From the sequence record PZ793367.1: DNA of 62,283 bases; one strand, written 5' to 3'. Of this stretch, positions 1 to 62,283 are shown piece by piece; positions within the stretch are counted from its first letter, which is position 1; each line of letters opens with the position of its first letter. The position numbers were made by a program, and so were the translations under genes. Below the pieces are notes generated by a model that saw nothing but the letters and a program-made list of their open reading frames with translations, did no database searches and had not been told where the DNA came from. The stretch comes from a phage.

Positions 1-747
1 ATGACACCAGAAACCCGCGCGGGGTTTATCCTGGAGTACATCGAAGGCGACCTGACCGATCAGTTGCTGGCGGCAAAGTACGGCCTCGATGACTACCAGT
101 TTAAAACCGCTGTACATATCGGAACCGGGAACATCATCAAGCCGGAACCTCTAACCCGTGGATTAAAGCGCGGTATGCGTAACAGTATGGCGGTGACTCA
201 TCTCGCTACCAAAACACTTGACGCTGAAGAGATGGCATTGAGTCCCCTTCAGTCGGCTGAGATTATCGAACCGAAGGCGCGCGACCTGGCGCTATTCCTC
301 AATAACGCGGAGCTATCTTTCGCTAATAACGTGCTCAGGGGAATGAACGCCACCGCAGCAGCCGCCGCCAGCTTTGAGATCTTCAATAAACAACTGGCTG
401 ATAAGAAGGCCGCCGAATTATTGCGGTCATCTCACGTTGCCGACTACCTGGCGAGCATGAAGGGCCGCAGCTTATTCGCACCAGTAAGGAACAAAGCGTA
501 TCTCGAAGCCGTGCTATGGCAGGTCATCGACCGTGGCCTACAACTGAAACAGGAAGTCGACACGCTTACAGGGTTACCAGTAGAAGGCCAATGTAAGTAC
601 GATCCGAAATCTGTCATTGCTGCAAGTGCGTTACTGTCACGCCTCAAAGGCTGGGATAACGTGGAGCAGGGACAAGGTGAAGCCGAAACACAACGCGATC
701 GCTTACGTCGACTGCAAGCAAACTTTAAACAGAATGGGGGTGAGTGA
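1..747 (+). CDS. putative terminase small subunit (DNA-packaging protein)
   Basis: 248-aa ORF directly upstream of and overlapping (TGATG) the large terminase gene; positional call only, no diagnostic motif. Confidence 0.4.
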   Translation: MTPETRAGFILEYIEGDLTDQLLAAKYGLDDYQFKTAVHIGTGNIIKPEPLTRGLKRGMRNSMAVTHLATKTLDAEEMALSPLQSAEIIEPKARDLALFLNNAELSFANNVLRGMNATAAAAASFEIFNKQLADKKAAELLRSSHVADYLASMKGRSLFAPVRNKAYLEAVLWQVIDRGLQLKQEVDTLTGLPVEGQCKYDPKSVIAASALLSRLKGWDNVEQGQGEAETQRDRLRRLQANFKQNGGE

Positions 748-2378
748 TGTCTAAGCGTGATGTGTGGGAGTTTACCAACACAGATGAAGACGTCTGGATG
801 TTGGTCGACTACTTAGAGAAGAAGGCAAATAGCGTTAACTTCACCTTTGAGGATGACTCGGAGATGGACGCGTTTTTCCTCAAGTGTCGCAACGAGTTCC
901 AATTCTTCGCTGAGCGGTGCCTTGTTATTCGTGGCAAGGACAACACGATCGCCCCCATCCGGCTTAACAAAGCTCAGCAATACATGAATGCAATCGCAGC
1001 CTGGCAGATGCACCACACCGGAAAGGTGCGGATTGTGGTCGTTAAAGGTCGCCAGCAGGGGATGAGTACCACGGTCCAGGCCAGAGCATACTGGAAGACG
1101 ATCCATACTGAGGCGTACCATTCGCTCATCATGGCGCATCAGGCTAAGTCATCCTCGGCGCTTTTCGACATGACCAAGCGTTACCATCAGCATTGCCCTC
1201 CAGACTTGCAGCCTGTTAAGGGTCACGATAACGGCATGATGCTTAGCTTTCCTGAGTTAGATAGCAAGTACGCCGTGGCAACCGCTGGTTCTACATCTGC
1301 CGGACGTGGCCTTACTGCTTCCTTCTTCCACGGGTCAGAAGTGGGCTTCTTTGATGATGGTGCTGAGATTGCATCTGGTATCATGCAGGCTATCCCTAAC
1401 GCTGACGGTACCGAGGTCTATTTAGAGTCAACCGCTAACGGTGCATCAGGCTATTTCTATACCCAGTGGATGCTTGCAGCGCCTGCGGTCAATGACAGTC
1501 TGACGGATGCCGACAGTTCCGGTTTTATCCGTGTATTCGTGCCGTGGTTCTGGCAAGACGAGTACCGCAGCGAGGCTCCTGATTCCTTCGTGTACAGCGA
1601 CGAGGAAAGCAAGTATGCCCGACTCTATGGACTGGACCGCGACCAGATGTTCTGGCGTCGTAAGCAAATCAAGTTACTCGATGGCGACTCCCGACGCTTC
1701 GACCGTGACTATCCGGCAACCGCTGAATTAGCTTTCCAGGCTACAGGCGACAACCTGCTAATCACGGGTGACATGGTGGCCTCTGCGTTGTACTGGGCGA
1801 AATCCGGTAAGCTGGATCCTGTCGGTGCCACCGTTATGGGTGTAGACGTTGCCGCTATGGGTGATGACTCGACGGCATTCGTGGTGCGTCGTGGTCGTGT
1901 GGTCCTGCATTGTGAGAAGCTGAGCAAGGCCAGCAACGGCGAGATTGCTAACCGTCTTCATGTACTGCGGGAACTGTACGGCGTCAACCATACGTTCATC
2001 GACGGTACTGGTGGTTACGGTACTGGCGTTCATGATCTCCTTGCTGCCCGTGGTGCTGCACATAATGTTACGCTGGTCCATTTCTCAGAGAAGGCTACCG
2101 AGGACCACAAATACGCTAATAAACGTGCTGAAATGTGGGTCCGTATTCGTGACTGGATGCGTAACGCTGCCTCACTTCCCCAGGGTCATGACTGGGGCCG
2201 CGACCTCTGCGCGCCAACCTACCGCTTTGATGGTGACCGCCTGCGTCTTGAGAAGAAGGACGAAATCAAGAAACGCATTGGTCGCTCACCGGATATTGGG
2301 GACGCGCTGGCACTTACTTTCGCCTTCCCGGTCATCGAGGGCGGCTACAACGACAGCTATGAACCGGACGTTGCTTAA
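747..2378 (+). CDS. terL: terminase large subunit
   Basis: Walker-A-like VKGRQQGMST and ESTANG segment, ATPase then nuclease-like C-terminal half; ATG at 747 preferred over GTG at 744. Confidence 0.8.
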   Translation: MSKRDVWEFTNTDEDVWMLVDYLEKKANSVNFTFEDDSEMDAFFLKCRNEFQFFAERCLVIRGKDNTIAPIRLNKAQQYMNAIAAWQMHHTGKVRIVVVKGRQQGMSTTVQARAYWKTIHTEAYHSLIMAHQAKSSSALFDMTKRYHQHCPPDLQPVKGHDNGMMLSFPELDSKYAVATAGSTSAGRGLTASFFHGSEVGFFDDGAEIASGIMQAIPNADGTEVYLESTANGASGYFYTQWMLAAPAVNDSLTDADSSGFIRVFVPWFWQDEYRSEAPDSFVYSDEESKYARLYGLDRDQMFWRRKQIKLLDGDSRRFDRDYPATAELAFQATGDNLLITGDMVASALYWAKSGKLDPVGATVMGVDVAAMGDDSTAFVVRRGRVVLHCEKLSKASNGEIANRLHVLRELYGVNHTFIDGTGGYGTGVHDLLAARGAAHNVTLVHFSEKATEDHKYANKRAEMWVRIRDWMRNAASLPQGHDWGRDLCAPTYRFDGDRLRLEKKDEIKKRIGRSPDIGDALALTFAFPVIEGGYNDSYEPDVA

Positions 2379-2440
2379 GATACAATCATCACACGGGGTG
2401 ACATGGAGTTACCCCACTTCGCCCAGGGAGGGCCATAGCA

Positions 2441-3277
2441 ATGACCGCTACCATCAAACTCATCACCGAGCAGACCGCTAACCAACTCGTCGACGCTGTA
2501 AACCGTTCTCAGGCTGACGGCTGGTTCCCGGTCTGCGGCGTCGTGGTCTTCAACGCTCGCTATACTCAGTTAATGGTGCTGGATACTGACGACACGACAC
2601 CGCCAGCCTGCAATTACTTTATCGTAGATGCTGCCGATGACGTGTCGTTCACCCAGCGCGTCAATCAATTACTCGACCTCAATCCCGGCGCTGTTTGCCT
2701 GTCGCCCGTTCAGTATTTCCAGGCTCGCTACATTCAAGCCTACGGCGATGATAGTCACGGTCAAACTACTGGCGGCGCTGTGTTCCGTGCATCGTTCACG
2801 ACGACCAATCTCGTAGCCACGCAGTATGTTACAGCAGACAATACGCCGCAGGTGGTCACCTTCAATGCTCAGGCCATACCTAACGCGGCGCTGGGTACAC
2901 TCGACAACGCCACAGGTATATTCACAGCGGCGCGGCGCATTGTCGGTACTCTGGCTATAAGTTGTCAGGTGCGTCGGACTACTGGCGGCGCTGCGGCGGT
3001 AACGTGGGGATTTCAGGTGGAGACTTCACCGGACGGCATAACATGGACACCGACCGCCGGGAGTGCACGTTACATTAACCTTCGTGGTGCCGGGAATAAC
3101 AACGTTTTGCAGACAACCAACCTCACGGCAGCGGTGGATATTCCAGCAGGTACCCTTGTACGAATTACACAGATGACAGACACGTCATCGGCTAATGTAG
3201 GACTGGTAGCACTTCCAGCCATGTTAGGTGGCGCTACAGCCGCTGGTCTGGTGTTCTCGTTGATTACCACGCTGTGA
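2441..3277 (+). CDS. hypothetical virion protein (possible receptor-binding or adaptor protein)
   Basis: 278-aa ORF with GGAGG-like RBS, Thr/Ala/Gly-rich C-terminal half; precedes a tail-fibre gene. Confidence 0.4.
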   Translation: MTATIKLITEQTANQLVDAVNRSQADGWFPVCGVVVFNARYTQLMVLDTDDTTPPACNYFIVDAADDVSFTQRVNQLLDLNPGAVCLSPVQYFQARYIQAYGDDSHGQTTGGAVFRASFTTTNLVATQYVTADNTPQVVTFNAQAIPNAALGTLDNATGIFTAARRIVGTLAISCQVRRTTGGAAAVTWGFQVETSPDGITWTPTAGSARYINLRGAGNNNVLQTTNLTAAVDIPAGTLVRITQMTDTSSANVGLVALPAMLGGATAAGLVFSLITTL

Positions 3278-3283
3278 TACCAT

Positions 3284-3299
3284 AGGGGCTTCGGCCCCT
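3284..3299 (+). terminator. GC stem-loop GGGGC-UUCG-GCCCC (terminator or RNA stability element)
   Basis: Perfect 5-6 bp GC stem with UUCG tetraloop 7 nt after stop codon at 3277; weak U-tract. Confidence 0.45.
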
Positions 3300-3318
3300 T
3301 ATTCACGGAGTACATGAC

Positions 3319-4767
3319 ATGGAACTAACAGTCGCTGGCGGCTACTTCATTCCCGGCAAGACGCCGCAAATTATCAATAAGGTTAATGAGTTAATCGCTC
3401 TCGGCTACGTTCCCTACGGTACCCCGACGTATAACGAGGCCAGCGGTTGGGTAAGTCAGCTAATGGTGCTGGGCTACGGCGGCAGCGCTACTGACTACAC
3501 TCTCACGACGGGTTATCTCGATAAGACTCCCTACTTCCCTAAGAAGCCGCCAGTTAACGGTAATTGGGTGTTGCTCGGCTCACTACTGGCGCGCTCCAAT
3601 AATTTCTACGTGCACGCATGGCTTGACGGCGTAGCCGCTGGCCCACTCATCAATATCGACACGGGTACCACTGGCACGCTACCAGTCAGCCGGGGCGGTA
3701 CAGGGGCAACCACGGAACTGGACGCACGCAACAATCTGGAGTTAGGCGCAGAGGATGACGTGACGTTTAACAGCGTTACCAGTCGCAAGCGCAATACCGG
3801 AACGTCAGCGTTCATTGCTCAGGGCATTGATGGCTACACTCCAGCATCCAGCTTTACAACGCAGATGTACGACACCGCAGGTACCACGTTGCTCGGTCAG
3901 GGCGAGTTCCGCGCCAACAATAACGGTACGCTGCAAATCATCAACCGCGATCCTGTAGGTTCAACGTCATACTTCTGGACCTTCGGACGCGACGGGACTA
4001 CTGAGTTTCCGGGACAAACAATTATTCCCGCAACTCCGGGTAAACCTTGCATCCTCAGGTCGGGCGCTCCGGTTCTCCAGTTTGAGGAAACCGATACTGG
4101 CAAGGTTTACACGATGGTTGCCGATGGTAGCGGTCTGCGTATCAATGCTAACAACACAAGCGGTCCGATCGTATGGGGTTATAGCGGAACAACATCTCGT
4201 CTACAATTACCTGGTATCGAGGGTAACATTCAGATGTATAGCGGCACCACAACCAGCCTCGGTGTAATCACTACTGGCGGCGGTACCACAGCGGTGGGTA
4301 CTCGCAACCAGTTTGAGGTGACCACTTCGGCGGGGTTCTATCTGGTGCGACGTAACACTCAGAACACCACCGGACAATATATTATCAACTTCCCTACGAG
4401 TGCAGGAACCCTGGCCCTCGCAGGTACGTCAGGTATCAATTTCAAACATGACATTATTGACGCCGATTTACTGGAAGCTGTGAACCGCATCGACGCGCTA
4501 CGCATGGTCAACTTTGTCTACAACGACGACGAGCAAAACCGCCAGCGCTTCGGGATTATCGCGGAAGAGGCGGAAACTATAGCTCCGCAGTACATTAAAC
4601 ATCGTGAAGAAATGTATGAATGCGACATTGACGAGAACGGATCATCCATCAACCAGAAGTTCCGCGACCGTCCGTTTGTTGACGTTAACCCCATCGTCAT
4701 GGATTTACTGGGCTACGTTAAGCACTTGTCGGCACGCGTGGCTGAACTGGAAGAGAAATTAAAGTGA
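3319..4767 (+). CDS. tail fibre/tailspike protein with C-terminal intramolecular chaperone (peptidase S74-like) domain
   Basis: Fibre motif LPVSRGGTGATTELDARNNLELG near N-terminus; C-terminal DALRMVNFVYNDDEQNRQRFGIIAEEAETIAPQYI resembles the auto-cleaving chaperone domain. Confidence 0.7.
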   Translation: MELTVAGGYFIPGKTPQIINKVNELIALGYVPYGTPTYNEASGWVSQLMVLGYGGSATDYTLTTGYLDKTPYFPKKPPVNGNWVLLGSLLARSNNFYVHAWLDGVAAGPLINIDTGTTGTLPVSRGGTGATTELDARNNLELGAEDDVTFNSVTSRKRNTGTSAFIAQGIDGYTPASSFTTQMYDTAGTTLLGQGEFRANNNGTLQIINRDPVGSTSYFWTFGRDGTTEFPGQTIIPATPGKPCILRSGAPVLQFEETDTGKVYTMVADGSGLRINANNTSGPIVWGYSGTTSRLQLPGIEGNIQMYSGTTTSLGVITTGGGTTAVGTRNQFEVTTSAGFYLVRRNTQNTTGQYIINFPTSAGTLALAGTSGINFKHDIIDADLLEAVNRIDALRMVNFVYNDDEQNRQRFGIIAEEAETIAPQYIKHREEMYECDIDENGSSINQKFRDRPFVDVNPIVMDLLGYVKHLSARVAELEEKLK

Positions 4768-4799
4768 TGTTATCATGCACTGATTAACGGAGGTGTACT

Positions 4800-4988
4800 A
4801 TGGCAGGACGTCAAGTTTCATACACTACCCGCAGCTTCACTGAAATCGTGAATCGCCTGGACCCGAAGCGACTATCTACCCCGGAAGCGGTATACGTGTT
4901 CGATAACGGAAAGGTGAAGAGCGAGCAGCCGACGCTACCGGGTCACGACTATCGTTGGCTTAAGGACATTGATAATGACAACAGTTAA
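4800..4988 (+). CDS. hypothetical protein
   Basis: 62-aa ORF with GGAGG RBS upstream of ATG. Confidence 0.4.
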   Translation: MAGRQVSYTTRSFTEIVNRLDPKRLSTPEAVYVFDNGKVKSEQPTLPGHDYRWLKDIDNDNS

Positions 4989-5343
4989 CCATGCAGTAAT
5001 TTACACGCGCGGTACAGGTAGCGACGCCATCGAGATTGCAAACTACGAACTGGCCTCCATCATCGGCGAGTGTCTGCACAACGCATACCCCGGCTACCTG
5101 TGGCGTGTAAACGCTGAGATTGAAGGCGGTATCGTTAACATCCTGTGTGGCGACGTGTCCTACGAGTCCGGCGCTACGTTGATGATTGCCGATCTGGAAG
5201 AACCTGTCGCGGCCAAAGCGCTGGTGCTCCGCGCTGGCGGTGAAATCCTGGAACGCGCCAGGCTGCATCGTGGACGTATGCGCGAGCATGAACTGGTGGA
5301 AGCTAAGCGCGACATTCGTGGTAACATCATTGGTTTAAACTGA
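4975..5343 (+). CDS. hypothetical protein
   Basis: ORF in late operon; ATG at 4975 with AAGGA RBS preferred over TTG at 4969. Confidence 0.5.
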   Translation: MTTVNHAVIYTRGTGSDAIEIANYELASIIGECLHNAYPGYLWRVNAEIEGGIVNILCGDVSYESGATLMIADLEEPVAAKALVLRAGGEILERARLHRGRMREHELVEAKRDIRGNIIGLN

Positions 5344-5353
5344 GGATTAAGAG

Positions 5354-7735
5354 ATGCCGAACGCACAAAAGGGGATTAGTGAGTCCCTCGTTGGTCGCGC
5401 GCCGGACACCCAGTCGCCTTACGGCGGCGGTGGTGCTCGCGGGATTACGCAGGTAAACGACGATCCGTACCGCGCTAACCAGATTATTCCGGGCGCTGAA
5501 CTGGACATCAACCAGGCATCCTTCGGTGAGATGGACTCATTCTCCCAGTTCGAGAAGGAAGGCGACACGCTGCAAGCCGAGGAACAGACCTACGACCAAC
5601 CGGACGACTCCGGCGTTGCTGGTATGTCTGAAACTGAGTGGGTAGACCTCGGTCGCCGTTGCTATGACACGGGCCGCACCTTCTACCGTCAGGGCTACCA
5701 GACGCAGCACATCAACGACACCTATCTGTTTAAAGGTCGCCACGAACCGGGCAGCAAGTATTACAGCGAAGCGTTCCGCAACCGCTCGAAAGTTTTCCGC
5801 CCGTTAACCCGCATGGCCTCCCGTAGCTGGGAAGCGGACATTGCAACCGCTCTGTTCCTGAACGATGACTACATGCACATCTCGCCACGCAACGTAACCG
5901 ATCAGGATGCGGATAAAGCGGCGGCAGTGCTGAAGGAAATCGTAAACCTTCGTCTGGATAAAATCTGGTACCCGATTTGTATCGGTGCGGCGCAGGACTC
6001 ATTCATCAATGGGCCAGCAATCGCTAAGGTTTTCTGGTGGCGTGAAACTACCGTTACCAAAACCGACATTCCGGTGCTGGATGAAATGGGTAACCTGGTC
6101 GGTCTGGAAACTACCGAGAACGAAATCGTCGTTCACGATGAGCCGTACATCGACCTGATCCTGCCGGAAAACTTTATCTTTGACCCGACCGCAAAAGCGA
6201 ACGATGTCATCGGTACTGGCAAGTATTTCATCCACAGAAAAATGATGTCTGTTGATGACGTCATGGTACGGATGGAACGCGGCGAGTGGAACATGCTGTC
6301 ACCGGGCGAAATCCTGACGTGTCGCTGGGCGATGGAAGACGACGCCACGCAGCAGGCAAAACGCGGTGAAGGTAAGCCGGACCCAATCAACAACGACAAC
6401 GCTGACACCCGTTACGAATCCGTGATGGTTAACGAAGTGTTCGTCCGCCGTGACGGTATCTGGTACACCTACCACATGATGGGTACCCAGTTCTTACTGG
6501 AAATGCCTGTGGAACTGAAGAACCGCTATCACCACGGTCGCCTGCCGTTCGTTTACGGTACCTGCATGATTGAGTCTCACAATAACGTGCCGGACTCAAA
6601 AGCCCACCTGGGTAGCGAGTTGCAGAAGGCAGTGAACGAAATCAGTAACCAGCGCGTGGACAACGTCAAGCTCGTACTGAACAAGCGTTATCTGGCGCGT
6701 CGCGGTGCATCTATCGACCTGGCCGCTCTGACACGCTCCACTCCGGGCGGCGTAATTTTCACCAGCGACCCGGCTGGCGACCTGATCCCGCAGGAAGTGA
6801 ACGACGTCACCAGTAGCAGCTATGAGGAAACTCAGCGCCTGACTATGGAGATGAACGAAGCGCAGGGTACCTTCAGCGGCCAGGCTGTAGCCAACAACCG
6901 CGAGATGAACGAAACCGTCGGTGGCATGAAGTTGCTGAGCAACGCCGCTACCAAAGTGAACGACTTCGACATCCGTACCTTCGTGTTCACCTTCGTGCGC
7001 CCGGTGCTGGAACTGTTCATGCTCACCGTTCAGTATTATGAGAACGACGAGACGATCATGCACATCGCCGTCGACAACTCGGCCTACTTCCCGCGCCTCA
7101 ACGTGGAAGACCTGACCGACGATCTCATGACTAAACAGCTTGAGATGAAAGTCGATACAGGTATTGGTGCAACTGATCCGGTACAGCGCGTAAACACCTT
7201 GATGTACGGTGTGACGACGGTAATGCAGTTACCCGGCATGGCTGACAACATGGATAGTAAAGCCGTCGGCAGCGCTATCTTCTCAACGCTCGGTCAGGGC
7301 GACGGTAGTAAATTCTTCCCGAATCTGGCGAAGAACTTCCAAGAGCCGCCTCCGTCTGAACCACCAGTTGATCCGCTGGTACAGGCTGCACAGGAAGAAG
7401 CGAAAGGTCGAGTGCAGGAAGCGCAGATTAAAGCTGAACTGGAACTCCAGAAGCAAGCCAACCAACTGGCCGCCGACCGCGAACTGAAGTTGATTCAGAT
7501 GGCGCTTGACGCAGAACTGGAAGGTAAGCGCGGTCAGCTTGATATGTTGCTGTCTATGCTGGATAATGAAACCCGGCTACGGATTGCCGAAGCACAGGAC
7601 AAGACCAAGCGTCAGACCACCGCACTCCAGCACGGAAGCTCATTGCAGCAGACGGCGATGCAGCAGGCCCAGCAAATCGGCCAGCAGGTAACGCCTACTC
7701 AGCAGGAAGTTATCAATGAGTCAAACGTCAAGTAA
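5354..7735 (+). CDS. portal protein
   Basis: 793-aa ORF at the position expected for a portal, between terminase and scaffold/capsid genes; C-terminal Gln/Ala-rich coiled segment. Confidence 0.7.
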   Translation: MPNAQKGISESLVGRAPDTQSPYGGGGARGITQVNDDPYRANQIIPGAELDINQASFGEMDSFSQFEKEGDTLQAEEQTYDQPDDSGVAGMSETEWVDLGRRCYDTGRTFYRQGYQTQHINDTYLFKGRHEPGSKYYSEAFRNRSKVFRPLTRMASRSWEADIATALFLNDDYMHISPRNVTDQDADKAAAVLKEIVNLRLDKIWYPICIGAAQDSFINGPAIAKVFWWRETTVTKTDIPVLDEMGNLVGLETTENEIVVHDEPYIDLILPENFIFDPTAKANDVIGTGKYFIHRKMMSVDDVMVRMERGEWNMLSPGEILTCRWAMEDDATQQAKRGEGKPDPINNDNADTRYESVMVNEVFVRRDGIWYTYHMMGTQFLLEMPVELKNRYHHGRLPFVYGTCMIESHNNVPDSKAHLGSELQKAVNEISNQRVDNVKLVLNKRYLARRGASIDLAALTRSTPGGVIFTSDPAGDLIPQEVNDVTSSSYEETQRLTMEMNEAQGTFSGQAVANNREMNETVGGMKLLSNAATKVNDFDIRTFVFTFVRPVLELFMLTVQYYENDETIMHIAVDNSAYFPRLNVEDLTDDLMTKQLEMKVDTGIGATDPVQRVNTLMYGVTTVMQLPGMADNMDSKAVGSAIFSTLGQGDGSKFFPNLAKNFQEPPPSEPPVDPLVQAAQEEAKGRVQEAQIKAELELQKQANQLAADRELKLIQMALDAELEGKRGQLDMLLSMLDNETRLRIAEAQDKTKRQTTALQHGSSLQQTAMQQAQQIGQQVTPTQQEVINESNVK

Positions 7736-8114
7736 ATCACCTACGAGCGCGCATGTAGTATATGCGCGCAACATTAATCACATTGATATGCGGCAAGATG
7801 ATTTGATGTCGGATACCTTGCCCGTCAATTATCTTTACAGTAAGATAAACATCGGTGAGGATGCCGCTCACTTTTTTACCGAAACGTTGCTGGGCGCGGA
7901 TTTCGATGTGCGCCTTCGCGAGCAGTTCACCGCAGGCTTTGAGAAGTTGCTCACGGCTAACCCGGCGAACACTAGCGAAATTGTAGAGGCACAGATTGCC
8001 TGCCTGACCGTCATCAAAATTTACGAAACGATTGGCGCTCAGATTGAAGAAAAGGAAAGCAGCAAACAGCAGTTAAACCAACAGCAGTTAGATGAAGACG
8101 GAGAAACAGCATGA
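7716..8114 (+). CDS. hypothetical acidic protein
   Basis: 132-aa ORF overlapping portal end, AGGAAG RBS. Confidence 0.4.
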   Translation: MSQTSSKSPTSAHVVYARNINHIDMRQDDLMSDTLPVNYLYSKINIGEDAAHFFTETLLGADFDVRLREQFTAGFEKLLTANPANTSEIVEAQIACLTVIKIYETIGAQIEEKESSKQQLNQQQLDEDGETA

Positions 8115-9391
8115 CTATCCAACAGGACGCCATGACCCGTAAAGCAACCGAAGTATCAAAGCAACAGGTCATTGAAGAGAACAACGCAGCAGCCGTGGCC
8201 GCTGGATTCACCCAGCAGGAAATCGAAGGTGCCAGCGATCATCTGGATGCCGTCGAGAAGACCACCGAGGCCAAGAAAAGTATCACTGACCAGGTGCGCG
8301 AACAGCAAGCCGCTCAAGCTAAAGATCACGAAGACTTCCTCGCCAGCATCGCCGAACGTCGCCGCCAGCATTTAGCTGAAGGTGCAGGTGAAGGTTTCGA
8401 TCTCTACGGTCTTGACAATGACGAAGAAAGTCAGGACAATCAGGTACAGGAAGAAGAAACTGAGGTAGAGCAGGACGCTCAGGTGCAGCAGGAAGCAGCG
8501 CCGCAAGTGGATAACAATGCCCCTCGCTTCTTCACCGACGCCAACGGTAACCAGAAAGTTGAACTTCTGGTAAATGGCAAAGTTCAAGTAGTCGATGCTT
8601 CACGCGTTATCGCGGCAGCCCAAAAGCTGGAAGCAGGTGACGAGCGGTTGCGCCAGGCCGCAGAAGAACGCCAGCGTTTAGAACGCGAACGTGCTGAACT
8701 TGAACAACTAAGACTGGCCTCGCAACAGACTCAACAGCCATCCAGTACGGACGCTGACCCTGATCTGAAAGCGAAATTGCGACAAGGTTTTGAACGCCTT
8801 TATAACGAAGGCGACGATAGCGCACTGGACGAGCTAGTAGATACCCTGGCAAAAGGACGCCAACAGGCCATCCCACAGGTTGATACCACTCAGGTTGTTC
8901 AGCAAGTCATCGTAGAGCAAAACCGGAAAGCATGGGACCATGCCCTGCAAATCGACGCACAGGCTTACGAGTCTGATCCGGCGTATGCAGATGTGGTCGG
9001 TAACCCGGTACTCAGTACCAAAGCAGCACAGTACGCACAGCAACTGGTACGTGAAAGTAATGCACGCGACAACAACATTTCCCCACGGGAGATCATGAAT
9101 CGCGCAGCAAACATGGCACGTAACGAAGCGCGTGAACTGGCAGCGGCTTTAGGTTATACTAGTCAACAGGTTACCACAACGCAGCAGGTTAACTCTCGCG
9201 CAGCAGCAGTTGAAGCTCGTAAGAGTCAGGTAGGTCAAACCGTGCTGGGTAGCGGTGCGCAACGTGAAAGCGAAGCGCCGAAAAAAGCAGCAGTACCGGA
9301 TGGTGGCCGCAGCCCGTCTTCGATGGACGCTAAGTTGGCAGCCTTCTCAGGTCTGACGCAGGGCAGAACCGCCCCAGCAATTAAACGTTAA
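8111..9391 (+). CDS. putative scaffolding protein
   Basis: 426-aa acidic, Gln/Glu/Ala-rich coiled-coil-like ORF immediately upstream of major capsid gene. Confidence 0.5.
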   Translation: MTIQQDAMTRKATEVSKQQVIEENNAAAVAAGFTQQEIEGASDHLDAVEKTTEAKKSITDQVREQQAAQAKDHEDFLASIAERRRQHLAEGAGEGFDLYGLDNDEESQDNQVQEEETEVEQDAQVQQEAAPQVDNNAPRFFTDANGNQKVELLVNGKVQVVDASRVIAAAQKLEAGDERLRQAAEERQRLERERAELEQLRLASQQTQQPSSTDADPDLKAKLRQGFERLYNEGDDSALDELVDTLAKGRQQAIPQVDTTQVVQQVIVEQNRKAWDHALQIDAQAYESDPAYADVVGNPVLSTKAAQYAQQLVRESNARDNNISPREIMNRAANMARNEARELAAALGYTSQQVTTTQQVNSRAAAVEARKSQVGQTVLGSGAQRESEAPKKAAVPDGGRSPSSMDAKLAAFSGLTQGRTAPAIKR

Positions 9392-9413
9392 TCGTTGAAA
9401 GGAGAGTAACACT

Positions 9414-10385
9414 ATGGCAGGTCAATTGTGGGGCGTTGAGCGTCTCGGCGGGTTCATGTACTCAGACCAACTGAGTCAGTATCTGCGCAAAGAAGTACAG
9501 CCGATGATGCGTTTCCGCCAGTTCTGCTCGGCGAAAGAAGCATTTACCTACGGTCGTGGTGACATCTTCCACTGGGATATTTTCACCAACGTTCGTACCC
9601 AGGGCGGTCGTCTGAAAGAAGGTCAGGCTCTGCCAGAAACCAACTTCGAAATCCGCCAGGGTTCCTTGCAGATCGACGAGTTCGGTAACTCTGTACCGTA
9701 CACCAAAAAACTGGACAACTTGTCCAAAGTTCCGGTTGAGAACATTATCCAGTCCGCTCTGAAAGACGACTGTGCTAAAACCCTCGACTACGAAGCGTAC
9801 AACCAGTTCAACCAGACTCGTCTGGTAGCTTCCCCGGTTAGCGGCACCTCCGCTACTCAGGTGAACATCGAAGCCGTGGCCGCCGCTGGTGACCATACTG
9901 CGACTGTGAACGACGCTGCACTGTCTCTGGACCACGTTAAAGCTATCATCGACGAGATGAAAGAGCGTAACATTCCGGGCTACGACGGTGATGACTACTT
10001 CGCTCTGGCGCGTCCGACGACTTTCCGTCCGATTCGTAACGAGATTGAAGAACTGTCTAAGTACGTTGAAAGCGGCTGGCGTAACATTCGCCTGGGCGAA
10101 ATCGGCAAATACGAAGGTTGCCGCTTTGTTGAGCAGACCAACATTCCGTCCAAAGGTTGGACCAATGGTAAGTCTGACGAAGCGTTCTTCTTCGGTGGCG
10201 ATACCGTAACTGAAGCAGTTACCGATCCTGAACAGATTCGTGGTAAACTGCCTACCGACTACGGTCGTTCCAAAGGTGTTGCGTGGTACTACATGGGTGG
10301 TTTCGGTATCGTTCACAACCAGTCTCAGGCTGACGATCCGCAGGCACTTCAGAACCGCATCATCCGTTGGGACTCAGCGTCCTAA
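9414..10385 (+). CDS. major capsid protein
   Basis: 323-aa ORF with strong AAAGGAGAG RBS, followed by a stable hairpin; position and size fit an HK97-fold capsid protein. Confidence 0.7.
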   Translation: MAGQLWGVERLGGFMYSDQLSQYLRKEVQPMMRFRQFCSAKEAFTYGRGDIFHWDIFTNVRTQGGRLKEGQALPETNFEIRQGSLQIDEFGNSVPYTKKLDNLSKVPVENIIQSALKDDCAKTLDYEAYNQFNQTRLVASPVSGTSATQVNIEAVAAAGDHTATVNDAALSLDHVKAIIDEMKERNIPGYDGDDYFALARPTTFRPIRNEIEELSKYVESGWRNIRLGEIGKYEGCRFVEQTNIPSKGWTNGKSDEAFFFGGDTVTEAVTDPEQIRGKLPTDYGRSKGVAWYYMGGFGIVHNQSQADDPQALQNRIIRWDSAS

Positions 10386-10393
10386 GTTTAATC

Positions 10394-10409
10394 GGGGGCT
10401 TCGGCCCCC
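10394..10409 (+). terminator. GC stem-loop GGGGGC-UUCG-GCCCCC after capsid gene
   Basis: 6-bp all-GC stem with UUCG tetraloop 8 nt after capsid stop; same core as hairpins at 3284 and 53430. Confidence 0.5.
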
Positions 10410-10428
10410 AAATTGAAGGAGAAGTAAC

Positions 10429-10629
10429 ATGGCTCAGAACAAAGCGTACGGTATGCCGATCAACGATAGCGCGACTGGCGTACATGCAAAAGACACTGGC
10501 GACGCAAAATGCGGCCTGTCCAGTCTGGAAAAGTTCAAACCGGAAGAATACCCGGTGACTGAACAGGCTCGCTTCTCTGCGGGTCAACGTAACGAAGACG
10601 TCGGTGGCGGCTTCAAACTCGTACAGTAA
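10429..10629 (+). CDS. hypothetical small virion-associated protein
   Basis: 66-aa ORF with GGAG RBS. Confidence 0.4.
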   Translation: MAQNKAYGMPINDSATGVHAKDTGDAKCGLSSLEKFKPEEYPVTEQARFSAGQRNEDVGGGFKLVQ

Positions 10630-10643
10630 TGGAGGCTCGCTAA

Positions 10644-11045
10644 ATGTACTCTTACGATAAACCGCTGTTAGCCAGCTACAACTACAGTGCGCAGAACTTC
10701 GCATCCAGTCCTGCGATCACTCTGCCTGTATCGGCCATCGCTGAACTGTCTCACGACGCCAGCCGTGTGGTTGAAGGTGCTGTAGTTCTCGGTCTGTCCG
10801 GTGTCTACACTTCCGGTACAGGTACCATCGCTATCGGTGACGGTACTACCACTGACCGTTACGGTGTGTTCACTGTTGACAGCACGTCTGCACCGGGCGG
10901 CCCACTGAAGGGTAAACTGGTGTTGACTGAAGAAGGTTATCACATGGGCGTTTCCAACGACGCCAACACCCCGCAGGTGTTTGTGCTGACCTACTCTGGT
11001 GACGCGGTACTGGCAAGTCTGCAAATCACCGTTGGCCGCTACTAA
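10644..11045 (+). CDS. hypothetical structural protein
   Basis: 133-aa Gly/Thr/Ser-rich ORF with GGAGG RBS, followed by strong terminator. Confidence 0.5.
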   Translation: MYSYDKPLLASYNYSAQNFASSPAITLPVSAIAELSHDASRVVEGAVVLGLSGVYTSGTGTIAIGDGTTTDRYGVFTVDSTSAPGGPLKGKLVLTEEGYHMGVSNDANTPQVFVLTYSGDAVLASLQITVGRY

Positions 11046-11063
11046 TTAGCTGCCCTCCCAAAT

Positions 11064-11092
11064 TGGGGTCGCCTTGTGCGGCCCCTTTTTAT
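11064..11092 (+). terminator. rho-independent terminator
   Basis: 8-bp stem GGGGTCGC/GCGGCCCC with 5-nt loop followed by TTTTTATTAT. Confidence 0.7.
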
Positions 11093-11129
11093 TATGTATC
11101 ATTGGAAGACCTATCTGGAGGAAGTGATT

Positions 11130-11435
11130 ATGAAACCATCATACAATCAGGACGATTCAATTTCGTGGGGCCAGCGTACAGAATTTGACGTTGACGCCAT
11201 GAACAGCCAAATGGATTACGGTCGCATGGGTGATTATTTACCGCCTTCCGACGGTACTCGCGGCGCTGAAGATGACCATCCGAATATTGAGAACTTCAAC
11301 ATTCGTGACGGCTATTTGCAGCACAAAGGTCTGGAATCGTTCCGTCCGCACGATGACTGCGGCACTTCGGTTAAACCGATGTACGATCAGCAGGCTGTGT
11401 ACAAAGGCTATGGAGAAAAGAAACGTGGCTATTAA
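11130..11435 (+). CDS. hypothetical protein
   Basis: ATG with GGAGGAAG RBS; 101 aa. Confidence 0.5.
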   Translation: MKPSYNQDDSISWGQRTEFDVDAMNSQMDYGRMGDYLPPSDGTRGAEDDHPNIENFNIRDGYLQHKGLESFRPHDDCGTSVKPMYDQQAVYKGYGEKKRGY

Positions 11436-11715
11436 ACTCGACAAAACCAAACCGTACGGCGTTATTCGTGGTCAACAGACTGGCGCAGTGAAGCTGGCCT
11501 TCTATCAGAACGGTCACTACTTCGACCCGAAAGGTGAACACGTCGATCTGAATCCCGCTCCGGTTAAAGAGCCTGAAGCGCCAGTGATTCCTGTGAAGGA
11601 ACCGGAGCCGGAAGTACCAGTGGTAATTGAAGAACCAGTGGTGGCTGTGAAGCCGAAAGCGAAAGCTGAAAAACCTAAAGCGCAACTGCCTCCGGGCCTG
11701 CCAACTAAGGAGTAA
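11410..11715 (+). CDS. hypothetical protein with Pro/Glu-rich C-terminus
   Basis: ATG at 11410 overlapping previous ORF; PEPEVPVVIEEPVVAVKPKAKAEKPK tail. Confidence 0.5.
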   Translation: MEKRNVAIKLDKTKPYGVIRGQQTGAVKLAFYQNGHYFDPKGEHVDLNPAPVKEPEAPVIPVKEPEPEVPVVIEEPVVAVKPKAKAEKPKAQLPPGLPTKE

Positions 11716-11718
11716 GAT

Positions 11719-12381
11719 ATGTCGAATACCCTGTTAGGAATGTCTCAACGAGTTGCCCGTGACGCAGGGTATTCCGGCAATATCCAGTCGGTAGCTGTGG
11801 TGTCCGGCGACGCTGCGCGCATTGTGCAGTATGTGAAGGACGCCACCACTTATATTGAAAACCTGTGGGGTGACTGGCGCTTCCTGTGGGGCGGTATGCT
11901 TGAAGGTATCGTCGATGTCGGAGAAACGTCAATCCCCGCACCACTCGGTCACTATCGCTGGGACCAGGCACGTCTTATGTTTGACAATCACCTGGTGTAC
12001 CCGGAACTGTTTCATAACTTCAGCCCGTACAGCACCATGCTGGAAAACGGGTACCCGACTCAGTTTGTCATTATGCCGGACTCATCCATCCAGATGTACC
12101 CGCGTCCTGACAAGCAATTCAACTTTCAATTTTCCTGGTACCGTGAGTCCGTAGAGTTGGTCAACGACTCCGACACTCCGCTGGTACCCGCGCGCTTCTG
12201 CAATACAATCGTGGCCTACGCGCTGTGGCTGTATGCAATGTACGATGACGCGGCGGAACTGGCGGCTAAGTCTCAGGCTGAATACGAAAAATACCTGCGC
12301 CTGCTTGAAGCTGACCAGCGTCCAGACGGTTACCCGACCAACCAGTCGTCCGGCAACTTCTTCTCTATCTCAGCGAGTTAA
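11719..12381 (+). CDS. virion structural protein (tail tube/adaptor-like, tentative)
   Basis: 220-aa ORF with AAGGAG RBS; size and position resemble podovirus tail tubular protein A. Confidence 0.35.
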   Translation: MSNTLLGMSQRVARDAGYSGNIQSVAVVSGDAARIVQYVKDATTYIENLWGDWRFLWGGMLEGIVDVGETSIPAPLGHYRWDQARLMFDNHLVYPELFHNFSPYSTMLENGYPTQFVIMPDSSIQMYPRPDKQFNFQFSWYRESVELVNDSDTPLVPARFCNTIVAYALWLYAMYDDAAELAAKSQAEYEKYLRLLEADQRPDGYPTNQSSGNFFSISAS

Positions 12382-12383
12382 TC

Positions 12384-13787
12384 ATGGCTAATTACGATCG
12401 CTTTGCACTGCAAGGTGGCCTCGACACGGCCACTCCTTATCTCAGCCGTCAACCTGGCACGTTGACAGCCACCACAAACTTCTCACCGGAGACTGACGGC
12501 GGCTATGCGCTGGAAGCAGGATACGAGCGCTTCGACGGTCAGCCAGCGCCGAGCGAGACTGTGGTGTACAGCCTCAACATGACGGATGACGTTACGGGCC
12601 TGCTTCCGGGCGACACAATCACTGGTTCAGTGTCCGGTGCTGTGGCGACGGTCGGTGCGATTTTCGGTAAGGAAATCTGGTGCGATGTCACCAACGGCAT
12701 CAACTTCATGCAGGGTGAGACTGTCAGCGGCAACACCATCGAGTATATCTCGACGGAAGCTATCGACCAGCGCAGCTATAACCCGAACGCCACGCGCACC
12801 ACCATTCTCAAGATGTTACCGCTGGCAGCTAATACGCTGGAAGTTGGCGACGCGTTGCTGGGCTTGTCTTCCGCTGCCACGGTTGCCGTCAACATTATCA
12901 AAGTCACCAACGCTGACATGTGGGTGTACGTATCCACGCTGGCTGGCGCGGTGCAGGTTGGCGAGACGATGGTGAAAGGTGACGGTACCGAGTACAAGGT
13001 TGACGGCGAGTATGAAGTGGAACCGATGCTGGCCTCCCCGGATACTCCCGCAGGTGTCTTCTTCTACCTGAGCGAATTGCGTCGCGCTAAGATTGGCGTG
13101 GTGCCTGGTATCAACAGTGTGCGTGGTGTATGGGATCTGGAAGGTGTCGTTTACTCGTTCCGTGACGCTGACGCCAACAGCACTAAAATGTACCGCAGTA
13201 CCACAACAGGCTGGCAGGAAGTCGACCTGGGCTTTACGATGGGATGGGATACGCGCCCGTCTACCACCACTGACGACGAACTCGGTCCGGGCGATGCAAT
13301 CCGTGGTGTGACGTCCGGCGCTACAGCGACTGTAGGCTGGGTAGGTTACATCGCTCAGGATCACTCGTCCGGCTACCTGACGTTCACCAATGTTACCGGA
13401 ACGTTCCAGGCTGGCGAAGTGATTCACAACGATACATATAACGTTGACATCGGTGAAGTGACAGCGGCGGCCACGCCTAACGTTCTCCCGGCTAACGGTC
13501 TGTACCGCTTCACCAACCACAACTTCTTCGGTGGTCTGAATACGTTCGCAATGTACGGCGTGAACGGTGTGAGCAACGGCTTCGTTTACAACGAGACGCA
13601 TGGCTTCTCCTTTATCCCGACGCAAGCCGACACGGATACCCCGTTCGACGTGGTGGAATACAAGGACCATCTGTTCTTCGCGTTCCCGAAAGGTAGCCTG
13701 CAACACAGCGTGCTGGGTAGCCCGATGGACTGGAGCGGTGGCCTCGGCGCACTGGCGGTCGGCGTAGGTTCCGAAATCTTTCGCTGA
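12384..13787 (+). CDS. virion structural protein with three internal GDxxxGxxSGAxATVG repeats (tail tube/nozzle-like, tentative)
   Basis: 467-aa ORF; repeats GDTITGSVSGAVATVG, GDALLGLSSAATVAV, GDAIRGVTSGATATVG. Confidence 0.35.
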   Translation: MANYDRFALQGGLDTATPYLSRQPGTLTATTNFSPETDGGYALEAGYERFDGQPAPSETVVYSLNMTDDVTGLLPGDTITGSVSGAVATVGAIFGKEIWCDVTNGINFMQGETVSGNTIEYISTEAIDQRSYNPNATRTTILKMLPLAANTLEVGDALLGLSSAATVAVNIIKVTNADMWVYVSTLAGAVQVGETMVKGDGTEYKVDGEYEVEPMLASPDTPAGVFFYLSELRRAKIGVVPGINSVRGVWDLEGVVYSFRDADANSTKMYRSTTTGWQEVDLGFTMGWDTRPSTTTDDELGPGDAIRGVTSGATATVGWVGYIAQDHSSGYLTFTNVTGTFQAGEVIHNDTYNVDIGEVTAAATPNVLPANGLYRFTNHNFFGGLNTFAMYGVNGVSNGFVYNETHGFSFIPTQADTDTPFDVVEYKDHLFFAFPKGSLQHSVLGSPMDWSGGLGALAVGVGSEIFR

Positions 13788-13912
13788 TTCCGGCACCAAA
13801 ATCGCTTATTATTTGTACAGAGAAAGACATCCAAAGTCTTGAGGGGAGCAGCATTGATGACTGGCAAAAAGAGGTTATTACTCAGCATACTGGTATCTCT
13901 AAATTTACTGGG

Positions 13913-14653
13913 GTGTACCAGTCTCAATCACTCGTACTCGCCCAGGCAGGCATCATTAGTATCGACCGGACTGACCAATTTGGTAACTTTAGCGACGGTA
14001 CTATCAGCGACGTCATCAGAGACACCATCGTACCTAACTATTCTCGCTGCACTTGCGCAATGGCAAGGAAGAGTCGAGGGCAGTACCGACTCCACTTTGA
14101 GGGAGACGTCAACATCGCCCTTTCCACTAATCAGGGGAATGTGATCGGCTTCTCGATGTTTGACTACGGCGGTCTGACGGTGCGTGCTGCGGTCAACCCG
14201 TACGGTCGTATCTTCTTCATCTCGGATACCGGATACGTCTATCAGGATTCCGTGGGGGCCAGTAACGATGGTGGTGAACGGTCATCAGTATTCCGTACAT
14301 CCTTCGCCAACCAGGGTGACCCGGATACCCGTAAGCGGTACCGCCGTATGGACATGAGTATCCGCGCGCAATCTTACCTTAACGCGCGTGTCGTTTTCTC
14401 GTACAATAAAGGCGCATCCACTCCGCAGGCATCGGTCGAATCTGGCCTGTTAGTGTCCGGCGGCGGTCGCTGGGATTTGTCGCTGTGGGGGCAGGTCTAC
14501 TGGGATGCCACGGAAAACCCGACAATCTCATCTGATATTGACGGCTTAGGTTTCGACATCAGCACGATGCTGTACATCCGGTCACGAATCCATCCGCAGT
14601 TTACCGCAGAGGATTTATCATTCGAATGGTCACCACGTAGAAAGGTACGATAA
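13913..14653 (+). CDS. virion structural protein, start codon uncertain
   Basis: 246-aa ORF beginning at GTG with no RBS; frame is open from 13721; see finding on candidate -1 frameshift. Confidence 0.5.
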   Translation: MYQSQSLVLAQAGIISIDRTDQFGNFSDGTISDVIRDTIVPNYSRCTCAMARKSRGQYRLHFEGDVNIALSTNQGNVIGFSMFDYGGLTVRAAVNPYGRIFFISDTGYVYQDSVGASNDGGERSSVFRTSFANQGDPDTRKRYRRMDMSIRAQSYLNARVVFSYNKGASTPQASVESGLLVSGGGRWDLSLWGQVYWDATENPTISSDIDGLGFDISTMLYIRSRIHPQFTAEDLSFEWSPRRKVR

Positions 14654-16278
14654 TGGCTAACACTTATTTCAACTACATGGACCCGGTGGAACCGGGCGAC
14701 CGTCTGGAGTCAACAAAATACAACGGCGACTTCTCCGCGATTGCCCGTGCTTTCGACATCCTGCCGTCTCCAGATGCGCTGGCCTCCAACACCGGAAACT
14801 ATGCCCGGTCACAAGGTACATCTACGGCGTACACTGTAACCCTGCCGCGCTTCGATGGTAGCTTCGGTTACATCACTGGTATGCAGGTGTTGCTCAACAT
14901 TCACGTTAACAACACCGGGGCGGCCACGCTCAACATTAACGGACTCGGCCCTAAGCCACTCGTCAACCTGACTACCGCGCTCGGCCCACTGGTGGCTAAC
15001 GATCTGCGTGCAGGCACCATCTATTCCATCCGTTATGACGGTACCCGTTTCCAGGTAGTCAACACTGTTTCCGGTGCGGTAAACGCATCGCAGACCGCAG
15101 CTACCCAGGCAACTACCGCCGCCACAAACGCTGGTACATCCGCCACAAACGCAGCCAATAGTGCCAGCGCCGCAGCGACAAGCGCGAGTAATGCAGCCAG
15201 CAGCGCCAGCGCCGCAGCTTCCGGTGTTACTGCCGCCGCAAACTCTGCCAGCGCCGCATCGACGTCTGCAACCAATGCAGCAAACTCTGCGTCTGCGGCA
15301 AACACATCTGCGGGTAACGCTGCCAGCAGCGCCACGGCAGCATCCGGCAGCGCCACGGCAGCGGCAAACTCCGCTACGGCAGCGGCAGGTAGCGCCAGCA
15401 CGGCTAACACCCGCGCCACGGCAGCGGCAGCAAGTGCTACAGCAGCGGCAAACTCTGCGACTCAGGCAGCGGCCAGTGCTCAGACTGCGCTCGACGCTAT
15501 CGGTGACGCATCGTTCAAAGCGGCGGTGATGGGTGTCCTGTTAACCAGCACGCTGGACGTGGGGACCGTCAAGTTCTATGCGCTGAATATTGATCCGAAC
15601 ACCAAATATCCCGGTACCACCTGGGTACGCCTCCCGGTATCGCAAAGCATCCGTACATCCCTGGCCGACGCAAGTGACGTCATGACCACTGTAGGTGCCG
15701 ACTCGGTAACGCTGGCTGTAGCCAACATCCCGTCGCACAACCACACCGCTACCGTCACCATCAATAACACGGACTTGGGTACTAAGGCGTCAACCAGCTT
15801 TGACTACGGTACTAAAACGTCGAGCGCTCACAACTATGGCACGATCACGATGTCCAGTACGGACCTCGGTACCAAAACTACCAACAGCTATGATTACGGC
15901 GCTGTCACCTCGTCGTCCGCTGGTGCACATACTCACACAGTACCGGTGTACACCGCCCTCGGTACAGCCAACACAATAAAGTCAGCATCCACAGGTAGTT
16001 CAAGTTCAGGTAACGCCGCAACGTCGTCCGCTGGTGCGCATACTCACACGTTCGACCTTCCGTCGCATAACCACACGGTTGCAATCGGTAGTCACAGTCA
16101 CACGATGAACCTGGGTACTCACTCCCACACCGTAGCGGTAGGTAGCCATAGTCACAGCGTGGTCGTAGGGAGTCACACCCACACAACCACAATGACGCTG
16201 GGTAATACCGGTACTGGTCAGGCTTTCAGCATCGTGGCAAAATCTACTATCCTTGTCGGCTGGAGACGTACCGCATGA
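14653..16278 (+). CDS. tail fibre protein 1
   Basis: Ala/Ser-rich collagen-like repeats (NSASAAATSASNAASSASAAAS...), C-terminal His-x-His repeats (SHNHTVAIGSHSHTMNLGTHSHTVAVGSHSHS). Confidence 0.8.
   Translation: MANTYFNYMDPVEPGDRLESTKYNGDFSAIARAFDILPSPDALASNTGNYARSQGTSTAYTVTLPRFDGSFGYITGMQVLLNIHVNNTGAATLNINGLGPKPLVNLTTALGPLVANDLRAGTIYSIRYDGTRFQVVNTVSGAVNASQTAATQATTAATNAGTSATNAANSASAAATSASNAASSASAAASGVTAAANSASAASTSATNAANSASAANTSAGNAASSATAASGSATAAANSATAAAGSASTANTRATAAAASATAAANSATQAAASAQTALDAIGDASFKAAVMGVLLTSTLDVGTVKFYALNIDPNTKYPGTTWVRLPVSQSIRTSLADASDVMTTVGADSVTLAVANIPSHNHTATVTINNTDLGTKASTSFDYGTKTSSAHNYGTITMSSTDLGTKTTNSYDYGAVTSSSAGAHTHTVPVYTALGTANTIKSASTGSSSSGNAATSSAGAHTHTFDLPSHNHTVAIGSHSHTMNLGTHSHTVAVGSHSHSVVVGSHTHTTTMTLGNTGTGQAFSIVAKSTILVGWRRTA
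15100..15470 (+). repeat. in-frame Ala/Ser-rich coding tandem repeats within tail fibre 1
   Basis: Periodic GCx-rich units encoding AANSASAA-type repeats. Confidence 0.6.
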
Positions 16279-17891
16279 GTAACCAATATTACAACTTTAT
16301 CAATCCGGCTGAAGCGGGTACGATTGTCGACCCGTTCGACTACAACCGTGAGATGGAAAAGATCACCGAGGCTTTCTCGGTGGTCCCGCCTGCTTCCCAG
16401 TTAACTTCCGGTACCCTGAACTACTCAACGGATACGGGTACCGGGAACGATCACATCGCCACGCTGGATGACTTTGATACCGACTATGTTGCTGGGAGTA
16501 ACGTTGCACTCCGAATCAATGACGCTTCTACTGGACCGTCTACCCTGAGTGTAAACGGGCTGGCCGCTAAAGACGTCACGCTGTCAGTGTTCGGCGCGGT
16601 GGCGGCAGGTGACCTGTTTGCTGAAGGCGTCTACACGTTCGTATTCAACGGTGAGCGTTTCCAGATTCTGGAGATGGGCGCACGCTATTACACGACAGCC
16701 TTCGAACAGCTTTCGATCGCTCAGGCTAAAGCAGCACTCGCGGCGGCCAGTGAAGCTACGGCACTGAGTGAGCGTAACGCAGCAGCAGCGTCGGCGGCAA
16801 ACGCCCTCGCGTCAGCAAACGCTATTACCGCGTCCAAAAATGCAGCGGCGGGTAGCGCCACGTCAGCGGCGGGTAGCGCCACGTCAGCAGCAAACTCAGC
16901 AACGTCAGCGGCGGGTAGCGCTACGTCAGCAGCAAACTCAGCAACGGCAGCGGCAGGTAGCGCTACGGCAGCGGCGAACTCTGCGACGGCAGCGGCGAAC
17001 TCTGCTACGGCTTCCGACGCCAGCGCAACGGCGGCGGCAAACTCCGCAACGGCGGCGGCAGGTAGCGCGGCGGACGCAGCAACTTACGCGCAGGAAGCTA
17101 TCGACATCGTTAACGCGCCGAACTTTCTCGACCGCGTGCAGGCGGCTGTTCTCGAACTGGAATTGTTCGTCGGTTCCACCGAGTTCTTTGACGCTAACAT
17201 TGATCCGAACGTTAAATATCCGGGTACCACATGGGTGCGTCTACCAGCGTCCACGACTATCCGTATGTCCAACGCAACGGGCACCGACGTGCTGGCCGCA
17301 ACAGGTAGCGACAATGTAGCTTTGACTGTCAGCACCCTACCATCACATAGTCACGCTGTCACAGCGGGTACAGTCAGTTCTACAGACCTCGGTACCGACA
17401 CGCTGGCATCTGTCGACCTCGGTACCGACACGCTGGCTAATTTTACCGACACGGCCAAAACGTCATCCAGTACGGACCTCGGTACCAAAACTACCAGCAG
17501 TTATGATCCTGGTGCAATAGCAACCAACTCCACGGGTGCACACACTCACACAGTCACTCCGTATGCTGCGGAAGGAAGCAACGCGCTTATTAAATCTTCA
17601 GATTTAGGTGCCGTGAAAGCGGGCGACTACACAACATCCTCATCAGGTGCACACACGCACAGCGTCAACCTGGGTGCACACACGCACACTGTAGCGATAG
17701 GTAGTCACAACCACACGTACGCGCTGGGGTCACATACTCATACCGTGGCGCTGGGGTCACATACTCACAACGTTGCTCTCGGTAGTCACAACCACAGCAC
17801 GTCAACATCCGTGACGTCGGTTGGTTCCGGTACGGCGTTCTCCGTGGTAGAATCGTCTCTAATCTTAGTCGCATGGTACAGGAGCGCATAA
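16275..17891 (+). CDS. tail fibre protein 2 (paralogue of fibre 1)
   Basis: Shares N-terminus (YFNYMDP vs YYNFINP), Ala/Ser repeats, HxH repeats and C-terminal LILVxWYR motif with the upstream fibre. Confidence 0.8.
   Translation: MSNQYYNFINPAEAGTIVDPFDYNREMEKITEAFSVVPPASQLTSGTLNYSTDTGTGNDHIATLDDFDTDYVAGSNVALRINDASTGPSTLSVNGLAAKDVTLSVFGAVAAGDLFAEGVYTFVFNGERFQILEMGARYYTTAFEQLSIAQAKAALAAASEATALSERNAAAASAANALASANAITASKNAAAGSATSAAGSATSAANSATSAAGSATSAANSATAAAGSATAAANSATAAANSATASDASATAAANSATAAAGSAADAATYAQEAIDIVNAPNFLDRVQAAVLELELFVGSTEFFDANIDPNVKYPGTTWVRLPASTTIRMSNATGTDVLAATGSDNVALTVSTLPSHSHAVTAGTVSSTDLGTDTLASVDLGTDTLANFTDTAKTSSSTDLGTKTTSSYDPGAIATNSTGAHTHTVTPYAAEGSNALIKSSDLGAVKAGDYTTSSSGAHTHSVNLGAHTHTVAIGSHNHTYALGSHTHTVALGSHTHNVALGSHNHSTSTSVTSVGSGTAFSVVESSLILVAWYRSA
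16770..17060 (+). repeat. in-frame 21/42-bp coding tandem repeats within tail fibre 2
   Basis: gcggcgggtagcgccacgtcagc units repeated, encoding AAGSATSAANSATSAAGSATAAANSAT. Confidence 0.65.
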
Positions 17892-19009
17892 TGTCAGGAT
17901 TAACTAACCCGGCACAGTCGGATAGCACCACTACTAACCAGCCGGATCAGGTGCTCGCTACGAGCACCCCTTCGTCCACGTCCGGTGCGCTGGGTGCGAG
18001 TAATATTCAGAACGACGCGTCGCAGCAGTCGAGCGTGGCCTCGTCAATGGCACAGGCGGCACAACCGCAACAGCAGCAACAGCAGGCTGTACCCGTTGCG
18101 TCACAGCCAGCACCGCAGCAGGTGACCAATGGTGCCGTGGCAAACAACAATAACGCCAACGCCGCCAATAACTACCAGACTGTGGACCAGGCGTACAGCC
18201 AGTTGACCGCACAGAATAGCCCGATGATGCAGCAGGCAGCAGCTACGGCCCAGCGTCAGGCAGCACGTCGCGGTATGGGTAACTCGTCTATGGCTGTCGG
18301 TATGGGTCAGGCGGCCACGGATGCTGCCGCTCAAAACATGGCGTCGCAGATGGCTACCCAGTCGCAGAGTCAGGCCCAGTACAACCGCAGTCAGACGGAA
18401 GCCGAGCGCGCCCAGCAGATTAAGGAAAGTCAGACTGACCGCCAGTTGACGGAAGCCGAACGTGCCGCCCTGGTGCAAGAATCACAAGGTCAACAGCAAA
18501 TCACCAACCAGGCGTCACAGTTCGCACAGTCGCTGGAAGAACAGATTCGTTCCGGTAAGGTGAGTGAAGCGCAGGCCCAGCAGCAGATCAACAACCAGGC
18601 GTCACAGTTCAGCCAAAGCCTGGCCGAGCAAATCCGCTCCGGTAAAGTGAGCGAAGCACAGGCAGCCGAGCAGATTAAGAATCAGGCAGCGCAGTTTAAA
18701 GACTCCCTGAAGCAACAGCAGTTTGAGTTCAATGCCAACCTCGGTCTGGAGAACGCCAAGCTGAAGCAGGACGCCGCGCAGTTCGCAACGTCTATTCAGG
18801 CTAACGCCCGTGGCAGCTATACGGACTCGGTGAACAACCTGTTAAACAACAGTTCGGTGAACATCAACAATATTTCTTCCAACCCGGATTTGACCACGGA
18901 CCAGAAGAACAAGCTGATCTCGCAGGAACTGAGCAACCGTAACAATGACCTGAAGTATTTGCAGTCACTTTATGGTAACGTTACATCCTGGTCCGACAAA
19001 CTGAAATAA
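17891..19009 (+). CDS. Gln-rich virion/internal protein with about 90-bp tandem repeats
   Basis: ATG at 17891 with AGGAG RBS (TAATG overlap); repeats QQITNQASQFAQSLEEQIRSGKVSEAQA x2.5 at 18491-18718. Confidence 0.5.
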   Translation: MSGLTNPAQSDSTTTNQPDQVLATSTPSSTSGALGASNIQNDASQQSSVASSMAQAAQPQQQQQQAVPVASQPAPQQVTNGAVANNNNANAANNYQTVDQAYSQLTAQNSPMMQQAAATAQRQAARRGMGNSSMAVGMGQAATDAAAQNMASQMATQSQSQAQYNRSQTEAERAQQIKESQTDRQLTEAERAALVQESQGQQQITNQASQFAQSLEEQIRSGKVSEAQAQQQINNQASQFSQSLAEQIRSGKVSEAQAAEQIKNQAAQFKDSLKQQQFEFNANLGLENAKLKQDAAQFATSIQANARGSYTDSVNNLLNNSSVNINNISSNPDLTTDQKNKLISQELSNRNNDLKYLQSLYGNVTSWSDKLK

Positions 19010-19018
19010 GGGGCGGCT

Positions 19019-19321
19019 ATGAGTTTCTTCGGTAGTTTTCTCGATACGGCGTCCAGCGCTTTCAACTGGCTGAGCAACAACAAGGCGGCACTGGATTTAA
19101 TCTCCGGTGCTGCAAAAGGTTACGGTGCTTACATGCAGTACAAGCAGGGTAACCAGCAAATGAAATTGATGCAGAAGCAGCAGGAGAACGAGCAGCGTCG
19201 CTGGAATGATACGCACGGTGTCATCGACAGTTACGACAACTCTATCCCTCCGGGGCAGCAGGCTAACTCTGCGTTGCTGTCCGGCAACATGGCCGACGCA
19301 ATGAAACAAGGAGTCAAATAA
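19019..19321 (+). CDS. hypothetical protein
   Basis: 100-aa ORF with AAGGGG RBS. Confidence 0.4.
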   Translation: MSFFGSFLDTASSAFNWLSNNKAALDLISGAAKGYGAYMQYKQGNQQMKLMQKQQENEQRRWNDTHGVIDSYDNSIPPGQQANSALLSGNMADAMKQGVK

Positions 19322-20280
19322 TGGCACAGGCACAAGGCGGTACCGCAGGTAGCTCATCAACCCGTGGTAACGGCAGCTTATCGGCTGGCGCATCTTCGCG
19401 TGGCGGCGGCTTAGGCGGTGGCCTCGGTGGTAGCAACGGCGGCAGCAATAACGCGGGTAACAGCAAAGGTAACGCTGCGTCGAGCAATGCGGCCAGTGGG
19501 GCTTCAGCAGGCGCAGCAGCGGCAGGCGCAACGGCGGCAGCGGCAGGTGACTCTAAGCAGACTGGCGGCAGCCTCATGGGCGGTCTGAAGTCGGCGGTGG
19601 ATAGCGCACGTTCTTCACGCACCGCAGCAGCCGCACCGTCAACCAGCGCACCACAAGGTACTTTGTCGGCGTCCGACGTTGCAGGCATTGACAGCGAAAG
19701 CCATTCAGCCGCTGCGAACCTGGCAGCACGCGATCAAGGTTTCCGTGACACAGCTAACGCTAAGACCACCGCAGCAACAATGGGCGGCCTCGGTATGGCT
19801 GGTAGTCTCGTAGGCAATCTTGCCAGTAAACTGACAGCAGCGGCAGCACCGACTGAAGGTAGCGACCTGAGCGCTAACCACAACGTTGGTAAGGCGTGGG
19901 CTAACAGCGTCGGTCCCAGCAAAACTGTGAGCATGGCTGCAAGCCTGGCTGGCGGTATTCTCGGCGGTCCTATCGGTTCCGCACTGGCTGGCTTCGCGCT
20001 GGGTATCGCTAACGATCAGGCGGCCAAAGCAGCTAACCCGCAAGCGATGGCCGCTACACCACAGCAGATTGCCAACCGCGCTACGTTCGGTCAGCAGGCT
20101 GGTACCAGCAGTTCCGACCAGTACGATGCTACAGGTGCCAGTTCCGATACCGGCAATAGCGGCAGCAACATGATGGCATCCATGAGCGCAGCAGCACAAC
20201 CTGGCGCTGGCTTCCAGGCGGCTGGCGATTTCAGCGAGCAGCGTAAAGTGGACAACCTCAACTTAGGGAGCATCATCTAA
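19321..20280 (+). CDS. Gly/Ala/Ser-rich low-complexity virion protein
   Basis: 319 aa, AAGGAG RBS; GGLGGGLGGSNGGSNNAGNSKGNAASSNAASGASAGAAAAGATAAAAG. Confidence 0.5.
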   Translation: MAQAQGGTAGSSSTRGNGSLSAGASSRGGGLGGGLGGSNGGSNNAGNSKGNAASSNAASGASAGAAAAGATAAAAGDSKQTGGSLMGGLKSAVDSARSSRTAAAAPSTSAPQGTLSASDVAGIDSESHSAAANLAARDQGFRDTANAKTTAATMGGLGMAGSLVGNLASKLTAAAAPTEGSDLSANHNVGKAWANSVGPSKTVSMAASLAGGILGGPIGSALAGFALGIANDQAAKAANPQAMAATPQQIANRATFGQQAGTSSSDQYDATGASSDTGNSGSNMMASMSAAAQPGAGFQAAGDFSEQRKVDNLNLGSII

Positions 20281-20837
20281 TGGGCGTTAGCCAGGAATAT
20301 ATCGACCAGCAGCGATACTACGCTGACGCGGTGCAGGCATATAAAGCCAACGGTATGAACCACAACGCCGCCTGGAAAAAGGCGGAAGCTGATTGGGCCG
20401 CAGGTGAGCGTAACGTCGCCCGGAACGCCGACACCACTGGTTACAAACCTCAGAACGCTGACACCAAAGCGTCACAGGGTGTTGTCCCGGCGTCGCAGCG
20501 TAACAAGGATGGTACCCCTATCAACACGGCAAGTTCCGGCAGTAACAATAGCGGCAACTCTACTGAAGCCGTGCGCTACCGTGGTTCAACATCACAGACC
20601 CGCGTGGGTACCGATACCCGCGTGCGTGGTGGTACCGAAGCATCCAAAGCTGGTCAGGGCATGGGTAACACCGATCAGGGTATGGCTGCGGCAATGAAGA
20701 GTGCCACAGGCAAACAATTCGCTGACTCCAGTGACGTTCAACCCGTGGCCTCCAAGCAGAACGCATGGCAGGGAAACCGGACTCCGGTTAATCTGGCTTC
20801 CGTACAGCAACGTGTGTTAAAGTCTATCGGTCAATAA
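20280..20837 (+). CDS. hypothetical virion protein
   Basis: 185 aa, AGGGAG RBS, Thr/Gly/Ser-rich. Confidence 0.5.
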   Translation: MGVSQEYIDQQRYYADAVQAYKANGMNHNAAWKKAEADWAAGERNVARNADTTGYKPQNADTKASQGVVPASQRNKDGTPINTASSGSNNSGNSTEAVRYRGSTSQTRVGTDTRVRGGTEASKAGQGMGNTDQGMAAAMKSATGKQFADSSDVQPVASKQNAWQGNRTPVNLASVQQRVLKSIGQ

Positions 20838-20852
20838 ATTAAGGGGCGAATT

Positions 20853-21539
20853 ATGTCAATGATGGATGCAATGAGTATGGGCGGCCAGCCTCCGCAGCAG
20901 GAAACGCAGGCACCACAGACTCAACCAATGGACCAGAAGACGTTGCGTATGGGCGGCGATGACCCTGCGGAAATGGAGAAGCTCTATAACAAAGTTATGG
21001 CGCTGATCTCTTCCGAGATTTGGGAAGGTCAGGGTGCCGACCAGGTGTCTGCACAGTTGATGGAAGATGACTCTGAGCCAGCCGAGGTTGTCGGCAAGTT
21101 CACTGGCTTCTATCTTATGATGGCTACTGCCGCTGCCAGAACTAACGGTGGTTCATTCCCGCCTGTGGTTATCGTGGGTGCTGCCGCAGAGACGTCGAGT
21201 CAGCTTACTGATCTGGCGCTTATGCTGAAACTGATCTCCCCGGAAGAAGCGGACGATACCGCAGACGCTGGCGCACTGATTGGTCTGGAAGTTCTCATCG
21301 CCCAGGGCGGTAACCAGATGGCACCTGAAGAGAAACAGGAATACGCCGACATCGTTAAGGCTGTCATCAACGCATCGCCGAACGCTCAGGAAATCGCTGA
21401 GGAAGGTGCCGAGGATGCCATCGAAGAAGTTGAAGAAATGGGCGCACCGGACGACAGCGCTGAAGAGATGGAAGCACAGACCGATGTTGATATGGCAGAG
21501 AAACCGCAGGGCATGGCCGCTGCAATGGGAGGCGCGTAA
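20853..21539 (+). CDS. acidic virion protein
   Basis: 228 aa, AAGGGG RBS, strongly acidic C-terminus. Confidence 0.5.
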   Translation: MSMMDAMSMGGQPPQQETQAPQTQPMDQKTLRMGGDDPAEMEKLYNKVMALISSEIWEGQGADQVSAQLMEDDSEPAEVVGKFTGFYLMMATAAARTNGGSFPPVVIVGAAAETSSQLTDLALMLKLISPEEADDTADAGALIGLEVLIAQGGNQMAPEEKQEYADIVKAVINASPNAQEIAEEGAEDAIEEVEEMGAPDDSAEEMEAQTDVDMAEKPQGMAAAMGGA

Positions 21540-22393
21540 TGAGTATCGGTGAAGCACTGGCGGCAATGTTTGCAGGTGCAGCAGGTGAAGCGGCAGGTAA
21601 CCGCGCGACTGAAATCCGTGACGAAGAAAAAGCTCGTCTGGCAGAAGCACGCGAACTGAAAATGATGGCGCTCCAGCAGAAGTACCAGACGTCCGAGCGT
21701 GAGGCCAGTCAGGCTTACGGTACGTCCGAGCGTAAGGATACTCAGGCTTACAACTCTGCCGAGAAGCAGAAAGACCGTGACTTCCAGTCTTCCGAGCGTC
21801 AGGCATCACAGGCATTCCAGGCTGGCGAGAATGCTAAGTCACGCGCGGCTCAGGCTGGTAGCGATGGTGTTGGTCCAAACGGTAAGCGTCTGCAAGGTAC
21901 ACCGCAGATGGAGAAAGACGAAGACGGCAACATGACGGGTCGTATGATCTTTACCTATCGTGACGGTACCGTGCAGGTTAAAGCCATTGACGATCTGCCG
22001 GGTGGCGACGCTGACACCAAATCCAGCAAAGCACAGCGTGAGTCCGACGCGGCTGCGTATGCTAAGAAGCGTGTCAGCGAGCAAGCTGGCCTCCTGTCAT
22101 CCGATAAGGAAGACTTCAAAGATTATGGTGGTAGTCGCACCAAAGCTGAAGAAGCCTACAAGCAGGAGTATCTCAACAAGAACAAAGGTGGCGGCAGCAA
22201 TGAAGAGTTACCGGGCAGCGGTCCTAAGTTCCAGGAGGGCGCAGATCTGGCGACTAAGGAAGCTGAGAAAGGATACACCGCTAACCAGCAAGCCATGATC
22301 GCTCGCGTTAAGGAGAAGTACCCTGACGCATCCGATGACCAAATCGCGGCGGCCATTCGTGCTAATCCGCAATATGCACCAATGTTCAAATAA
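21539..22393 (+). CDS. hypothetical virion protein with SER-ASQA repeats
   Basis: 284 aa, GGGAGG RBS; four TSEREASQAY-like repeats. Confidence 0.5.
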   Translation: MSIGEALAAMFAGAAGEAAGNRATEIRDEEKARLAEARELKMMALQQKYQTSEREASQAYGTSERKDTQAYNSAEKQKDRDFQSSERQASQAFQAGENAKSRAAQAGSDGVGPNGKRLQGTPQMEKDEDGNMTGRMIFTYRDGTVQVKAIDDLPGGDADTKSSKAQRESDAAAYAKKRVSEQAGLLSSDKEDFKDYGGSRTKAEEAYKQEYLNKNKGGGSNEELPGSGPKFQEGADLATKEAEKGYTANQQAMIARVKEKYPDASDDQIAAAIRANPQYAPMFK

Positions 22394-22434
22394 ATGTGCT
22401 ATGCTTCCCCTATCAACAAGGGGGAGCATTTCTA

Positions 22435-25400
22435 ATGGCTAGTAACATCGACCTTTCTGGACTGGACTTATCCCAGCCAAATCAACAACCTGCAACGAAG
22501 AAGTCTGAAAAGACTGCACCTGCTATTGACCTGTCGACGGTTAACTTTGACCTGAGCGACGTAGACTTTTCCGGTATTGGAAATGAGAAGGCTGTCACAG
22601 AACCAGCAAAAGAAGATAGCTGGGGCGACGTAATTTACAAATCTCTCGCCGCGATGCCTGAGCGTATGCAACGTTCATGGCAGGGTATCAAACAAGGCGT
22701 GGCCGTTAAAGGTCAAGACCTGACTGACGGGGTGCTGGCTGAACGCCTGCGTAACGATCCGTCATATGCTGCCGAACTGGGGATTGACCCGGCTACCTTT
22801 ACCGCTGCCGAAGGCGACACGTATGCGACCAAACTGCAAAAGAATAAAGCTCTCTACGCCGCTATTGATAAAGCGAAGGCCGCAGAACTGAATAAGGATG
22901 CCGACTTTGTTGCCGCGCGTGATGAAGGTCTTCGCCTGTCAAACGAGATTGCCAAAACTGCACCGAAGACTGGTGACGAGTGGTCAGCTAAAAACCTGGT
23001 ATCCACAATCCTCACTGGCGCGCAGGACATGTCTCCGGCAATCCTGACGTCCATCCTGTTGAAGCGTCCGGTCGCTGGCCTCGCTGAGATGACTGGTCAG
23101 GCGTACGGTTCCTACTATCAGGACTCAATCGACAAAGGTCTGTCTCCGGCAGAAGCCGATAACCGCGCTACCATGTTCGCCGCACTGGAACCAATCACTG
23201 AAGCGGTACCGCTGGGCCTCATCATGAAGAAGGGTGCGACTAGCCTGACTGACCTCGGTAAGTCTGCAATGGCTGAAGGTATCCAGGAGTCCGCTACCCA
23301 GGCTATCCAGAACGGTTACGACATTGGTGTGCTTGACGAAGATATGACGGTAGGCCAGTTCCTGAATGACGTGGCGTTCTCCGGTGTAACTGGTGCTGGC
23401 GTAGGTGGCGTGCTGCATGGCGCGGTGCAAGCTCCCGGCATGGTCAAAGACTGGAAGGATAACCGCTCTGTTAACAACGCTATCGGTGACGCTGCGGCTG
23501 AGTCCGGTCAGGCGGTAGAAGGCGTGGACCCGAACGAGTACGACGCTGTGCGTGCTGAGATGGGCGGCGGTGACGTGCTGGACCAGATGGTTGAACAGGC
23601 ATCTCCTGCAATCACTGAAGCTCGCAAGTCTGCCTACATGGAAGCGCGCGCCCAGGGTATGTCTCCGGCTGAAGCGATGGCCGCATCCCGTGAAGTCGGT
23701 GAAGTCGACGCTATGGATCAGATGGTCAGCGAACTGTTCGACTCCCCGGACTCCATCTACTATGCGAACAAGGCAAGCGCCACTAACGCACCGCAGTCTG
23801 TAGCACAGATGGTACAGCAGCAGGTAGCGCAGGGTGACATTGGTCCGCTTCCGGGCGAGACTAAAGGTCTGCCGTCTCCGGGGCAAACTTCCACCATCGC
23901 TATGCCCGGTCCAGTTGCGCAGGTTAAAGAGGCCACTGGCTACAATCCACGCGGTGCGGCTGAAGAGTCTCCGGTACTGGCAGCAGTCCAGCAGAAACTG
24001 GAAGCGCCAGCACTGCCGCCGCAGGTTACTGAAGCTGTGGTACCGCCAGCACTGCCGCCTAAAGCTGAAGTGACTCCGCCTGCGTTACCGCAGATTGACG
24101 TAGCCGCTGCACTGGAACCTACCGTTCCTGCCGCTGAGCCAGCCGCTGCCGAGGTTAAACCGAAGCCAGCACTGTTTGCCCGTACCAAAAAGAAAGCCGC
24201 GCCAGAAGTCGATACAGAAGCACTGGCCGCCGAAGAAGCACGTCAGGCAGAACTGAAGGCGAAAGGTGACGAGGCTGTAGCCAAATACGTTGAGCGTGAA
24301 TCCGTGCGTCCGGCGTTACCGGGTAAGAAGCCGCCAGCTATTCAGGTCACCAACAAGATCCTGAAGGAAGCCAACGAGCGTGGCGTTGACGTCGGCAATA
24401 AAGTGAACTGGAACGGCAAGGAGTATTCCGTCGATAAATTCCAGGGCCGTGCTGTACGTCTGGTTGATGAGAACGGCAACGGTCACATTGTTGATGCCCG
24501 TGAAATCAACGTGCCATCTGTGGTACCGGAAGGTATGAAGCGTGTATCCCAGGAAACCAAAGACGCCCGTGAGCGTTACGACCTGGCCCCTGTAGAGTTC
24601 GAAGATGAGCGCAACCTGGGTGAGATGGTTACCGATGCACAGCAGGCGACCGACGATGTACTGGCGCAGTCTGCCGAAGTTCAGCGTGACCTGGGTGAGA
24701 TGATCGCTGAGAAGGAGAAGGACAACGCCGCAATTGAAGGTGAGTCCACTCGCGTTACCGACGTTGAAGGTCGTGTTGGTTTTGAACCAGTGGAAGGTAC
24801 CGACCTGGACGGGAAGTATGCGAAAGACTCCCACGGTGAAGTCCGCAAGATTACTGGCGTGCAAGGTCGTCGCTTCGTGCTGGACAATGGCGACATCATG
24901 ATTCGTCGCATTGGTGACACCAACGTGATGGATGCTCCACCTAAAGGCGCACGTAAAGCGATGTCGATGGAGGAACGTATTGTAGCTAACACGCTGCAAG
25001 GTATGCTGCATTCACTGAACGATACCAAGCGTCCGCTAAACAAACTGCGCGAAAACATGTCTCACGCTAGTAATCAGGTTGATGAACAGTACCGTCATCT
25101 GTACGCGCCACTGAAGGGTAAGACTCGCGCGGCCATGCGTAAGGAACTGGAAGACCGCATGTCCAGTATCGCTGAGCAGTCACCTAAAGGTCTGAGCAAA
25201 GAAAGTCAGGCGACGGCTGACCGTCTGCGTGAGAAGTCTGCCGCACGCGTCGAGTCTTTCGAGAAGTCACTGGAAGATTTCACGCGTGGTATGAAACCGC
25301 TGGTACGTCGCAACTACATTCGCGCCCTGGAGAAGATCCAACCGGATGGTATTACCCTGAAGGAAACCATCGACCGTGCGTATGCCCGTGGCGATAAAAT

Positions 25401-28400
25401 TGACTCCCGTGACATGTCGGCACCAGCCAAACATTACGTGGCCTACAAAGAAGCTCGCGTACCGAAGAAGACTGACAAGCCGGACGTTACACCGGGCGTC
25501 GACTATCACACGCTGGTAGGTAAAACTTTCGAGGAAGACGGCGAGACGTTCACCGTCAAGTCTATTCACGATACGTACCTGGCTACCGAAGACTCACAAG
25601 GTCGTCGTGAGATTTTCGGCAAGGACTACGCTAAGCGTAAGATTGACAAGCAGTCCGGCGCGGCCAGCGTTAAACCTGCGACCGAGAAGAAAGGGATGTC
25701 GCCGGAAGATGTAGCCGTGGTTGCTACAGACTTCCTGAAGAAGTTCAAAGGTGCACAGGCGATCAACATGTCCGTCATGCAGCGTCAGGAAGACATGGGT
25801 ATCGACCTGCCGGAAGGTAGCGTACTGCTCGGCTTCTACGATGCTGGCAACGTGAGCGCCAAGCTGATCTCTGAAAACCTGACCAGCAAGGAAGAAGTGG
25901 AAGCGCTGTTGCGTCACGAAATCATCGTGCACTACGGCCTGCGCGCTCGCCTGTCTAAACCGGAATACGACGCTGAGATGGATAAAATCCTGGCCGCTGA
26001 TAAGTCCCCGGCGCTGGCGAAGTATTTCAAAACTGTACGCGAGCAATACAGCGACCTGTATGACATGAACTCACCTGACGCACAACGCATGATGGCTGAA
26101 GAAGTCCTGGCGCTGGCTGCGGAAAACCCGGCTATCCTGGAGAAGTCCAACGTCATCACCCGCGTGATTGAAGCTCTGCGTCAGTTGATGATTAAAGCCA
26201 AACTGATTGACGGTCGCGCCAGCATGGAGTCAGTACGCCAGCTTATTCAGGCCAACGCTCAGTACCTGCGTGACAACACTGTCAACCGTGACGACGTGCG
26301 TAAGTCTCTGCCGCCGATGCAGTACAGCGCGCCGCGTAACTTTGCCGCCAGCCTGAAAAAGAAAAATGACATCGAGTCTGCGGAAGTGGACGAAGACATC
26401 AAGCAGGGTATGCGTGACACCATGTACCGCGATGACCGCTCTCTGTTCCAGCGCATCAAAGACATCATGAAAGACAACGGTCTGACGATGGAAGGCTTAT
26501 ATCAGAAAGGCGTGGATGACCTGTACACCATCGCCAAATATGAGAAGGCTGGTAACAACGGTGAACTGCGTCAGGGTAAAGAGTCAGCGTACAAGATGGC
26601 AATGCTGGCGAAGAACGTGAACAGCACCGTGGCCGTCGCAATGAACCACGGCGCTCCGGTATACAAAGACGGTGGCATCAGCCTGAACAAGAACACCAAA
26701 GGCTTCACCGAAATCTTCAAGCCCGTGCTGGAGATGAAAGGTAACATGCTGCCAGTGTGGGAATACTGGGCGGGTGCTGTGCGTGCGCAGCGCTTGATGA
26801 AGGAAGGCCGCGAAAACCTGTATACCGAGAAGCAGATCAAAGACATTATCGACTATGTTAACCGTCGCCCGGAAATGCGTAAGGTGTTCAACCAGGCGCA
26901 CAAAGACTGGCGTGAGTTCAACAAAGCTATCCTCGACTTCGGTGAGCAAACTGGCATCGTGGATCCTGAACAGCGTAAACTGTTCGAGTCCGACGATTAC
27001 GTTCCGTTCTACCGTGTGGATGAGGAAGTGGACCGCGTGACAGCACCGTCTGGTAAACGTGGCCTCGCTGATCAGTCTTCCGGTATCCGCCGTCTGAAAG
27101 GTGGCGCTGGTAAGATGGACATCCTGGAGAACATGGCGCGTAACGTTAACCACATGATCACCTCCGGCTACAAGAACGCGGCCATGCAGAAGGTGCGTGA
27201 CATCACCATCAACGCAGCGCTGGAAGAAGTACCGCATAACTTCAAGCCAGTCGGCATCAGCAACGAGCAGATGAAACGTGCGCTGACCAACCTGGGTCTG
27301 AAGGTTGAAGGTATGACCGCTGAGCAGATGGCGCAATACTCCAACCTGTTCACCGCAGTAGCACCGCAGGGCGCTAACATTATCTCCGTGCGTGAAGGTG
27401 GTAAACCGAAGTATTACGAAGTGACGGATCCTCAGTTGCTGGAAGCTATCGCAGGTGTTGGCCCGGAAGCCGTTGATACCCTCATCAACATTCTCGGCTG
27501 GCCTAAGCGTGTGTTCACCGCAGCCGTGACGTCAACGCCTAACTTCGTTATGACCAACTTCGTACGTGACGTGATGGGTAACTATGTGCAGATGGCGAAA
27601 GCAACTGGCCGCAACGATACACCGACGATTGTCAAAGATGTACTGACATTCCGTCCGTTCTTCAAAGCGTTCCAGGGTGCGATGCGTTCCGTCCGTAACG
27701 ATGCGATGGCTGTCGATTATCATGTGGCTGGCGGCATGATGGGTGGCTACGACAACTCACGTCCAGAGTCGGTTGCCAAAAACATGCGCAAACTGGAGAA
27801 AGGCGGCACCATCATTAACTCACCGAAGAAGCTGTGGGAAATGTACAGCAAGTTGCTGACCGCATCTGAACAGGCCACGCGCATGGGTGTTTACGAAGAT
27901 GTCCTGAAGCACACTGGGGATCCGGTGGAAGCTGCATACCAGTCTAACGATGTGCTGAACTTCAGCCGCCGTGGCAGCAGCCGTTTGACTAAAGCTGTAA
28001 TGGCGATTACCCCGTTCCTGAATGCCCGTGTGCAGGGTCTGGACCGTATGGTGCGCGGTGGTAAAGAGAACCCGAAAGCCTTCATGCTGAAAGGTGCTCT
28101 GCTTGTTGGTGCAACGATGACCCTTATGGCAATCAACGCAGACGACGAACGTTACTGGGCGCTGCCGGAACACGAACGTGATTCCTTCTGGATCATCTTC
28201 GCTGGCGACACTCGCTACCGTATCCCGAAACCGTTCGAACTGGGCGCACTGTTTGGTACTATCCCTGAGCGTGCATTCGAAGCGCTGTACCGTGACGACC
28301 GTATGTTCGGTGCACGCATGGGCTTCATGCTGGGTAACACCTTCGCAATGGACTGGCCTCAATTCTTCAAGCCGATCTATGAAGACCAGACCAACATGAA

Positions 28401-29028
28401 CAGCTTTACTCAGCGTCCGGTTGTACCGCAGTCACTGCAACGTCTGGAAGCTAACCAGCAGTACAGCACCACGACACCGGAGTGGATTAAGGATGTGAGC
28501 AAGGCGTTACCTGAAGCTGCCCCGGAATGGATGCGTAGTCCGCTGCGTCTCCAGCATATGATTGAAGGTTACACCGGAACAGTCGGTCAGTACATCATCG
28601 GCGTAACGGACGTGGCCTATCGCAAAGGAACCGGTACCGAAAAAGTTGCCCCGGCTAAAAAGGATTTCGATTACCCGGTGGTGAAAACTTTCGTACGTGG
28701 CGGTGTGTCCGGCGACAAATACACCGACCGTCTGTACCAGATGAGCGAGAAGGCTGGTCAAACGTACGGTACCCTGAAGGCGTACAAAGACCAGAAGAAC
28801 ATGCAGGCGTATCGGGAATTTAAAACCGAGAAGGCCAGCGTGTTGTCTGCCCGTAAGTCAATTGAGAAGGGCGTTGCCCGGATGCAGAAGTACAACCGCC
28901 AGACGAAAGAGATTTACGCGAACGACAGTATGTCACCTGAAGCGAAGCGTGCAGAACTGGATGCCTTGCAGGTTAAGAAGAACGAACTGGCGAAAGAATT
29001 GAGTGACAAATATTGGATGTTGTTTTAA
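22435..29028 (+). CDS. giant virion-associated protein (putative internal/ejection protein)
   Basis: 2,197 aa from ATG at 22435 (AAGGGGGAG RBS); last gene of late operon; hydrophobic helices near C-terminus; no RNA polymerase motifs recognised. Confidence 0.6.
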   Translation: MASNIDLSGLDLSQPNQQPATKKSEKTAPAIDLSTVNFDLSDVDFSGIGNEKAVTEPAKEDSWGDVIYKSLAAMPERMQRSWQGIKQGVAVKGQDLTDGVLAERLRNDPSYAAELGIDPATFTAAEGDTYATKLQKNKALYAAIDKAKAAELNKDADFVAARDEGLRLSNEIAKTAPKTGDEWSAKNLVSTILTGAQDMSPAILTSILLKRPVAGLAEMTGQAYGSYYQDSIDKGLSPAEADNRATMFAALEPITEAVPLGLIMKKGATSLTDLGKSAMAEGIQESATQAIQNGYDIGVLDEDMTVGQFLNDVAFSGVTGAGVGGVLHGAVQAPGMVKDWKDNRSVNNAIGDAAAESGQAVEGVDPNEYDAVRAEMGGGDVLDQMVEQASPAITEARKSAYMEARAQGMSPAEAMAASREVGEVDAMDQMVSELFDSPDSIYYANKASATNAPQSVAQMVQQQVAQGDIGPLPGETKGLPSPGQTSTIAMPGPVAQVKEATGYNPRGAAEESPVLAAVQQKLEAPALPPQVTEAVVPPALPPKAEVTPPALPQIDVAAALEPTVPAAEPAAAEVKPKPALFARTKKKAAPEVDTEALAAEEARQAELKAKGDEAVAKYVERESVRPALPGKKPPAIQVTNKILKEANERGVDVGNKVNWNGKEYSVDKFQGRAVRLVDENGNGHIVDAREINVPSVVPEGMKRVSQETKDARERYDLAPVEFEDERNLGEMVTDAQQATDDVLAQSAEVQRDLGEMIAEKEKDNAAIEGESTRVTDVEGRVGFEPVEGTDLDGKYAKDSHGEVRKITGVQGRRFVLDNGDIMIRRIGDTNVMDAPPKGARKAMSMEERIVANTLQGMLHSLNDTKRPLNKLRENMSHASNQVDEQYRHLYAPLKGKTRAAMRKELEDRMSSIAEQSPKGLSKESQATADRLREKSAARVESFEKSLEDFTRGMKPLVRRNYIRALEKIQPDGITLKETIDRAYARGDKIDSRDMSAPAKHYVAYKEARVPKKTDKPDVTPGVDYHTLVGKTFEEDGETFTVKSIHDTYLATEDSQGRREIFGKDYAKRKIDKQSGAASVKPATEKKGMSPEDVAVVATDFLKKFKGAQAINMSVMQRQEDMGIDLPEGSVLLGFYDAGNVSAKLISENLTSKEEVEALLRHEIIVHYGLRARLSKPEYDAEMDKILAADKSPALAKYFKTVREQYSDLYDMNSPDAQRMMAEEVLALAAENPAILEKSNVITRVIEALRQLMIKAKLIDGRASMESVRQLIQANAQYLRDNTVNRDDVRKSLPPMQYSAPRNFAASLKKKNDIESAEVDEDIKQGMRDTMYRDDRSLFQRIKDIMKDNGLTMEGLYQKGVDDLYTIAKYEKAGNNGELRQGKESAYKMAMLAKNVNSTVAVAMNHGAPVYKDGGISLNKNTKGFTEIFKPVLEMKGNMLPVWEYWAGAVRAQRLMKEGRENLYTEKQIKDIIDYVNRRPEMRKVFNQAHKDWREFNKAILDFGEQTGIVDPEQRKLFESDDYVPFYRVDEEVDRVTAPSGKRGLADQSSGIRRLKGGAGKMDILENMARNVNHMITSGYKNAAMQKVRDITINAALEEVPHNFKPVGISNEQMKRALTNLGLKVEGMTAEQMAQYSNLFTAVAPQGANIISVREGGKPKYYEVTDPQLLEAIAGVGPEAVDTLINILGWPKRVFTAAVTSTPNFVMTNFVRDVMGNYVQMAKATGRNDTPTIVKDVLTFRPFFKAFQGAMRSVRNDAMAVDYHVAGGMMGGYDNSRPESVAKNMRKLEKGGTIINSPKKLWEMYSKLLTASEQATRMGVYEDVLKHTGDPVEAAYQSNDVLNFSRRGSSRLTKAVMAITPFLNARVQGLDRMVRGGKENPKAFMLKGALLVGATMTLMAINADDERYWALPEHERDSFWIIFAGDTRYRIPKPFELGALFGTIPERAFEALYRDDRMFGARMGFMLGNTFAMDWPQFFKPIYEDQTNMNSFTQRPVVPQSLQRLEANQQYSTTTPEWIKDVSKALPEAAPEWMRSPLRLQHMIEGYTGTVGQYIIGVTDVAYRKGTGTEKVAPAKKDFDYPVVKTFVRGGVSGDKYTDRLYQMSEKAGQTYGTLKAYKDQKNMQAYREFKTEKASVLSARKSIEKGVARMQKYNRQTKEIYANDSMSPEAKRAELDALQVKKNELAKELSDKYWMLF

Positions 29029-29068
29029 TATTTAGATCTCGATGACATTCCCTGTAAATTGATAGCGC

Positions 29069-29099
29069 GCCCTTTCCACTTTGGTTAGGGCTTTTTTTT
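29069..29099 (+). terminator. rho-independent terminator closing the late operon
   Basis: GCCCT...AGGGC stem with internal CCA/TGG pairing followed by T8 tract. Confidence 0.55.
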
Positions 29100-29144
29100 A
29101 TGCTATGCTTTTGGTGGGAGTTCTAAGGGCATGGAGCATTTCAT

Positions 29145-29519
29145 ATGGACATGGGATATTACAACATGAACAAGCAAATCAGAGTGGAAATGCTTGTCGG
29201 CATGGTGACATTAACGTGGTCAATCGTGGCGGCAGTATTCAAACAGCCAGTCATTATTGATGAGTTAACTGGTATCATGCCTGGCGCATGGTGGGTATTC
29301 TCAGGCATTGTAATTGGTGGCGCTCAGATCTATATCTCCCGCAACCCTGAGCGATGGATGGGAACATTCAGCCACTGGTGTGTAGCATTCTTCAGTTGTA
29401 TCTTCTGGTGTTATCTCGGCATGGCCGCACAAGCCGCCGCAGTCGGAGTAGTTCCCATCCTGATTTTCTGGTCTACCGCTGGCGTCACTTTATGGGAGTT
29501 GGCACATGTTCGAACTTAG
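29145..29519 (+). CDS. integral membrane protein (about 4 predicted TM helices)
   Basis: 124 aa with four hydrophobic segments; GGAG RBS. Confidence 0.5.
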   Translation: MDMGYYNMNKQIRVEMLVGMVTLTWSIVAAVFKQPVIIDELTGIMPGAWWVFSGIVIGGAQIYISRNPERWMGTFSHWCVAFFSCIFWCYLGMAAQAAAVGVVPILIFWSTAGVTLWELAHVRT

Positions 29520-29739
29520 TTCAATCCCGGTGGACGCTCCGTTACCTTTCATTGCGATCGCAGTGTTATTCAACCTGGTACGCCATGCGTTGAATCTTCA
29601 CCACGAACGTAAGAAAGAGGCGGCGGAAGAGGCCACGAACGAAAGGATTGTTGTGTTGTCGTCGAAGCTGGCGAAGGCGGAACAGACTATCGAGCACTTG
29701 AGGGAAGAGGTGGAACGCTTGAAAAACAAAGGGGCTTAA
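29506..29739 (+). CDS. membrane-anchored coiled-coil protein (possible spanin-like or lysis accessory protein)
   Basis: N-terminal TM segment LPFIAIAVLFNLV then charged helical region; GGGAG RBS. Confidence 0.45.
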   Translation: MFELSSIPVDAPLPFIAIAVLFNLVRHALNLHHERKKEAAEEATNERIVVLSSKLAKAEQTIEHLREEVERLKNKGA

Positions 29740-29750
29740 CGCCCCTTTTT
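29728..29750. terminator. bidirectional rho-independent terminator at convergent gene junction
   Basis: AAAGGGGC-TTAAC-GCCCCTTTTT; stop codons of both converging genes lie in or next to the loop. Confidence 0.7.
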
Positions 29751-29936
29751 AATACTCGCTGCAATCTTCAGTTCGACAGGTACGCGATTGAGATCGCGGT
29801 GAATGCCTACATCCGGTGGTGCGGAAATACGTAGACCGACGTTACCATTCTCAGAGTTCTCTACCGTCACGACAATATCGTTACCGATGTAGACGCTCTG
29901 ACCTTCACGTCTGGTAATACGGAGTCCCTTAGCCAT
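29736..29936 (-). CDS. csrA: CsrA/RsmA-like RNA-binding regulator
   Basis: [48 protein letters not shown] aligns with E. coli CsrA [44 protein letters not shown]; GGAG RBS. Confidence 0.75.
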   Translation of the reverse strand: [66 protein letters not shown]

Positions 29937-30162
29937 TCTTCTCCGCCTTAGCTTTCTTAGCTTTGATGACGCGACTGATCGCCACCAGTAAAGTAATGAC
30001 ACCAGACACGACCGGGAGATATTCTTCCGGTACCACAGCCTGGAATAAATGCGGGGCAGTCTGCCACACTACTAATGCTGCATCAGGTACCGTGGTCAAC
30101 ACGGTAGTAACGGCGATACCGATAGTGATACCAGCGTCATGCAGCGCTTTGGATTTGTCCAT
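29929..30162 (-). CDS. putative holin
   Basis: 77 aa, two hydrophobic helices and Lys-rich C-terminus KAKKAKAEKNG; AAGGAG RBS; directly downstream of endolysin. Confidence 0.5.
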   Translation of the reverse strand: MDKSKALHDAGITIGIAVTTVLTTVPDAALVVWQTAPHLFQAVVPEEYLPVVSGVITLLVAISRVIKAKKAKAEKNG

Positions 30163-30218
30163 CTGTGAAGCTCCTTATATTGGCGTCCTTGCCAGGATTG
30201 ACGACCTCGACTGGCCGC

Positions 30219-30749
30219 TTAGATGTTCACGCGGTTGGCGACCCATCCATAAATGAATGAGCGATTTTTGGCGTTACTTTCGGTAAGCTCAATATACCGC
30301 ACACACTGTAGGCTGTTAAGCATTTTCAATAATACTTTCGTACCAGCGCTACCACGCAACCGCAGGAAATCGTCCAGGGCATTAATCGTACGTTTACCGA
30401 CCTTACCATCCACTACTAGGCCAGCGCCTGACGCGGCGTTGAGCGCACGCTGGAGGAATTTACCAGCCACCGCCGGACCCATGTTCACGCCAGTGTCTAC
30501 CACTTCAGCACCGATTGCTGAGTCGAGTTCCGCCACCACGTAGAATCCGGTGTTCACTACATAATCGTTGTAGTAAATCTCATACGCTGTAGATTGCGGC
30601 AAATCTTTCATGTGACCTTTGTACCCGGCGTTGCGAGCAACCTTCTCGGTAATTCCGTATTTGGTGGCACCGCCCGGATCATTCGGATGGTCCACGTATC
30701 CACCTTCGACCCGGATAATCTCTTCAATGATTTCGCGTACTGTACTCAT
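30219..30749 (-). CDS. endolysin (GH108-like N-acetylmuramidase with peptidoglycan-binding domain)
   Basis: EGGYVDHPNDPGGATKYGIT motif; AAAGGAG RBS. Confidence 0.8.
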   Translation of the reverse strand: MSTVREIIEEIIRVEGGYVDHPNDPGGATKYGITEKVARNAGYKGHMKDLPQSTAYEIYYNDYVVNTGFYVVAELDSAIGAEVVDTGVNMGPAVAGKFLQRALNAASGAGLVVDGKVGKRTINALDDFLRLRGSAGTKVLLKMLNSLQCVRYIELTESNAKNRSFIYGWVANRVNI

Positions 30750-31600
30750 AGCTTCGCTCCTTTCTCAGTTACGTATGGCTCGCAAACTTCAGCGAGGATG
30801 TCAAGATAACGACTGGCCTTGTCGTACTGCAACAGGATGTCGCCGCAGTCATCAAGCTCCTTGTCCTTGTCGTAAGGTACCACCATGTCGGTGTACCGGG
30901 TACACGCGAAGTAACCTTCGTCACCAGCGTACGAGAAGTTGGCCGCCTGCACATTCGGGAAGTCCTTCAGCGTGGAAAACACCTTGTCGTTACCTGACAG
31001 GTTGTCCATTTTGCGGAAGGTTGCCGTAGCTTTGAAAGCACCGTACAGGTCCAGGCTGTCGCCCAGTTCCAGAGGATGCTCATCTTCCCTGTCGATGTTC
31101 AGCGTAGCTCGTACCATTTGACAAAACGCCGTAGGCTGGAGATAACTTTCGATCGGCAGGCTGTTAAACGCCTGGCGTAAGAGTTGCGTAACCTTTTCAA
31201 CCACACGGGGAGAAGCGCCCACAAAAAGAGCATCTCGATCTGGATCATACGCCACCCAGCCGTAGTCGTTAGAAGGAAGTACATTCTCCCACATTTCTGC
31301 TTTAACTTGCTCATAGATAGCGTTGGCCTCATCACGGTTGAAGGTTTTATCTTTGGTGCGGCGAGCGAACTCAGCACGCAACCACTTGTCCGGTACCTTG
31401 CGTTTCTGGTACTGGAATTGCAGGAAGGTGATACCGTTGTGTACCCAGGTCATCTCATCCTGCATAGGGTTAGCCGCGATGAGGCCAATGCTTTCTTCGT
31501 TCCCGGCAGTGCACGGTTTGAAGTACGCATCCTCATTCGGCTTCGACAGGTCGAGTTCCTTCTCGACCGTGAACGCGGTGACTTTAAATTTTGCCGTCAT
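30746..31600 (-). CDS. hypothetical protein (weak RdgC-like resemblance)
   Basis: 284 aa; N-terminal FKVTAFT...YFKPC pattern loosely recalls RdgC; not verifiable by eye. Confidence 0.5.
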   Translation of the reverse strand: MTAKFKVTAFTVEKELDLSKPNEDAYFKPCTAGNEESIGLIAANPMQDEMTWVHNGITFLQFQYQKRKVPDKWLRAEFARRTKDKTFNRDEANAIYEQVKAEMWENVLPSNDYGWVAYDPDRDALFVGASPRVVEKVTQLLRQAFNSLPIESYLQPTAFCQMVRATLNIDREDEHPLELGDSLDLYGAFKATATFRKMDNLSGNDKVFSTLKDFPNVQAANFSYAGDEGYFACTRYTDMVVPYDKDKELDDCGDILLQYDKASRYLDILAEVCEPYVTEKGAKL

Positions 31601-32108
31601 GTTCTTCCCACCAGATTAATTTTTCCAGGCAGTCTTTCGCCTTGTTCAAATCCTTAATGCGGTCAGCCTTGTCGCCTTTCTTGCGCAGGTATTTGACCAC
31701 GCTGAACTCCAGACTGTTCAGGTTGTTCGCCATTGCATATTCGAAAGGCTGGATACCTTCCTTATAGTGCTGACCGCCCACCTGGTTGTCCCACGGATTG
31801 ACAGGCGTGTCTTTCAGCGGTACATGTTCGACCGCAGGATCAGCTTTGAATACAGCCGGACTAGCTTTCGCATAAGTACCCTTCGGGCAGAACACCACCG
31901 AATGTGGTCCACCACACTGCGAACATTCTTTAGCCGTGGTGATCGTGTGGTAATGTCGGTTAGAAAGGTTTGGTGACGTAACGTGCGGCGCGTTGGGTGT
32001 ATACGTGTGTTCATACACACCACTGACCGCAGGCTTCCACGGACATTCGTCAGCTTTGTGAAATGTACCGCAACCAGCACACCAACTTGTTAAAGTTTGA
32101 TTAGCCAT
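31584..32108 (-). CDS. zinc-finger protein with DUF3310-like C-terminal domain
   Basis: CAGCGTFHKADECPW and ECSQCGGPHSVVFCP cysteine pairs; C-terminal GGQHYKEG...KYLRKKGDKADRIKDLNKA. Confidence 0.4.
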   Translation of the reverse strand: MANQTLTSWCAGCGTFHKADECPWKPAVSGVYEHTYTPNAPHVTSPNLSNRHYHTITTAKECSQCGGPHSVVFCPKGTYAKASPAVFKADPAVEHVPLKDTPVNPWDNQVGGQHYKEGIQPFEYAMANNLNSLEFSVVKYLRKKGDKADRIKDLNKAKDCLEKLIWWEEHDGKI

Positions 32109-32530
32109 CAGAATTTCTTCCCATGTGCTTCAGCGCGAGCGCCAGGTTGATGGTCGGCACGCTTACGGTTGTAAGCAACCTTCTCAATGATGGCCCCGAT
32201 CACATCCAGGTTTTCGCTTTCGGCGATGTCGAGGATGCGGATGATTGCGTCGGCCAGTTCCACTTCCAGCATGGAGCGGTGAGGCAGGTGGTCATCCATC
32301 AGGTTCTTACGGGCACCTTCCATCGCTTCAGAGATCTCACTGTGCACCAGGCACAACAGAGTACCCATCTCACGCGGCTTATCCCACCAACCCATTTGAC
32401 GATTCTGACGGTGGATGCGACGTTGCAGGATAGCGAACGGGATACTGCGGTACAGTTCGGTGCTGGTTGATTCGCTACTTTCAACACCCATGATTGCCGG
32501 AATAGATTTACCGTTACTCATCTTTTTCAT
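32108..32530 (-). CDS. mazG: MazG-like nucleotide pyrophosphohydrolase
   Basis: all-alpha sequence with EMGTLLCLVHSEISEAMEG and EVELADAIIRILDIAE helices; ATG at 32530 with AAGGGGA RBS. Confidence 0.65.
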   Translation of the reverse strand: MKKMSNGKSIPAIMGVESSESTSTELYRSIPFAILQRRIHRQNRQMGWWDKPREMGTLLCLVHSEISEAMEGARKNLMDDHLPHRSMLEVELADAIIRILDIAESENLDVIGAIIEKVAYNRKRADHQPGARAEAHGKKF

Positions 32531-32648
32531 TCCCCTTTTTACGACCAATTTTCCCACTACACACAGGGCACTTTTCACCCCACCGTTTAGCACTGTAATG
32601 ACCGTGCTCGTCACACTTCCGTAAATCGTTAAGCCATAAGATAGCCAT
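32514..32648 (-). CDS. small zinc-ribbon protein (tentative)
   Basis: 44-aa ORF with CDEHGH...CPVCSG; overlaps mazG start. Confidence 0.3.
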   Translation of the reverse strand: MAILWLNDLRKCDEHGHYSAKRWGEKCPVCSGKIGRKKGNEKDE

Positions 32649-32707
32649 TTGTATTTTCCTAACTGGTTTACTTGACGGGGCTAATGTACCCCGCCAGTAA
32701 TTCACCG

Positions 32708-34873
32708 TCAAGTCTTTTTGTCGACAATTAATAATTTGCACGCTTCGAACACGTACCACAGATAGTTAACCTTGCTCCAGTCGAACTTGCTGAAGTCGCT
32801 ACAGTCGGCCACGGTCTGACCGGAACACATGTTGGCCTCGGTTACCAGACCCCACTGACTTTTGTTCTTCGTGTGGATGCGCTCGTCGTGCGGTACCCCG
32901 GCAGCGTCCAGCTTGAGGAACGGTGTCGCCGGATCAGCCAGCAGTTCAGCAATAACACTGTCGTAATACTGGTCAGTGATTTTGTTCTTACGCTTCCACG
33001 TTCCTGGCGTACCCTTCGGTGCCGTGCGCTTAACCAGACTGCCGCCGGACTGCGTGACGTAATACCGGATAGTGTTGGATAACTTCTCTTCGTGGCCGTC
33101 CGGGTAAACCAGATGCAACGACGAGTCACGGTTGACCTTGCCACGGATCATGAAGTCGAACTCGTCACGGTGGTTGATGATGAACGACGTCATGTCAGCA
33201 CCGTGGACCATGCGCGCTTCAACCGCCTTCTGCACCACCAGGGCCGAGTGATCTTTATGCCACTCACGTTTGTATTCATATGCGCCTTTACGCTTGTAGC
33301 GGCTGTCTGGCTTCTCAGGATTGTAGTAACCTTCGCTGTACTCAGCGATGTACGAGTTCACGTCACGGATAAAGAAGCGGTCATAGCGGTTCTCTTCCAG
33401 TTCCAGTTTGGTAACCTGCTCCCACCACACGCGCAGATTGTTGGCGTGCTCCAGGTACTGGTCCGGGCAATGGAAGGTGATACCGTCAGTGTTACACTGA
33501 ATCATCTGTAACCCCGGCACCTTCAGTAATTGCTCAACCAGCATACACAGAGAAAGCTGCCCGTTGATTGTGATCTTCATGGTGTACATCGGGTCATAGA
33601 ACACGCTGTATTCGTTGTTGCTGTTACCGTACGTACCGTTGAGGGCCAGCTTATACGCGCCACCCATCATTGTCTTTTTACCTACGCGGTTACGTTCGTT
33701 GAACAAGAACTCCGATACGTCACAGTAAACTTCCGACAGGTGCGCCGGGAAGATGCGGTTCTTGATTGACAGGTTCGGATAGTAACTTGCCACGTCCAGG
33801 TCGACGATGGTAAAGCCGTTACCGGTACGCACAATCTGGCGGTGTAGTGATGCGTGCAATCCCCCGGTACCGAAGTCATAGTTGAAACCGTCGATGCGAC
33901 AGTGCAAACTGACCGCTACAAACTTTGCCCCGGTCAGGTCGACATCAGCCGGGAGGTGCGCCAGGCGGCGCGGCTTCTTAACACCCTTCAGCCAGACCTT
34001 CACACGCTTCGGGTCCATCCACTTAACCATCTCAGGTGTACACCGGATGTCGGAGAACACACCCTTAGTTTCCTTGATTGTCTGCGCCATCAGATAGTTT
34101 TGCACCATCTGGAATGCCGGATGTTCCAGACGGATGTAAGGCAGGATGCACTCGGCCAGTACGATTTGTGAGCGCGGAGTCTGGCGCGGTACACGCTTGC
34201 CACCGAGTTTGCCGTAGCACTGTACCCCGGCTTTCTCCAGGGCGTGAATCAATACCTCACTGCCGATCTTCGTATCGTTCAGGTTCATGAAGTCCGACCC
34301 GTATTTCTCGGATAGTTCTTCACGGAACGCAATCATGTCATAGGACTTGATATAGAAGTCAGTGGTGGCATCAACGTCATGATCGTTGTACACCCACAGA
34401 ATATCTTTTTGTTCGTTGGTGAGATGGGTGCCAACCGGGAACGGCAGGTCTTCCACCTGCTTCATGCGCATGGCAATCTCAAGCGACTTCAGGCTGGTTG
34501 CCTTCGCCTTGTTGTCATAGTGGTGAATCTTCAGCAGGTCAATCTGCTTGACGAGGCGAGCGTCGGCCCACATCGGATAGGTGTTATCACCTTTGATGCG
34601 GGACATGGCCTTATTGTAGATACCCGCGACTGAACACCAGGGATTCTCATAGATCCACTGGACCACTTCCCAGTCGAACCACAGGTTGTTGAATCCCACC
34701 ATACGCTGATCGTTATTCCGCAGGTAGTTCAGGAAGTAGAACATCTTCTCCCGGTCATCGCGGCGGTCAGAGATTTCGTAGCGATAACGGTTACCTGTCG
34801 CAACGTGACGAGCACTGAAGGTAAACGTATTCGGGTACGTCTCTATGTCGTAGGTGTAATCGCGAGCATCCAT
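32708..34873 (-). CDS. DNA polymerase with 3'-5' exonuclease domain (family-B-like motifs)
   Basis: YDIETYPN (Exo I), DVASYYPNLS (motif A-like), KLALNGTYG (motif B-like), NTDGITF (motif C-like); AAGGA RBS. Confidence 0.75.
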   Translation of the reverse strand: MDARDYTYDIETYPNTFTFSARHVATGNRYRYEISDRRDDREKMFYFLNYLRNNDQRMVGFNNLWFDWEVVQWIYENPWCSVAGIYNKAMSRIKGDNTYPMWADARLVKQIDLLKIHHYDNKAKATSLKSLEIAMRMKQVEDLPFPVGTHLTNEQKDILWVYNDHDVDATTDFYIKSYDMIAFREELSEKYGSDFMNLNDTKIGSEVLIHALEKAGVQCYGKLGGKRVPRQTPRSQIVLAECILPYIRLEHPAFQMVQNYLMAQTIKETKGVFSDIRCTPEMVKWMDPKRVKVWLKGVKKPRRLAHLPADVDLTGAKFVAVSLHCRIDGFNYDFGTGGLHASLHRQIVRTGNGFTIVDLDVASYYPNLSIKNRIFPAHLSEVYCDVSEFLFNERNRVGKKTMMGGAYKLALNGTYGNSNNEYSVFYDPMYTMKITINGQLSLCMLVEQLLKVPGLQMIQCNTDGITFHCPDQYLEHANNLRVWWEQVTKLELEENRYDRFFIRDVNSYIAEYSEGYYNPEKPDSRYKRKGAYEYKREWHKDHSALVVQKAVEARMVHGADMTSFIINHRDEFDFMIRGKVNRDSSLHLVYPDGHEEKLSNTIRYYVTQSGGSLVKRTAPKGTPGTWKRKNKITDQYYDSVIAELLADPATPFLKLDAAGVPHDERIHTKNKSQWGLVTEANMCSGQTVADCSDFSKFDWSKVNYLWYVFEACKLLIVDKKT

Positions 34874-34882
34874 TTTAAGTCC

Positions 34883-35563
34883 TTACAGTTTCGGCAATGG
34901 TGGTAAACCTGGTGCACCCGGCAGCTTCGGTGGTAATGACGGCGCGCCCGGTAGCGGTGGCAACGATGGTGTCGCCAGTGACGGTGCGGCAGTCTTCAGG
35001 ATCTTCACGTTCGGACTGTCAACGTCATGCCCCAGCAGCTTCTTAGCTTTGTAGAAGAGTTCTTCCAGCATCATCAGACCTTTGTCCGGGCTATCGGTCA
35101 TCGTCGGGATACTGCGTTCTTGCTCAGCCACAAAACGGTTGGCCGCGTTGAGTGTCGAGCCATCAAAGTTGTGACCCTTCAGCATCAGTTGCTTCTTATC
35201 GTTCGTCACCGCGTACAGATAAGCGTAGTGGCTGACGTGTGACTCGTAGTGATTCTGCCAGATAGTAGCGTTGCACTGGTGCTGAGTCTGGCGACCGACG
35301 ATGCGGGAGGCCATCATATTGGCACCAATCAATTCGGCCCCGGAGTTTACCAGCGTCTGCACGTTGGAGTAAATGAACTTTTTGAAAACGTCATCACCGT
35401 AGTGGTCTGTAACTTTCTCCCAGTCCTGCAACACGTAATCGTAGCGGTGTTTCTCTTCACCGAAGATTGAGATGGACGCGGCGATAATGGGGGAACCTAA
35501 TGCAGAGTTGGCGGGGATGAGGTGTATTGCAGCGATTCGTTGTGCCATGATTTCGGATTCCAT
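34883..35563 (-). CDS. hypothetical protein with Pro-rich C-terminus
   Basis: 226 aa; C-terminal PSLPPLPGAPSLPPKLPGAPGLPPLPKL. Confidence 0.5.
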   Translation of the reverse strand: MESEIMAQRIAAIHLIPANSALGSPIIAASISIFGEEKHRYDYVLQDWEKVTDHYGDDVFKKFIYSNVQTLVNSGAELIGANMMASRIVGRQTQHQCNATIWQNHYESHVSHYAYLYAVTNDKKQLMLKGHNFDGSTLNAANRFVAEQERSIPTMTDSPDKGLMMLEELFYKAKKLLGHDVDSPNVKILKTAAPSLATPSLPPLPGAPSLPPKLPGAPGLPPLPKL

Positions 35564-35590
35564 AAAACGCCATCCGTGGCGTGGGGATTG

Positions 35591-35902
35591 TTACAGGCTG
35601 TTAAGCAGGTACGTCAGCTTGTCGCCCATTTCGTTCAACTTGACCGACAGATCGCGCGCTTGACGGTTCAGACTGACGAGACTTGTACCATCAGCTACAG
35701 GTTCTCCGACTGTCCCAGCCGTTGTCGGATTGTTGCCGAAGATACGACCGTACACAGCATCAAGCAGAGATTCGATACGGTCCTGACTCATAGAGATGTT
35801 ATTCAGATGATCCTGAAGTTCATCGGTCAAGGTCTGCTTGACTTTAGCTTGATCGTTGTATTGTGATTCTAAAGCAGCTTTCAATTCTTTCTCGTTGTAC
35901 AT
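35591..35902 (-). CDS. coiled-coil protein
   Basis: ATG at 35902 with GAGGAA RBS; upstream part of the 183-aa ORF overlaps neighbouring gene and is rejected. Confidence 0.5.
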   Translation of the reverse strand: MYNEKELKAALESQYNDQAKVKQTLTDELQDHLNNISMSQDRIESLLDAVYGRIFGNNPTTAGTVGEPVADGTSLVSLNRQARDLSVKLNEMGDKLTYLLNSL

Positions 35903-35923
35903 GGTGTTTTCCTCTTCAGTGTT

Positions 35924-35939
35924 GGCCCCTTGCGGGGCC
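35924..35939 (-). other. intergenic GC hairpin with GCAA tetraloop on the transcribed strand
   Basis: GGCCCC-TTGC-GGGGCC between two minus-strand genes. Confidence 0.4.
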
Positions 35940-35948
35940 GTGGGTTGG

Positions 35949-37025
35949 TTATGCGTTGTAAGGGTGTCCGCCAGGTGCAGCAGGTGCAGCCGGAGGTGCC
36001 ATTGGTGCAGCAGGTGCAGCCGGAGGTGCCATCGGTGCAGCAGGTGCAGCGGCTGCCGCAGGTTGCATCTTACCGTTAGCGACCAGTGCTTCTTCGGTCC
36101 AGCCGCTGGCGATGTACTGATCGTAAGTGTAATCAGTCGCAATCATGCGGCTCTGCGGCGTCGGTGCTACAGGCGCAGCAGGAGGTACAGCAGGAGCGGC
36201 GGCAGGTGCAGGAGCAGCAGGAGGCAGACCAGCACCCGGAACAGCCGGAGCAGCGGGAGTTGCCGGAGGCATACCAGCGCCGGGTAAACCAGGCATACCA
36301 GCCGGAGGCATACCAGCGCCAGGTAAACCAGGCATACCAGGTTGCGCACCCATCGCCGGAGTAGCGCCGCCAACAGGCATTGTGCTCATACCAGTCAGTG
36401 CTGCGGCAGGTGCCTGATTCAGAATGCTGGTGTAGTCAGGACCGCTCACGATCGGCGTACCGTAACCCACACGCTGAATCATGTGGAAGTTAATGTAGAT
36501 GCCGGACTGCGGTGGCGCTGAGTCGTTGCACTTGATAGAGCACAGCACGCGAACATAGTGGCCGCATGGGAAAGTGTGAGCGCCTTTAAGCTGTTGCACT
36601 TTCTTACCGTCAGGACCAATAGTGTCGTTGTACGGAGACGGTACAGCAGACTGATCAACGTCGAACACCTGTGGCTGGAAGCCGTTCTTGAATTTGATAA
36701 CCCAGCAACCTTTCCAGCCAGGCTTAGCTACGTTCTGCGGAGCGTCGCCATCTTCCATCTTCCAGTGGAAACCTACCCACTGAGTCGCCTGATATGACGC
36801 AGCGTATTTGTGAGTAGCCGCTACCTGTTGCATCAGTGCGTACAGTTCATCAAAGCGAGTGGCCGCTGGCTGGTCTTTCGGGAAGGCCACTGCGCAGAAA
36901 TATTCCTCACGACCGTTCTTCAGTTCAACACCCTGGAAGCCAGTGGTGTTAGCGCGGAACGGGTCGCCTGATACCAGGATGCCAGTACCAGTCAGGAATT
37001 GATCAGCAGAGTTTTGAATAGCCAT
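35949..37025 (-). CDS. putative single-stranded DNA-binding protein (DUF2815-like, tentative) with Pro/Ala/Met-rich tail
   Basis: Adjacent to Cas4-like nuclease as in known phage replication modules; N-terminal FRANTTGFQGVELKNGREEYFCAVAFPKD; GGAGAAG RBS. Confidence 0.4.
   Translation of the reverse strand: MAIQNSADQFLTGTGILVSGDPFRANTTGFQGVELKNGREEYFCAVAFPKDQPAATRFDELYALMQQVAATHKYAASYQATQWVGFHWKMEDGDAPQNVAKPGWKGCWVIKFKNGFQPQVFDVDQSAVPSPYNDTIGPDGKKVQQLKGAHTFPCGHYVRVLCSIKCNDSAPPQSGIYINFHMIQRVGYGTPIVSGPDYTSILNQAPAAALTGMSTMPVGGATPAMGAQPGMPGLPGAGMPPAGMPGLPGAGMPPATPAAPAVPGAGLPPAAPAPAAAPAVPPAAPVAPTPQSRMIATDYTYDQYIASGWTEEALVANGKMQPAAAAAPAAPMAPPAAPAAPMAPPAAPAAPGGHPYNA
35974..36060. repeat. 30-bp tandem repeat (about 2.9 copies) encoding MAPPAAPAAP units
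   Basis: ggtgcagcaggtgcagccggaggtgccat(t/c) repeated head to tail. Confidence 0.65.
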
Positions 37026-37028
37026 TAA

Positions 37029-38204
37029 TTACTTCTCCAGTTTTGTAATAGGTTGATTCAACGCAATCATCATTGGGCTTTGTTCCGGGGTACCAGCTTC
37101 TTCGATACCACGTAGCGCCAACGTTTCAGTTTTCGGTTCGCTCAGCATCTTAGCCACGGCGTCACCGTACGTCTTCCTTATTTCTGACAGCGCCCCAATC
37201 TTACGCGGTGCTATCTTGTCCATGTCTGGTTCCATCCCGGTCACCAGCTTAATTGCTTTGGCCGCTTCCTCGACCGTCAAACTTTTCTTAGGCGCTTCCC
37301 TGGATTTTACTTTGACCATTTTCAGGTCTTTCATCACCGTGCCTTGACGCGCTAACTGTAATCCCCACTGGTATGCCCCGTCAATAAAATTCTTCACCAA
37401 TTTTGATTGTTTGATGATTTTCTGAACTTCTTCCGAGGATAACAGGTTCGGATTAAACTTCACTGGCTCAGCCATGCTCATGACATACTCAGCATTGGCG
37501 CGGCACCGACCGATAGCTTCACACCAGATACAGTGTGGACCAGCGGTTGCTACCTGGATTTCGTTGCTGTGATTAGCGGCTTGATATTCTGCCGCCACAC
37601 CTGCAAATAACTCCAGTTCAGCACGCGTATACGTGGCTGTACGTATTGCTCCAGTTGCACCGAGGCAACGCGGCTGGATGATTTCAAAGCGCACTTCCTC
37701 CACGTTCGGGTAACGAAGAACAATGTCGAGTGCATAGCACATTAACTGACGGTTATCGTTGGCCGATACAAACGTGCGACCGAACTTCAGGTCTGCCACG
37801 ATAGCCCAGTTGCTGGCAATAGCAATCGCATGTAAATCTCGCGTGCCGAAGAAGCCCGGATGGATGTGCGTCAGGTCGACGCGATACTCGCTCTTAATAT
37901 CAACAGCGACACCCAAAGCGTTACACATATCCACTAACTGCTTGACGCGGCCAGTGTACACGTTGCAAAACTCTGCCATCTCTTCCGTGCACTCTATCCC
38001 TGTGCGGTCATAGACTTGTCCAACGAATTGACGAACATCGTAATGACCGCACTTGATTGCTTCTTCTGAAAAGTGGTGAGCCGTAGTCCCTTCCTGGGCC
38101 GCGTACCCGGATTCTTCTTCCGGGCAGTTGCGGCGCATCTGGAGATAGGCTTTACAGTTCGACCACAATTCGGCACTCGATGGTCCGGTTATAAAGTGTT
38201 CCAT
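37029..38204 (-). CDS. Cas4/RecB-like PD-(D/E)xK nuclease (DUF2800-like)
   Basis: DLKFGR...QLMCYA nuclease core and C-terminal Cys cluster CIWCEAIGRC; AAGGGGA RBS. Confidence 0.65.
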   Translation of the reverse strand: MEHFITGPSSAELWSNCKAYLQMRRNCPEEESGYAAQEGTTAHHFSEEAIKCGHYDVRQFVGQVYDRTGIECTEEMAEFCNVYTGRVKQLVDMCNALGVAVDIKSEYRVDLTHIHPGFFGTRDLHAIAIASNWAIVADLKFGRTFVSANDNRQLMCYALDIVLRYPNVEEVRFEIIQPRCLGATGAIRTATYTRAELELFAGVAAEYQAANHSNEIQVATAGPHCIWCEAIGRCRANAEYVMSMAEPVKFNPNLLSSEEVQKIIKQSKLVKNFIDGAYQWGLQLARQGTVMKDLKMVKVKSREAPKKSLTVEEAAKAIKLVTGMEPDMDKIAPRKIGALSEIRKTYGDAVAKMLSEPKTETLALRGIEEAGTPEQSPMMIALNQPITKLEK

Positions 38205-38216
38205 CGAGTGGTCCCC

Positions 38217-38984
38217 TTAGATAACTGACTGGCTGCGCAGGAAGTCATCGTTGGTGGCGTACTGCCAGAAGGTAAATTTGTAGCCGGACTGGATGTCTTT
38301 CGCAGTCTTACCACCAGTTACCCCGAACAGGCCGTACAGTTTTTCCAGTGCATCAGCACCATGCTTGTGGGCCAGCGCCGCAGCCGTCTGTTCCATCGCT
38401 TCGTCGGTAGCGCCGGACTCGTCAGCGATTGCCGGGAAGTCGATCGCTACAGGTGCCTGCGGTGCCAGCGGCGGCAGACCTACGCCAGCCAGCGGCGGTA
38501 AACCAGGCTGCGGTGCAACAGGTGCTTGCGGTGCTTCAACAGCAGGTACCACTGGAGCATCCATTCCGGCTTCAATTTCGGCAGCGTAATCTTCACGCTC
38601 TTTCTGACCACGCAGTTCAGCTTCAACCTGCGGTACCAGCACTTCACGATCAACACCACGCAGATATTTCCAGGTGCCGTCAGCATTGAAGGTCTTAGCC
38701 GCAGAGTGGATACGGGAGTCCCACGGTAGACCGTTCTTATCCAGCGTGGTAGCATCCGTTTCCTGGCCGATTGACTGTGCTACTTCTTCAGCCACTTCGT
38801 CAACCGCATCAGCGAAAGACTGTTGGTTACCAGCGGTACCGACCGGAGTCAGACCTTTCGCTACAGCGCCACCGAATACTGACAGCAGGTCTTCTTCCAG
38901 CTTGTTGTAAACTGTGCTCGGCAGAGTGTTAGCACGAATCAGTTCAACGATCAGGCTGTATTTTTGTTCGATAGTAAAAGTCAT
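38217..38984 (-). CDS. hypothetical protein with Pro/Ala-rich linker
   Basis: 255-aa ORF, TGGAG RBS, first gene of leftward replication operon. Confidence 0.5.
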   Translation of the reverse strand: MTFTIEQKYSLIVELIRANTLPSTVYNKLEEDLLSVFGGAVAKGLTPVGTAGNQQSFADAVDEVAEEVAQSIGQETDATTLDKNGLPWDSRIHSAAKTFNADGTWKYLRGVDREVLVPQVEAELRGQKEREDYAAEIEAGMDAPVVPAVEAPQAPVAPQPGLPPLAGVGLPPLAPQAPVAIDFPAIADESGATDEAMEQTAAALAHKHGADALEKLYGLFGVTGGKTAKDIQSGYKFTFWQYATNDDFLRSQSVI

Positions 38985-39037
38985 GTTGTATTGCTCCAGG
39001 TTGATTAAAGTTTTGTTGTGTCGTGTTGACGGAATGA

Positions 39038-39067
39038 ATCATACACTCAACCAAAAACCGATTGCAA
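39038..39067 (-). promoter_or_regulatory. candidate sigma70 promoter (leftward): TTGCAA-18-TATGAT
   Basis: -35 at 39062-39067 (palindromic ATTGCAAT), -10 at 39038-39043, about 50 nt upstream of gene start 38984. Confidence 0.35.
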
Positions 39068-39090
39068 TACTTTTTTAAAAATTTTATTAT
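39062..39090 (+). promoter_or_regulatory. candidate sigma70 promoter (rightward): TTGCAA-17-TATTAT
   Basis: Shares the palindromic -35 with the leftward promoter; -10 at 39085-39090, upstream of helicase gene. Confidence 0.35.
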
Positions 39091-39125
39091 CCTCTTCATC
39101 AACACACATATAAGAGAACATCGAG

Positions 39126-40994
39126 ATGGCAAAACGTACCGCACGCCCCTATCAGGCGAAGGTTATCAATGAGTATTTCACCTGCTTGCACGCAGGCTAT
39201 AAGGCACCTGTCATCATAATGAGTACGGGCGCAGGTAAAACTTTTTGCTTCACCAGCATAGTTGAACAGATGGTTGCCGCTGGTCACATGTGTATTGTCT
39301 TCTGTCACCGTTCAGAACTGGTGCGTCAAATATCTGAAAGTCTGGCAACGCAGGAGTTACATCACGACTTTATATGCAGCGATAAAACTCGCGCGATCTG
39401 CGGTAACGTACAGCAGGCAAAGTTCGGGCGCACATTCTATCGTCCCGGCGCACCTATAATCGTGGCCTCTGTACAGACCGTCAACGCCAGACTTAAAGAA
39501 AGTCCGAAGTCTACCCCTCAGCGTAAAGCTATGCGCGAGGCCACGCTTCAGTTATTAAAGCGCTGCACCTTTGGTGTATTTGATGAGTCGCACCACCTGA
39601 CGCGCGACAATACCTTCGGTCGCCCTCTGCAATACATGAATCCTCAAGCACGCTATTTGCTGGTAACGGCAACACCGGAACGTGCCGACGGTAAAGGTAT
39701 GGGCGCGGTATCAATGCAGGGTAGTGGCATCGTCGACGTTGTGATCAAAGGGCCGGAAATGCGCTGGCTGATTGACCAGGGTAACTTGTGCGACTATAAA
39801 ATTTATGAGCCACCTACGGAACAGGCTGACTTTACTAAGGTGCGCGTGACGGCCAGCGGGGACTACAACCAGCACGACCAGGCGCGTGAAATGGATAAAG
39901 CTAAAATCACTGGCGATGTAGTGCGCCACTACCAGGAACTCATCAATGGAAAACTCACAATTGTATTTTGCTGTGACATCTCCCACGCTCAGTCTGTGGC
40001 CGACGCTTACCAGCGAGCAGGGATACCAGCCGCCGTACTCCACGGAGGTGATGATGAATCTACACGTTTCAAGACCCTCCAGGCTTTCGAGCGCCGTGAA
40101 ATACTCGTGCTCGTTACCGTTGATCTTGTCTCAGAAGGGTTCGACTTACCTGCAATTGAGGCAGCACAATTTCTGCGACGCACAATGTCTTTATCCTGGT
40201 TCATGCAAGCGTTCGGTCGTGTCCTGCGCCCGTCGCCCGGTAAAGATTATGCGATTATACTCGATCATGTGGGAAACTGGCGGGAGCATGGCCTTCCCGA
40301 TAAGCCCCGCGTCTGGTCAATGGCAGACCGAAAAGGCGGCAAGTCTTCGAGCAGCGATGATGACACAGTTCCGGTTACCCGTTGCCGTGTCCCTGTCGAC
40401 AAGTCCGGCAGGTTCACACCTGAGCAATGCGCCGTCATGTCAGCCGACGAGCAACTCAACAACGGAATCAGACCATGTGGATACATCTACGAAATCACCG
40501 AGCCACGCTGCCCCGATTGTGGGTGCCGACAGCCACTGGCCCCGCGAGGTGAACCCGTCATGGTTAAAGGTCAATTAGTAGAAGTGTCTGCGGAAGAACT
40601 GGCGAAGATGCGAGCGGGTGACGATTCCATCAGCGACCAGGCTGCTGTATGGCGTCAGGAGATTCAGGAAGATTTACTCAAACTGAAGATGTCACCAGAA
40701 GAATACGTTAGCCGGATGCACGTACCCGCTGTCGCTCATACTACACAGATTAATAATCATCGCCGCTGGCGTGCAATGCAGGCCACACTCAGACCATTGA
40801 TGGATGAATGGATGGAGTACCACCAGAAAGGTGACGTGCACAAGGAAGCCGCACAACAGCTTTTCTTAAACCGCTTCGGCATCAACGTCTACTATGCGCA
40901 GGTGCTGAAACCTAAAGAGTGTTTTGAACTGATTGAGAAAATCAAAGCACACCTCGAAGAGATTCATGCCAAAGGAGGCTTGACCTATGCGTAA
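39126..40994 (+). CDS. SF2 DNA helicase (DEAH/SNF2-like) with C-terminal zinc finger
   Basis: Walker A MSTGAGKT, DESHH box, CPDCGC finger. Confidence 0.8.
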   Translation: MAKRTARPYQAKVINEYFTCLHAGYKAPVIIMSTGAGKTFCFTSIVEQMVAAGHMCIVFCHRSELVRQISESLATQELHHDFICSDKTRAICGNVQQAKFGRTFYRPGAPIIVASVQTVNARLKESPKSTPQRKAMREATLQLLKRCTFGVFDESHHLTRDNTFGRPLQYMNPQARYLLVTATPERADGKGMGAVSMQGSGIVDVVIKGPEMRWLIDQGNLCDYKIYEPPTEQADFTKVRVTASGDYNQHDQAREMDKAKITGDVVRHYQELINGKLTIVFCCDISHAQSVADAYQRAGIPAAVLHGGDDESTRFKTLQAFERREILVLVTVDLVSEGFDLPAIEAAQFLRRTMSLSWFMQAFGRVLRPSPGKDYAIILDHVGNWREHGLPDKPRVWSMADRKGGKSSSSDDDTVPVTRCRVPVDKSGRFTPEQCAVMSADEQLNNGIRPCGYIYEITEPRCPDCGCRQPLAPRGEPVMVKGQLVEVSAEELAKMRAGDDSISDQAAVWRQEIQEDLLKLKMSPEEYVSRMHVPAVAHTTQINNHRRWRAMQATLRPLMDEWMEYHQKGDVHKEAAQQLFLNRFGINVYYAQVLKPKECFELIEKIKAHLEEIHAKGGLTYA

Positions 40995-41070
40995 ACTTTG
41001 GGAGTGGATATTTGTTACCACCGTCATCGTGTGTTTCGTGATTGATTTACTTTACGGCTTATAAATTTCT

Positions 41071-41098
41071 TTTCAAAGTATTTTAAATACTGTATGCT
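41071..41098 (+). promoter_or_regulatory. candidate sigma70 promoter TTTCAA-16-TATGCT with palindromic spacer
   Basis: Spacer AGTATTTTAAATACT is a near-palindrome; lies 25 nt upstream of GGAGG RBS. Confidence 0.3.
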
Positions 41099-41122
41099 CG
41101 GTTTCTCACTGGAGGAATTATC

Positions 41123-41533
41123 ATGTCACAAGCAGAGAAAAAGCTATTCGACCACAGCGCGATGAAGATGCAGCGCGAGTACAAAGGATTGTTGTATCGC
41201 AACAACTCCGGCGCATTGCCAGACCGCAACGGTACGCTCGTTCGCTTTGGACTCGGTAATGACTCCAAGCAACTCAACGAAGTATGGAAGTCACCCGACT
41301 CCATCGGCGGCACACCAATCACCATTACGCCTGATATGGTAGGTCGCACGTTTCTTGTGTTAACCGGATTCGAATTTAAGAAACCTGGCTGGCACATGAC
41401 ACCGGGAGACAAACGGGCGAAGGCCCAACACGCTTGCATCCTCGACTGGCGACAGGCAGGTGGTATAGCAGGCTTCGTAACCGACGTAACCCACATCGAC
41501 TACTACATTCAGGAATTTAAAAATGGCAAGTAA
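41123..41533 (+). CDS. VRR-NUC domain nuclease
   Basis: GTPITITPDMVGRTFLVLTGFEFKKPG and QHACILDWRQAGGIAGFV match the VRR-NUC PD-(D/E)xK pattern. Confidence 0.65.
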   Translation: MSQAEKKLFDHSAMKMQREYKGLLYRNNSGALPDRNGTLVRFGLGNDSKQLNEVWKSPDSIGGTPITITPDMVGRTFLVLTGFEFKKPGWHMTPGDKRAKAQHACILDWRQAGGIAGFVTDVTHIDYYIQEFKNGK

Positions 41534-41717
41534 TAAAGAGTTACACCCGAACAATCAGAAGCTGGCTGAACTTATTGAAGAATTTGGCTTTGAAAAAGTG
41601 ATGGCCGCTACCGGATACAAGATCAGCACGTTGGCGGTATACATGAAAGGCCATTGCGGTGTTATCCCTGACGCGCGCCTGAACATTGCTATCACGGTAC
41701 TGAACTCTAATAAATAA
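41523..41717 (+). CDS. small helix-turn-helix protein (tentative)
   Basis: 64 aa; AATGYKISTLAVYM HTH-like segment. Confidence 0.4.
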   Translation: MASNKELHPNNQKLAELIEEFGFEKVMAATGYKISTLAVYMKGHCGVIPDARLNIAITVLNSNK

Positions 41718-41726
41718 GGTTATCTC

Positions 41727-44147
41727 ATGACCTATAAGCCTGAACAGGCGCAGTTGTTTTATGCCGCGCTAACTGGAATGCAAAACCCGCCGCTCGTATG
41801 GCAGTGGTTCTGTGACTATGACAAAGACCGACGCGACCTGGCTGGCTGGGAATACGCGTACATGAATCCTGCAAAGCTGGCTGACATTCAGGCTCGCGGT
41901 TGCGGCGTGTTCACGTCTGTCAACGGTTCGACTACAGGCGGTCGTGGTAAGAATGACATCGACATCTTCCGTGCAGTGTTCATGGATAGTGATGGTGCTC
42001 CGTTCCCGGACCAGTGGCCTGTTCCGCCACACGCTATCGTCAAGCGCGACGACACGCATTATCACGCCTACTGGTTTATCGACGGTGACTGCTCCGCTAT
42101 GGAGTGGATGATCGCACAGAAGCAGATCGCTCTGCACTTCGGTAGCGACGAGTCAATGGTAAACCCTGACCGCGTTATGCGTGTACCGGGATTCCTCCAC
42201 CAGAAGTCACTGGACAACCGCGTTCTCTACGAACTGGCGGAACTCCACGCTGACATGCCACGCTACAAACTGCGCGACATTATCTCCCGCTTCACGTTGA
42301 CCGACGAGAAGATGATGAAGATGGGCGAGTGGGTACGCCAGCGTAGCGCTCAGTACGTGGGCGGGATGGATGACTTCGACGACAATGAGCACAACTGTAA
42401 ACAGTTCATCACCTACCTGAAGAACCGCGCCGAGCAATCCATCAGCGGCCAGGGTGGTAACCATGTGCTGTTTAAAACTGCCGCCGCCGGACGTGACTAT
42501 CAACTGTCGCCGCAGAAAACCTACGAGTTAATGATTGACTACTGGGACGCCAACAATGAACCGCCGTGGGGCGATGAGATGTGGCCGACCGTCCAGAACG
42601 TCTACAAGTACAGCCAGAATGGTGTAGGCGCACGCTCGTTTGCTGCACGTATCACTGAGCCTGCCGCTATGCTGCCGGGTATGTCACTGACTCCGGTTGA
42701 GCAGGCTATCTATATGCCGGAAGCGCCAGTCGTTGACGAGAAACAACAGATGGCTGAATCGGTAGCACGTCTGGCCGCCGCTATTGAGTCCGGCGACGAC
42801 AGCATGATGCAACCTGACGACATGGTTTACAGTTCCAACCATACGCGTAACGCCATGCTGTTCATGTGGCTGCATTGCCGCAAGGGTGAGTACCTTGTGG
42901 ATGACGGTATCATGTACCAGTTCAACGGTAAAATTTACGAAGCACAAGCGCCGGACTTTCTGAAGGTTAAGCTGGCTACCGAGATGCAACTCAGCTTCCC
43001 GTCTGAGTCAACCATCAACGGTACCGCCAACCTCATCAAGCTGTTGCTGGCACGCTCTGCTCCGTCCAAATGGCCTGAGTGGAAAGGTGATCCCGATAAG
43101 GATACATCCGGTTTGATTTGTTTCAACAACGGTATCCTGGATATTAACGAGAATCTCTGGTATGAGCACACGCACTTACTGCGTATTCGTACCATTCTCC
43201 CGTTTGATTATGACTACAAGGCCACTTGCCCTACGTGGGAAAACTTCCTGCGTGAAGTGTGGGGTAACAGTAAATACGAACCGCTGATTGAACAGTTACA
43301 GATGTGGTTTGGCTATATGCTTATGGATGATACCAGTCAACAGAAGATGCTCATCATGTCCGGTACCGGGGGCGCTGGTAAGTCGACCATCATGCGTACG
43401 CTTAACAAAATGGTAGGTGATTACAACTGCGCGTTCCCTAACCTGAACGGCTTAACTAAAGATTCGCAACTGGCCGCTTTATTCGATAAGCCTGTGGCAA
43501 TCCTGAACGACGTATCCGATCCGTCACCATCCAACGCTACAGCCGTGGTTGAACGTATTAAAGGTATCGTTGGTCAGGATAAATTAACAATTGACCGCAA
43601 ATACCTGACGTCGATTGAGGTCAGTTTCCGGTGCCGTCTGAACGTTACCTGCAACGCCTTCCCGCGTTTGTCGGAATCATCGAACGCTATGCTGCGTCGT
43701 GGTCTGTTCTTCACAACCAAGCGTTCGTTTGTCGGCAAGGAAGACATGACACTGGAACCTCGCATCGACAAAGAGATGACTGGTATCATCAACTGGGCGA
43801 TCGCAGGTATCAAAAAGTTACAGAAGATTGGCAAGCTGGAAAACCACCCTTGCATGAATGACGATATTGAAATCTTCCGCATGTTGACATCGCCGCTTGA
43901 AACGTTCGTACAGGATGCGCTGGTATACCGCGAGGATGCTTACATTACCATCCCTGATCTGTGCAAACGTTACAAAGCGTGGTGCACACTGAACGAAGGA
44001 TCGCGCATGTTCAGCAACCAGTCACTGATAAGTAAGATCGGTGTATTCCCCGGCTTGAGTCTGGCGAAACGTGGCCGCGACTATGTACTGGAAGGTGCTT
44101 ACCTCCGACCGGACGATGAACCAGACAACGGAGTGATTTACGAATGA
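41727..44147 (+). CDS. bifunctional primase-polymerase / SF3 helicase
   Basis: N-terminal prim-pol-like AVFMDSD and THYHAYWF; Walker A GTGGAGKST in C-terminal half. Confidence 0.8.
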   Translation: MTYKPEQAQLFYAALTGMQNPPLVWQWFCDYDKDRRDLAGWEYAYMNPAKLADIQARGCGVFTSVNGSTTGGRGKNDIDIFRAVFMDSDGAPFPDQWPVPPHAIVKRDDTHYHAYWFIDGDCSAMEWMIAQKQIALHFGSDESMVNPDRVMRVPGFLHQKSLDNRVLYELAELHADMPRYKLRDIISRFTLTDEKMMKMGEWVRQRSAQYVGGMDDFDDNEHNCKQFITYLKNRAEQSISGQGGNHVLFKTAAAGRDYQLSPQKTYELMIDYWDANNEPPWGDEMWPTVQNVYKYSQNGVGARSFAARITEPAAMLPGMSLTPVEQAIYMPEAPVVDEKQQMAESVARLAAAIESGDDSMMQPDDMVYSSNHTRNAMLFMWLHCRKGEYLVDDGIMYQFNGKIYEAQAPDFLKVKLATEMQLSFPSESTINGTANLIKLLLARSAPSKWPEWKGDPDKDTSGLICFNNGILDINENLWYEHTHLLRIRTILPFDYDYKATCPTWENFLREVWGNSKYEPLIEQLQMWFGYMLMDDTSQQKMLIMSGTGGAGKSTIMRTLNKMVGDYNCAFPNLNGLTKDSQLAALFDKPVAILNDVSDPSPSNATAVVERIKGIVGQDKLTIDRKYLTSIEVSFRCRLNVTCNAFPRLSESSNAMLRRGLFFTTKRSFVGKEDMTLEPRIDKEMTGIINWAIAGIKKLQKIGKLENHPCMNDDIEIFRMLTSPLETFVQDALVYREDAYITIPDLCKRYKAWCTLNEGSRMFSNQSLISKIGVFPGLSLAKRGRDYVLEGAYLRPDDEPDNGVIYE

Positions 44148-44638
44148 AACCTTTCTACGCAAGCAAGACACCAAAGGAGTTACGCGATTGCTGGGGTACG
44201 CCCCAGTGGTTGATTGACCGCCTGTCGCTGGAGTTTGATTTCGCAATCGACGCGGCGGCAGATGAGCACAACAGAAAGTTCCCCCTGTATTTCAAGCAGG
44301 GATTAGGCTTTAACTGGGCGGACTTCTGCCCGGAAGGTAAATGGGTATGGAACAACCCTCCGTTCTCCTTAGTGGACCCGTGGGTGGATCAGTGGATACA
44401 GTGCAGCGAATCGGACCGTGGCGTGGTGTCAATCGTCAACGCACAGACTGCCGCTCGCTGGTTTCACAAGGCGCTGGAGGCTTGCTCGGAGGCCAGGTTT
44501 AGCATCGGGCGTGTGGCCTTCATTCATCCCGTTACCGGAAAGCGTGTAGCCGGAAACAACCTGGGGCAAGTGCTGTTCGTGTTTGAACCGGGCAAGCTGG
44601 GCGAAAAAAGAATTGGCACTTTCAAAGGAACCAAGTAG
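44144..44638 (+). CDS. dam: Dam-like DNA N6-adenine methyltransferase (orphan)
   Basis: CWGTPQWLIDRL N-terminus and NPPFS catalytic motif; no restriction partner nearby. Confidence 0.75.
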   Translation: MKPFYASKTPKELRDCWGTPQWLIDRLSLEFDFAIDAAADEHNRKFPLYFKQGLGFNWADFCPEGKWVWNNPPFSLVDPWVDQWIQCSESDRGVVSIVNAQTAARWFHKALEACSEARFSIGRVAFIHPVTGKRVAGNNLGQVLFVFEPGKLGEKRIGTFKGTK

Positions 44639-44665
44639 AATGGATTACTTGACAAAGGAGGATGT

Positions 44666-44854
44666 ATGAAAATCACACCACTGAAGGAATGGATTGAAGG
44701 TCACCGCTCGTTAACGGCTGCGGCTGAAGTGCTCGACGTTCCAAAACAAAACCTGTCGTTTGCTTTGAACAAAGTGAAGGGCGCTACGTTTGTGCTGGAG
44801 GAAGACGACGGGACACTGCGGTTGTTACGTGAGGTTGCAAAAAGGGGCGCATAA
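44666..44854 (+). CDS. small helix-turn-helix protein (tentative)
   Basis: 62 aa; RSLTAAAEVLDVPKQNLSFAL HTH-like segment. Confidence 0.4.
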   Translation: MKITPLKEWIEGHRSLTAAAEVLDVPKQNLSFALNKVKGATFVLEEDDGTLRLLREVAKRGA

Positions 44855-44869
44855 GCGCCCTTAGTTTTT
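44843..44869. terminator. bidirectional rho-independent terminator
   Basis: AAAGGGGCGC-ATAA-GCGCCC followed by TTAGTTTTT; stop codon TAA lies in the loop. Confidence 0.65.
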
Positions 44870-45056
44870 ACAGTATCAGCAGGAATTGAATACAACCTAC
44901 ACCTATCCCTACACACAATCCCGTAAACGCTCCCCCGATTGCTCCAAGCATACGCTCACGCCAGGTGACGCTATCGAATGCATCAGCCAGGATATACAGT
45001 GCTACACTGAATGCCAGGCAGGCGAATGAAGCTAAGATGATGGTTATAGATAACAT
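44868..45056 (-). CDS. small membrane protein
   Basis: 62 aa, two hydrophobic segments. Confidence 0.4.
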   Translation of the reverse strand: MLSITIILASFACLAFSVALYILADAFDSVTWRERMLGAIGGAFTGLCVGIGVGCIQFLLIL

Positions 45057-45065
45057 AATTACCTC

Positions 45066-45317
45066 TCAGTGAAATGTCAGTTTGAGTTGTTCAAAGATTA
45101 CCGGATCATCAAGCTGAATCTCCAGTTCTTCATCATGCACCTGATACTCTTCGACATCACTCGCCGCCAGCACCAGTTGCACACCGTCAACCACACCCAG
45201 TACAGCAAACACTCCCTGACTGCGGTCACTGTTTACGATACTGAGCATGTCGCTCAGCACGTCTCCCAGCCCGTTTGGGTTAACGCAAAGGTCGATATGT
45301 TTAGGTTCATTTGACAT
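45066..45317 (-). CDS. hypothetical protein
   Basis: ATG at 45317 with AGGAGG RBS; longer ORF start rejected. Confidence 0.4.
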   Translation of the reverse strand: MSNEPKHIDLCVNPNGLGDVLSDMLSIVNSDRSQGVFAVLGVVDGVQLVLAASDVEEYQVHDEELEIQLDDPVIFEQLKLTFH

Positions 45318-45621
45318 GGCGGCTGGCCTCCTGTGCGTCAATGATTGCTTCGTTTGTGGCGACAATGAGATCCACCACATGCTTAGCGAGTACGGTCAGG
45401 TTCCCGTGTCGCGCTTGATTCACCACGTTGATCGCGGTGTTGGTATCCGTCATCATTTCCACGCCGTCAATCAGGTCGACGATGAATTTGTGGCGGTCGT
45501 ACTCCCGGTTAAAGCTGGCTATGTCCGGGTGGTTATCAAGATGAAAGCAGCAGTGATAACCCTTTGGTAAATTGGCAACACGATCACCTACTCGCGGCCC
45601 GTCGATTAAAAGGATGGTCAT
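45307..45621 (-). CDS. hypothetical protein
   Basis: 104-aa ORF in leftward operon. Confidence 0.5.
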   Translation of the reverse strand: MTILLIDGPRVGDRVANLPKGYHCCFHLDNHPDIASFNREYDRHKFIVDLIDGVEMMTDTNTAINVVNQARHGNLTVLAKHVVDLIVATNEAIIDAQEASRHVK

Positions 45622-45830
45622 ATAAAGCTCGCCTTAATTAGCGCGGCCTCCCGGTGGCCTCTGTGAATGGTAACGACTCCAGCCGTTTCAAGTTTCTTCA
45701 CCGCCTTGCGCACATGCTCTTTGTCGTAGCCGGTATAGGAGGCCAGTTCATCGAACGTTACAGGTGCGTCAGCCGATGCTATACAGCATAGCAGGTAACG
45801 ACCGAACACGTTAACCTTGTGTTGCGCCAT
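45618..45830 (-). CDS. winged-helix DNA-binding protein (tentative)
   Basis: FDELASYTGYDKEHVRKAVKKLETAGVV; internal ATG chosen to avoid 80-bp overlap. Confidence 0.45.
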   Translation of the reverse strand: MAQHKVNVFGRYLLCCIASADAPVTFDELASYTGYDKEHVRKAVKKLETAGVVTIHRGHREAALIKASFI

Positions 45831-45858
45831 CCGGTAGTCTTCGCCCGGTGTGAATACC

Positions 45859-46482
45859 TTAATTGCCACGGTAGTAAGCCTCCACAGTATCCGAGATTTC
45901 ACAGATTGCTTTGTGCAGCGTCCAGCCTTCGTGGTCATACGCCAGTTTAACCGCAGCGATCACGTCGTTGGCTTTGTTAAGTTTAGATTCCAGGTCAACA
46001 ACTCTGTCACCGAGACGGTTGGATTCTTTAATCATTTGTACAGCCTGACTGAACACAGCGGCAGTCGTTAAGCCTTTGTCACAGTCCAATACTACCCGCA
46101 GTTCTTCAACCCACTTGCGGAAATACTTCAGCGATTCATCATCCTGTCGGGCGTCGTTTTCCAGGTCGCGAATTTTTGATGTCATTCTACTCAAACGCTC
46201 ACCTTCTTCAGCCAGGGCTTTCCGCAGAGTGGTTTCAGTCTGTTTGGCTTTCTCCAGTGCGCGCTCATAGTCATACACCTGTTGATTTAATGACTTCAGG
46301 TTTTGCTTTAAGATCTCCACTTGCTTAAGAGCATCATTATACGCGTCGTTGCTCGGATAAATTACAGGTGCCGGGGCGTCAGCGTTACGCAGCTTGTTAG
46401 CCAGCGACTTGACGTTATTCATCGTCATACCTTCGGCGATCAGGACCAGTGCTTCATTAAAAGTAAGGGTGATAGTTTTCAT
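45859..46482 (-). CDS. coiled-coil protein
   Basis: 207 aa with long heptad-like Lys/Glu-rich region. Confidence 0.5.
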   Translation of the reverse strand: MKTITLTFNEALVLIAEGMTMNNVKSLANKLRNADAPAPVIYPSNDAYNDALKQVEILKQNLKSLNQQVYDYERALEKAKQTETTLRKALAEEGERLSRMTSKIRDLENDARQDDESLKYFRKWVEELRVVLDCDKGLTTAAVFSQAVQMIKESNRLGDRVVDLESKLNKANDVIAAVKLAYDHEGWTLHKAICEISDTVEAYYRGN

Positions 46483-46745
46483 TTAATACGCTCCACTTCG
46501 TAGGCAAATGCTGAGTAGGTGTTGGCCGCCAGCAGTCCGGCGGTCGGTGAGGCAGGTAATTTGAGTTTCTTCAATGCCAGGCGCACGACCATTACGCGCA
46601 ACCAGATCACGGCTTGCTCCTTATCAGGTGTGGTTTGAGTGATACGACGGTGATTGTCATCGACAACGTAGTAGCCAGCGGCTTCACGTTTGATGTGGTA
46701 GGTTGCTTCTGCTTCACGCAGGATATTGATTTGGAATCTGAACAT
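46479..46745 (-). CDS. hypothetical protein
   Basis: 88-aa ORF immediately downstream of promoter P3. Confidence 0.5.
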   Translation of the reverse strand: MFRFQINILREAEATYHIKREAAGYYVVDDNHRRITQTTPDKEQAVIWLRVMVVRLALKKLKLPASPTAGLLAANTYSAFAYEVERIK

Positions 46746-46780
46746 GACTATTTACCCCATTGCTCGTTAGCGATAGGGTA

Positions 46781-46809
46781 AATATAGGTTAGTTAAATCT
46801 GACTGTCAA
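46781..46809 (-). promoter_or_regulatory. sigma70-like promoter TTGACA-17-TATATT
   Basis: Perfect -35 at 46804-46809, -10 at 46781-46786, intergenic between phoH and the next gene. Confidence 0.5.
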
Positions 46810-46814
46810 TAGAT

Positions 46815-47510
46815 TTATTCGTAGGCTTCTAACGCGAGTCTACAAATATGTGATCTAACGCAATCATTTTTGTGGAAGAGAATACCCTGAACGTCATCAG
46901 AGTCCTGGAACCGTGCTAACGCATCGCTGAGTCCGTCCGGCACGCCCTTCGGTAAGTCGCACTGAGTGATGTCACCGTTAACGACCACGATGCAGTTGTC
47001 ACCGATACGCGTCAGGAAGAGTTTCATCTGCTTAGGTGTGACGTTCTGCGCTTCGTCGAGGATGATAAACGCATTGTCAAAGCTGCGGCCCCGCATGTAG
47101 GCGAACGGTGCAATCTCAATCTTGCCGTGCTCCATGCAGTATTTGAAATGCGTCTCGCCCAGGCGTTTAATCAGCGTGTCCTTAACCGGACGGAAGTACG
47201 GATCAAACTTCTCTGCCAGACCTCCCGGCAGGAAGCCCATGTCTTCGTCAGCATTGAGTACGGGACGTGTGACAACGATGCGTTCGACAATCTTATCGGT
47301 GAGATACTCCGCAGCTTTGCAGGCTGCAATAAACGTTTTACCGCACCCAGCCTCGCCGCTCGCAAATATAAGTGACTTAGTTCGGATGGCCTCAAGATAG
47401 GATTCCTGATTTACGGTGCGCGGTTCAATCGGCGATTTGTCTGCGCGGGTGACGGGGGAAGGGTTGGTGTTGAACTCTACAACTTCAGCGGTGTTGCGTT
47501 TCTTACTCAT
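46815..47510 (-). CDS. phoH: PhoH-like ATPase
   Basis: Walker A GEAGCGKTF and FIILDEAQN; ATG at 47510 with GAGGTG RBS. Confidence 0.8.
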   Translation of the reverse strand: MSKKRNTAEVVEFNTNPSPVTRADKSPIEPRTVNQESYLEAIRTKSLIFASGEAGCGKTFIAACKAAEYLTDKIVERIVVTRPVLNADEDMGFLPGGLAEKFDPYFRPVKDTLIKRLGETHFKYCMEHGKIEIAPFAYMRGRSFDNAFIILDEAQNVTPKQMKLFLTRIGDNCIVVVNGDITQCDLPKGVPDGLSDALARFQDSDDVQGILFHKNDCVRSHICRLALEAYE

Positions 47511-47529
47511 AGAGCACCTCGTTTGAGAG

Positions 47530-47547
47530 GGGCGCGGAATTGCGCCC
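47530..47547 (-). other. GC hairpin in phoH 5' leader
   Basis: GGGCGC-GGAATT-GCGCCC about 20 nt upstream of phoH start. Confidence 0.4.
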
Positions 47548-47555
47548 ATCATTTG

Positions 47556-47747
47556 CTACAGCCAGCCAGCGATTGCGCCCGGTAAGAAGGTGAAAATTCC
47601 TACGATGCGCATCACTACTTCGGCGGTGGTATCATCTGGATGGCCTCCACCAATATACGACAGGCAGTGCGCCAGATTCAAGAACCAGCCTGTGATGCCA
47701 GCCAGAATAACACCCCAAATTGCACCTATTGCAATGATACTTTTCAT
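47556..47747 (-). CDS. small membrane protein
   Basis: 63 aa, two hydrophobic segments. Confidence 0.4.
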   Translation of the reverse strand: MKSIIAIGAIWGVILAGITGWFLNLAHCLSYIGGGHPDDTTAEVVMRIVGIFTFLPGAIAGWL

Positions 47748-48229
47748 GCTTTTCTACTCCCCCGTGGCCGCGTGACGTGACGCGTGATGTTGTGCTGTTT
47801 GCACAGTTTATAAATGCGTGATGAAAACACCCCAATCACAGCAGCGTAATCGCTGGCGGTCATGGTTAGCATCGCTTTACGCAGATGATTGATGTCTACC
47901 TTCACGCCCTTCTCAGGACTTTTCCAGCCGTACTTCTTGCGCACCGTATCAAGCTGGCGCGGGAGGATTCCCAGCAGTTTGGCAGCTTCGACACGCGACT
48001 TACGCTCGACGATCATTTTGTTCATCGGCGTGTTTGCTACCGGTACCCGGTACCGCTCGATAGGTTGCCAGTTCTGCCAGACTACCCGATGTTTGTAACG
48101 ATGGTTGACACGCTGGACCGCCCGATATTTTCCTTTGTGCGTCACGACGCAGTAAGGTTTGTTGAGCACCGCAGACATACGTTCAGCCTGCTTGATGGCC
48201 TCGTCCAGAGTGTCACAGGTGATTGCCAT
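47744..48229 (-). CDS. putative DNA-binding protein
   Basis: 161 aa, basic, HTH-like EAAKLLGILPRQLDTVRK. Confidence 0.4.
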   Translation of the reverse strand: MAITCDTLDEAIKQAERMSAVLNKPYCVVTHKGKYRAVQRVNHRYKHRVVWQNWQPIERYRVPVANTPMNKMIVERKSRVEAAKLLGILPRQLDTVRKKYGWKSPEKGVKVDINHLRKAMLTMTASDYAAVIGVFSSRIYKLCKQHNITRHVTRPRGSRKA

Positions 48230-48420
48230 TAGCGACGCGCCTTACCACGACTACGGCCGGGGAGTGCACGAACTTCTAAAGGAATGATGCGAACACCTTT
48301 GCGGGTATAGCGCTTCGTGTACGTTACGATCTCGGTGCGCTGCGGTGGTGCCAGGTCACGCAGAGCAGCGGCGAAAGGTGTAGAGAAAGCGTTACCGAAC
48401 AGCATTTTAAATAAGCTCAT
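48229..48420 (-). CDS. hypothetical basic protein
   Basis: 63 aa, AGGAAAA RBS, downstream of promoter P4. Confidence 0.4.
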   Translation of the reverse strand: MSLFKMLFGNAFSTPFAAALRDLAPPQRTEIVTYTKRYTRKGVRIIPLEVRALPGRSRGKARR

Positions 48421-48455
48421 ATTGATTTTCCTATTGTCGCGTTTGTAGAATAATG

Positions 48456-48484
48456 AATTTAGTATAGTCGTCCCTGACTGTCAA
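48456..48484 (-). promoter_or_regulatory. sigma70-like promoter TTGACA-17-TAAATT
   Basis: -35 at 48479-48484; spacer GTCAGGGACG conserved with promoter at 61016-61044. Confidence 0.4.
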
Positions 48485-48488
48485 GTAA

Positions 48489-49118
48489 TTAATCCGCGCT
48501 AATGAATGAATCCACATCCGGCGGCCACACGTCTTGCGGCTGCGGCGGTAACGCGGGTTTGTTATTGAGTTTGGCGTAAGCCTTACACACCCACTCAACC
48601 TGGTACCGGGCATCATGCAGCGCGTTATGATACTGGATATGTGCCGGACGCGTGCGGGGCATCTGCATACCTGCAAGCATCATGATTGTGCGCATGTCGT
48701 AGATATTCCAGTATTTCCACGGGTATTGATGTCCATACGTGCTGATCACAGGGTTGGTTTGACGTAGCCACCATTCAAGCTGGGCGATGTCCATCACCGA
48801 TCCGTTACCCCAAATGCCGGAGTTGCCCAGGTTGTATTTATAGAACCACTCACGCAGGCTGCGCGCCACGTTTCGCGGGTCGCTGGTACCGTTGTACGCT
48901 TCAGCCCTGGCCGCCTCGTCCTGATCTTCCCACCACTTCAGGGTAGAAAGGCTGGGCGTGCCGTACTTCTGCGCCAGATTGCGGTCCATGCGCTCGTAAA
49001 ACTCTGCCACAATCTCACCGCTGGTGATGTCGAACGCTACCAGGCCGATGGTAAGGATTGGACCGTTTGGCTCGACGCTGAGGTTCTCAACGTCTGCCAT
49101 CACATGAATATTACTCAC
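48489..49118 (-). CDS. DnaQ-like (DEDDh) 3'-5' exonuclease
   Basis: MADVEN, WGNGSVMD and HNALHDARY exonuclease motifs; GTG start with GAAGGAG RBS. Confidence 0.7.
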   Translation of the reverse strand: MSNIHVMADVENLSVEPNGPILTIGLVAFDITSGEIVAEFYERMDRNLAQKYGTPSLSTLKWWEDQDEAARAEAYNGTSDPRNVARSLREWFYKYNLGNSGIWGNGSVMDIAQLEWWLRQTNPVISTYGHQYPWKYWNIYDMRTIMMLAGMQMPRTRPAHIQYHNALHDARYQVEWVCKAYAKLNNKPALPPQPQDVWPPDVDSFISAD

Positions 49119-49351
49119 GGCTTAAGCTCCTTCAGTGAGTCGCGCCAGTCGACAACTTGCGTGTCGAGTTTCGGGCAGTCGGTAACGTAACAGGTTTCGA
49201 CAGCACCGTAACCGTTTCGAGGCCACCATACTTCAGCTAAAATGAATGGCTTACCTACGAACGCGTAAACCGTTCCGTCACCGTCAGCCGCCAGATGAGT
49301 GGCTCTATTAGGTACGTCCACCGCATACCCAAAGTATTCAACTGTTTTCAC
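49115..49351 (-). CDS. hypothetical protein
   Basis: 78-aa ORF, translationally coupled to neighbours. Confidence 0.5.
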   Translation of the reverse strand: MKTVEYFGYAVDVPNRATHLAADGDGTVYAFVGKPFILAEVWWPRNGYGAVETCYVTDCPKLDTQVVDWRDSLKELKP

Positions 49352-49842
49352 TTATTACTCTCCCCATCCAGTACGGCAGCGCACAGGCTATCAACCTGCA
49401 CCACGATCACCCGGTCTGAAAGCGCTTCGAATGCTGCGCAAACTTTAGGGTCATCCTCAAAGCACGTAAATTTCTCAGTGCCGTAGGTCTTCAGCAGGCG
49501 GAGCAGGGCATCAGCTTTGAACTCTTCCGCGCTGCGGTGGTCGTCCATCGGTCGCATCTGCAACTTAATGAGCGTGCGGCTTAACTCCAGATCATTATGC
49601 AGGCGGTCCATCGTCGGCAGGTAGGCAGACTTACCGCGCCCGGTAAGGAAGCGCACATCTTCGCCACTGGCTAACAGTTGTTTGATGATAGCCAGCATGT
49701 TAGGGATCGGCTTATCACCACGGCACGCACCATTAAACTGCGCCCAGGCTTCGGTGCTGTTGCGTTGGTCGCCAGTCGGCATCAGGTGCGCGCGGTGGCG
49801 ATTGTCGTACAGGGTACCGTCTAAATCACAGATGTAGATCAT
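49348..49842 (-). CDS. HAD-superfamily phosphatase
   Basis: DLDGTL motif I at N-terminus; GGAGATG RBS. Confidence 0.65.
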   Translation of the reverse strand: MIYICDLDGTLYDNRHRAHLMPTGDQRNSTEAWAQFNGACRGDKPIPNMLAIIKQLLASGEDVRFLTGRGKSAYLPTMDRLHNDLELSRTLIKLQMRPMDDHRSAEEFKADALLRLLKTYGTEKFTCFEDDPKVCAAFEALSDRVIVVQVDSLCAAVLDGESNK

Positions 49843-49897
49843 TTCAATATCATCTCCAGCACTTTATAGAATCCGTAACACAGTACGATAAAAACTA

Positions 49898-50239
49898 TTA
49901 ACGCGAATAGCGAGTCCATAACTTTAAAGTCTCCGTAAAAATATACTCGGCCAGGTAGGTTAGTGCTTCATGGTTGTCATGGTCAACCCTGATCCCTACG
50001 TGATTTAAAACATCCCATGCTGAGTGTATAGCTTCGTGCATCACCAGCGACGGTGAAGGCTCCCTGATATACACCACACATGGCCCTATGTGCTCAACGG
50101 TAGCGAAGGCGTTTGTTAATGCGTAATCATCGCCCTTGCGGTCCGGGAAGTCCTTCAGGTATTTTTCCAGGCTGAAGTAGACCCGGAGTTTTCCTGGGTA
50201 GATTTTGAATTTGATGATGCCGTCTGCCATAGTACCCAC
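49898..50239 (-). CDS. small HExxH-motif protein (possible mini-metallopeptidase)
   Basis: VMHEAIHSAWD zinc-binding-like motif in a 113-aa ORF. Confidence 0.4.
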   Translation of the reverse strand: MGTMADGIIKFKIYPGKLRVYFSLEKYLKDFPDRKGDDYALTNAFATVEHIGPCVVYIREPSPSLVMHEAIHSAWDVLNHVGIRVDHDNHEALTYLAEYIFTETLKLWTRYSR

Positions 50240-50424
50240 TCGTTTCGCTCATCGCCCGGTACCAGCCAGCCTTCTTTAACCAGTTGGTCGCACGTTTCAT
50301 CAAGACTGGCGGGAACAACCTTCGCCCCCGTCAGCGCCCAGCGGTGGCCGCCTACTTGCTGCGGGTAATGGTACAGCTTCGCACCCGCTTTAAGTTCGAC
50401 CGTCAGCACATAGCCGCGCATCAT
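50155..50424 (-). CDS. hypothetical protein
   Basis: 89-aa ORF overlapping the downstream gene by about 80 bp; C-terminal part low-complexity. Confidence 0.35.
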   Translation of the reverse strand: MMRGYVLTVELKAGAKLYHYPQQVGGHRWALTGAKVVPASLDETCDQLVKEGWLVPGDERNEWVLWQTASSNSKSTQENSGSTSAWKNT

Positions 50425-50711
50425 GACTTGCTTAACTCCATACCGTCAAGCGCGAAATCCAGGATAGCCGCCGGGTCTTTCTTGCGGATAGTCTCGGCAA
50501 AAATCTTGATGGTCTTCGTGCAATTGTAAGGCGTGACCAGCTTGTCATTATTACGGTCAACCACAATACACGCCGGGATAGTGTCCTTTTCTGTCAGGAT
50601 TGACGTGTTAAAAAAGTCGTAACGGTACGGCAACGGGGTGTTAGCGTGTGCTACGTTCATGCCTACAGCCATTGCCGCGTATGCAGCCACAATCATAATA
50701 ATGTATTTCAT
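50421..50711 (-). CDS. exported periplasmic protein
   Basis: N-terminal signal peptide MKYIIMIVAAYAAMAVGMNVAHA followed by two-Cys mature domain. Confidence 0.5.
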   Translation of the reverse strand: MKYIIMIVAAYAAMAVGMNVAHANTPLPYRYDFFNTSILTEKDTIPACIVVDRNNDKLVTPYNCTKTIKIFAETIRKKDPAAILDFALDGMELSKS

Positions 50712-50974
50712 TTTAAAGTCCTCAGTGATAGGAAAAGTTTTTCGCGGCGCGACTCAAACGCCCGGCGACAGTCGTCGATTGCGGCTTGTGCTGTAAGGTA
50801 CGCATTACTTTCGTACTCACGTTCATCGTTAGCGCGAGCAACGCATACCCATGTACCGTTACGATAACGCTTCAGTAAATGCGAATCGCGTTTGTATTGA
50901 CATGCACCCATATTGTCAAAGCTGATCAGTTCCCAGCCTTCCGGTGCGATACTCAGTGCTTCGTTTACGTTCAC
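50708..50974 (-). CDS. small protein of the xPxGW family
   Basis: SIAPEGWELIS motif; GTG at 50974 with AGAGGG RBS preferred because promoter P2 lies inside the longer ORF. Confidence 0.4.
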   Translation of the reverse strand: MNVNEALSIAPEGWELISFDNMGACQYKRDSHLLKRYRNGTWVCVARANDEREYESNAYLTAQAAIDDCRRAFESRREKLFLSLRTLK

Positions 50975-51005
50975 TCGATTAACCCTCTGTGTTGTTGGTA
51001 AACTA

Positions 51006-51034
51006 AATATAATTGATGGCTTCCATGCCGTCAA
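51006..51034 (-). promoter_or_regulatory. sigma70-like promoter TTGACG-17-TATATT
   Basis: Nearly identical over about 35 nt to the promoter at 61016-61044. Confidence 0.5.
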
Positions 51035-51043
51035 GTAAATCAT

Positions 51044-51256
51044 TTACCAACTAGCAAAACATTTATCAGTCGGTTGGCGGATCATCCATTCACCATAAAT
51101 AAACTTAATCGTTAGAAACGTGTCGTTGCGGTTACCTTTAATCGCCTTAACTTTTAGCGCCCGTCTAAGGTTCCGCCAGCGCGGCTCCCATACCAGATCG
51201 CCAGGGTTAAGTTTGCCGTAGGTAGTCAGGCGGAAGTGTGGTTTATTTGTTGCCAT
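51044..51256 (-). CDS. hypothetical protein
   Basis: Internal ATG at 51256 chosen to limit overlap with upstream gene. Confidence 0.35.
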   Translation of the reverse strand: MATNKPHFRLTTYGKLNPGDLVWEPRWRNLRRALKVKAIKGNRNDTFLTIKFIYGEWMIRQPTDKCFASW

Positions 51257-51896
51257 CGGATGGTACCCCACACAGCGCGTTAAGCGTGGACACATCAAGC
51301 GCAATCTCGGTTGACTGCGGTTTCTCAGCCGCCGGGATTAACTCAGCCGCTTCCGGCCAGGCTTTTAACAGCGCGGCAACATTACGGAACGGCTTAAGCT
51401 GGGCTTTCAGTGTGGCGTGAAGGTTCTCGTAGTCCTTGCGCAGCGCCTTAGCGTCAGCATCGATCGCCATAAGCTCATCGCGTGCGGATTCATACGGGTA
51501 GACCAGACCTTCACCAACAGGCCAGGCGGGTACGATGCAATGCTCGACGTCAGCGCCGCTGTCAGCGAACAATGACCGCGCCTCATCATAACGGTTGCCG
51601 TAGTGCAGACCGTCAATGCGTAAGTTGTGACTGTGACCGCACACGTTGACGTAAAAGTAATCGCTCGTTACCTGAGCGTGAACAGTGCCGAACGCTTTTA
51701 AGTCGTCATTGATATGGTCAGCATCACGCTTGAGCGCCAAGATTTCCTCAATACTCAAGCCGGATTGCTTCAGGAAGTAGTCACGGATACGCACAGCCAC
51801 CGCAGAGCGACGGGCGCAGATGGCCTTGTCGCGTTCGACGATACCGGATTTGTGCTCGGCGTTGCGTAAGATAGCGTCTATAATTGATTGTTTCAT
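51243..51896 (-). CDS. hypothetical protein adjacent to methyltransferase-like gene
   Basis: 217-aa ORF, start overlaps methyltransferase-like stop (TAATG). Confidence 0.5.
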   Translation of the reverse strand: MKQSIIDAILRNAEHKSGIVERDKAICARRSAVAVRIRDYFLKQSGLSIEEILALKRDADHINDDLKAFGTVHAQVTSDYFYVNVCGHSHNLRIDGLHYGNRYDEARSLFADSGADVEHCIVPAWPVGEGLVYPYESARDELMAIDADAKALRKDYENLHATLKAQLKPFRNVAALLKAWPEAAELIPAAEKPQSTEIALDVSTLNALCGVPSDGNK

Positions 51897-52594
51897 TATT
51901 TGTTAGCCTCATATACTGCACGGGCAAAGCCGCGCGGGGTTAATGATCGGATGGTTTTAGTCTTCGCAGACTTGCCGCCTAACTTGTGGTACTGTTTGCT
52001 GTACCCTGGCGGGATGGGTATTGGCAATTTAACAGGATACCGGAAGCCGTTACCCGTCCAAAGGTTTGTAGTCTTCGGATACATGTCGCGCGCTTCGATG
52101 TACTCAGGGAAGAACGGATTAATGTCATCTTCCGGCAGGTACCCGGCAAACTCCCACGGCTGGAAAGTATAATCAGGCTTTTGCCATAGCGTTGATAATA
52201 CTCCGCGCGGGTTCTCCACCATGTACGGAACGTTAAACCAGCACCCTAAACCCTCGGCAATGCGTGCGGTCTTCGTGGCCTCAATCTGAAAATCAGGATT
52301 CTTCTCACGCTTTCGCGGGAAGGCTGGCGCACCGGATACCGCTAAATCCGTGCACGGTGGGAAAGCAAAAATTAAATCCGGTGTTCCCCACTCACCCGCG
52401 ATCGCCTTCAGAGTCCACAGGCTATCAATCCAGGCGTTTACGTAGTGAATGTTTGGATGCTCCACTCGGCACCCGAATTTAGTGTAAGGCCCGTGGTCGC
52501 CCTCGTCCGCGTTGAAGCAGTAGACGGTATGACCCGCCTCCGCCCACGGCTGACCCATCAGGCCGGACCCGTCGAACAGGGACCAGATGATCAT
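51896..52594 (-). CDS. truncated DNA (cytosine-5)-methyltransferase-like protein
   Basis: SLFDGSGL (motif I FxGxG), FAFPPCTDLAVSG (motif IV with PCT instead of PCQ), MVENPRGV (motif VI ENV); only 232 aa, no obvious target-recognition domain. Confidence 0.55.
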   Translation of the reverse strand: MIIWSLFDGSGLMGQPWAEAGHTVYCFNADEGDHGPYTKFGCRVEHPNIHYVNAWIDSLWTLKAIAGEWGTPDLIFAFPPCTDLAVSGAPAFPRKREKNPDFQIEATKTARIAEGLGCWFNVPYMVENPRGVLSTLWQKPDYTFQPWEFAGYLPEDDINPFFPEYIEARDMYPKTTNLWTGNGFRYPVKLPIPIPPGYSKQYHKLGGKSAKTKTIRSLTPRGFARAVYEANK

Positions 52595-52827
52595 TGCATT
52601 TTCTCCAGACCTTTACGCGCACAGTCAACCATGCGTTCGATCACATCTTCCGGCACCATTGCCTGAGTGAGCATCACCTTGCTAACAACGCGCGATATAC
52701 CCACCTGCGCCCCGGATACATGGTCGTAACCACGCCAGACAAATTTAATACAGTGTGCATCAGTTGAGATTTCACAGCGAAAACCGTCGATGTGCACCAG
52801 TTCCAGCAGCTTCATAAAGTCAATCAT
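52591..52827 (-). CDS. hypothetical protein
   Basis: 78-aa ORF. Confidence 0.4.
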   Translation of the reverse strand: MIDFMKLLELVHIDGFRCEISTDAHCIKFVWRGYDHVSGAQVGISRVVSKVMLTQAMVPEDVIERMVDCARKGLEKMQ

Positions 52828-53003
52828 CGTGTTTTCTCCAGCCGCTCCAGTCGGTCAAATAGCGCGTCTATAGCATCATTGCGTACCAGCGGATCGACTT
52901 CTTGTTTGCGTCCGCACGTCAGGCAATAGACCTCATCTTTCAGAACCTGGCGTGCTGTAGGTTGCTCCACTGCCGCGCCGCACTTGCAATAAGCCCATGC
53001 CAT
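52824..53003 (-). CDS. small zinc-ribbon protein
   Basis: CKCGAAVEQ...CLTCGRKQ; internal ATG at 53003. Confidence 0.4.
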   Translation of the reverse strand: MAWAYCKCGAAVEQPTARQVLKDEVYCLTCGRKQEVDPLVRNDAIDALFDRLERLEKTR

Positions 53004-53004
53004 A

Positions 53005-53232
53005 TTATTTACCCCACCATTTCTTTTTCTTTTCCAGCCAGGCGCAAGCCTCGTTGATAGTGTTGTAATTCTGCGACATCTCGCCGTTGTAGCGTGCGAA
53101 ATATCCCTCATAAAATTTAACAATTTCGTTCCCGTTGCGATCCGCCCACACCGCCGAGTCGTTGCGACTGTCAAAGCTGGTCAGCTTAAAGCCGCCAGGT
53201 GTTAACGCTAAAGCCTGCTCGATGGTCATCAT
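53005..53232 (-). CDS. small protein of the xPxGW family
   Basis: ALTPGGFKL ... NEACAWLEKK pattern shared with family members. Confidence 0.45.
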   Translation of the reverse strand: MMTIEQALALTPGGFKLTSFDSRNDSAVWADRNGNEIVKFYEGYFARYNGEMSQNYNTINEACAWLEKKKKWWGK

Positions 53233-53423
53233 GATATTAATTCCCCTACCGTTACATTGAGCGCCGCAGCTAACTCGGTTAGCGTTTTCAGGCGCGGATT
53301 GTTCGCTTTAAGTACCATGAACAGAGCGCCACGTTTCCAGCCTGCGCGCCGTTCCACCTCACTAAGACTTATGGCCTCCCGCTCGGCCAGGTATTGCACA
53401 CGGGCTTTTAAATTAATCGCCAT
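53229..53423 (-). CDS. Cro/C1-type (XRE-family) helix-turn-helix regulator
   Basis: LSEVERRAGWKRGALFMV...LTELAAALNVTVGELI; ATG at 53423 sits 4 nt after a UUCG hairpin. Confidence 0.6.
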   Translation of the reverse strand: MAINLKARVQYLAEREAISLSEVERRAGWKRGALFMVLKANNPRLKTLTELAAALNVTVGELIS

Positions 53424-53429
53424 AGTTTG

Positions 53430-53443
53430 GGGGCCGAAGCCCC
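53430..53443 (-). other. GGGGC-UUCG-GCCCC hairpin in 5' leader of HTH regulator gene
   Basis: Identical core to hairpins at 3285 and 10395. Confidence 0.45.
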
Positions 53444-53451
53444 ACCCTTTA

Positions 53452-53637
53452 TTACTTTTCACCACCCTTAGCCACAGCATCACGCGACGTCTGCGCGTTC
53501 TCGGCGCGTTGCTGCGCGTTAGGTGAATCGGACTCAGCGCGCCCGGTTTGACCGGATACGTTTGGATTGTACCCGACGTTAGCAGAGCAACCAGCCAGCA
53601 GAGTAGCCAGGATGATAGCGATGATAGATTTAGACAT
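53452..53637 (-). CDS. small lipoprotein
   Basis: MSKSIIAIILATLLAGCS lipobox; AGGAG RBS at ATG 53637. Confidence 0.5.
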   Translation of the reverse strand: MSKSIIAIILATLLAGCSANVGYNPNVSGQTGRAESDSPNAQQRAENAQTSRDAVAKGGEK

Positions 53638-53699
53638 GTTTGAAGCTCCTATTGTTTGTGATGGAAAGGAGGCCGCCACCACGTCGACCATAAAATTTG

Positions 53700-53816
53700 T
53701 TAACGCCAGAGTTCTACCGGAAGACCGAACACGAACCGGAGAACCGCCCACACTGCAACCATTGACATCACCCACAATGCCAGGGAAAAGGCAAGACCTG
53801 TGATTATGCTTTGCAT
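53700..53816 (-). CDS. tiny transmembrane peptide (38 aa), unlisted in ORF track
   Basis: MQSIITGLAFSLALWVMSMVAVWAVLRFVFGLPVELWR; AAGG RBS; TAATG overlap with upstream peptide. Confidence 0.4.
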   Translation of the reverse strand: MQSIITGLAFSLALWVMSMVAVWAVLRFVFGLPVELWR

Positions 53817-53950
53817 TACAACCGCCTTAATTGTGTGATAATGTCGTTAAAGGTGGCGTAGTCGCACGTCATAACCCACAGCGCTGACAGTATGAAAATG
53901 GCGATTGACAGTTTAAGTGCCGCGCTTGCGAATACATTAAAACCAGCCAT
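53816..53950 (-). CDS. tiny transmembrane peptide (44 aa), unlisted in ORF track
   Basis: MAGFNVFASAALKLSIAIFILSALWVMTCDYATFNDIITQLRRL; shares ALWVM core with the downstream peptide. Confidence 0.4.
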   Translation of the reverse strand: MAGFNVFASAALKLSIAIFILSALWVMTCDYATFNDIITQLRRL

Positions 53951-54296
53951 AGATCCCCCCGCAGTGTTTCATTGCGTCGTACAGGTTAGAAAATGCCATA
54001 CCTTGTGTAAGGCCGTTCATGGTGTACCATTTACCGTTACGCTCGTCCAGCTTGATAGCCCGGTTTAACGCATTGTGATAAAGGGCGTTCCCACCGTACA
54101 CGCGGACCATGTAAACTTCCCCGTTGCGTGCGGTCACTGACACGGTGATCAGATGACCTTCCTCGGTACCCACCAGGGTAGCACCGTCACAAAAGTAAAT
54201 GTTATCGCCCTGGTGCTCGCTGCGCTCCAGCGGAAAGTCTGTAATATGCGCGACGGCAGCAATGATTCTCGGTAAGTTACTCACAGGAACCCCCAC
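53937..54296 (-). CDS. hypothetical protein (GTG start, uncertain)
   Basis: 119-aa ORF beginning at GTG without clear RBS. Confidence 0.35.
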   Translation of the reverse strand: MGVPVSNLPRIIAAVAHITDFPLERSEHQGDNIYFCDGATLVGTEEGHLITVSVTARNGEVYMVRVYGGNALYHNALNRAIKLDERNGKWYTMNGLTQGMAFSNLYDAMKHCGGIYGWF

Positions 54297-54446
54297 ATTT
54301 CACAAATATATTTCACGGTTGCCGATATTGCGATCAGCGTCATGCAAGCACTTAACACAGCTACTAAATGATCTTTCACAGGAAACCCCACAACGTTAAC
54401 GAAAGATAGCCCAGCGTTACATAGAAACCGATTGTTAATGTAGTGC

Positions 54447-54725
54447 TCACTGGCTGGCCTCCTTCACCATCCGGGCAGCTTCGCGCATTATCTTAGCGCG
54501 GTTGGCTACCGTGGACTTGATACCGTGCTGAGCTAACAGGCGGCGCGTCGTGGTAAACTGGTGCGGCGGGAAGATAGCCGCAAAAAAGTTGTCGTCGTAA
54601 CGCTCCAGTCGGTCGAGGTCCACCAGGTCAGCTACTGCGTGACGCATAGCCTTTGATACAAAGATTGACCAGTCGGTACCCTCCGGTGCCTTGCGTGCTA
54701 AGGTATTCATGACACCATCTCCCAT
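54447..54725 (-). CDS. hypothetical protein
   Basis: 92-aa ORF. Confidence 0.4.
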   Translation of the reverse strand: MGDGVMNTLARKAPEGTDWSIFVSKAMRHAVADLVDLDRLERYDDNFFAAIFPPHQFTTTRRLLAQHGIKSTVANRAKIMREAARMVKEASQ

Positions 54726-54967
54726 GCGTGATGAACAATCTTACCCATTGCCTCATCAAAGCTATTGCATTGCACACTATCGAGATTGCGGAACCGTACC
54801 AGGTTATCGCGGTAAGCAACAGCCATCAGGTGAGCGCCATAATACAATTCGATCTCAATAGAGTGACCTTTGTTAGCCTTTATCACCCAGCCGAGCGGCA
54901 ACACGTTAGCGCGCCCGGTGTTTTCTGCATAGGCCAGCGCTTCGGCTGGCGTTGGGTATTTGTTCAT
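54707..54967 (-). CDS. small protein of the xPxGW family
   Basis: NVLPLGWVIKANKGHSIEIELYYG ... FDEAMGKI. Confidence 0.5.
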   Translation of the reverse strand: MNKYPTPAEALAYAENTGRANVLPLGWVIKANKGHSIEIELYYGAHLMAVAYRDNLVRFRNLDSVQCNSFDEAMGKIVHHAWEMVS

Positions 54968-54969
54968 GA

Positions 54970-55287
54970 TTAAAATCTCACGTTGGTGATAACGATTACC
55001 GGTTTATGACCCATGTTGTAGGTATCACCGAACAACAGCGGACCCATAGTGAAGTCACCGCGTGAAAGGTTACGTGCTGACACCGTGTATACCAGACCGT
55101 TATGCAGTACGGTATCACCCGGCTTGATTGCGCTAATGTGCTTGCCGACTAACTGCGCGTCTTTGTAAACGCGGATGTTATATTCAGGCGCTACCGTCTT
55201 TTTCAGGGAAGCGATCACCGCCTCGCTATCCAGCATGTTGATATTTTCTGCCGCCATCAGTGCCGCAATATTTTCTAATGCTTGCAT
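54970..55287 (-). CDS. hypothetical protein
   Basis: 105-aa ORF. Confidence 0.5.
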   Translation of the reverse strand: MQALENIAALMAAENINMLDSEAVIASLKKTVAPEYNIRVYKDAQLVGKHISAIKPGDTVLHNGLVYTVSARNLSRGDFTMGPLLFGDTYNMGHKPVIVITNVRF

Positions 55288-55359
55288 TTGCTTATCTCCT
55301 GTTACGGGGTGTTAGTGGTTTTATTGGGGCACCTCGCAAGATGCCCTGTAAATCCGCTA

Positions 55360-55599
55360 TTACTTGATGATGAAGGCGAATCCGGTACCGTCTGGAGTTT
55401 CGCCGCTGGCGATGATGTTCCACTCAATCCCGGTACGCTCTTTCAGGTCAGCAACCAGCGCGTTGGCCGCTTCGGTGTGCGCTTCTTTAATCTCAGCAAC
55501 CGGGTAAGCGATGGTCACTTTACCGTACCAGCATTTGGCAACGATGCGAGCGCCACGGGAGTTAGTAGGAGCCAGGAATTTAGTAATGATAGTTTGCAT
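55360..55599 (-). CDS. hypothetical protein
   Basis: 79-aa ORF. Confidence 0.5.
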   Translation of the reverse strand: MQTIITKFLAPTNSRGARIVAKCWYGKVTIAYPVAEIKEAHTEAANALVADLKERTGIEWNIIASGETPDGTGFAFIIK

Positions 55600-55652
55600 G
55601 ATATTTCTCTCTCTTTTTGAGGTGGGAAGCGGTATTGCCTCCCAGTGATTTA

Positions 55653-55681
55653 AAGATACTACTAACCAGATTTAGCGTCAA
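55653..55681 (-). promoter_or_regulatory. candidate sigma70-like promoter TTGACG-17-TATCTT
   Basis: Extended -35 ACTTGACGC matches the conserved early-promoter family; weaker -10. Confidence 0.35.
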
Positions 55682-56006
55682 GTAAATTTATCATTAATTT
55701 TATCATTTCCTCGTCGGGTCGGTAGGAATTGTCGCGGCACATCTCGTTAATTCGGTCCGAAACACTCCTAAGTTTTTGTTTTAACTCGCAATACTTCAAA
55801 TGCTCGTCATGGTTGCGAGCTATGGGGAAACATGGGTATTCATGCACGCAGCCGTCAGACTTACGCACTCTTACGCTGCGACCTCTTACAAAAACCTCTA
55901 TATATTTCCGACCAATGTTAACAACGTTACCCGGTCCACTGGTTGCAGGTCGATCGGTTTTGATAAATACAACATCACCCTTCTTTAACTCGTTCCACCA
56001 TTTCAT
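55662..56006 (-). CDS. hypothetical protein
   Basis: 114-aa ORF. Confidence 0.5.
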   Translation of the reverse strand: MKWWNELKKGDVVFIKTDRPATSGPGNVVNIGRKYIEVFVRGRSVRVRKSDGCVHEYPCFPIARNHDEHLKYCELKQKLRSVSDRINEMCRDNSYRPDEEMIKLMINLLDAKSG

Positions 56007-56332
56007 AATTGCACCACCAGCTTGATATAGTCGATGGCGTCATCCAGCGTCCTGACGTGTACCGGGGGACGGTCCCGCAGATGCACGACGATGTAATTGG
56101 TGAACTGAACGCAGCGCGCGAACTCGTCGCCGTCCGGGTAACGCACAACCCACACCGCTGATCCTTCTTTCGATACTACATAACCCTCGATGACCGGAAG
56201 GCGCGCAGGGCACTCGACAGGCGGAGCCAAATCTATGATCGCATCCTTAAGCCAGGCGGTGACCTCTGCGGGTGATTTGCCGTTTTCCAGGGCGTGCAGG
56301 GCGTTGATAATATTAGCGCGTGCATTATTCAT
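56003..56332 (-). CDS. hypothetical protein
   Basis: 109-aa ORF. Confidence 0.5.
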   Translation of the reverse strand: MNNARANIINALHALENGKSPAEVTAWLKDAIIDLAPPVECPARLPVIEGYVVSKEGSAVWVVRYPDGDEFARCVQFTNYIVVHLRDRPPVHVRTLDDAIDYIKLVVQL

Positions 56333-56742
56333 TTGTTCAGACCTCCATTAACAATAAAATTAAATGCGTCTTTAAAGTTATTAAAGCGGTGGCGCGGTAC
56401 TGTACCAGCATCGCACACCACATAACGCACACCGACTTTAACAATCTGGCCTACTCGCTTGTCGTCATGTACACGGGCAACGCGCCAGGTATGCACGCCT
56501 ATCTGCTCCGCCTTATAGCGGATTTTGAATTTAAGGTACGCCGCCAGCACCTTGTCGGCCCACTTCTGACGCTCGGATGTCGGCACAAACGACGAGCAGC
56601 GATCCGCCAACTTAAAGGTATTGACGGTTAACCCCCAGTCGTTATGACAAGAAAGGTACACCGAGAAAGGCGTGAATTGCAGGCGCACGTTGCGATACTT
56701 AAAACTCTGTTTTACTGCATGGTTAACGGTTACTTTACGCAT
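56329..56742 (-). CDS. hypothetical protein sharing a motif with the upstream gene
   Basis: NVRLQFTPFSVYL...TFKLADR...QKWADKVL. Confidence 0.5.
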   Translation of the reverse strand: MRKVTVNHAVKQSFKYRNVRLQFTPFSVYLSCHNDWGLTVNTFKLADRCSSFVPTSERQKWADKVLAAYLKFKIRYKAEQIGVHTWRVARVHDDKRVGQIVKVGVRYVVCDAGTVPRHRFNNFKDAFNFIVNGGLNK

Positions 56743-57139
56743 AATTAGTACCTTTGATTGAGCAGGTTAGAAAGAGATCCATAACATCATTCGTCCACTG
56801 TTCCCGGTCGCCTTCCTGATCGGCCAGTTTGAACATCTCCACATTGGGCGCTACCAGGTAGACCCCGGTTGTCGTGAATGACAGGCGCACGCTGGAGTAA
56901 TTGAGGCATTCATTGACAGCGTGACGCGTGTCATCGGTGCACGTTCTCGTACTCCACATAAATTTGAACTTGCTATCAGGACGGTGGACACGCACAGCCA
57001 TCTCACCGTCTGCCGTCTGCACAATACCGTAATGCCTCCCGGTTGACTGGTAGCGCACCCTGGCCGCTTTGATAGCCGCCGGGATAGACGTATATCGCCG
57101 ATAACCCGGCGCGCCTTTAAGCTGGTTGGGATGCGGCAT
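56735..57139 (-). CDS. hypothetical protein sharing a motif with the downstream gene
   Basis: SVRLSFTTTGVYL...MFKLADQ...EQWTNDVM. Confidence 0.5.
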   Translation of the reverse strand: MPHPNQLKGAPGYRRYTSIPAAIKAARVRYQSTGRHYGIVQTADGEMAVRVHRPDSKFKFMWSTRTCTDDTRHAVNECLNYSSVRLSFTTTGVYLVAPNVEMFKLADQEGDREQWTNDVMDLFLTCSIKGTNYA

Positions 57140-57452
57140 CGGCTGAACCCCAGGCGCGATCTATCAGTCCTTGCAGCGCTCCCAGTTGTGTAGCGTGGTA
57201 CCCGGCATCGCCCGGATCGCGGTCAACGTAGGCCCAGGCGTGGCCCTCAGTAGTCCGGCGCACCTTGCCGAACGCTACGTTGTTGGCGTCAACGAGGGTA
57301 TAGGTTATGGTGTGTTTACCCTCGCGCACCATGCGCCAGCCTTTAGGAATGCGTAACTGTTGCCCGTAATACTCAAAGATTGAATAGTTGACGTCGTCAA
57401 TCTGTGCTATCAGGTCTACCAGGGCGGCGCGGATCTCTGCAATAGTTTTCAT
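57117..57452 (-). CDS. small protein of the xPxGW family
   Basis: LRIPKGWRMVREGKHTITYTLVD ... ALQGLIDRAW. Confidence 0.5.
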   Translation of the reverse strand: MKTIAEIRAALVDLIAQIDDVNYSIFEYYGQQLRIPKGWRMVREGKHTITYTLVDANNVAFGKVRRTTEGHAWAYVDRDPGDAGYHATQLGALQGLIDRAWGSADAASQPA

Positions 57453-58069
57453 AATTCATTGGCCTTATTGTTGAGCCACTTGATGGCGTCTTGTTGAGTT
57501 TTAAAAGTGGTTTTGTATTTGCAATCCCACCAGATTGCATGGTCACCGTTTAACTTCCGGTATGCTGATCCACGTCTGAAGCCGCGCTGGTCGCTCAGGG
57601 TGATGGTGTCGCTTTCATGGTTGATGGCTATAACCCAGCCTTTAGGCAGATTTACCGGTACGCCCAGGAAATGCGGCTGATTCTCGGCTGGCACGTTGAC
57701 GGAGGCATTACTCAGGCAGCATAACGCGCCCGGTAAATGACTGAAGTCGCCAATAGTCACACCGTCAAAGCTGACGACATAACGGTTGGTTGTTTTTGTC
57801 TTGCATACGTGACCACGTTGACGCGTCCGGTCATGCAGGGTAAACACTACACAGCCTTGAGTGTGCTGTACCAGATCCCAATACTCAGGGAATGCGATAG
57901 ACACGCCGCAGACATCAATGATTCGCGTATTTGGTGCAGCGTCAACATGCGGCGTTAAGTGCGCGATGATTGCGTCAAGCGCCTCGATTAACTCATAAGC
58001 CGGGGCCGTCTTCGGGATAATGCAGGCATAATCATCCCGCAGGTTCTGATAGTAGCTTAAAGTTTTCAT
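57449..58069 (-). CDS. protein with C-terminal xPxGW-family domain
   Basis: VNLPKGWVIAINHESDTITLSD ... QQDAIKWLNNK. Confidence 0.5.
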   Translation of the reverse strand: MKTLSYYQNLRDDYACIIPKTAPAYELIEALDAIIAHLTPHVDAAPNTRIIDVCGVSIAFPEYWDLVQHTQGCVVFTLHDRTRQRGHVCKTKTTNRYVVSFDGVTIGDFSHLPGALCCLSNASVNVPAENQPHFLGVPVNLPKGWVIAINHESDTITLSDQRGFRRGSAYRKLNGDHAIWWDCKYKTTFKTQQDAIKWLNNKANEL

Positions 58070-58320
58070 TTGGTTAATCCCTCGATTGCCTCACGGGCGT
58101 GACGCTTTGCGTCGCCGTAAGCGTTGGGCGAATACTGCGACGTTTCATGACCAGCAAACCACGCGTTAACTAATAGCTCTTTGATTAGCTCACTGTTGAG
58201 CAGGTCAAACGCGCCGTTAGTGTAAGGGTGCGTGTAAGGATTGGCCTTATTACGCTGCGTAGGGTCGCTATCTTTATCAGTCATGTGGGCGTTGTTGATC
58301 CACTTCTCGAACTCTGTCAT
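58066..58320 (-). CDS. hypothetical protein
   Basis: 84-aa ORF. Confidence 0.5.
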   Translation of the reverse strand: MTEFEKWINNAHMTDKDSDPTQRNKANPYTHPYTNGAFDLLNSELIKELLVNAWFAGHETSQYSPNAYGDAKRHAREAIEGLTK

Positions 58321-58493
58321 TTAAATTTACCCTCCAGTATTTTAGCGATGACCGCATCAATCCACATATCACGCTGCGACGGCTCATAGGTGTGGCTGAG
58401 CACCTGGCCGATAGTAGCACCTGGGGCAAACGTGGTAATCAATATCACTGTATGCCCGATAAACTTTAATTTAATGTTACTGATTGTTTGCAT
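58317..58493 (-). CDS. small ORF (58 aa) flanking the paralogue array, unlisted in ORF track
   Basis: ATG overlaps the end of the upstream paralogue, ATGA overlap with downstream gene; weakly similar to the 56-aa ORF at 59318-59488. Confidence 0.35.
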   Translation of the reverse strand: MQTISNIKLKFIGHTVILITTFAPGATIGQVLSHTYEPSQRDMWIDAVIAKILEGKFK

Positions 58494-58767
58494 GGTCTTT
58501 CACCCACTTGATGCGCTCAGGGTTAAGGTGCATGGTCGCGCCGTCAAACTCTATTTCGAATCGGTATTCACCGCCGAACGGGTAGATCGGATCGAGTCCA
58601 GCCTCTTCCAGTTGCTTCTTAATATGCCAGCGCGGCAGGCAATACGGCGCTTGCGTGACTGACATACATAATCCAACGTGACGATAGAACGGCTGGCCTT
58701 CCGGCGCGCCTTTATCCAGCCAGGCGGCATAGTCGTTATAGAATTGCTGTAATAATTTATTTTGCAT
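58477..58767 (-). CDS. paralogue 3 of tandem YPFGG-motif family
   Basis: MQNKLLQQFYNDYAAWLD...YPFGG...HLNPERIKWVKDHA. Confidence 0.6.
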   Translation of the reverse strand: MQNKLLQQFYNDYAAWLDKGAPEGQPFYRHVGLCMSVTQAPYCLPRWHIKKQLEEAGLDPIYPFGGEYRFEIEFDGATMHLNPERIKWVKDHANNQ

Positions 58768-59044
58768 GGTCTTTCACCCATTGAACGCGTAAAGGGTTGA
58801 GGTGCATAGCCCGATTCTCTAAATCTATATCGAACTGAGGCACGCCGCCGAACGGGTATAATGAATCGAGTCCGGCCTCCGCAAACTGTTTTTTAATTTC
58901 GTTAAGAGGTACGCGGTACGGTCGTTTCATTGCTTGCGAGCATAAACCCTCGCCGCGCGTAAATTGCTTATCGTCTTCCGGCGCGCCAGCGTCAAGCCAG
59001 GCCGCGTAGTCGTTATAGAATTGCTGTAAGTTTTTATTGTGCAT
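58757..59044 (-). CDS. paralogue 2 of tandem YPFGG-motif family
   Basis: MHNKNLQQFYNDYAAWLD...YPFGG...HLNPLRVQWVKDHA. Confidence 0.6.
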   Translation of the reverse strand: MHNKNLQQFYNDYAAWLDAGAPEDDKQFTRGEGLCSQAMKRPYRVPLNEIKKQFAEAGLDSLYPFGGVPQFDIDLENRAMHLNPLRVQWVKDHAK

Positions 59045-59321
59045 GGTCTTTTACCCACTTGATGCGTAAAGGGTTGATGTGATGGTCGCTATTGAATGAC
59101 TTAGTAAGATAATCCGCCTCACCGTCATTGAAAGGATACTGAAAATCAAGACCAGCCGCCTCGAACTGGCGACCCATCTCGATATAAGCGTCACGGTCGC
59201 CGCCGAACTTCCCCAGGTTATGACATAACCCAGCGTCTCGATAAAACGGTTGTTTGTGTGGCGCGCCAGCGTCAAGCCACGCGGCGTATGCGTTATAGAA
59301 TGCCTGTAATAATTTATTCAT
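59034..59321 (-). CDS. paralogue 1 of tandem YPFGG-motif family
   Basis: MNKLLQAFYNAYAAWLD...YPFNDG...HINPLRIKWVKDHA. Confidence 0.6.
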   Translation of the reverse strand: MNKLLQAFYNAYAAWLDAGAPHKQPFYRDAGLCHNLGKFGGDRDAYIEMGRQFEAAGLDFQYPFNDGEADYLTKSFNSDHHINPLRIKWVKDHAQ

Positions 59322-59488
59322 TTCAATAAATCCTCGATTGCTAAGTGGATGCCTACCAGCCGCGCCCGGTCACGCTGGGCTTTAATGCGGCTCACTACAG
59401 TGGCGAGGGACTCCCCGCCGTACAGGGTGATTTTAAACAGGGTGGTCACCCGGCTGTTATATTTTGCGCAAAGCACGTAAGGCTTCAT
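59318..59488 (-). CDS. small ORF (56 aa) flanking the paralogue array, unlisted in ORF track
   Basis: MKPYVLCAKYNSRVTTLFKITLYGGESLATVVSRIKAQRDRARLVGIHLAIEDLLK; overlaps both neighbours. Confidence 0.35.
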   Translation of the reverse strand: MKPYVLCAKYNSRVTTLFKITLYGGESLATVVSRIKAQRDRARLVGIHLAIEDLLK

Positions 59489-59753
59489 TGTAGTATTCCG
59501 TCATTTCAATTTTCATGTGGTGGCTTACGCAATCCTCGTTGGCCCATACTAGCCAGTCGCTCGGTAATGCGCAGGCAATGAACTCCTGCCAGTAGTCATA
59601 ATCGCGCTGGCTGAGCGTACCCATTGCCGCTATTTTGTTGCGTACATCGAAACCAGCGTTAAAGATTTGCTGACAGATAGCGGCCAGGGTGGGGCGCAGT
59701 GCCAGTTTGCGGAAGTAGCGCGCGTCTTCAGCGTCGATAATTTGATTGGTCAT
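59457..59753 (-). CDS. hypothetical protein
   Basis: 98-aa ORF. Confidence 0.5.
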   Translation of the reverse strand: MTNQIIDAEDARYFRKLALRPTLAAICQQIFNAGFDVRNKIAAMGTLSQRDYDYWQEFIACALPSDWLVWANEDCVSHHMKIEMTEYYNEALRALRKI

Positions 59754-59800
59754 GATTGCATCTCCTGTTAAGGGTGGGGCACGATGGCCCCGGTGGTTGA

Positions 59801-60745
59801 TTATAAGCCGTTAATGCGGTTGGCGTAGCTCACAGCGTTGTATTCGTCGTCGAACTCGTACAGGTGCTTACCGTCGAGCATTACGAAGTGACGACCTTTG
59901 TCAGTGCTGTACACGGCGCGCCCGTTGGTGATAGTGGTGTAAGCGTTGATGTCTGCCTCTGTTACCTCCAGCGCGCCCATGTTGATGAGGTTGCGGATAC
60001 CGATCTGAATGTCGACCCACTCGCGCGACTCGTTAACCCAGCGATAAACGAAACCTGACTTGCTCACCTTGTATACGGAGTCAGCCACGAAGTAACGCGG
60101 GGTTTCTTTATTGATGAAGTCGGTCAGTTGCTGTTGCTTACGCTCGAACTCTTTGCGGTTAAACTCGACCGTCAGATCCAGGTCTTCACCAGCATATAAA
60201 TGTTGCGGCGCTTTCGCCAGGTCACACAGGTCATTGTGATTGGTGATGCGTGCGTCGTGACCGTCTACGATACGCTGCGCCATACCTGCCAGCAGGTTAG
60301 CGGTGCGCTCGCGGTCCATTTTAAACGCTTCATCATGAGCGGCGGCAATGGAGTTACCGGAAAACTCGCGGTTGTCCTTGCCGTCCCAGCCCATACGGGA
60401 ATCACGGGAGTTAAGCTCAATGATGGCCGCCTCCAGGCGCTCAATCAGCTTAGCGCGACGGGTAGGAGTGGAGAAAGACAACCCGGTGTTAGCTTCGAAG
60501 TTAATGCGGTTCCACTCGGCACAAATAGCGCCAATAGCAGTTGTGTTGTCGCGAATCATACGTTCAGCAGTCTGGATCAGGAAAGTGATATTTACAACAA
60601 CAACTGAGGCCTTACCGTAATTAACGCGAACCATCATATCTTCCAGGGTAGACATGCAAGCCTCGCCGCTTTCATAGGTGCCGTGGTCGTTGCTGGTGAA
60701 AGTGATGGTTGATTTACCGTCTTTGATGATTACTGGAAATTTCAT
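59801..60745 (-). CDS. hypothetical protein (314 aa)
   Basis: ATG at 60745 (MKFPVIIKDG) preferred; upstream extension overlaps intergenic hairpin. Confidence 0.5.
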   Translation of the reverse strand: MKFPVIIKDGKSTITFTSNDHGTYESGEACMSTLEDMMVRVNYGKASVVVVNITFLIQTAERMIRDNTTAIGAICAEWNRINFEANTGLSFSTPTRRAKLIERLEAAIIELNSRDSRMGWDGKDNREFSGNSIAAAHDEAFKMDRERTANLLAGMAQRIVDGHDARITNHNDLCDLAKAPQHLYAGEDLDLTVEFNRKEFERKQQQLTDFINKETPRYFVADSVYKVSKSGFVYRWVNESREWVDIQIGIRNLINMGALEVTEADINAYTTITNGRAVYSTDKGRHFVMLDGKHLYEFDDEYNAVSYANRINGL

Positions 60746-60794
60746 TTTGTTTCTCGCTCTTATTGAGGGTGGGGCCGATGGCCCCGTCAAGTTA

Positions 60795-60977
60795 TTAATA
60801 GAAAGATACGTAAGTCGCAATGCCTTTGGCGTCATCGTTAGGCAGCGCCTTGATTGCCAGGTCGTAACCTGCATCGACTTTGGCCTTTGCGCTTTCCTCG
60901 CTGTAACCCCACATTGTCAGAATGGTCACTACGTTTTCTTTATTTACTACTTTGAGCGCTTTGGTGATACGTGCCAT
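60795..60977 (-). CDS. hypothetical small protein
   Basis: 60-aa ORF just downstream of promoter P1. Confidence 0.4.
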   Translation of the reverse strand: MARITKALKVVNKENVVTILTMWGYSEESAKAKVDAGYDLAIKALPNDDAKGIATYVSFY

Positions 60978-61015
60978 TTTGTTTCTCTCTTTCGTTAATT
61001 GGTTGGTGCAATCTA

Positions 61016-61044
61016 AATATAATTAGTGGCGTCCCTGCCGTCAA
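61016..61044 (-). promoter_or_regulatory. sigma70-like promoter TTGACG-17-TATATT
   Basis: -35 at 61039-61044, -10 at 61016-61021; member of the conserved early-promoter family. Confidence 0.5.
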
Positions 61045-61049
61045 GTGTT

Positions 61050-61790
61050 TTATTTATGATTTTGTGACGCGCTTAACACTTTTTTGCGTGTTTCCTTACG
61101 GTGGCGGCAGTAGTCGAGATAAGCCGCCTTAAGTGGCGCGGCGATATGTGGCAGGATGTCGTGATGGCCTCCGGCACGTTGCACACCCATGATCATTTCA
61201 TTTAGTAACCACTGAGCGAAGTCGGGCCGCTCCATTACATCACGACCAGTAAGGAGGCGATCACCGCCTGGCATTAAATGCTTTGCGTCAGTGTAACGAA
61301 CCGACCATTGACCGCCGTCCGGTCGAGCGGCCAGGGCTGGGATTTGCTGATAGTAATGCTCACAGCCTTTAGCTGGCGCATGGTTGACCCACATGATTAA
61401 GGATGTGTCAGAATGATAAGCCTTCGCACGGTTACGCCGGAACGCATCACGCTTTACCGCTGCACAATGTGTACACCCGGCGTTAAGCGTATATTTGATT
61501 GTATTACTGCACACCTTACACGGTCGCCCGGTGTATGTGCTCTCTCCTTTATGTACAGCGATCTCCCTGGCTAACTTAGCTTTCTGGTATTCCCTGCTAA
61601 CATTCTTGTCCCTTGCACACTGCACACACCCACGGCTGGAAACGTAGCGTTCACGCTCCCCACAATGGCGGCAAGGATTCTTCGCGAGGAATACGGCAGC
61701 CTTGCGCGTCGGAAGCTGTGCCCCGTCCACGGTGTCATCTACCAGGTCGGCCCCGTAGTGGTTCATGATGTCGTCAATGTTGATGGTCAT
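61050..61790 (-). CDS. Cys-rich zinc-binding protein, first gene of leftward early operon
   Basis: Four CxxC pairs (CRHC, CVQC, CKVC, CTHC) in the N-terminal half; AGGAAA RBS. Confidence 0.5.
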   Translation of the reverse strand: MTINIDDIMNHYGADLVDDTVDGAQLPTRKAAVFLAKNPCRHCGERERYVSSRGCVQCARDKNVSREYQKAKLAREIAVHKGESTYTGRPCKVCSNTIKYTLNAGCTHCAAVKRDAFRRNRAKAYHSDTSLIMWVNHAPAKGCEHYYQQIPALAARPDGGQWSVRYTDAKHLMPGGDRLLTGRDVMERPDFAQWLLNEMIMGVQRAGGHHDILPHIAAPLKAAYLDYCRHRKETRKKVLSASQNHK

Positions 61791-61802
61791 TCTTAGTTTC
61801 CT

Positions 61803-61852
61803 GTGGTTGTTGATAGAATCTTAATTATACCTTTATCACGATGATTAAGTAA
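61803..61852 (-). promoter_or_regulatory. candidate early promoter with perfect TATAAT
   Basis: -10 TATAAT at 61824-61829 (minus strand), -35 TTACTT at 61847-61852, about 27 nt before the first early gene. Confidence 0.4.
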
Positions 61853-62008
61853 AACATTACTAACTACCGAAAACCTACATAATCACTGATTAAGGCAGGT
61901 TTACATTTTCTTAAGAGATAACTTAATCTCACCTAGCGTGAAAATAAAAACTAGACTTAACCAATGGTTTTGTAGGTTTCCCGTAGTTAGTAATGTATTA
62001 CTTAATCA
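61842..62008. repeat. 38-bp imperfect inverted repeat pair (arms 61842-61879 and 61971-62008)
   Basis: Arms match at 35 of 38 positions, separated by 91 bp; left arm overlaps the -35 of the candidate early promoter. Confidence 0.7.
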
Positions 62009-62221
62009 CTGACATTTACTACAAGAAAGCGCCAACCCGTGGCCTCTTCTCTTAAAGAGCGCCAGAAATTTTCTTCAAACGTTTACCTTAATCAAACGCT
62101 CAAAGAGTTACCTTACTCCTTCAGTTGCTCAAAGTTTAACCAATTCCCGTAGCGCTACACGAAATCTGAGAAAGCGGCAAGGTAAGACACCTGGCCTTTT
62201 TACGCAGATGCGCGGTATTTG

Positions 62222-62237
62222 TGTGACGCAGGTCACA
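62222..62237. promoter_or_regulatory. CRP-like palindrome TGTGA-N6-TCACA
   Basis: TGTGAcgcaggTCACA about 46 nt before the window end; would lie upstream of the first gene if the genome is circular or permuted. Confidence 0.35.
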
Positions 62238-62283
62238 GTGTTAAGCTATGCAGGTGATCACAAACACATAAAGGAATGACGTC

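What the first reader, a model, noticed from the sequence alone, without database searches (positions are those of the whole stretch)
50708..58069. Dispersed family of small early proteins sharing an xPxGW ... A(I/M)xWL domain
At least five early ORFs carry the same roughly 60-aa pattern: LPKGW (57449-58069, C-terminal), IPKGW (57117-57452), LPLGW (54707-54967), TPGGF (53005-53232) and APEGW (50708-50974). Each has a hydrophobic strand after the motif and a conserved aromatic or Leu near the C-terminal end. Five or more copies of one small domain in a 62-kb genome point to a diversified effector family.
Basis: seen in the sequence. Interest (0 to 1): 0.45.

Follow-up and report, generated by a model that had tools for sequence, protein, structure and literature searches.

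The report
Expanded small-domain family in phage accessory genes
A rare E. coli phage of the PTXU04 group carries about seven diverged copies of one small, previously undescribed protein domain across its small accessory genes; the family looks real, but its function is unknown and most copies are dispensable in the laboratory.

Summary
The window is a Xuquatrovirus, about 94% identical to E. coli podophage PTXU04. All five ORFs exist on the minus strand and carry the motif as described.

- **Clear paralogs:** A (57449-58069) and B (57117-57452) are paralogs, and A holds two tandem copies of the domain. D (53005-53232) and E (50708-50974) are also paralogs.
- **Remote links:** Profile-profile comparison links A/B to D/E (probability 77%, z=9 against column shuffles). 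It links A/B to C (54707-54967) more weakly (z about 6). It also suggests a sixth gene, F (56003-56332).
- **Shared fold:** AlphaFold models of A domain 2 and of D show the same layout: PxGW, five-strand beta-meander, C-terminal helix. Secondary structure agrees at 54 of 62 aligned positions.
- **Evolution:** The family is confined to PTXU04-like phages. It shows purifying selection, copy number from 2 to 7, and domain shuffling.
- **Published data:** Knock-down of the PTXU04 orthologues scored five Not Fit and one Semi-Fit.

The paralog family is supported. "Effector" and "early" remain inferences. This is a new but unremarkable ORFan domain family.

The parts
57449..58069 (-). Gene A (206 aa): N-terminal helical module followed by two tandem PxGW domains. 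Orthologue of PTXU04 gp82, which has only one domain.
   Evidence: ORF. The B-family HMM hits it twice, at aa 22-107 and 126-204. PTXU04 gp82 is 119 aa. dN/dS is 0.24 against Pondi.
57938..58069 (-). A, aa 1-44: helical leader module (MKTLSYY...APAYELIEALD). Relatives carry it fused to different domain subtypes.
   Evidence: AF2 helices at aa 4-13 and 24-38. Alignment A3 shows the same leader joined to gp82-type, B-type or P0075-type domains.
57695..57937 (-). A domain 1 (aa 45-125), motif FPEYW, P0075-type subtype.
   Evidence: An HMM built without any A1-type sequence scores it at E=1.8e-4. AF2 gives the same strand pattern but low confidence, pLDDT about 60, and no C-terminal helix.
57452..57694 (-). 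A domain 2 (aa 126-206), motif LPKGW, gp82-type subtype.
   Evidence: AF2 pLDDT 87-97. Strands at aa 146-150, 155-159, 165-171, 177-181 and 184-189, then a helix at aa 192-205.
57117..57452 (-). Gene B (111 aa), motif IPKGW, domain at aa 25-101. Orthologue of PTXU04 gp81.
   Evidence: Merges with A in iterative HMM searches. Leave-out tests: B-type HMM to A E=2e-5, gp82-type HMM to B E=0.007. 34 unique B-type domain sequences are known.
54707..54967 (-). Gene C (86 aa), motif LPLGW. Orthologue of PTXU04 gp75. The weakest of the five members.
   Evidence: Best non-self hit of the A/B HMM among 470 window ORFs, E=0.0064. hhalign P=3.9e-4 to 1.2e-3, z about 6, aligned in register over 64-67 columns. 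Only 6 database homologues.
53005..53232 (-). Gene D (75 aa), motif TPGGF. The minimal single-domain member and the only one present in every related phage examined. Orthologue of PTXU04 gp69.
   Evidence: AF2 pLDDT 92.6. Helix aa 4-9, strands aa 15-21, 26-31, 36-40 and 43-48, helix aa 59-73. 15 homologues. Present in all nine long loci.
50708..50974 (-). Gene E (88 aa from the internal Val start; the ORF extends to 51043), motif APEGW. Paralog of D. Orthologue of PTXU04 gp63.
   Evidence: D-E Smith-Waterman z=7.7. The D and E families merge in HMM iteration. A sigma-70-like site, TTGACG-17-TATATT at 51034-51006, lies just upstream of the short start.
56003..56332 (-). Gene F (109 aa), with 'LPVIEGY' in place of PxGW. 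Orthologue of PTXU04 gp78.
   Evidence: Merged profile vs F: probability 42%, P=2.7e-4, z=10.2, 63-74 columns in register. It is the only outlier among about 37 other families of the block. A 108-aa PTXU04 protein appears in D's Foldseek list with TM 0.49; that it is gp78 is inferred from its length only.

Best explanation
These genes are one diverged paralog family built on a small alpha+beta domain of about 65-75 aa that has not been described before. The layout is an optional N-terminal helix, a Pro-x-Gly-Trp/Phe turn, a five-strand antiparallel beta-meander, and a C-terminal helix starting with (T/S)xx(E/D)A(I/L/M)xx(L/I).

The window holds six or seven copies: two in A, one each in B, C, D and E, and probably one in F. 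All lie in the minus-strand block of about 45 small accessory genes of a PTXU04-like podophage.

Shown here:
- A/B and D/E are paralog pairs.
- A/B is remotely homologous to D/E.
- A domain 2 and D share a predicted fold.
- The genes are under purifying selection.
- Copy number varies between related phages, and the domain has been shuffled onto different leader modules.

Inferred: the domains act as small stoichiometric protein binders. The conserved helix/PxGW/core residues would hold the fold together, and the variable exposed sheet face would recognise different host or phage partners. On this reading the family is a set of condition-specific accessory, host-takeover or anti-defence-type factors.
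For: Family.
- Iterative HMMs merge A with B and D with E.
- Leave-out HMMs still connect the subtypes.
- hhalign A/B vs D/E gives probability 77%, P=2e-5, z=9.1, with 57 columns in register.
- D/E and C are the top two non-self hits of the A/B profile among about 40 block families and among 470 ORFs.
- MAFFT aligns all families in register.
- Independently predicted secondary structures of A domain 2 and D agree at 54 of 62 aligned positions, with no strand/helix conflicts.

Real genes. dN/dS is 0.09-0.43. The genes are annotated in PTXU04.

Accessory and diversifying.
- Copy number runs from 2 to 7 per phage.
- The same leader is fused to different domain subtypes, and a gp83-like leader is fused to the domain in P0106.
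- C was created by insertion of a domain cassette into an ancestral 105-aa gene.
- The window's D is only 61% identical to PTXU04's D, in a region that is otherwise about 94% identical.

Dispensability. In the PTXU04 CRISPRi-ART screen in BL21, gp63, gp69, gp75, gp78 and gp82 were Not Fit and gp81 was Semi-Fit (PMC11879866, supplementary file 16).

Binder rather than nucleic-acid protein or enzyme.
- No catalytic family matches.
- pI ranges from 4.3 to 10 within the family.
Against: - The remote links are statistical, not decisive. HH probabilities are 77% (A/B-D/E), 19-36% (C) and 42% (F). D/E vs C is not significant, and C as query does not rank A/B first.
- Only two structures could be predicted. 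There are no models for B, C, E or F, and no direct 3D superposition of the A and D models.
- A domain 1 is modelled at low confidence.
- The two Foldseek BFVD searches share almost no hits, and no paralog was retrieved.
- No partner, phenotype or expression timing is known. Non-essentiality in BL21 fits many other roles, or redundancy between paralogs.
Confidence: 0.5

Rival explanations
1. The domains are small nucleic-acid-binding regulators with an AP2- or integrase-arm-like beta-sheet plus helix. They would tune host or phage transcription, or bind RNA.
Against: Pfam AP2 and Arm-DNA-bind models do not match. The only trace is F vs Arm-DNA-bind_3 at E 0.29, and P0112 itself is not recognised as AP2. 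Net charge is near zero, and pI ranges from 4.3 to 10 within the family. No basic patch is conserved across subfamilies.
Confidence: 0.15
2. There is no single family. A/B, D/E and C (and F) are two to four unrelated ORFan families that converged on a simple beta-meander plus helix and happen to share a Pro-x-Gly-aromatic turn.
For: Most cross-family pairwise alignments are no better than shuffles. D/E vs C is not significant, and the C and F queries do not rank A/B first. HH probabilities are below 80%. Foldseek did not retrieve paralogs across families.
Against: A/B vs D/E gives z=9.1 and is the reciprocal best match among about 40 families. The cross-family alignments span the full domain and stay in register from the motif to the helix N-cap. 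The secondary structures coincide. The motif is over-represented in the block. The only outliers in the census of the block are the proposed members plus F.
Confidence: 0.2
3. The domains are adaptors or chaperone-like partners of the phage's own proteins, for example replication or DNA-modification factors encoded nearby, and not modulators of host proteins.
For: The fold resembles type III secretion chaperones and capping or adaptor proteins. The genes are interleaved with Nmad5, a cytosine methyltransferase, a polynucleotide kinase, an exonuclease and PhoH. The gp81 knock-down is Semi-Fit even in the defence-poor strain BL21.
Against: Five of six members are Not Fit. Copy number varies between phages that keep the same core genes. 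No member co-varies obviously with a particular neighbour.
Confidence: 0.15

Closest known systems
Small phage or mobile-element inhibitor and immunity proteins with a two-layer alpha+beta fold (AcrIIA11, PsiB, TriTu immunity protein, type III secretion chaperones)
Multi-copy families of small accessory or early genes in virulent phages (general phenomenon; from my own knowledge, not tested here)
   Same: Several diverged paralogs sit in a block of small non-essential genes. They show mosaic exchange, and copy number differs between related phages.
   Different: The domain matches no family described in Pfam, PHROGs, NCBIfam or PADLOC. It was found only in PTXU04-like phages.
AP2 / integrase-arm type beta-sheet plus helix DNA-binding domains
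   Different: There is no AP2 or Arm-DNA-bind HMM match. The domain has two extra strands, no conserved basic surface, and variable pI.
Tad3 (Pfam PF25185, type I Thoeris inhibitor)
   Same: E gives a weak Pfam hit to the C-terminal part of the Tad3 model: E 0.026, 14.7 bits.
   Different: The score is well below the 27-bit cut-off. Only one of the 47 family members scanned gives the hit. I treat it as noise unless it is confirmed.

Membership tests
PxGW small-domain family (defined here) | Pro-x-Gly-Trp/Phe turn immediately before the first strand | tested here: met
   Present in A domain 2, B, C, D and E. A domain 1 has PEYW and F has 'IEGY'.
PxGW small-domain family (defined here) | Five-strand beta-meander followed by a C-terminal helix with a (T/S)xx(E/D)A(I/L/M) cap | tested here: met
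   Confident AF2 models for A domain 2 and D. Secondary structure agrees at 54 of 62 aligned positions. For B, C, E and F this rests on alignment only.
PxGW small-domain family (defined here) | Profile-level similarity above shuffled and genomic background | tested here: met
   A/B-D/E z=9.1, A/B-C z=5.9, merged profile vs F z=10.2. Background families reach P>=0.012. D/E-C is not significant.
Any curated family in Pfam, PHROGs, NCBIfam or PADLOC | HMM score above the curated or significant threshold | tested here: not met
   No hit for A-F below E 0.01 in any library. None of the 47 members has a Pfam hit below E 0.01.
AP2 / integrase-arm DNA-binding domain | Match to the AP2 or Arm-DNA-bind profile, and a conserved basic DNA-binding face | tested here: not met
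Anti-defence proteins (AcrIIA11, Tad3) | Sequence or confident structural homology to a characterised inhibitor | tested here: inconclusive
Anti-defence proteins (AcrIIA11, Tad3) | Demonstrated inhibition of a defence system | not testable with these tools
   This needs plating on strains that carry defence systems. The only relevant published datum is that the relative Bas95 is very sensitive to restriction-modification systems (PMC11990801).
Early genes | Transcription in the first minutes of infection | not testable with these tools
   Only indirect evidence is available. The genes lie in a long minus-strand block of small genes running from the right genome end. Sigma-70-like sites sit in intergenic gaps, but the overall count is not above shuffles.

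The most novel reading that the evidence does not exclude
The PxGW domain is a diversifiable binding scaffold. A conserved helix/PxGW/core displays a fast-evolving beta-sheet face. The phage lineage duplicates, swaps and fuses copies, including tandem two-domain proteins, to neutralise different host factors or defence systems. On this reading each paralog is a distinct, previously unknown inhibitor.
Probability: 0.2. Interest if true: 0.6.

Novelty: new member of a known kind. Interest (0 to 1): 0.3.

Why it matters
The analysis gives a name, a boundary and a predicted fold to six genes, about seven domain copies, that are annotated only as 'hypothetical' in a poorly understood E. coli phage group.

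It explains part of the mosaicism of the accessory block as cassette exchange of one domain. It also offers a concrete explanation, possible redundancy between paralogs, for why single-gene knock-downs in PTXU04 mostly gave no phenotype.

If the members prove to be host-factor or defence inhibitors, the family would be a compact source of new inhibitors. As it stands, it is a typical lineage-restricted ORFan domain family.

Tried and rejected
1. Pfam, PHROGs, NCBIfam and PADLOC scans of A-F and of 47 family members gave nothing significant.
2. PDB sequence and profile searches gave only a hit of the D/E profile to the Lap adhesin 6xi3. It comes from summing 'DRNGN' repeat matches, with individual E-values of 0.8-84, so I rejected it.
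3. A full HMMER search of 1.84 billion representatives with the merged profile recovered family members only. The remaining hits were giant repeat proteins (PKD-like, pentapeptide and similar) whose scores come from summed repeats, so I rejected them.
4. Foldseek against BFVD gave no significant hit for A. For D it found only its own PTXU04 orthologue. It could not test cross-family similarity, because even gp82 was not retrieved and is apparently absent from BFVD.
5. The IMG/VR scan with the D profile returned a single 61,600-bp contig, the same length as the PTXU04 genome and probably that phage.
6. Other candidate members were rejected or left open. The C-terminal half of G (56329-56742) shows no signal. 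I (53937-54296) is marginal, with P 0.006-0.009 and z 3.7-4.4, and is unresolved. The C-terminus of 59801-60874 is at noise level.
7. I asked whether the invariant N-terminal 17 aa of D reflect a DNA-level constraint. Synonymous changes are present there, so the constraint is on the protein.
8. The Tad3 lead was not supported.
Full report
**Context**

The window matches Escherichia phage PTXU04 (genus Xuquatrovirus). The 50.0-58.5 kb stretch that was searched is 94% identical over 89% of its length. Pondi and Bas95 are more distant relatives. In PTXU04 the structural genes lie on the plus strand. A long block of about 48 small genes, gp47-gp95, runs on the minus strand from the right genome end to about 45 kb. 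Nearly all of them are annotated as hypothetical. All ORFs of the finding lie in this block. I call them A (57449-58069), B (57117-57452), C (54707-54967), D (53005-53232) and E (50708-50974). They are the orthologues of PTXU04 gp82, gp81, gp75, gp69 and gp63.

**Observation check**

P.G[WF] occurs six times in the block proteins against 0.74 expected, and 0 of 1000 residue shuffles reach six. It occurs nowhere else in the proteome.

Pairwise Smith-Waterman scores beat shuffles for some pairs only:
- D-E, z=7.7
- A C-terminal half vs B, z=5.5
- A N-terminal part vs B, z=7.5
- A C-terminal half vs C, z=3.8 (weaker)
- A C-terminal half vs D, z=3.1 (weaker)

Most other cross pairs are at noise level.

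**Building families**

I fetched the homologous regions of nine related phages or contigs. Three database searches gave 15 homologues for D, 62 for A/B and 6 for C. All come from PTXU04-like contigs and none has a Pfam domain.

Iterative HMM searches in the local ORF set merge A with B and D with E. The B profile hits A twice, at aa 22-107 and 126-204. A therefore carries a tandem duplication of the domain. PTXU04 gp82 (119 aa) has one copy and Pondi's orthologue (199 aa) has two.

Leave-out HMMs confirm these links:
- Without any A1-type sequence in the training set, A domain 1 scores E=1.8e-4.
- The B-type HMM finds A at E=2e-5.
- The gp82-type HMM finds B at E=0.007.

**Remote links**

I compared the enriched profiles with hhalign. 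The null was the same target alignment with its columns shuffled.

| Comparison | Probability | P | z | Shuffles reaching the score | Columns aligned |
|---|---|---|---|---|---|
| A/B vs D/E | 77% | 2e-5 | 9.1 | 0/120 | 57, from motif to C-terminal helix |
| A/B vs C | 29% | 5.8e-4 | 5.9 | 0/120 | 19 without realignment |
| (A/B+D/E) vs C | 19% | 1.2e-3 | 6.3 | 0/100 | 64-67, in register |

As a genomic control, I compared the A/B profile with profiles of all the other gene families of the block, about 40. The order was D/E (2e-5), C (3.9e-4), F at 56003-56332 (3.2e-3), I at 53937-54296 (9e-3), and then noise at 0.018 or above.

The plain A/B HMM was also run against all 470 ORFs of the window. 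It ranks C (E 0.0064) and D (E 0.063) directly after A and B.

The merged profile singles out F (probability 42%, P 2.7e-4, z=10.2). No other family of the block scores below P 0.012.

There are caveats. D/E vs C is not significant. C and F used as queries do not rank A/B first. I rate membership as follows:
- A, B, D and E: well supported.
- C and F: probable.
- I: unresolved.

**Structure**

- **A model** (63-sequence alignment): domain 2 has pLDDT 87-97. After LPKGW come five strands (aa 146-150, 155-159, 165-171, 177-181, 184-189) and a helix (aa 192-205). Domain 1 shows the same strand series at pLDDT of about 60.
- **D model:** pLDDT 92.6. It has a helix at aa 4-9, PGGF, strands at aa 15-21, 26-31, 36-40 and 43-48, a short irregular fifth strand, and a helix at aa 59-73.
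- **Agreement:** threaded on the sequence alignment, the two independent secondary-structure strings agree at 54 of 62 positions (23 strand-strand, 14 helix-helix) with no strand/helix conflict.

Foldseek against BFVD gave no significant hit for A. For D it found only the PTXU04 orthologue.

**No known family**

Pfam, PHROGs, NCBIfam and PADLOC give nothing for A-F or for 47 family members. PDB sequence searches give only a repeat artefact.

A full HMMER scan of 1.84 billion representatives with the merged profile found more family members:
- P0099, with two tandem B-type domains.
- P0103.
- P0106, a gp83-like leader fused to the domain.

Everything else in that scan was spurious repeat proteins.

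The authors of the PTXU04 CRISPRi-ART study also found nothing for these genes with HHpred.

**Evolution**

- **Selection:** dN/dS is 0.09-0.43 for all members, so they are real genes under purifying selection.
- **Copy number:** it ranges from 2 in Bas95 to 7 in this window and in Pondi. D is the only member present everywhere.
- **Shuffling:** the domain behaves as a cassette. The same N-terminal leader is joined to gp82-type, B-type or P0075-type domains.
- **Origin of C:** in the six relatives aligned (Bas95 and five metagenomic contigs), one 105-115-aa gene occupies this position. Here it is split into C (its N-terminus plus a PxGW domain) and the next gene, 54447-54725.
- **Allele replacement:** the E position carries a third subtype in two contigs. 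The window's D allele is 61% identical to PTXU04's, in a region that is otherwise about 94% identical.
- **Protein-level constraint:** the invariant N-terminal 17 residues of D are conserved at the protein level, since synonymous changes occur within them.

**Function**

Nothing catalytic is detectable. The charge is not consistently basic: pI is 4.3-10 within A/B and net charge is about 0. This argues against a conserved nucleic-acid-binding role.

In the published CRISPRi-ART screen of PTXU04 in E. coli BL21, the orthologues of E, D, C, F and A were Not Fit. The B orthologue gp81 was Semi-Fit, at -0.85 (PMC11879866, supplementary file 16). The biology of the group is described as largely enigmatic. 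The relative Bas95 depends on O-antigen and is very sensitive to restriction-modification systems (PMC11990801).

My best reading is that these are small stoichiometric protein binders with accessory, condition-specific roles. Paralogs may be redundant with one another. The family itself is shown. The binder mechanism is inferred, and I put it at roughly one in three. 'Early' expression is likewise inferred, from gene position and from sigma-70-like sites in intergenic gaps. One such site lies just upstream of E's short start. The overall count of such sites is not above shuffles.

**Verdict**

The 'effector' reading is plausible but untested. This is a new, lineage-restricted domain family of an ordinary kind, and I score interest at 0.3.

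Noticed in passing
56329-56742 (-) and 56735-57139 (-): A second, separate paralog pair. The N-terminal 75 aa of the 137-aa protein match the C-terminal half of the neighbouring 134-aa protein (BLAST E 7.7e-9, Smith-Waterman z=15). In Pondi and several contigs these modules occur as separate ORFs of 66-74 aa. The N-terminal half of the 134-aa protein hits phrog_5407 and was called 'DUF2188-like' by HHpred in PMC11879866.
   Followed up: partly
58477-58767, 58757-59044, 59034-59321 (-): A tandem triplication of a 95-96-aa gene (LQQFYNDYAAWLD.GAPE...). The three copies overlap end to end. phmmer collects all three into the same homologue set. There is no Pfam hit.
   Followed up: partly
54447-54967 (-): C and the next gene (PTXU04 gp74 type) correspond to a single 105-115-aa gene in Bas95 and five metagenomic relatives. 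Here a cassette interrupts the ancestral ORF after 'AYAENTGR'. It encodes the PxGW domain, a stop codon and a new start. P0083 is the unsplit form.
   Followed up: yes
55662-56006 (-): A 114-aa ORF with no homologue in any of the nine related loci. PTXU04 has only a gap of about 106 bp at this position. The ORF matches Pfam Phage_ProQ_C_like (PF24203, E 4.8e-7), so it looks like a window-specific gene insertion encoding a possible RNA-chaperone-like protein.
   Followed up: partly
53005-53232 (-): The window's D allele is only 61% identical in protein to PTXU04 gp69 but 88% identical to Pondi's copy. The region as a whole is about 94% identical to PTXU04. This points to local allele replacement by recombination.
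   Followed up: partly
61044-61016, 51034-51006, 46809-46781, 48484-48456 (-): Near-identical sigma-70-like sites (TTGAC[GA]-17-TATATT/TAAATT) sit in intergenic gaps of the minus-strand block. This fits transcription by host RNA polymerase from several promoters. The overall count of promoter-like sites is not above shuffles (21 against 18.6).
   Followed up: no
51243-52594 (-): An Nmad5 (nucleotide-modification-associated domain 5) protein lies directly downstream of the gene annotated in PTXU04 as a cytosine DNA methyltransferase. Together they may form a DNA-modification module inside the accessory block. The relative Bas95 is nevertheless reported as very sensitive to restriction-modification systems.
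   Followed up: no
53937-54296 (-): The 119-aa protein I gives marginal similarity to the family (D-I Smith-Waterman z=4.6; hhalign P 0.006-0.009, z 3.7-4.4). It may be a very distant member or noise, and this is unresolved.
   Followed up: partly

Follow-up and report, generated by a model that had tools for sequence, protein, structure and literature searches.

The methyltransferase gene and its surroundings

The window analyzed here, the whole of record PZ793367.1 (62,283 nucleotides), is closely related to Escherichia phage PTXU04 (Xuquatrovirus) and carries on its minus strand, at positions 51896–52594, an open reading frame (ORF) with an ATG start that encodes a protein of 232 amino acids. 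The product matches PTXU04 gp66 at every residue (100% identity); gp66 has already been named a (cytosine) DNA methyltransferase in RefSeq and in an HHpred re-annotation of that phage. The two genes differ at 11 nucleotides with 0 amino acid changes, which argues for a selected function, and direct reading of the sequence reveals a Shine-Dalgarno motif, GGAG, 8 nt 5' of the ATG (52603–52606, minus strand). Considering this silent-only divergence together with the Shine-Dalgarno motif, the homologs and the match to PHROG 757 described below, the ORF is a real gene and not a chance ORF. The frame given by the original prediction, with the three motifs quoted there, was re-derived from the DNA; the strand, which that prediction had not named, is the minus strand.

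On the upstream side, the stop codon of a 78-aa gene (52591–52827, minus strand) overlaps the methyltransferase start codon (ATGA). This ORF, for which profile scans gave no family match, forms the other edge of a variable cassette slot and is kept beside the slot in Pondi, L014 and L017, with 72–81% amino acid identity. On the downstream side, a 217-aa gene at 51243–51896 (minus strand) is joined to the methyltransferase gene through a TAATG overlap, and its product matches the Nmad5 domain with confidence (PF18757, E = 1.7e-24). The identity of this translationally coupled gene had been overlooked, and the earlier statement that the flanking genes are unknown is refuted on this side. Promoter and terminator scans performed no better than on shuffled sequence.

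The occupancy of the slot varies among phages. Bas95, a related phage, retains Nmad5 with the methyltransferase absent, and in another lineage an HNH-like gene occupies the methyltransferase slot. Nmad5 is located elsewhere in ep3 and Dhillonvirus genomes, the Nmad5 and methyltransferase genes lie ~8.5 kb apart in Klebsiella phage VLCpiS11a, and the Dcm gene of KarlJaspers has no neighbor of Nmad5 size. Because Nmad5 stays without the methyltransferase in Bas95 and lies elsewhere in other genomes, the pairing is not obligate, and an obligate functional module of the two genes was rejected on the evidence of Bas95, the lineage with the HNH-like gene, ep3, Dhillonvirus and KarlJaspers. The absence of a restriction partner noted in the original prediction holds for the ten neighboring ORFs that we scanned and for the published PTXU04 re-annotation. 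In a published CRISPRi-ART knockdown screen, the PTXU04 methyltransferase gene was scored 'Not Fit', i.e. dispensable. The best reading is that of an accessory gene in a swappable slot, with no nuclease partner.

A compact family with conserved catalytic motifs

Homology searches with the window protein returned 1,563 homologs at E ≤ 1e-3, and the PHROG 757 profile ('DNA methyltransferase') matched it over its full length (residues 1–232, E = 2.1e-84). The protein belongs to the compact phage 'Dcm-like' C5-methyltransferase (C5-MTase) family of PHROG 757, which is common among enterobacterial phages and was found in 1,508 phage records from many genera. Most of the best 150 of 2,043 representatives (E ≤ 1e-3) are 210–260 aa long, so that 232 residues are a normal size for this family and the description of the enzyme as truncated was rejected. 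The family signatures F-P-x-C-T-D, E-N-P, D-x-Y-x-K-x-T-x-x-W and, at the C-terminus, R-S-x-T-P-R-G-F all occur in the window protein, and two family alignments show them to be conserved.

General profile libraries recognize the family poorly. The PF00145 search proposed alongside the original prediction was run on the window protein and gave no match even at E ≤ 10, and hence none at the gathering score; among 32 close relatives, 14 were matched weakly, three of them above the gathering score (22 bits), over motifs I–IV only, and KarlJaspers Dcm reached only E = 0.27. An NCBIfam search with the window protein gave no match, and sequence and profile searches of the PDB yielded marginal or spurious matches, none of them significant. 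Because Pfam and NCBIfam were without a match and the PDB matches marginal, membership was shown via PHROGs, the relatives, structure prediction and hhalign. The protein was assigned a class I SAM-methyltransferase fold closest to known C5-MTases. Alignment of the family profile with DNMT3A was significant (E = 4e-5) over motifs I–IV only, and alignment with the single Escherichia coli Dcm sequence placed motifs I, IV and VI in register at a non-significant E = 0.084. A natural fusion, P0241, joins the methyltransferase domain to a D12-class (Dam-type) N6-adenine DNA methyltransferase.

Motif I, LFDGSGL (residues 6–12; 52559–52579, minus strand), conforms to F-x-G-x-G (F7-D-G9-S-G11) and is the predicted SAM-binding loop following strand beta-1; close relatives show no variation at F7, S10 and G11, and hhalign places the segment on SLFDGIATG of DNMT3A (E = 4e-5). 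Motif IV, FPPCT (residues 78–82; 52349–52363, minus strand), supplies the Pro-Cys pair P80-C81, with Cys81 (codon 52352–52354) as the predicted catalytic nucleophile. C81, found in every one of 95 diverse family members, aligns with the catalytic C710 of DNMT3A (hhalign), and the residue before C81 varies in the wider family (P/V/E/D). An apparent loss of the catalytic cysteine in part of the family proved to be a regex artefact: the cysteine is present and only the preceding proline varies. Motif VI, VENPRG (residues 126–131; 52202–52219, minus strand), carries the ENV-type glutamate in E127-N128-P129 (Glu127 codon, 52214–52216). In the same 95 members E127 is invariant and N128 and P129 are at least 90% conserved, and a colinear secondary hhalign alignment sets E127 on E756 in the FENV motif of DNMT3A. 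The motif alignments, this conservation and the 5mC formed by a homolog support the earlier view that the enzyme is C5-cytosine-methyltransferase-like and has motif I, a catalytic cysteine and an ENV-type glutamate.

The C-terminal region and related enzymes

Downstream of motif VI, the protein departs from the canonical pattern. The segment YPKTTNLWTGNGF (52043–52081, minus strand) comprises the predicted strand beta-6 and a motif VIII-like segment with K174, resembling by eye RARYFWGNLPG of DNMT3A. It was placed using the strand at residues 176–181 of the structure model and a superposition by the authors of the K42 study discussed below, and the correspondence should be read as putative. 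K174, T176 and W179 are conserved in the family alignment; the sequence is P-K174-T-T176 (consensus P-K-K-T) and contains no arginine, so that neither Q-x-R-x-R nor R-x-R occurs. Further on, LGGKSAKTK-T-IRSLTPRGFARAV (51914–51982, minus strand) combines a conserved basic loop with a motif X-like segment, a delineation based on conservation and on the model, which has helices at 210–216 and 221–231. R216, P220, G222 and A226 are at least 90% conserved. The motif X GN is absent, and IRSLTPRGF in the motif X-like segment resembles by eye GRSWSVPVIRHLF (GRSWSVPV) in the verified DNMT3A sequence; hhalign against DNMT3A did not recover this likeness and gave no sequence confirmation of the motif VIII and motif X correspondences. 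Since only ~30 residues lie between beta-6 (strand 176–181) and the motif X-like segment with its C-terminal helices, there is no discrete target-recognition domain (TRD) between motifs VIII and IX, as had been anticipated from the shortness of the protein.

Among the enzymes compared, the window protein resembles the catalytic domain of DNMT3 most. It shares with mammalian DNMT3A and DNMT3B an SLFDG-type motif I and a PC-x-DL motif IV (aligned at E = 4e-5), an unusually small recognition region and, by eye, what seems to be 'RS' rather than 'GN' in motif X. Identity is only 14–20%, however, and the DNMT3 domain is longer (~285 aa, of which ~80 residues form the recognition loop region, as opposed to ~30), has R-x-R where the window protein has K-x-T in motif VIII, and acts on CpG as a DNMT3L-assisted oligomer. 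E. coli Dcm, M.HhaI and M.HaeIII have the same fold and motif order, I, IV (PC) and VI (EN-), but these canonical bacterial enzymes are 327–472 aa long and possess a TRD, whereas the window protein has PCT for PCQ, ENP for ENV, no QxRxR and no GN. It is not an ortholog of the host Dcm, although many phage records label the family 'Dcm'.

The closest functional information comes from the Dcm of phage K42, encoded by a 711-bp gene with key residues C82, E128, K175 and K176, of which the two lysines were picked as substrate-binding by superposition on DNMT3A (bioRxiv 10.1101/2023.08.16.553469). K42 Dcm produces 5mC in the msDNA of retron Ec86, as measured by LC-MS, and a quadruple active-site mutant, in which C82 was among the residues changed, does not; this methylation triggers retron Ec86/Eco1, and dcm is mutated in phages that escape (bioRxiv 10.1101/2023.08.16.553469). 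MG1655 has a Dcm of its own, yet msDNA 5mC is low without the phage enzyme; the CCWGG specificity was assumed from host Dcm and probed only by mutating the retron CCTGG (bioRxiv 10.1101/2023.08.16.553469). The ortholog of phage KarlJaspers (Bas06) is likewise 711 bp long with the same residue numbering, and the window protein is 57% identical to it over the full length (E = 3e-90), a value that stands in for the LC-MS-tested K42 enzyme. The K42 preprint was reportedly published later as Wang et al., Cell Rep 2024. Family (PHROG 757) and architecture are shared (232 versus 236 aa), C82, E128 and K175 align to C81, E127 and K174 of the window protein, and F-P-x-C-T-D, ENP, YPK-T-LW-G-GF and LGGKS-KTK-IRS-TPRGF are common to the window and KarlJaspers proteins. 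K176, on the other hand, is replaced by Thr175, and the phages differ, the window phage being a Xuquatrovirus podovirus and KarlJaspers a Drexlerviridae siphovirus, with different gene neighborhoods.

These comparisons bear on whether the enzyme is active at all. An inactive remnant, or a non-catalytic binder of DNA or SAM, might be suspected from the non-canonical motifs VIII and X and from the non-essentiality of the gene in the knockdown screen; however, the active homolog has the same non-canonical motifs, neither the catalytic Cys nor the catalytic Glu varies within the family and the 11 differences from PTXU04 are all silent, which makes this reading extremely unlikely. We also regard it as highly improbable that the physiological substrate is something other than duplex DNA, such as tRNA (as for DNMT2), free nucleotides, or single-stranded or hairpin DNA. 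The lack of a TRD would fit such a substrate, and the sole demonstrated substrate of the homolog is msDNA, a structured single-stranded DNA, but the methylated site sits in a base-paired stem (bioRxiv 10.1101/2023.08.16.553469). Moreover, DNMT2 scores below DNMT3 and the bacterial DNA enzymes, and the natural fusion pairs the domain with a Dam-type DNA methyltransferase.

The group transferred was considered as well; the original prediction had raised a different modification of DNA or nucleotides. CmoX (PDB 8yf3), a phage-encoded DNA cytosine C5-carboxymethyltransferase, selects Cx-SAM via an Arg at the HhaI Asn304 position, and the conserved Arg216 in the apparent motif X of the window protein may occupy the same place. 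E. coli makes Cx-SAM, and the K42 study assayed 5mC alone (bioRxiv 10.1101/2023.08.16.553469), so that transfer of a carboxymethyl or other non-methyl group is conceivable; alternatively, 5mC could be processed into a hypermodified base by the translationally coupled downstream protein with its 'nucleotide modification associated' domain. Both versions are very unlikely. Arg216 does not discriminate in favor of a CmoX-type enzyme, since DNMT3A, a true methyltransferase, appears by eye to carry an Arg there too (GRSWSV). CmoX is 333 aa long with an SPPC motif, whereas the window protein has FPPC, and CmoX is co-encoded with the Cx-SAM synthase CmoA and often with a ligase, neither of which occurs in the HHpred re-annotation of PTXU04 or among the scanned neighbor genes; a CmoX-type assignment was rejected on the motif and the lack of CmoA. 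The homolog demonstrably yields 5mC, which, together with the Dam-type fusion and the lack of CmoA or any other modification enzyme in the PTXU04 re-annotation, disfavors the earlier suggestion. As for hypermodification, we saw no recognizable enzyme fold in the Nmad5 protein, which in Bas95 occurs without the methyltransferase and in KarlJaspers and VLCpiS11a is not adjacent to it.

Proposed activity and role

In our view, the gene product is likely an active, SAM-dependent DNA cytosine-C5 methyltransferase, a stand-alone (orphan) member of the compact phage Dcm-like family. By analogy with the superfamily, the enzyme would flip out the target cytosine, Cys81 would attack C6 while Glu127 protonates N3, and the SAM methyl group would be transferred to C5 before beta-elimination frees the enzyme. 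The catalytic core would operate essentially alone, with ~30 residues including the basic LGGKS-KTK loop in place of a TRD, and because these are all that is available, DNA recognition would come from core loops, possibly in a dimer as in DNMT3. The gene is expected to be expressed together with other small accessory genes from a long leftward operon, with translational coupling to both neighbors. The enzyme would methylate phage DNA as it replicates and, as a side effect, host DNA, thereby shielding from methylation-sensitive restriction enzymes those cytosine-containing sites that have not already been purged from the genome. In hosts with retron Ec86/Eco1, methylation of msDNA would presumably give the phage away, as shown for the homolog.

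An anti-restriction role is plausible, and orphan phage methyltransferases are classically protective. Unlikely is a genuine 5mC methyltransferase for which restriction evasion is not the main role, one that counters or modulates another DNA-sensing defence, times phage DNA transactions or is a near-neutral cassette spread by recombination. Dispensability in the knockdown screen fits this reading, as does the slot, which relatives have empty or filled with the HNH-like gene. Many 6-bp palindromes are already purged from the window genome; sites that remain in it include those of KpnI (GGTACC), BssHII (GCGCGC) and HpaI (GTTAAC). The comparison of the window and PTXU04 with Bas95, which lacks the methyltransferase, showed the same palindromes purged in all three; CCWGG is avoided in none of them, there is no motif whose avoidance is confined to Bas95, and site avoidance thus gave no signal as to the specificity of the enzyme. 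In the BASEL study, too, restriction resistance of Drexlerviridae showed no relationship to the methyltransferases that the phages encode. Against this reading, the screens used hosts without cytosine-sensitive restriction enzymes and were therefore blind to a restriction benefit, the family persists in many phage records and genera, and the absence of amino acid changes relative to PTXU04 argues for a selected function.

The target of the window enzyme is possibly CCWGG-like. In the phage methylome literature we found nothing direct on PHROG 757-type enzymes and no measured recognition sequence. A bolder proposal, which we hold to be distinctly unlikely, is that an enzyme lacking a TRD is not a CCWGG 'Dcm' but acts with a very short or relaxed specificity, or one governed by DNA structure, preferring for instance single strands or hairpins like those of msDNA and replication intermediates, and that in Xuquatrovirus-type phages its product might be read or modified further by the coupled Nmad5 protein. 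If true, a relaxed-specificity methyltransferase with Nmad5 would represent a two-gene DNA-modification module not yet described.

On the preferred reading, of an orphan C5-methyltransferase, the enzyme is essentially already known, since annotation of the identical protein exists for PTXU04, and a homolog is a characterized 5mC methyltransferase and retron trigger; its value as a discovery is small for these reasons. To our knowledge, this family of ~230-aa proteins is among the smallest C5-cytosine methyltransferases known, and judging from the lack of a significant PDB sequence match it appears to be without a solved structure. The family occurs in >1,500 sequenced phages, including therapeutically used Dhillonvirus, Drexlerviridae, Webervirus and Vequintavirinae, and knowing its specificity would help to foresee the restriction systems and the methylation-sensing defences, such as retron Eco1 and type IV enzymes, that a phage evades or provokes.

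Gene, operon and genome of origin

The predicted DNA cytosine-C5 methyltransferase (MTase) gene is present exactly where the original prediction had placed it, as a 232-aa ORF with an ATG start at 51896..52594 on the minus strand, and the motifs LFDGSGL (residues 6-12), FPPCT (residues 78-82) and VENPRG (residues 126-131) were all re-derived from the DNA of that strand. A Shine-Dalgarno GGAG lies 8 nt upstream. At its 5' end the start codon shares ATGA with the stop of the 78-aa gene upstream, and at its 3' end the stop shares TAATG with the start codon of the 217-aa gene downstream, implying that the MTase gene lies inside a tightly packed leftward operon. This accessory operon also holds an 84-aa Cro/C1-type helix-turn-helix gene (53229-53483, minus strand; PF01381 E=5e-5, PF13443 E=9e-5); PTXU04 gp70 carries the annotation 'DNA Binding Domain Protein'. 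A 111-aa ORF (50708-51043, minus strand) scores weakly and below threshold against the profile of Tad3, a Thoeris inhibitor (PF25185, E=0.026, 14.7 bits vs a cut-off of 27), which may be chance. Near-consensus sigma-70-like sites, TTGAC(G/A)-17-TAT(A/C)TT, recur on the operon's strand (minus; 61044-61016, 55681-55653, 51034-51006 and 46809-46781), and the overall count of promoter-like sites in the window is not above shuffled expectation.

The window is closely related to PTXU04, an Escherichia podovirus of 61.6 kb (Xuquatrovirus) that came from sewage in Germany, with 94.8% identity across the 3-kb region around the MTase gene. At the protein level the MTase shows 100% identity to gp66 of PTXU04, named 'DNA methyltransferase' in RefSeq and assigned as 'cytosine DNA methyltransferase' by HHpred in the CRISPRi-ART study. 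The two genes differ at 11 nucleotides with no amino-acid change, while the three small genes upstream (52600-53200) share only 66-77% DNA identity with PTXU04; purifying selection thus acts on the MTase gene, and its surroundings are mosaic. The mosaic boundary is sharp, as genes on either side of 52600-53200 are 96-100% identical to PTXU04.

Judged against maximal-order Markov expectation, many 6-bp palindromes are avoided across the genome (1-62283) in an extreme, all-or-none manner. Zero copies were found of TCCGGA (33.7 expected), TGGCCA (31.8), GGCGCC (27.0), AAGCTT (26.0), CTGCAG (20.5), CCCGGG (17.7), CCGCGG (16.7), CAGCTG (16.5), CACGTG (15.3), CCATGG (13.0), GCCGGC (12.1) and GCATGC (12.0), and a single copy each of CGGCCG, AGGCCT, ATCGAT and ATGCAT; palindromes that are not avoided include GGTACC (61/51, observed/expected), GCGCGC (36/41) and GTTAAC (31/27). 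CTAG is strongly depleted (12/80) and GATC moderately (0.62). The pattern is common to the window and PTXU04 and largely also to phage HelliStehle (Bas95), except that CACGTG is purged in the first two and not in Bas95 (13/19.7).

Family, predicted fold and active site

The Pfam C5-methyltransferase profile PF00145, suggested earlier as a check, does not match the MTase; it matches 14 of 32 close relatives weakly, across motifs I-IV, and three of these pass the gathering score. An NCBIfam search also found nothing. PHROG 757, a compact phage 'Dcm-like' family labelled 'DNA methyltransferase', matches the protein end to end (E=2e-84), and tblastn detected homologs in 1,508 phage records, including Dhillonvirus, Drexlerviridae, Vequintavirinae, Phapecoctavirus and Klebsiella phages; in many of them the annotation reads 'Dcm' or 'DNA methyltransferase'. 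An exhaustive profile search gave 2,043 representative clusters at E<=1e-3. Because almost all of the best 150 of these representatives are 210-260 aa long, the protein is not truncated, contrary to what had been proposed, and judging from these sequences the family is one of naturally compact enzymes. Among 95 diverse members, C81, E127, P146, W179 and P187 are invariant and F78, P79, T82, N128, P129, K174, T176, R216, P220 and G222 are at least 90% conserved; the residue directly before the catalytic Cys varies (P/V/E/D), the Cys itself being essentially universal.

A confident AlphaFold2 model built with the family alignment (pLDDT 90.4, pTM 0.89) has a Rossmann-like strand order, and its top Foldseek matches in the PDB are exclusively the catalytic domains of DNMT3A/3B/3C (E~4e-5, TM about 0.4-0.5). 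Aligned by hhalign to DNMT3A residues 628-912 (100% identical to PDB 5yx2_A), the family profile gives E=4e-5, its SLFDG falling on the SLFDG of DNMT3A and C81 coinciding with the catalytic C710; a colinear secondary alignment sets the ENV glutamate E756 under E127. The C-terminal half lies beyond the reach of profile alignment to DNMT3A. By eye, YPKTT-NLWTGNGF appears to resemble the DNMT3A motif VIII RARYFWGNLPG, and IRSLTPRGFARAV its motif X GRSWSVPVIRHLF. On this reading only about 30 residues, including a conserved basic LGGKS-KTK loop, would separate motifs VIII and X, leaving no room for a conventional target-recognition domain (TRD), as originally proposed.

A tested homolog and the probable reaction

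Direct evidence on a homolog comes from a study of retron Ec86 (bioRxiv 10.1101/2023.08.16.553469, the preprint of Wang et al., Cell Rep 43:114857, 2024). In phage K42 (95.4% identical to BASEL phage KarlJaspers/Bas06), every mutant that escapes Ec86 is damaged in 'dcm', a gene of 711 bp, expression of K42 Dcm is toxic only in retron-carrying cells, and 34 of 35 Ec86-sensitive phages encode a Dcm of this kind. By LC-MS, 5mC in the retron's msDNA was high with wild-type K42 Dcm and low with the C82A/E128A/K175A/K176A mutant or empty vector. KarlJaspers bas06_0055, annotated 'Dcm-like C5 cytosine methyltransferase', is exactly 711 bp long and contains all four residues; it is 57% identical to the MTase over its full length (E=3e-90), with C82, E128 and K175 aligned to C81, E127 and K174. 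The MTase is therefore part of a family in which one member has biochemical support for forming 5mC.

The CCWGG specificity of K42 Dcm was assumed from host Dcm, and its sole test was mutation of the retron's CCTGG (10.1101/2023.08.16.553469). The phage and host enzymes are not orthologs. MG1655 has its own Dcm, but 5mC in msDNA was low when the phage enzyme was missing, and CCWGG is therefore only a possible recognition sequence of the family.

The different modification chemistry raised earlier could be that of CmoX, a C5-MTase homolog from phages whose transferred group is carboxymethyl instead of methyl, taken from Cx-SAM. CmoX selects this cofactor by means of an Arg in place of HhaI Asn304, and CmoA is encoded next to it. 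The family's conserved Arg216 may occupy that position, but so, apparently, does an Arg in DNMT3A, a true methyltransferase; moreover, the MTase has FPPC rather than the SPPC of CmoX, the PTXU04 re-annotation reveals no CmoA, and the product of the K42 homolog is 5mC, making carboxymethyl transfer very improbable and methyl transfer the preferred reading.

Cassette slot, neighbours and role

The flanking genes had been described as unknown; the downstream one (51243-51896, minus strand, 217 aa) carries a confidently assigned Nmad5 domain (PF18757, E=1.7e-24). The label 'nucleotide modification associated' stems from gene-context predictions. In Dhillonvirus, an nmad5 missense mutation confers escape from Tmn defence, whereas nmad5 deletion does not. 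The two genes are adjacent in most Xuquatrovirus-type genomes. Since Bas95 keeps Nmad5 without the MTase, and ep3 and Dhillonvirus genomes encode it elsewhere, a functional link is possible but unsupported; no Nmad5-size neighbour accompanies KarlJaspers Dcm, and the idea of an obligate MTase-Nmad5 module was rejected.

The MTase gene occupies a variable slot between the conserved 78-aa gene and Nmad5. Six lineages hold an MTase there: besides the window and PTXU04, these are Pondi and three metagenomic lineages (75-77% amino-acid identity). Another, seen on 22 contigs, has a 192-aa Cys-rich HNH-like gene (loci L014/L015, 2426-3004) with a visible DRLDNSKPHNRNNVVPACGKCN motif and a Pfam HNH match of only E=0.07. 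In Bas95 the slot (locus L010) is empty, and the whole genome contains no MTase homolog. The position is a cassette hot-spot: across slot lineages, MTase identity (about 76%) does not follow that of the Nmad5 next to it (61-93%), suggesting cassette exchange.

No nuclease or other modification enzyme was found in the ten neighbouring ORFs scanned, and HHpred re-annotation of all PTXU04 genes revealed no hydroxymethylase or linked restriction enzyme, consistent with the orphan status originally proposed; the sole modification enzyme besides gp66 was the Dam-like methyltransferase gp45 (placed in pfam05869 by the PTXU04 paper). Its 100% identical counterpart here, a second orphan methyltransferase (164-aa, N6-adenine), lies directly after the primase gene at about 44144-44635 on the plus strand. 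In the CRISPRi-ART knockdown screen gp66, gp65 (Nmad5) and gp45 were all 'Not Fit' (dispensable). One family representative (P0241, 563 aa) carries a C-terminal D12-class N6-adenine DNA methyltransferase (PF02086, E=2.5e-48), an apparent fusion that supports DNA as the substrate; another (P0261, 348 aa) joins a small C5-MTase domain to an HNH_2 endonuclease domain (E=6e-8), and either could be a true fusion or gene-call read-through. Taken together, the missing nuclease partner, dispensability, variable slot and P0241 fusion argue for a putative orphan, accessory DNA methyltransferase. Anti-restriction is the classical expectation for such phage enzymes, and such a role is plausible here. In BASEL, methyltransferase content was not linked to restriction resistance in Drexlerviridae. 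The hosts in the screens lacked cytosine-sensitive restriction enzymes.

The original prediction is therefore right in its core (C5-MTase-like, TRD-less, orphan) and wrong in detail (truncation, unknown flanks), and its exotic alternative is unsupported. An annotation of the gene existed in a published phage, and experiments had characterised its family.

Follow-up and report, generated by a model that had tools for sequence, protein, structure and literature searches.

The small open reading frames (ORFs) upstream of a Cro-like regulator gene in the window, which here means the whole analysed stretch of 62,283 nucleotides (PZ793367.1), belong to a single string of translationally coupled early or accessory genes that includes several very small envelope proteins. 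Judged from codon comparison, the three ORFs of 44, 38 and 61 aa are real genes under purifying selection. The genes of the cluster are conserved and dispensable for growth in the laboratory, and their most probable effect is a change in the envelope of the infected cell. The reading that we favour, at a probability of about 0.38, is an accessory envelope function in which the lipoprotein would act in Llp-like exclusion or receptor masking. What is well supported is an improvement of the annotation and not a new mechanism.

Genome and Locus

The window is a complete Xuquatrovirus genome with 98% identity to that of E. coli phage PTXU04, and the phage is a virulent, PTXU04-like podophage. The locus (Table 1) lies in the early/accessory arm, within a long leftward series of small genes to which no function is assigned. 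As stated in an earlier reading of the sequence only, it lies far from the lysis genes, the genes for holin and endolysin being about 23 kb away in a separate transcription block. The same reading had placed the three ORFs correctly, and its structural description, small envelope proteins encoded upstream of an XRE/Cro-type helix-turn-helix (HTH) gene, stands: there are two predicted single-pass peptides and an outer-membrane-type lipoprotein, translationally coupled. Its description of the cluster as unannotated holds for some genomes and not for others. The 44-aa ORF is absent from the annotation of PTXU04 and both small ORFs are absent from that of Pondi, whereas PTXU04 gp72 is the 38-aa ORF and gp71 the lipoprotein, and HelliStehle has both small ORFs annotated. 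In a CRISPRi screen from 2025, PTXU04 gp71 was re-annotated as "phage lipoprotein."

The membrane and lipoprotein calls made here rest on hydropathy and on a lipobox regular expression. A scan for promoters and terminators gave a number of sites not above that in shuffled sequences. On the plus strand there is a promoter-like site at 53815–53842.

Table 1. Features of the gene string and their positions in the window
Feature	Position	Strand	Remarks
64-aa XRE/Cro-type HTH protein (PTXU04 gp70)	53229..53423	−	Pfam HTH_3, HTH_26
GGGGC-UUCG-GCCCC tetraloop hairpin	53430..53443	−	between lipoprotein stop and HTH start
61-aa prolipoprotein, predicted (PTXU04 gp71), slot 3 type A	53452..53637	−	signal peptide 1–16, lipobox LAGC, Cys17, Ser18
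Inverted repeat/RNA hairpin (GUGGUGG, 11 nt, CCAUCAC)	53658..53682	−	in 62-nt spacer before lipoprotein gene
38-aa single-pass membrane peptide, predicted (PTXU04 gp72), constant core	53700..53816	−	hydropathy and codon comparison
44-aa single-pass membrane peptide, predicted, slot 1 type A	53816..53950	−	hydropathy and codon comparison
gp73-like gene, 115 aa, soluble, no known family	53937..54284	−	last 14 nt overlap 44-aa start
32-aa hydrophobic ORF, candidate (36 aa from GTG at 54391)	54281..54379	−	on 95-nt insertion
24-aa hydrophobic micro-protein (VSTTLTIGFYVTLGYLSLTLWGFL)	54376..54450	−	GTG start; SD AAGGAGG 7 nt upstream

Evidence That the Small ORFs Are Coding

In about 19 related phage loci the changes are found mostly at third codon positions, and dN/dS is about 0.1–0.3. 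Variable columns at codon positions 1, 2, and 3 number 5, 2, and 19 for the 44-aa ORF, 9, 5, and 22 for the 38-aa ORF and 17, 17, and 36 for the lipoprotein. In the two alternative frames nearly every one of these substitutions would change the amino acid. For example, in the 44-aa ORF 15 codons show only synonymous changes and 7 change the amino acid, vs. 0–2 and 19 in the other frames; for the 38-aa ORF the numbers are 16 and 12 in frame vs. 1 and 27. The frames are open in every relative despite a DNA divergence of 20–40%, and overlapping stop and start codons connect the genes of the string. That the small ORFs are untranslated, conserved only as RNA or DNA elements or open by chance, is extremely improbable: the ORFs are very short, the one of 44 aa was overlooked by two annotation pipelines and the coding case is a comparative one, but the third-position bias and the contrast between the real and the two alternative frames in every ORF, the open frames at such divergence, the Shine-Dalgarno (SD) sequences and stop-start overlaps, and the lack of any Rfam match across 53000–54800 all speak against it.

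The Single-Pass Peptides and Their Upstream Neighbors

The sequence-only reading had assigned one hydrophobic helix and an SD-like sequence to each of the two small ORFs, and both are present. The Kyte-Doolittle maximum over 19 residues is 2.17 for the 44-aa and 2.23 for the 38-aa peptide, values of at least 2.1 being reached by just 5 of the 205 ATG-initiated ORFs of 30–70 aa in the six frames of the window. The SD-like sequences are GGGGGG, 4 nt ahead of the 44-aa ORF, and AAGGCGG, ahead of the 38-aa ORF. Between the 44-aa start and the stop of the preceding gene there is an overlap of 14 nt, and the 44-aa stop and the 38-aa start overlap in TAATG.

The 44-aa gene (dN/dS 0.03–0.16) is in relatives either absent or replaced by genes for three other, apparently unrelated, single-pass peptides. 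The 38-aa gene was found in all 17 Xuquatrovirus-like loci examined, with 15 full-length 38-aa copies, a copy with an internal deletion of 4 aa (L010) and one that is fused to the slot-1 start (L016); its C-terminal part SMVA.WA(V/I)L(R/S)FVF.LPV.LWR is invariant. The two peptides had been called paralogous, sharing an ALWVM core, for which we find no support. Their local alignment scores 30 vs. a shuffle mean of 22.7 (sd 4.5; p = 0.08), and pairs of their orthologues give p = 0.1–0.9; ALWVM is not conserved, being TLYIM in other 44-aa orthologues, occurring also as LWVA and being deleted in the 38-aa orthologue of L010.

A scan of GTDB genomes with the 38-aa peptide yielded a 12-residue identity (VWAVLRFVFGLP) to the second transmembrane helix of a 621-aa membrane protein from Bosea and related Rhizobiales, which we take to resemble HemY. 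Pfam gave no match, gene transfer between these bacteria and the phage is implausible because of the host range, and the identity was judged a coincidence or convergence at a boundary between transmembrane helix and cytoplasm.

Outside the coordinates considered previously, yet within the same coupled string, lies the ORF for the 24-aa micro-protein. It overlaps its neighbors on both sides, with its GTG start at the stop of the gp74-like gene and with its own stop at the gp73-like start. Thirteen of 14 loci encode the identical protein, with synonymous variation at 14 of its 24 codons; in the other two frames the same changes would give 0–2 synonymous and 11–13 amino-acid-changing codons. The annotations of PTXU04, Pondi, and HelliStehle lack it. 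The 24-aa and the 38-aa peptides, single hydrophobic helices that are constant across the phage group, are presumably located in the inner membrane.

The candidate 32-aa ORF is present only in this phage and in PTXU04, that is, in two near-identical copies, and the 95-nt insertion that carries it is flanked by a 17-nt direct repeat (54281–54297 and 54376–54392). The gp73-like gene has in all relatives its true start at a GTG or ATG overlapping the stop of the 24-aa ORF. Its product has no match in Pfam, PHROG, or PADLOC, and its AF2 single-sequence model (pLDDT 44) is of too low confidence to be used.

The Lipoprotein and Its Cassette

The canonical lipobox (LLAGC) noticed earlier is confirmed as LLAG/C, with Lys3, an 11-residue hydrophobic core, Cys17 and Ser at position +2. 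As criteria for a lipoprotein precursor a positively charged n-region, a core of 7–22 residues and a lipobox [LVI][ASTVI][GAS]C whose Cys is no more than about 35 residues from the start were used; the sequence offers M-S-K3, the core SIIAIILATL and L-A-G-C17. Nine of nine homologues keep the lipobox Cys and, but for an Ala in P0019, the Ser at +2. The match to Pfam LPAM_1 is under the cut-off (15.3 vs. 20), as is usual for this very short model. Only two ORFs with a lipobox are found in the window, the second being embedded out of frame within a structural gene, so that the signal of the 61-aa ORF is, as far as the sequence tells, the sole credible lipoprotein signal in the genome.

The mature protein begins with a conserved tether, CS.. 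VGY.PN.SGQTGRAESD, which is followed by a variable helix of 20 residues. The AF2 model has a signal helix, a 22-residue coil and one helix, and it is the coil and not the helix that is the invariant portion of the mature protein. Of dN/dS values between 0.1 and 0.6, the underlying changes cluster in the C-terminal helix. The distant homologue P0019 (58.8 bits) retains GY..N.SGQTGRAES and is also encoded directly upstream of an HTH gene.

The gene has a consensus SD (AGGAG) 8 nt before its start. The spacer before it shows indels of 1, 4, and 10 nt and there is therefore no longer lipoprotein ORF; one of 107 aa starting from GTG at 53775 was rejected, the indels upstream of the ATG in relatives not being multiples of three. 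In the hairpin of this spacer 42 of 42 cells pair in six sequences, with one compensatory and two wobble changes; the statistics are weak, 84 of 500 shuffles reaching the observed score. The tetraloop hairpin after the gene is not followed by a U-run on the coding strand. In L009 its stem is kept with a GCAA loop, and it is missing where slot 3 has another gene. On the plus strand this hairpin can be read as terminator-like; the T-run is not conserved in L009. Slot 3 is here a self-contained cassette of hairpin, consensus SD, 61-aa prolipoprotein gene and tetraloop hairpin.

The XRE-type HTH gene described downstream was recovered with Pfam HTH_3 (24.7 bits; cut-off 23) and HTH_26 (24.2 bits; cut-off 22), and homologues of the protein bear the same precomputed domains. 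The start annotated for gp70 in PTXU04 is too far upstream: the longer form is not conserved because Pondi has a 1-nt indel upstream of the ATG. An 84-aa HTH ORF from 53483 was rejected, indels upstream of the ATG in relatives being no multiples of three.

Exchange of Slots Among Relatives

Slot 1 is occupied by one of four types or is empty, slot 3 by one of three types, and the two are swapped independently between relatives, with the 38-aa peptide and the invariant 24-aa peptide remaining constant. This is at variance with the fixed three-gene module of two paralogues and a lipoprotein that had been proposed. Because the slots are independently exchangeable around the constant 38-aa gene, the products of the 44-aa gene and of the lipoprotein gene are unlikely to form an obligate complex, and from the independent assortment of slot-1 and slot-3 types there is no sign of the three proteins acting together.

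The exchange is precise. For example, homology between the window and HelliStehle stops exactly at the 38-aa stop and returns at the HTH start. The slot-3 replacements in relatives are unrelated to type A, and one of them has no Cys. Replacement polymorphism among otherwise collinear relatives, which is a mark of morons, is therefore found; a promoter and an intrinsic terminator of its own, which is another, are not, the coding strand having neither a sigma-70-like site around the cassette nor a U-run after the 3′ hairpin. Pondi has a partly different tail fibre and the same lipoprotein as the window, a comparison of slot 3 and tail fibre that covers four isolates.

Homology Searches

When all cluster proteins were searched against Pfam, PHROGs, NCBIfam, and PADLOC, a significant match was obtained for the HTH protein alone. 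IMG/VR returned PTXU04 itself only, and a word search of 5.8 billion proteins close relatives only. A HMMER profile search with the lipoprotein against 1.84 billion representatives gave one distant phage homologue and two spurious repeat proteins. In 50,697 phage genomes searched by tblastn, neither the 38-aa peptide nor the mature lipoprotein had a match beyond the phage group, the mature lipoprotein matching only Xuquatrovirus. GTDB genomes scanned with the lipoprotein gave nothing, and a PDB sequence search with its profile gave nothing below E = 1. Within the databases searched, the families of the cluster appear to be confined to this phage group.

Neither in sequence nor by profile do the cluster proteins resemble Llp, Cor, Imm, Sp, SieA, TrbK, or another exclusion protein, the matches being to the signal peptide only. 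For example, PHROG 1119, with which Cor was tested, gave E = 0.11 over residues 1–20 only, and for Llp and Cor there was no Pfam or NCBIfam match.

Function of the Cluster

In the favored reading the prolipoprotein would be cleaved and lipidated at Cys17 and, since residue +2 is Ser, would be sorted by the Lol pathway to the inner leaflet of the outer membrane. By the established Lol-avoidance rule, lipoproteins are sorted to the outer membrane when residue +2 is not Asp. There the anchor-proximal motif GY.PN.SGQTGRAESD could bind a host envelope protein from the periplasmic side, and the constant small peptides would act on a target in the inner membrane. The likeliest purpose would be an accessory one, by which the infected cell and its debris are made refractory to further phage adsorption or DNA entry. 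The HTH protein would be a separate early regulator outside this envelope function.

Superinfection exclusion, receptor masking or membrane perturbation, as suggested from the sequence before, are compatible with the non-essentiality, with the cassette-like replacement and with the precedent of T5 Llp. Llp jams FhuA, and lytic phages make, early on, small outer-membrane lipoproteins that face the periplasm and by which the phage's own receptor is blocked. In the CRISPRi-ART screen of PTXU04, which was performed in one host (BL21) at an MOI of 10, gp70–73 were scored "Not Fit"; it should be noted that the scores of gp71 (−1.11) and gp72 (−1.36) are nearer to the threshold of −1.1 than those of the neighbors (about −2 to −2.5). 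Slot replacement in otherwise collinear phages is the pattern expected for host-interaction or exclusion genes. Against exclusion are the lack of similarity to exclusion proteins, the independent assortment of the slot types and the finding that Pondi combines a partly different tail fibre with the same lipoprotein. Moreover, the lipoprotein gene (53.5 kb), unlike llp and cor, has no tail-fibre gene beside it, gp03 and gp04 being annotated at about 2.4–4.8 kb, and non-essentiality would suit many other accessory roles just as well.

One such role would be host take-over or counter-defence, the helices of 24, 38, and 44 aa, and perhaps the lipoprotein, binding sequence-specifically to host membrane proteins and inhibiting them; a transporter or protease, an enzyme of division or of the cell wall, or a membrane-bound anti-phage system could be the target. 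The protein-level constraint on these almost wholly transmembrane peptides is extreme and therefore points to a specific helix-helix partner rather than to generic membrane damage, and early-region context, non-essentiality in BL21 and hypervariable accessory slots fit as well. A precedent is the levivirus M protein, a single-gene lysis protein of 37 aa that reportedly blocks MurJ. We consider this role rather unlikely, since no homology to a known inhibitor or anti-defence protein was found in Pfam, PHROGs, NCBIfam, or PADLOC, no target can be named, and the screen, although not designed to probe toxicity of these genes, reported none. That the swapped slots mirror different host strains or defences and not the exclusion of other phages is similarly doubtful.

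A further reading is a previously unrecognized, modular "envelope toolkit" of virulent podophages, which we regard as distinctly unlikely in its entirety. The invariant 24- and 38-aa micro-proteins would each lock onto a conserved inner-membrane machine of the host, and the two hot-swap slots would hold strain- or receptor-specific effectors. One of these would be a sequence-orphan family of outer-membrane lipoproteins that jams an outer-membrane protein from the periplasm via GY.PN.SGQTGRAESD, Llp-like in function and independent in evolution, and acting through a short linear motif and not a folded domain.

A lysis accessory, in which the lipoprotein would supply the o-spanin that the phage lacks or disrupt the outer membrane in another way, and the small peptides would modulate holin timing in an antiholin-like manner, is very unlikely. 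No spanin is annotated beside holin and endolysin, the genome has no other credible lipoprotein ORF, and there are weak PHROG matches to Rz-like spanins (E 0.06–0.13), but these span the signal peptide only. The gene is in another transcription block, 23 kb from the lysis cassette; its neighbors of 38–44 aa are essentially all membrane and include no i-spanin with a periplasmic domain; the Pro-rich or Cys features that mark o-spanins are missing from the mature part; relatives have unrelated proteins instead, one without Cys; and gp71 was not "Fit" in the knock-down screen. Membership in the two-component spanins calls for an o-spanin gene inside, overlapping or beside that of an i-spanin, which has an N-terminal transmembrane segment and a periplasmic domain of periplasm-spanning length, and for a place in the lysis cassette with a requirement in lysis. 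It was rejected on architecture, for want of both an i-spanin partner and a lysis-cassette location.

Just as improbable is a truncated alanine-zipper lipoprotein of the Lpp/OprI type that would mix or compete with host Lpp and so alter the tethering of the outer membrane to peptidoglycan. NCBIfam NF040598 (Lpp/OprI family) matches residues 4–56 with E = 6e-5, but its 23.4 bits are far under the cut-off of 43. Signal peptide and lipobox are nearly identical to those of E. coli Lpp (LLAGCS[SA]N; hhalign probability 80%), but this match ends soon after the lipobox and that to OprI has a probability of 3.6%. The C-terminal segment is predicted to be helical and is Ala/Gln/Arg-rich, but the helix has fewer than three heptads and is the least conserved part; and the peptidoglycan-linking Lys is not conserved, the C-terminal residue being K, W, Q, R, or N in the homologues. 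Family membership was rejected on the low score, the confinement of similarity to signal peptide and lipobox, and this variable C-terminal residue.

No part of phage genomes is annotated as poorly as the small membrane proteins, and comparative codon analysis recovers them here: the 24-aa gene is missing in three of three deposited relatives and the 44-aa gene in two of three. The locus, with constant micro-proteins and two swapped slots, is compact and genetically tractable in a phage for which a genome-wide knock-down system is available. If the lipoprotein is an exclusion or receptor-masking factor, it would identify the receptor pathway of Xuquatrovirus, and the Llp/Cor class would gain a sequence-independent family; should host membrane enzymes turn out to be inhibited by the peptides, the latter would count as new peptide inhibitors.

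Comparison With Known Systems

The single-helix peptides of the string, of 24–44 aa, share with T4 Imm, HK97 gp15, and P22 SieA, which block DNA entry at the inner membrane, that they are small phage inner-membrane proteins with accessory roles; those proteins, however, have about 80 or more aa and two or more transmembrane helices and are unrelated in sequence. In size, in having a single helix and in the constraint along it, which implies a specific membrane-protein partner, they resemble the bacterial small membrane proteins AcrZ, MgrB, KdpF, and CydX and the leviviral single-gene lysis peptide LysM (25–50 aa), to which they have no sequence relationship.

With the Rz/Rz1 spanins the cluster has in common a small outer-membrane lipoprotein encoded beside genes for membrane proteins. 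It differs from them in that there is no i-spanin with a periplasmic coiled coil, that it lies outside the lysis cassette, that the mature part is not Pro/Cys-rich and that in relatives non-lipoproteins replace the lipoprotein. Morons of temperate phages, such as lambda bor, which encodes an outer-membrane lipoprotein and has signals of its own, are similar to the discrete type-A insert with its strong SD and flanking hairpins, present or replaced; here, however, neither a sigma-70 promoter nor a U-tailed terminator was detected, the phage is virulent, and the gene is inside a co-directional string.

The lipoprotein may be compared with T5 Llp and with Cor of T1, phi80, and N15, which are outer-membrane lipoproteins of superinfection exclusion. 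Similarity to these ends at the signal peptide, the gene is away from that for the receptor-binding protein, and the mature part is predicted from the model to be a flexible tether with one helix rather than a folded domain. All are nevertheless small lipoproteins of E. coli phages with precursors of about 60–80 aa and a predicted location at the inner leaflet of the outer membrane; plaques form without them, and related phages exchange them.

Three ORFs with Coding Signatures

The cluster comprises ORFs for a 44-aa peptide, a 38-aa peptide and a 61-aa lipoprotein, followed by an HTH gene (table), and, to the extent that comparing sequences can show it, all three small ORFs are translated. Compared were four isolates and thirteen metagenomic contigs of the phage group and three loci of a more distant sister group. 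Variable columns fall at codon positions 1/2/3 as 5/2/19 in the 44-aa ORF, 9/5/22 in the 38-aa ORF and 17/17/36 in the lipoprotein gene, and pairwise dN/dS values are mostly 0.1–0.3, similar to those of the HTH gene. A non-coding reading of the small ORFs is essentially excluded: in the true frame 15–16 codons show synonymous-only variation, whereas in alternative frames the same substitutions would be synonymous in 0–2 cases and amino-acid-changing in 19–27. The longer, mechanically listed versions of the lipoprotein and HTH ORFs are excluded by indels upstream of the start codons that are not multiples of three.

The observation made in the sequence-only reading is real and mostly accurate. 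Its positions for the three ORFs are exact. Each small ORF has, as it claimed, one hydrophobic stretch (Kyte-Doolittle 19-residue maxima 2.17 and 2.23; at least 2.1 is reached by 5 of the 205 ATG-ORFs of 30–70 aa in six frames of the whole genome), the 61-aa product has a lipobox (K3, an 11-residue hydrophobic core, L-A-G-C17, Ser18), and the gene downstream (64 aa) scores above the Pfam gathering thresholds for HTH_3 and HTH_26. The ORFs were also said to be unannotated. This fits the 44-aa ORF in PTXU04; the 38-aa ORF is PTXU04 gp72, the lipoprotein is gp71, and HelliStehle annotates both small ORFs. A re-annotation in the supplement to the CRISPRi-ART study already lists gp71 as "phage lipoprotein" and gp70 as DNA-binding protein (PMC11879866).

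A lipobox scan of the whole genome gave a single other candidate, an ORF (MTGKKRLLLSILVSLNLLGC...) embedded in a different reading frame within the large gp16-like structural gene. Pondi and PTXU04 have this ORF intact as well, its conservation being inseparable from that of the enclosing gene.

Features of the cluster and of other regions of the window
Feature	Position	Strand	Remarks
ORF with lipoprotein signal	13857-14144	+	inside gp16-like gene
62-aa ORF	44868-45056	-	position approximately that of PTXU04 gp47
gp69 counterpart	53005-53232	-	directly 3' of HTH gene
HTH gene	53229-53423	-	64 aa
gp70 region	53229-53483	-	covers start annotated in PTXU04
UUCG tetraloop hairpin	53430-53443	-	after lipoprotein stop codon
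61-aa lipoprotein ORF	53452-53637	-	consensus AGGAG upstream; 62-nt spacer from 38-aa ORF
7-bp inverted repeat/hairpin	53658-53682	-	ahead of lipoprotein SD; conserved
38-aa ORF	53700-53816	-	start within TAATG overlap with 44-aa stop
44-aa ORF	53816-53950	-	start 14 nt before gp73-like stop; G-run ahead of start
95-nt insertion	54281-54392	-	17-nt direct repeat at both ends; carries 32-36-aa hydrophobic ORF
24-aa ORF	54376-54450	-	unannotated, hydrophobic; AAGGAGG SD, GTG start

Genomic Setting

The window is a complete PTXU04-like genome rotated by 245 nt. Its region of interest shares 97.9% identity with Escherichia phage PTXU04 (genus Xuquatrovirus), 82–87% with phage Pondi and about 74% with HelliStehle/Bas95 over the aligning 74% of the query. 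From 45 to 62 kb every gene is on the minus strand, in a long series of small function-unknown genes, and the cluster is about 23 kb away from holin and endolysin. The 62-aa ORF, with its two strongly hydrophobic stretches, encodes a further small membrane protein; it is situated at the far end of this leftward block of genes. The gene directly 3' of the HTH gene resembles the Pondi/HelliStehle version and is clearly unlike PTXU04 gp69; since the divergence from gp69 lies in mid-protein and both flanking genes show about 98% identity, a recombination boundary adjoins the cluster.

A Constant Core with Exchangeable Slots

The order on the coding strand is gp74-like, 24-aa ORF, gp73-like, slot 1, 38-aa ORF, slot 3, HTH. 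The 38-aa peptide is present in 17 of 17 Xuquatrovirus-like loci, and its C-terminal part, SMVA.WA(V/I)L(R/S)FVF.LPV.LWR, is invariant save for one R-to-S change in one locus. Slot 1 holds the 44-aa peptide in six loci; elsewhere it holds one of three apparently unrelated single-pass peptides (38, 38 and 52 aa) or is empty. The sole common feature of these proteins is M(A/V)GF at the start, which the overlap with the gp73-like stop forces. Slot 3 holds the 61-aa lipoprotein in seven loci (two further database proteins belong here), a different 57-aa protein with conserved L(I/M)GC in nine, and a 32-aa peptide without Cys in one. The occupants of slots 1 and 3 occur in many combinations, so that the fixed three-gene module proposed earlier does not hold and nothing points to a complex in which all three proteins are obligatory.

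Nor are the two small peptides recognizable as paralogues: their best local alignment scores 30 versus 22.7 ± 4.5 for shuffles (p = 0.08), and orthologue pairs give p = 0.1–0.9. In the remaining 44-aa orthologues the supposedly common ALWVM reads TLYIM; further 38-aa orthologues have LWVA or LWAG at this place, and L010, one of the loci compared, has lost it.

The most constrained product in the neighbourhood is that of the 24-aa ORF, which is absent from the PTXU04, Pondi and HelliStehle annotations. Thirteen of 14 loci encode exactly the same protein, although 14 of the 24 codons vary synonymously; the ORF's start overlaps the preceding stop, and its stop overlaps the gp73-like start. The 95-nt insertion, restricted to the window phage and PTXU04, is bounded by the plus-strand repeat TCACAGGAA[A/C]CCCCACA and looks like a small-gene insertion via recombination at stop-start junction sequence.

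The Lipoprotein Cassette and the HTH Start

Homology to HelliStehle ends at the 38-aa stop codon and restarts at the HTH start. In all six sequences the 7-bp hairpin can pair, one of the changes being compensatory and two giving wobble pairs, though the statistics are weak; the tetraloop hairpin, likewise conserved, has in locus L009 a GCAA loop on the same stem. Neither is followed by a U-run, and therefore both probably serve RNA stability or processing rather than termination. The 7-bp inverted repeat may alternatively be operator-like.

As deposited, gp70 starts about 57 nt too early: in Pondi a 1-nt indel interrupts the N-terminal extension, and HelliStehle lacks it. Guides against gp70 in the published CRISPRi screen therefore sat on the wrong start, which makes the gene's "Not Fit" call uninformative.

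Homologues and Predicted Structure

Homologues of the small proteins beyond this phage lineage were found neither in IMG/VR, 50,697 phage genomes and GTDB genomes nor in a 5.8-billion-protein collection or a full HMMER scan of 1.84 billion representatives. The sole distant lipoprotein homologue (P0019, 58.8 bits), from the sister phage group, keeps the motif GY..N.SGQTGRAES, and its gene is again directly upstream of an HTH gene. In the AlphaFold2 model of the lipoprotein a signal helix is followed by a 22-residue coil and one 20-residue helix (pLDDT 62); the coil is invariant, the helix variable.

A 12-residue piece of the 38-aa peptide, VWAVLRFVFGLP, recurs exactly in TM helix 2 of a 621-aa membrane protein, apparently HemY-like, in Bosea sp. 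(locus L026, 3001-3036) and the related Rhizobiales loci L028–L030. This is judged coincidental or convergent.

Possible Functions

In the PTXU04 knock-down screen in BL21, gp70–73 were "Not Fit", gp71 (−1.11) and gp72 (−1.36) being closer to the −1.1 threshold than their neighbours at about −2 to −2.5 (PMC11879866). The 44-aa and 24-aa ORFs were left out of the screen because they were not annotated. Any explanation has to accommodate dispensable genes in an early region, cassette swapping between near relatives and an outer-membrane-type lipoprotein with a strong SD.

The earlier suggestion of a membrane-directed role in exclusion, receptor masking or host perturbation is reasonable, if unproven. 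We tentatively favour, with a probability of about 0.4, an accessory envelope function, most plausibly one like that of Llp of T5: the lipoprotein would jam an outer-membrane component from the periplasm, and the constant peptides would target a partner in the inner membrane. A close rival, itself rather doubtful, is that the peptides serve general host take-over or counter-defence. A mimic of Lpp is unlikely from architecture and scores: the match to the Lpp/OprI family (NCBIfam) is sub-threshold (23.4 bits versus a cut-off of 43) and reflects signal-peptide and lipobox similarity and Ala/Gln-rich composition, the C-terminal Lys not being conserved. Architecture and scores likewise speak against a spanin or lysis role. 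Matches to spanins, Cor and TrbK extend over the signal peptide only.

With its modular slots and invariant micro-proteins, the locus lends itself well to experiments. On present evidence, though, it does not represent a new system class; its families are sequence orphans that belong to a known kind, namely phage accessory small membrane proteins and lipoproteins.
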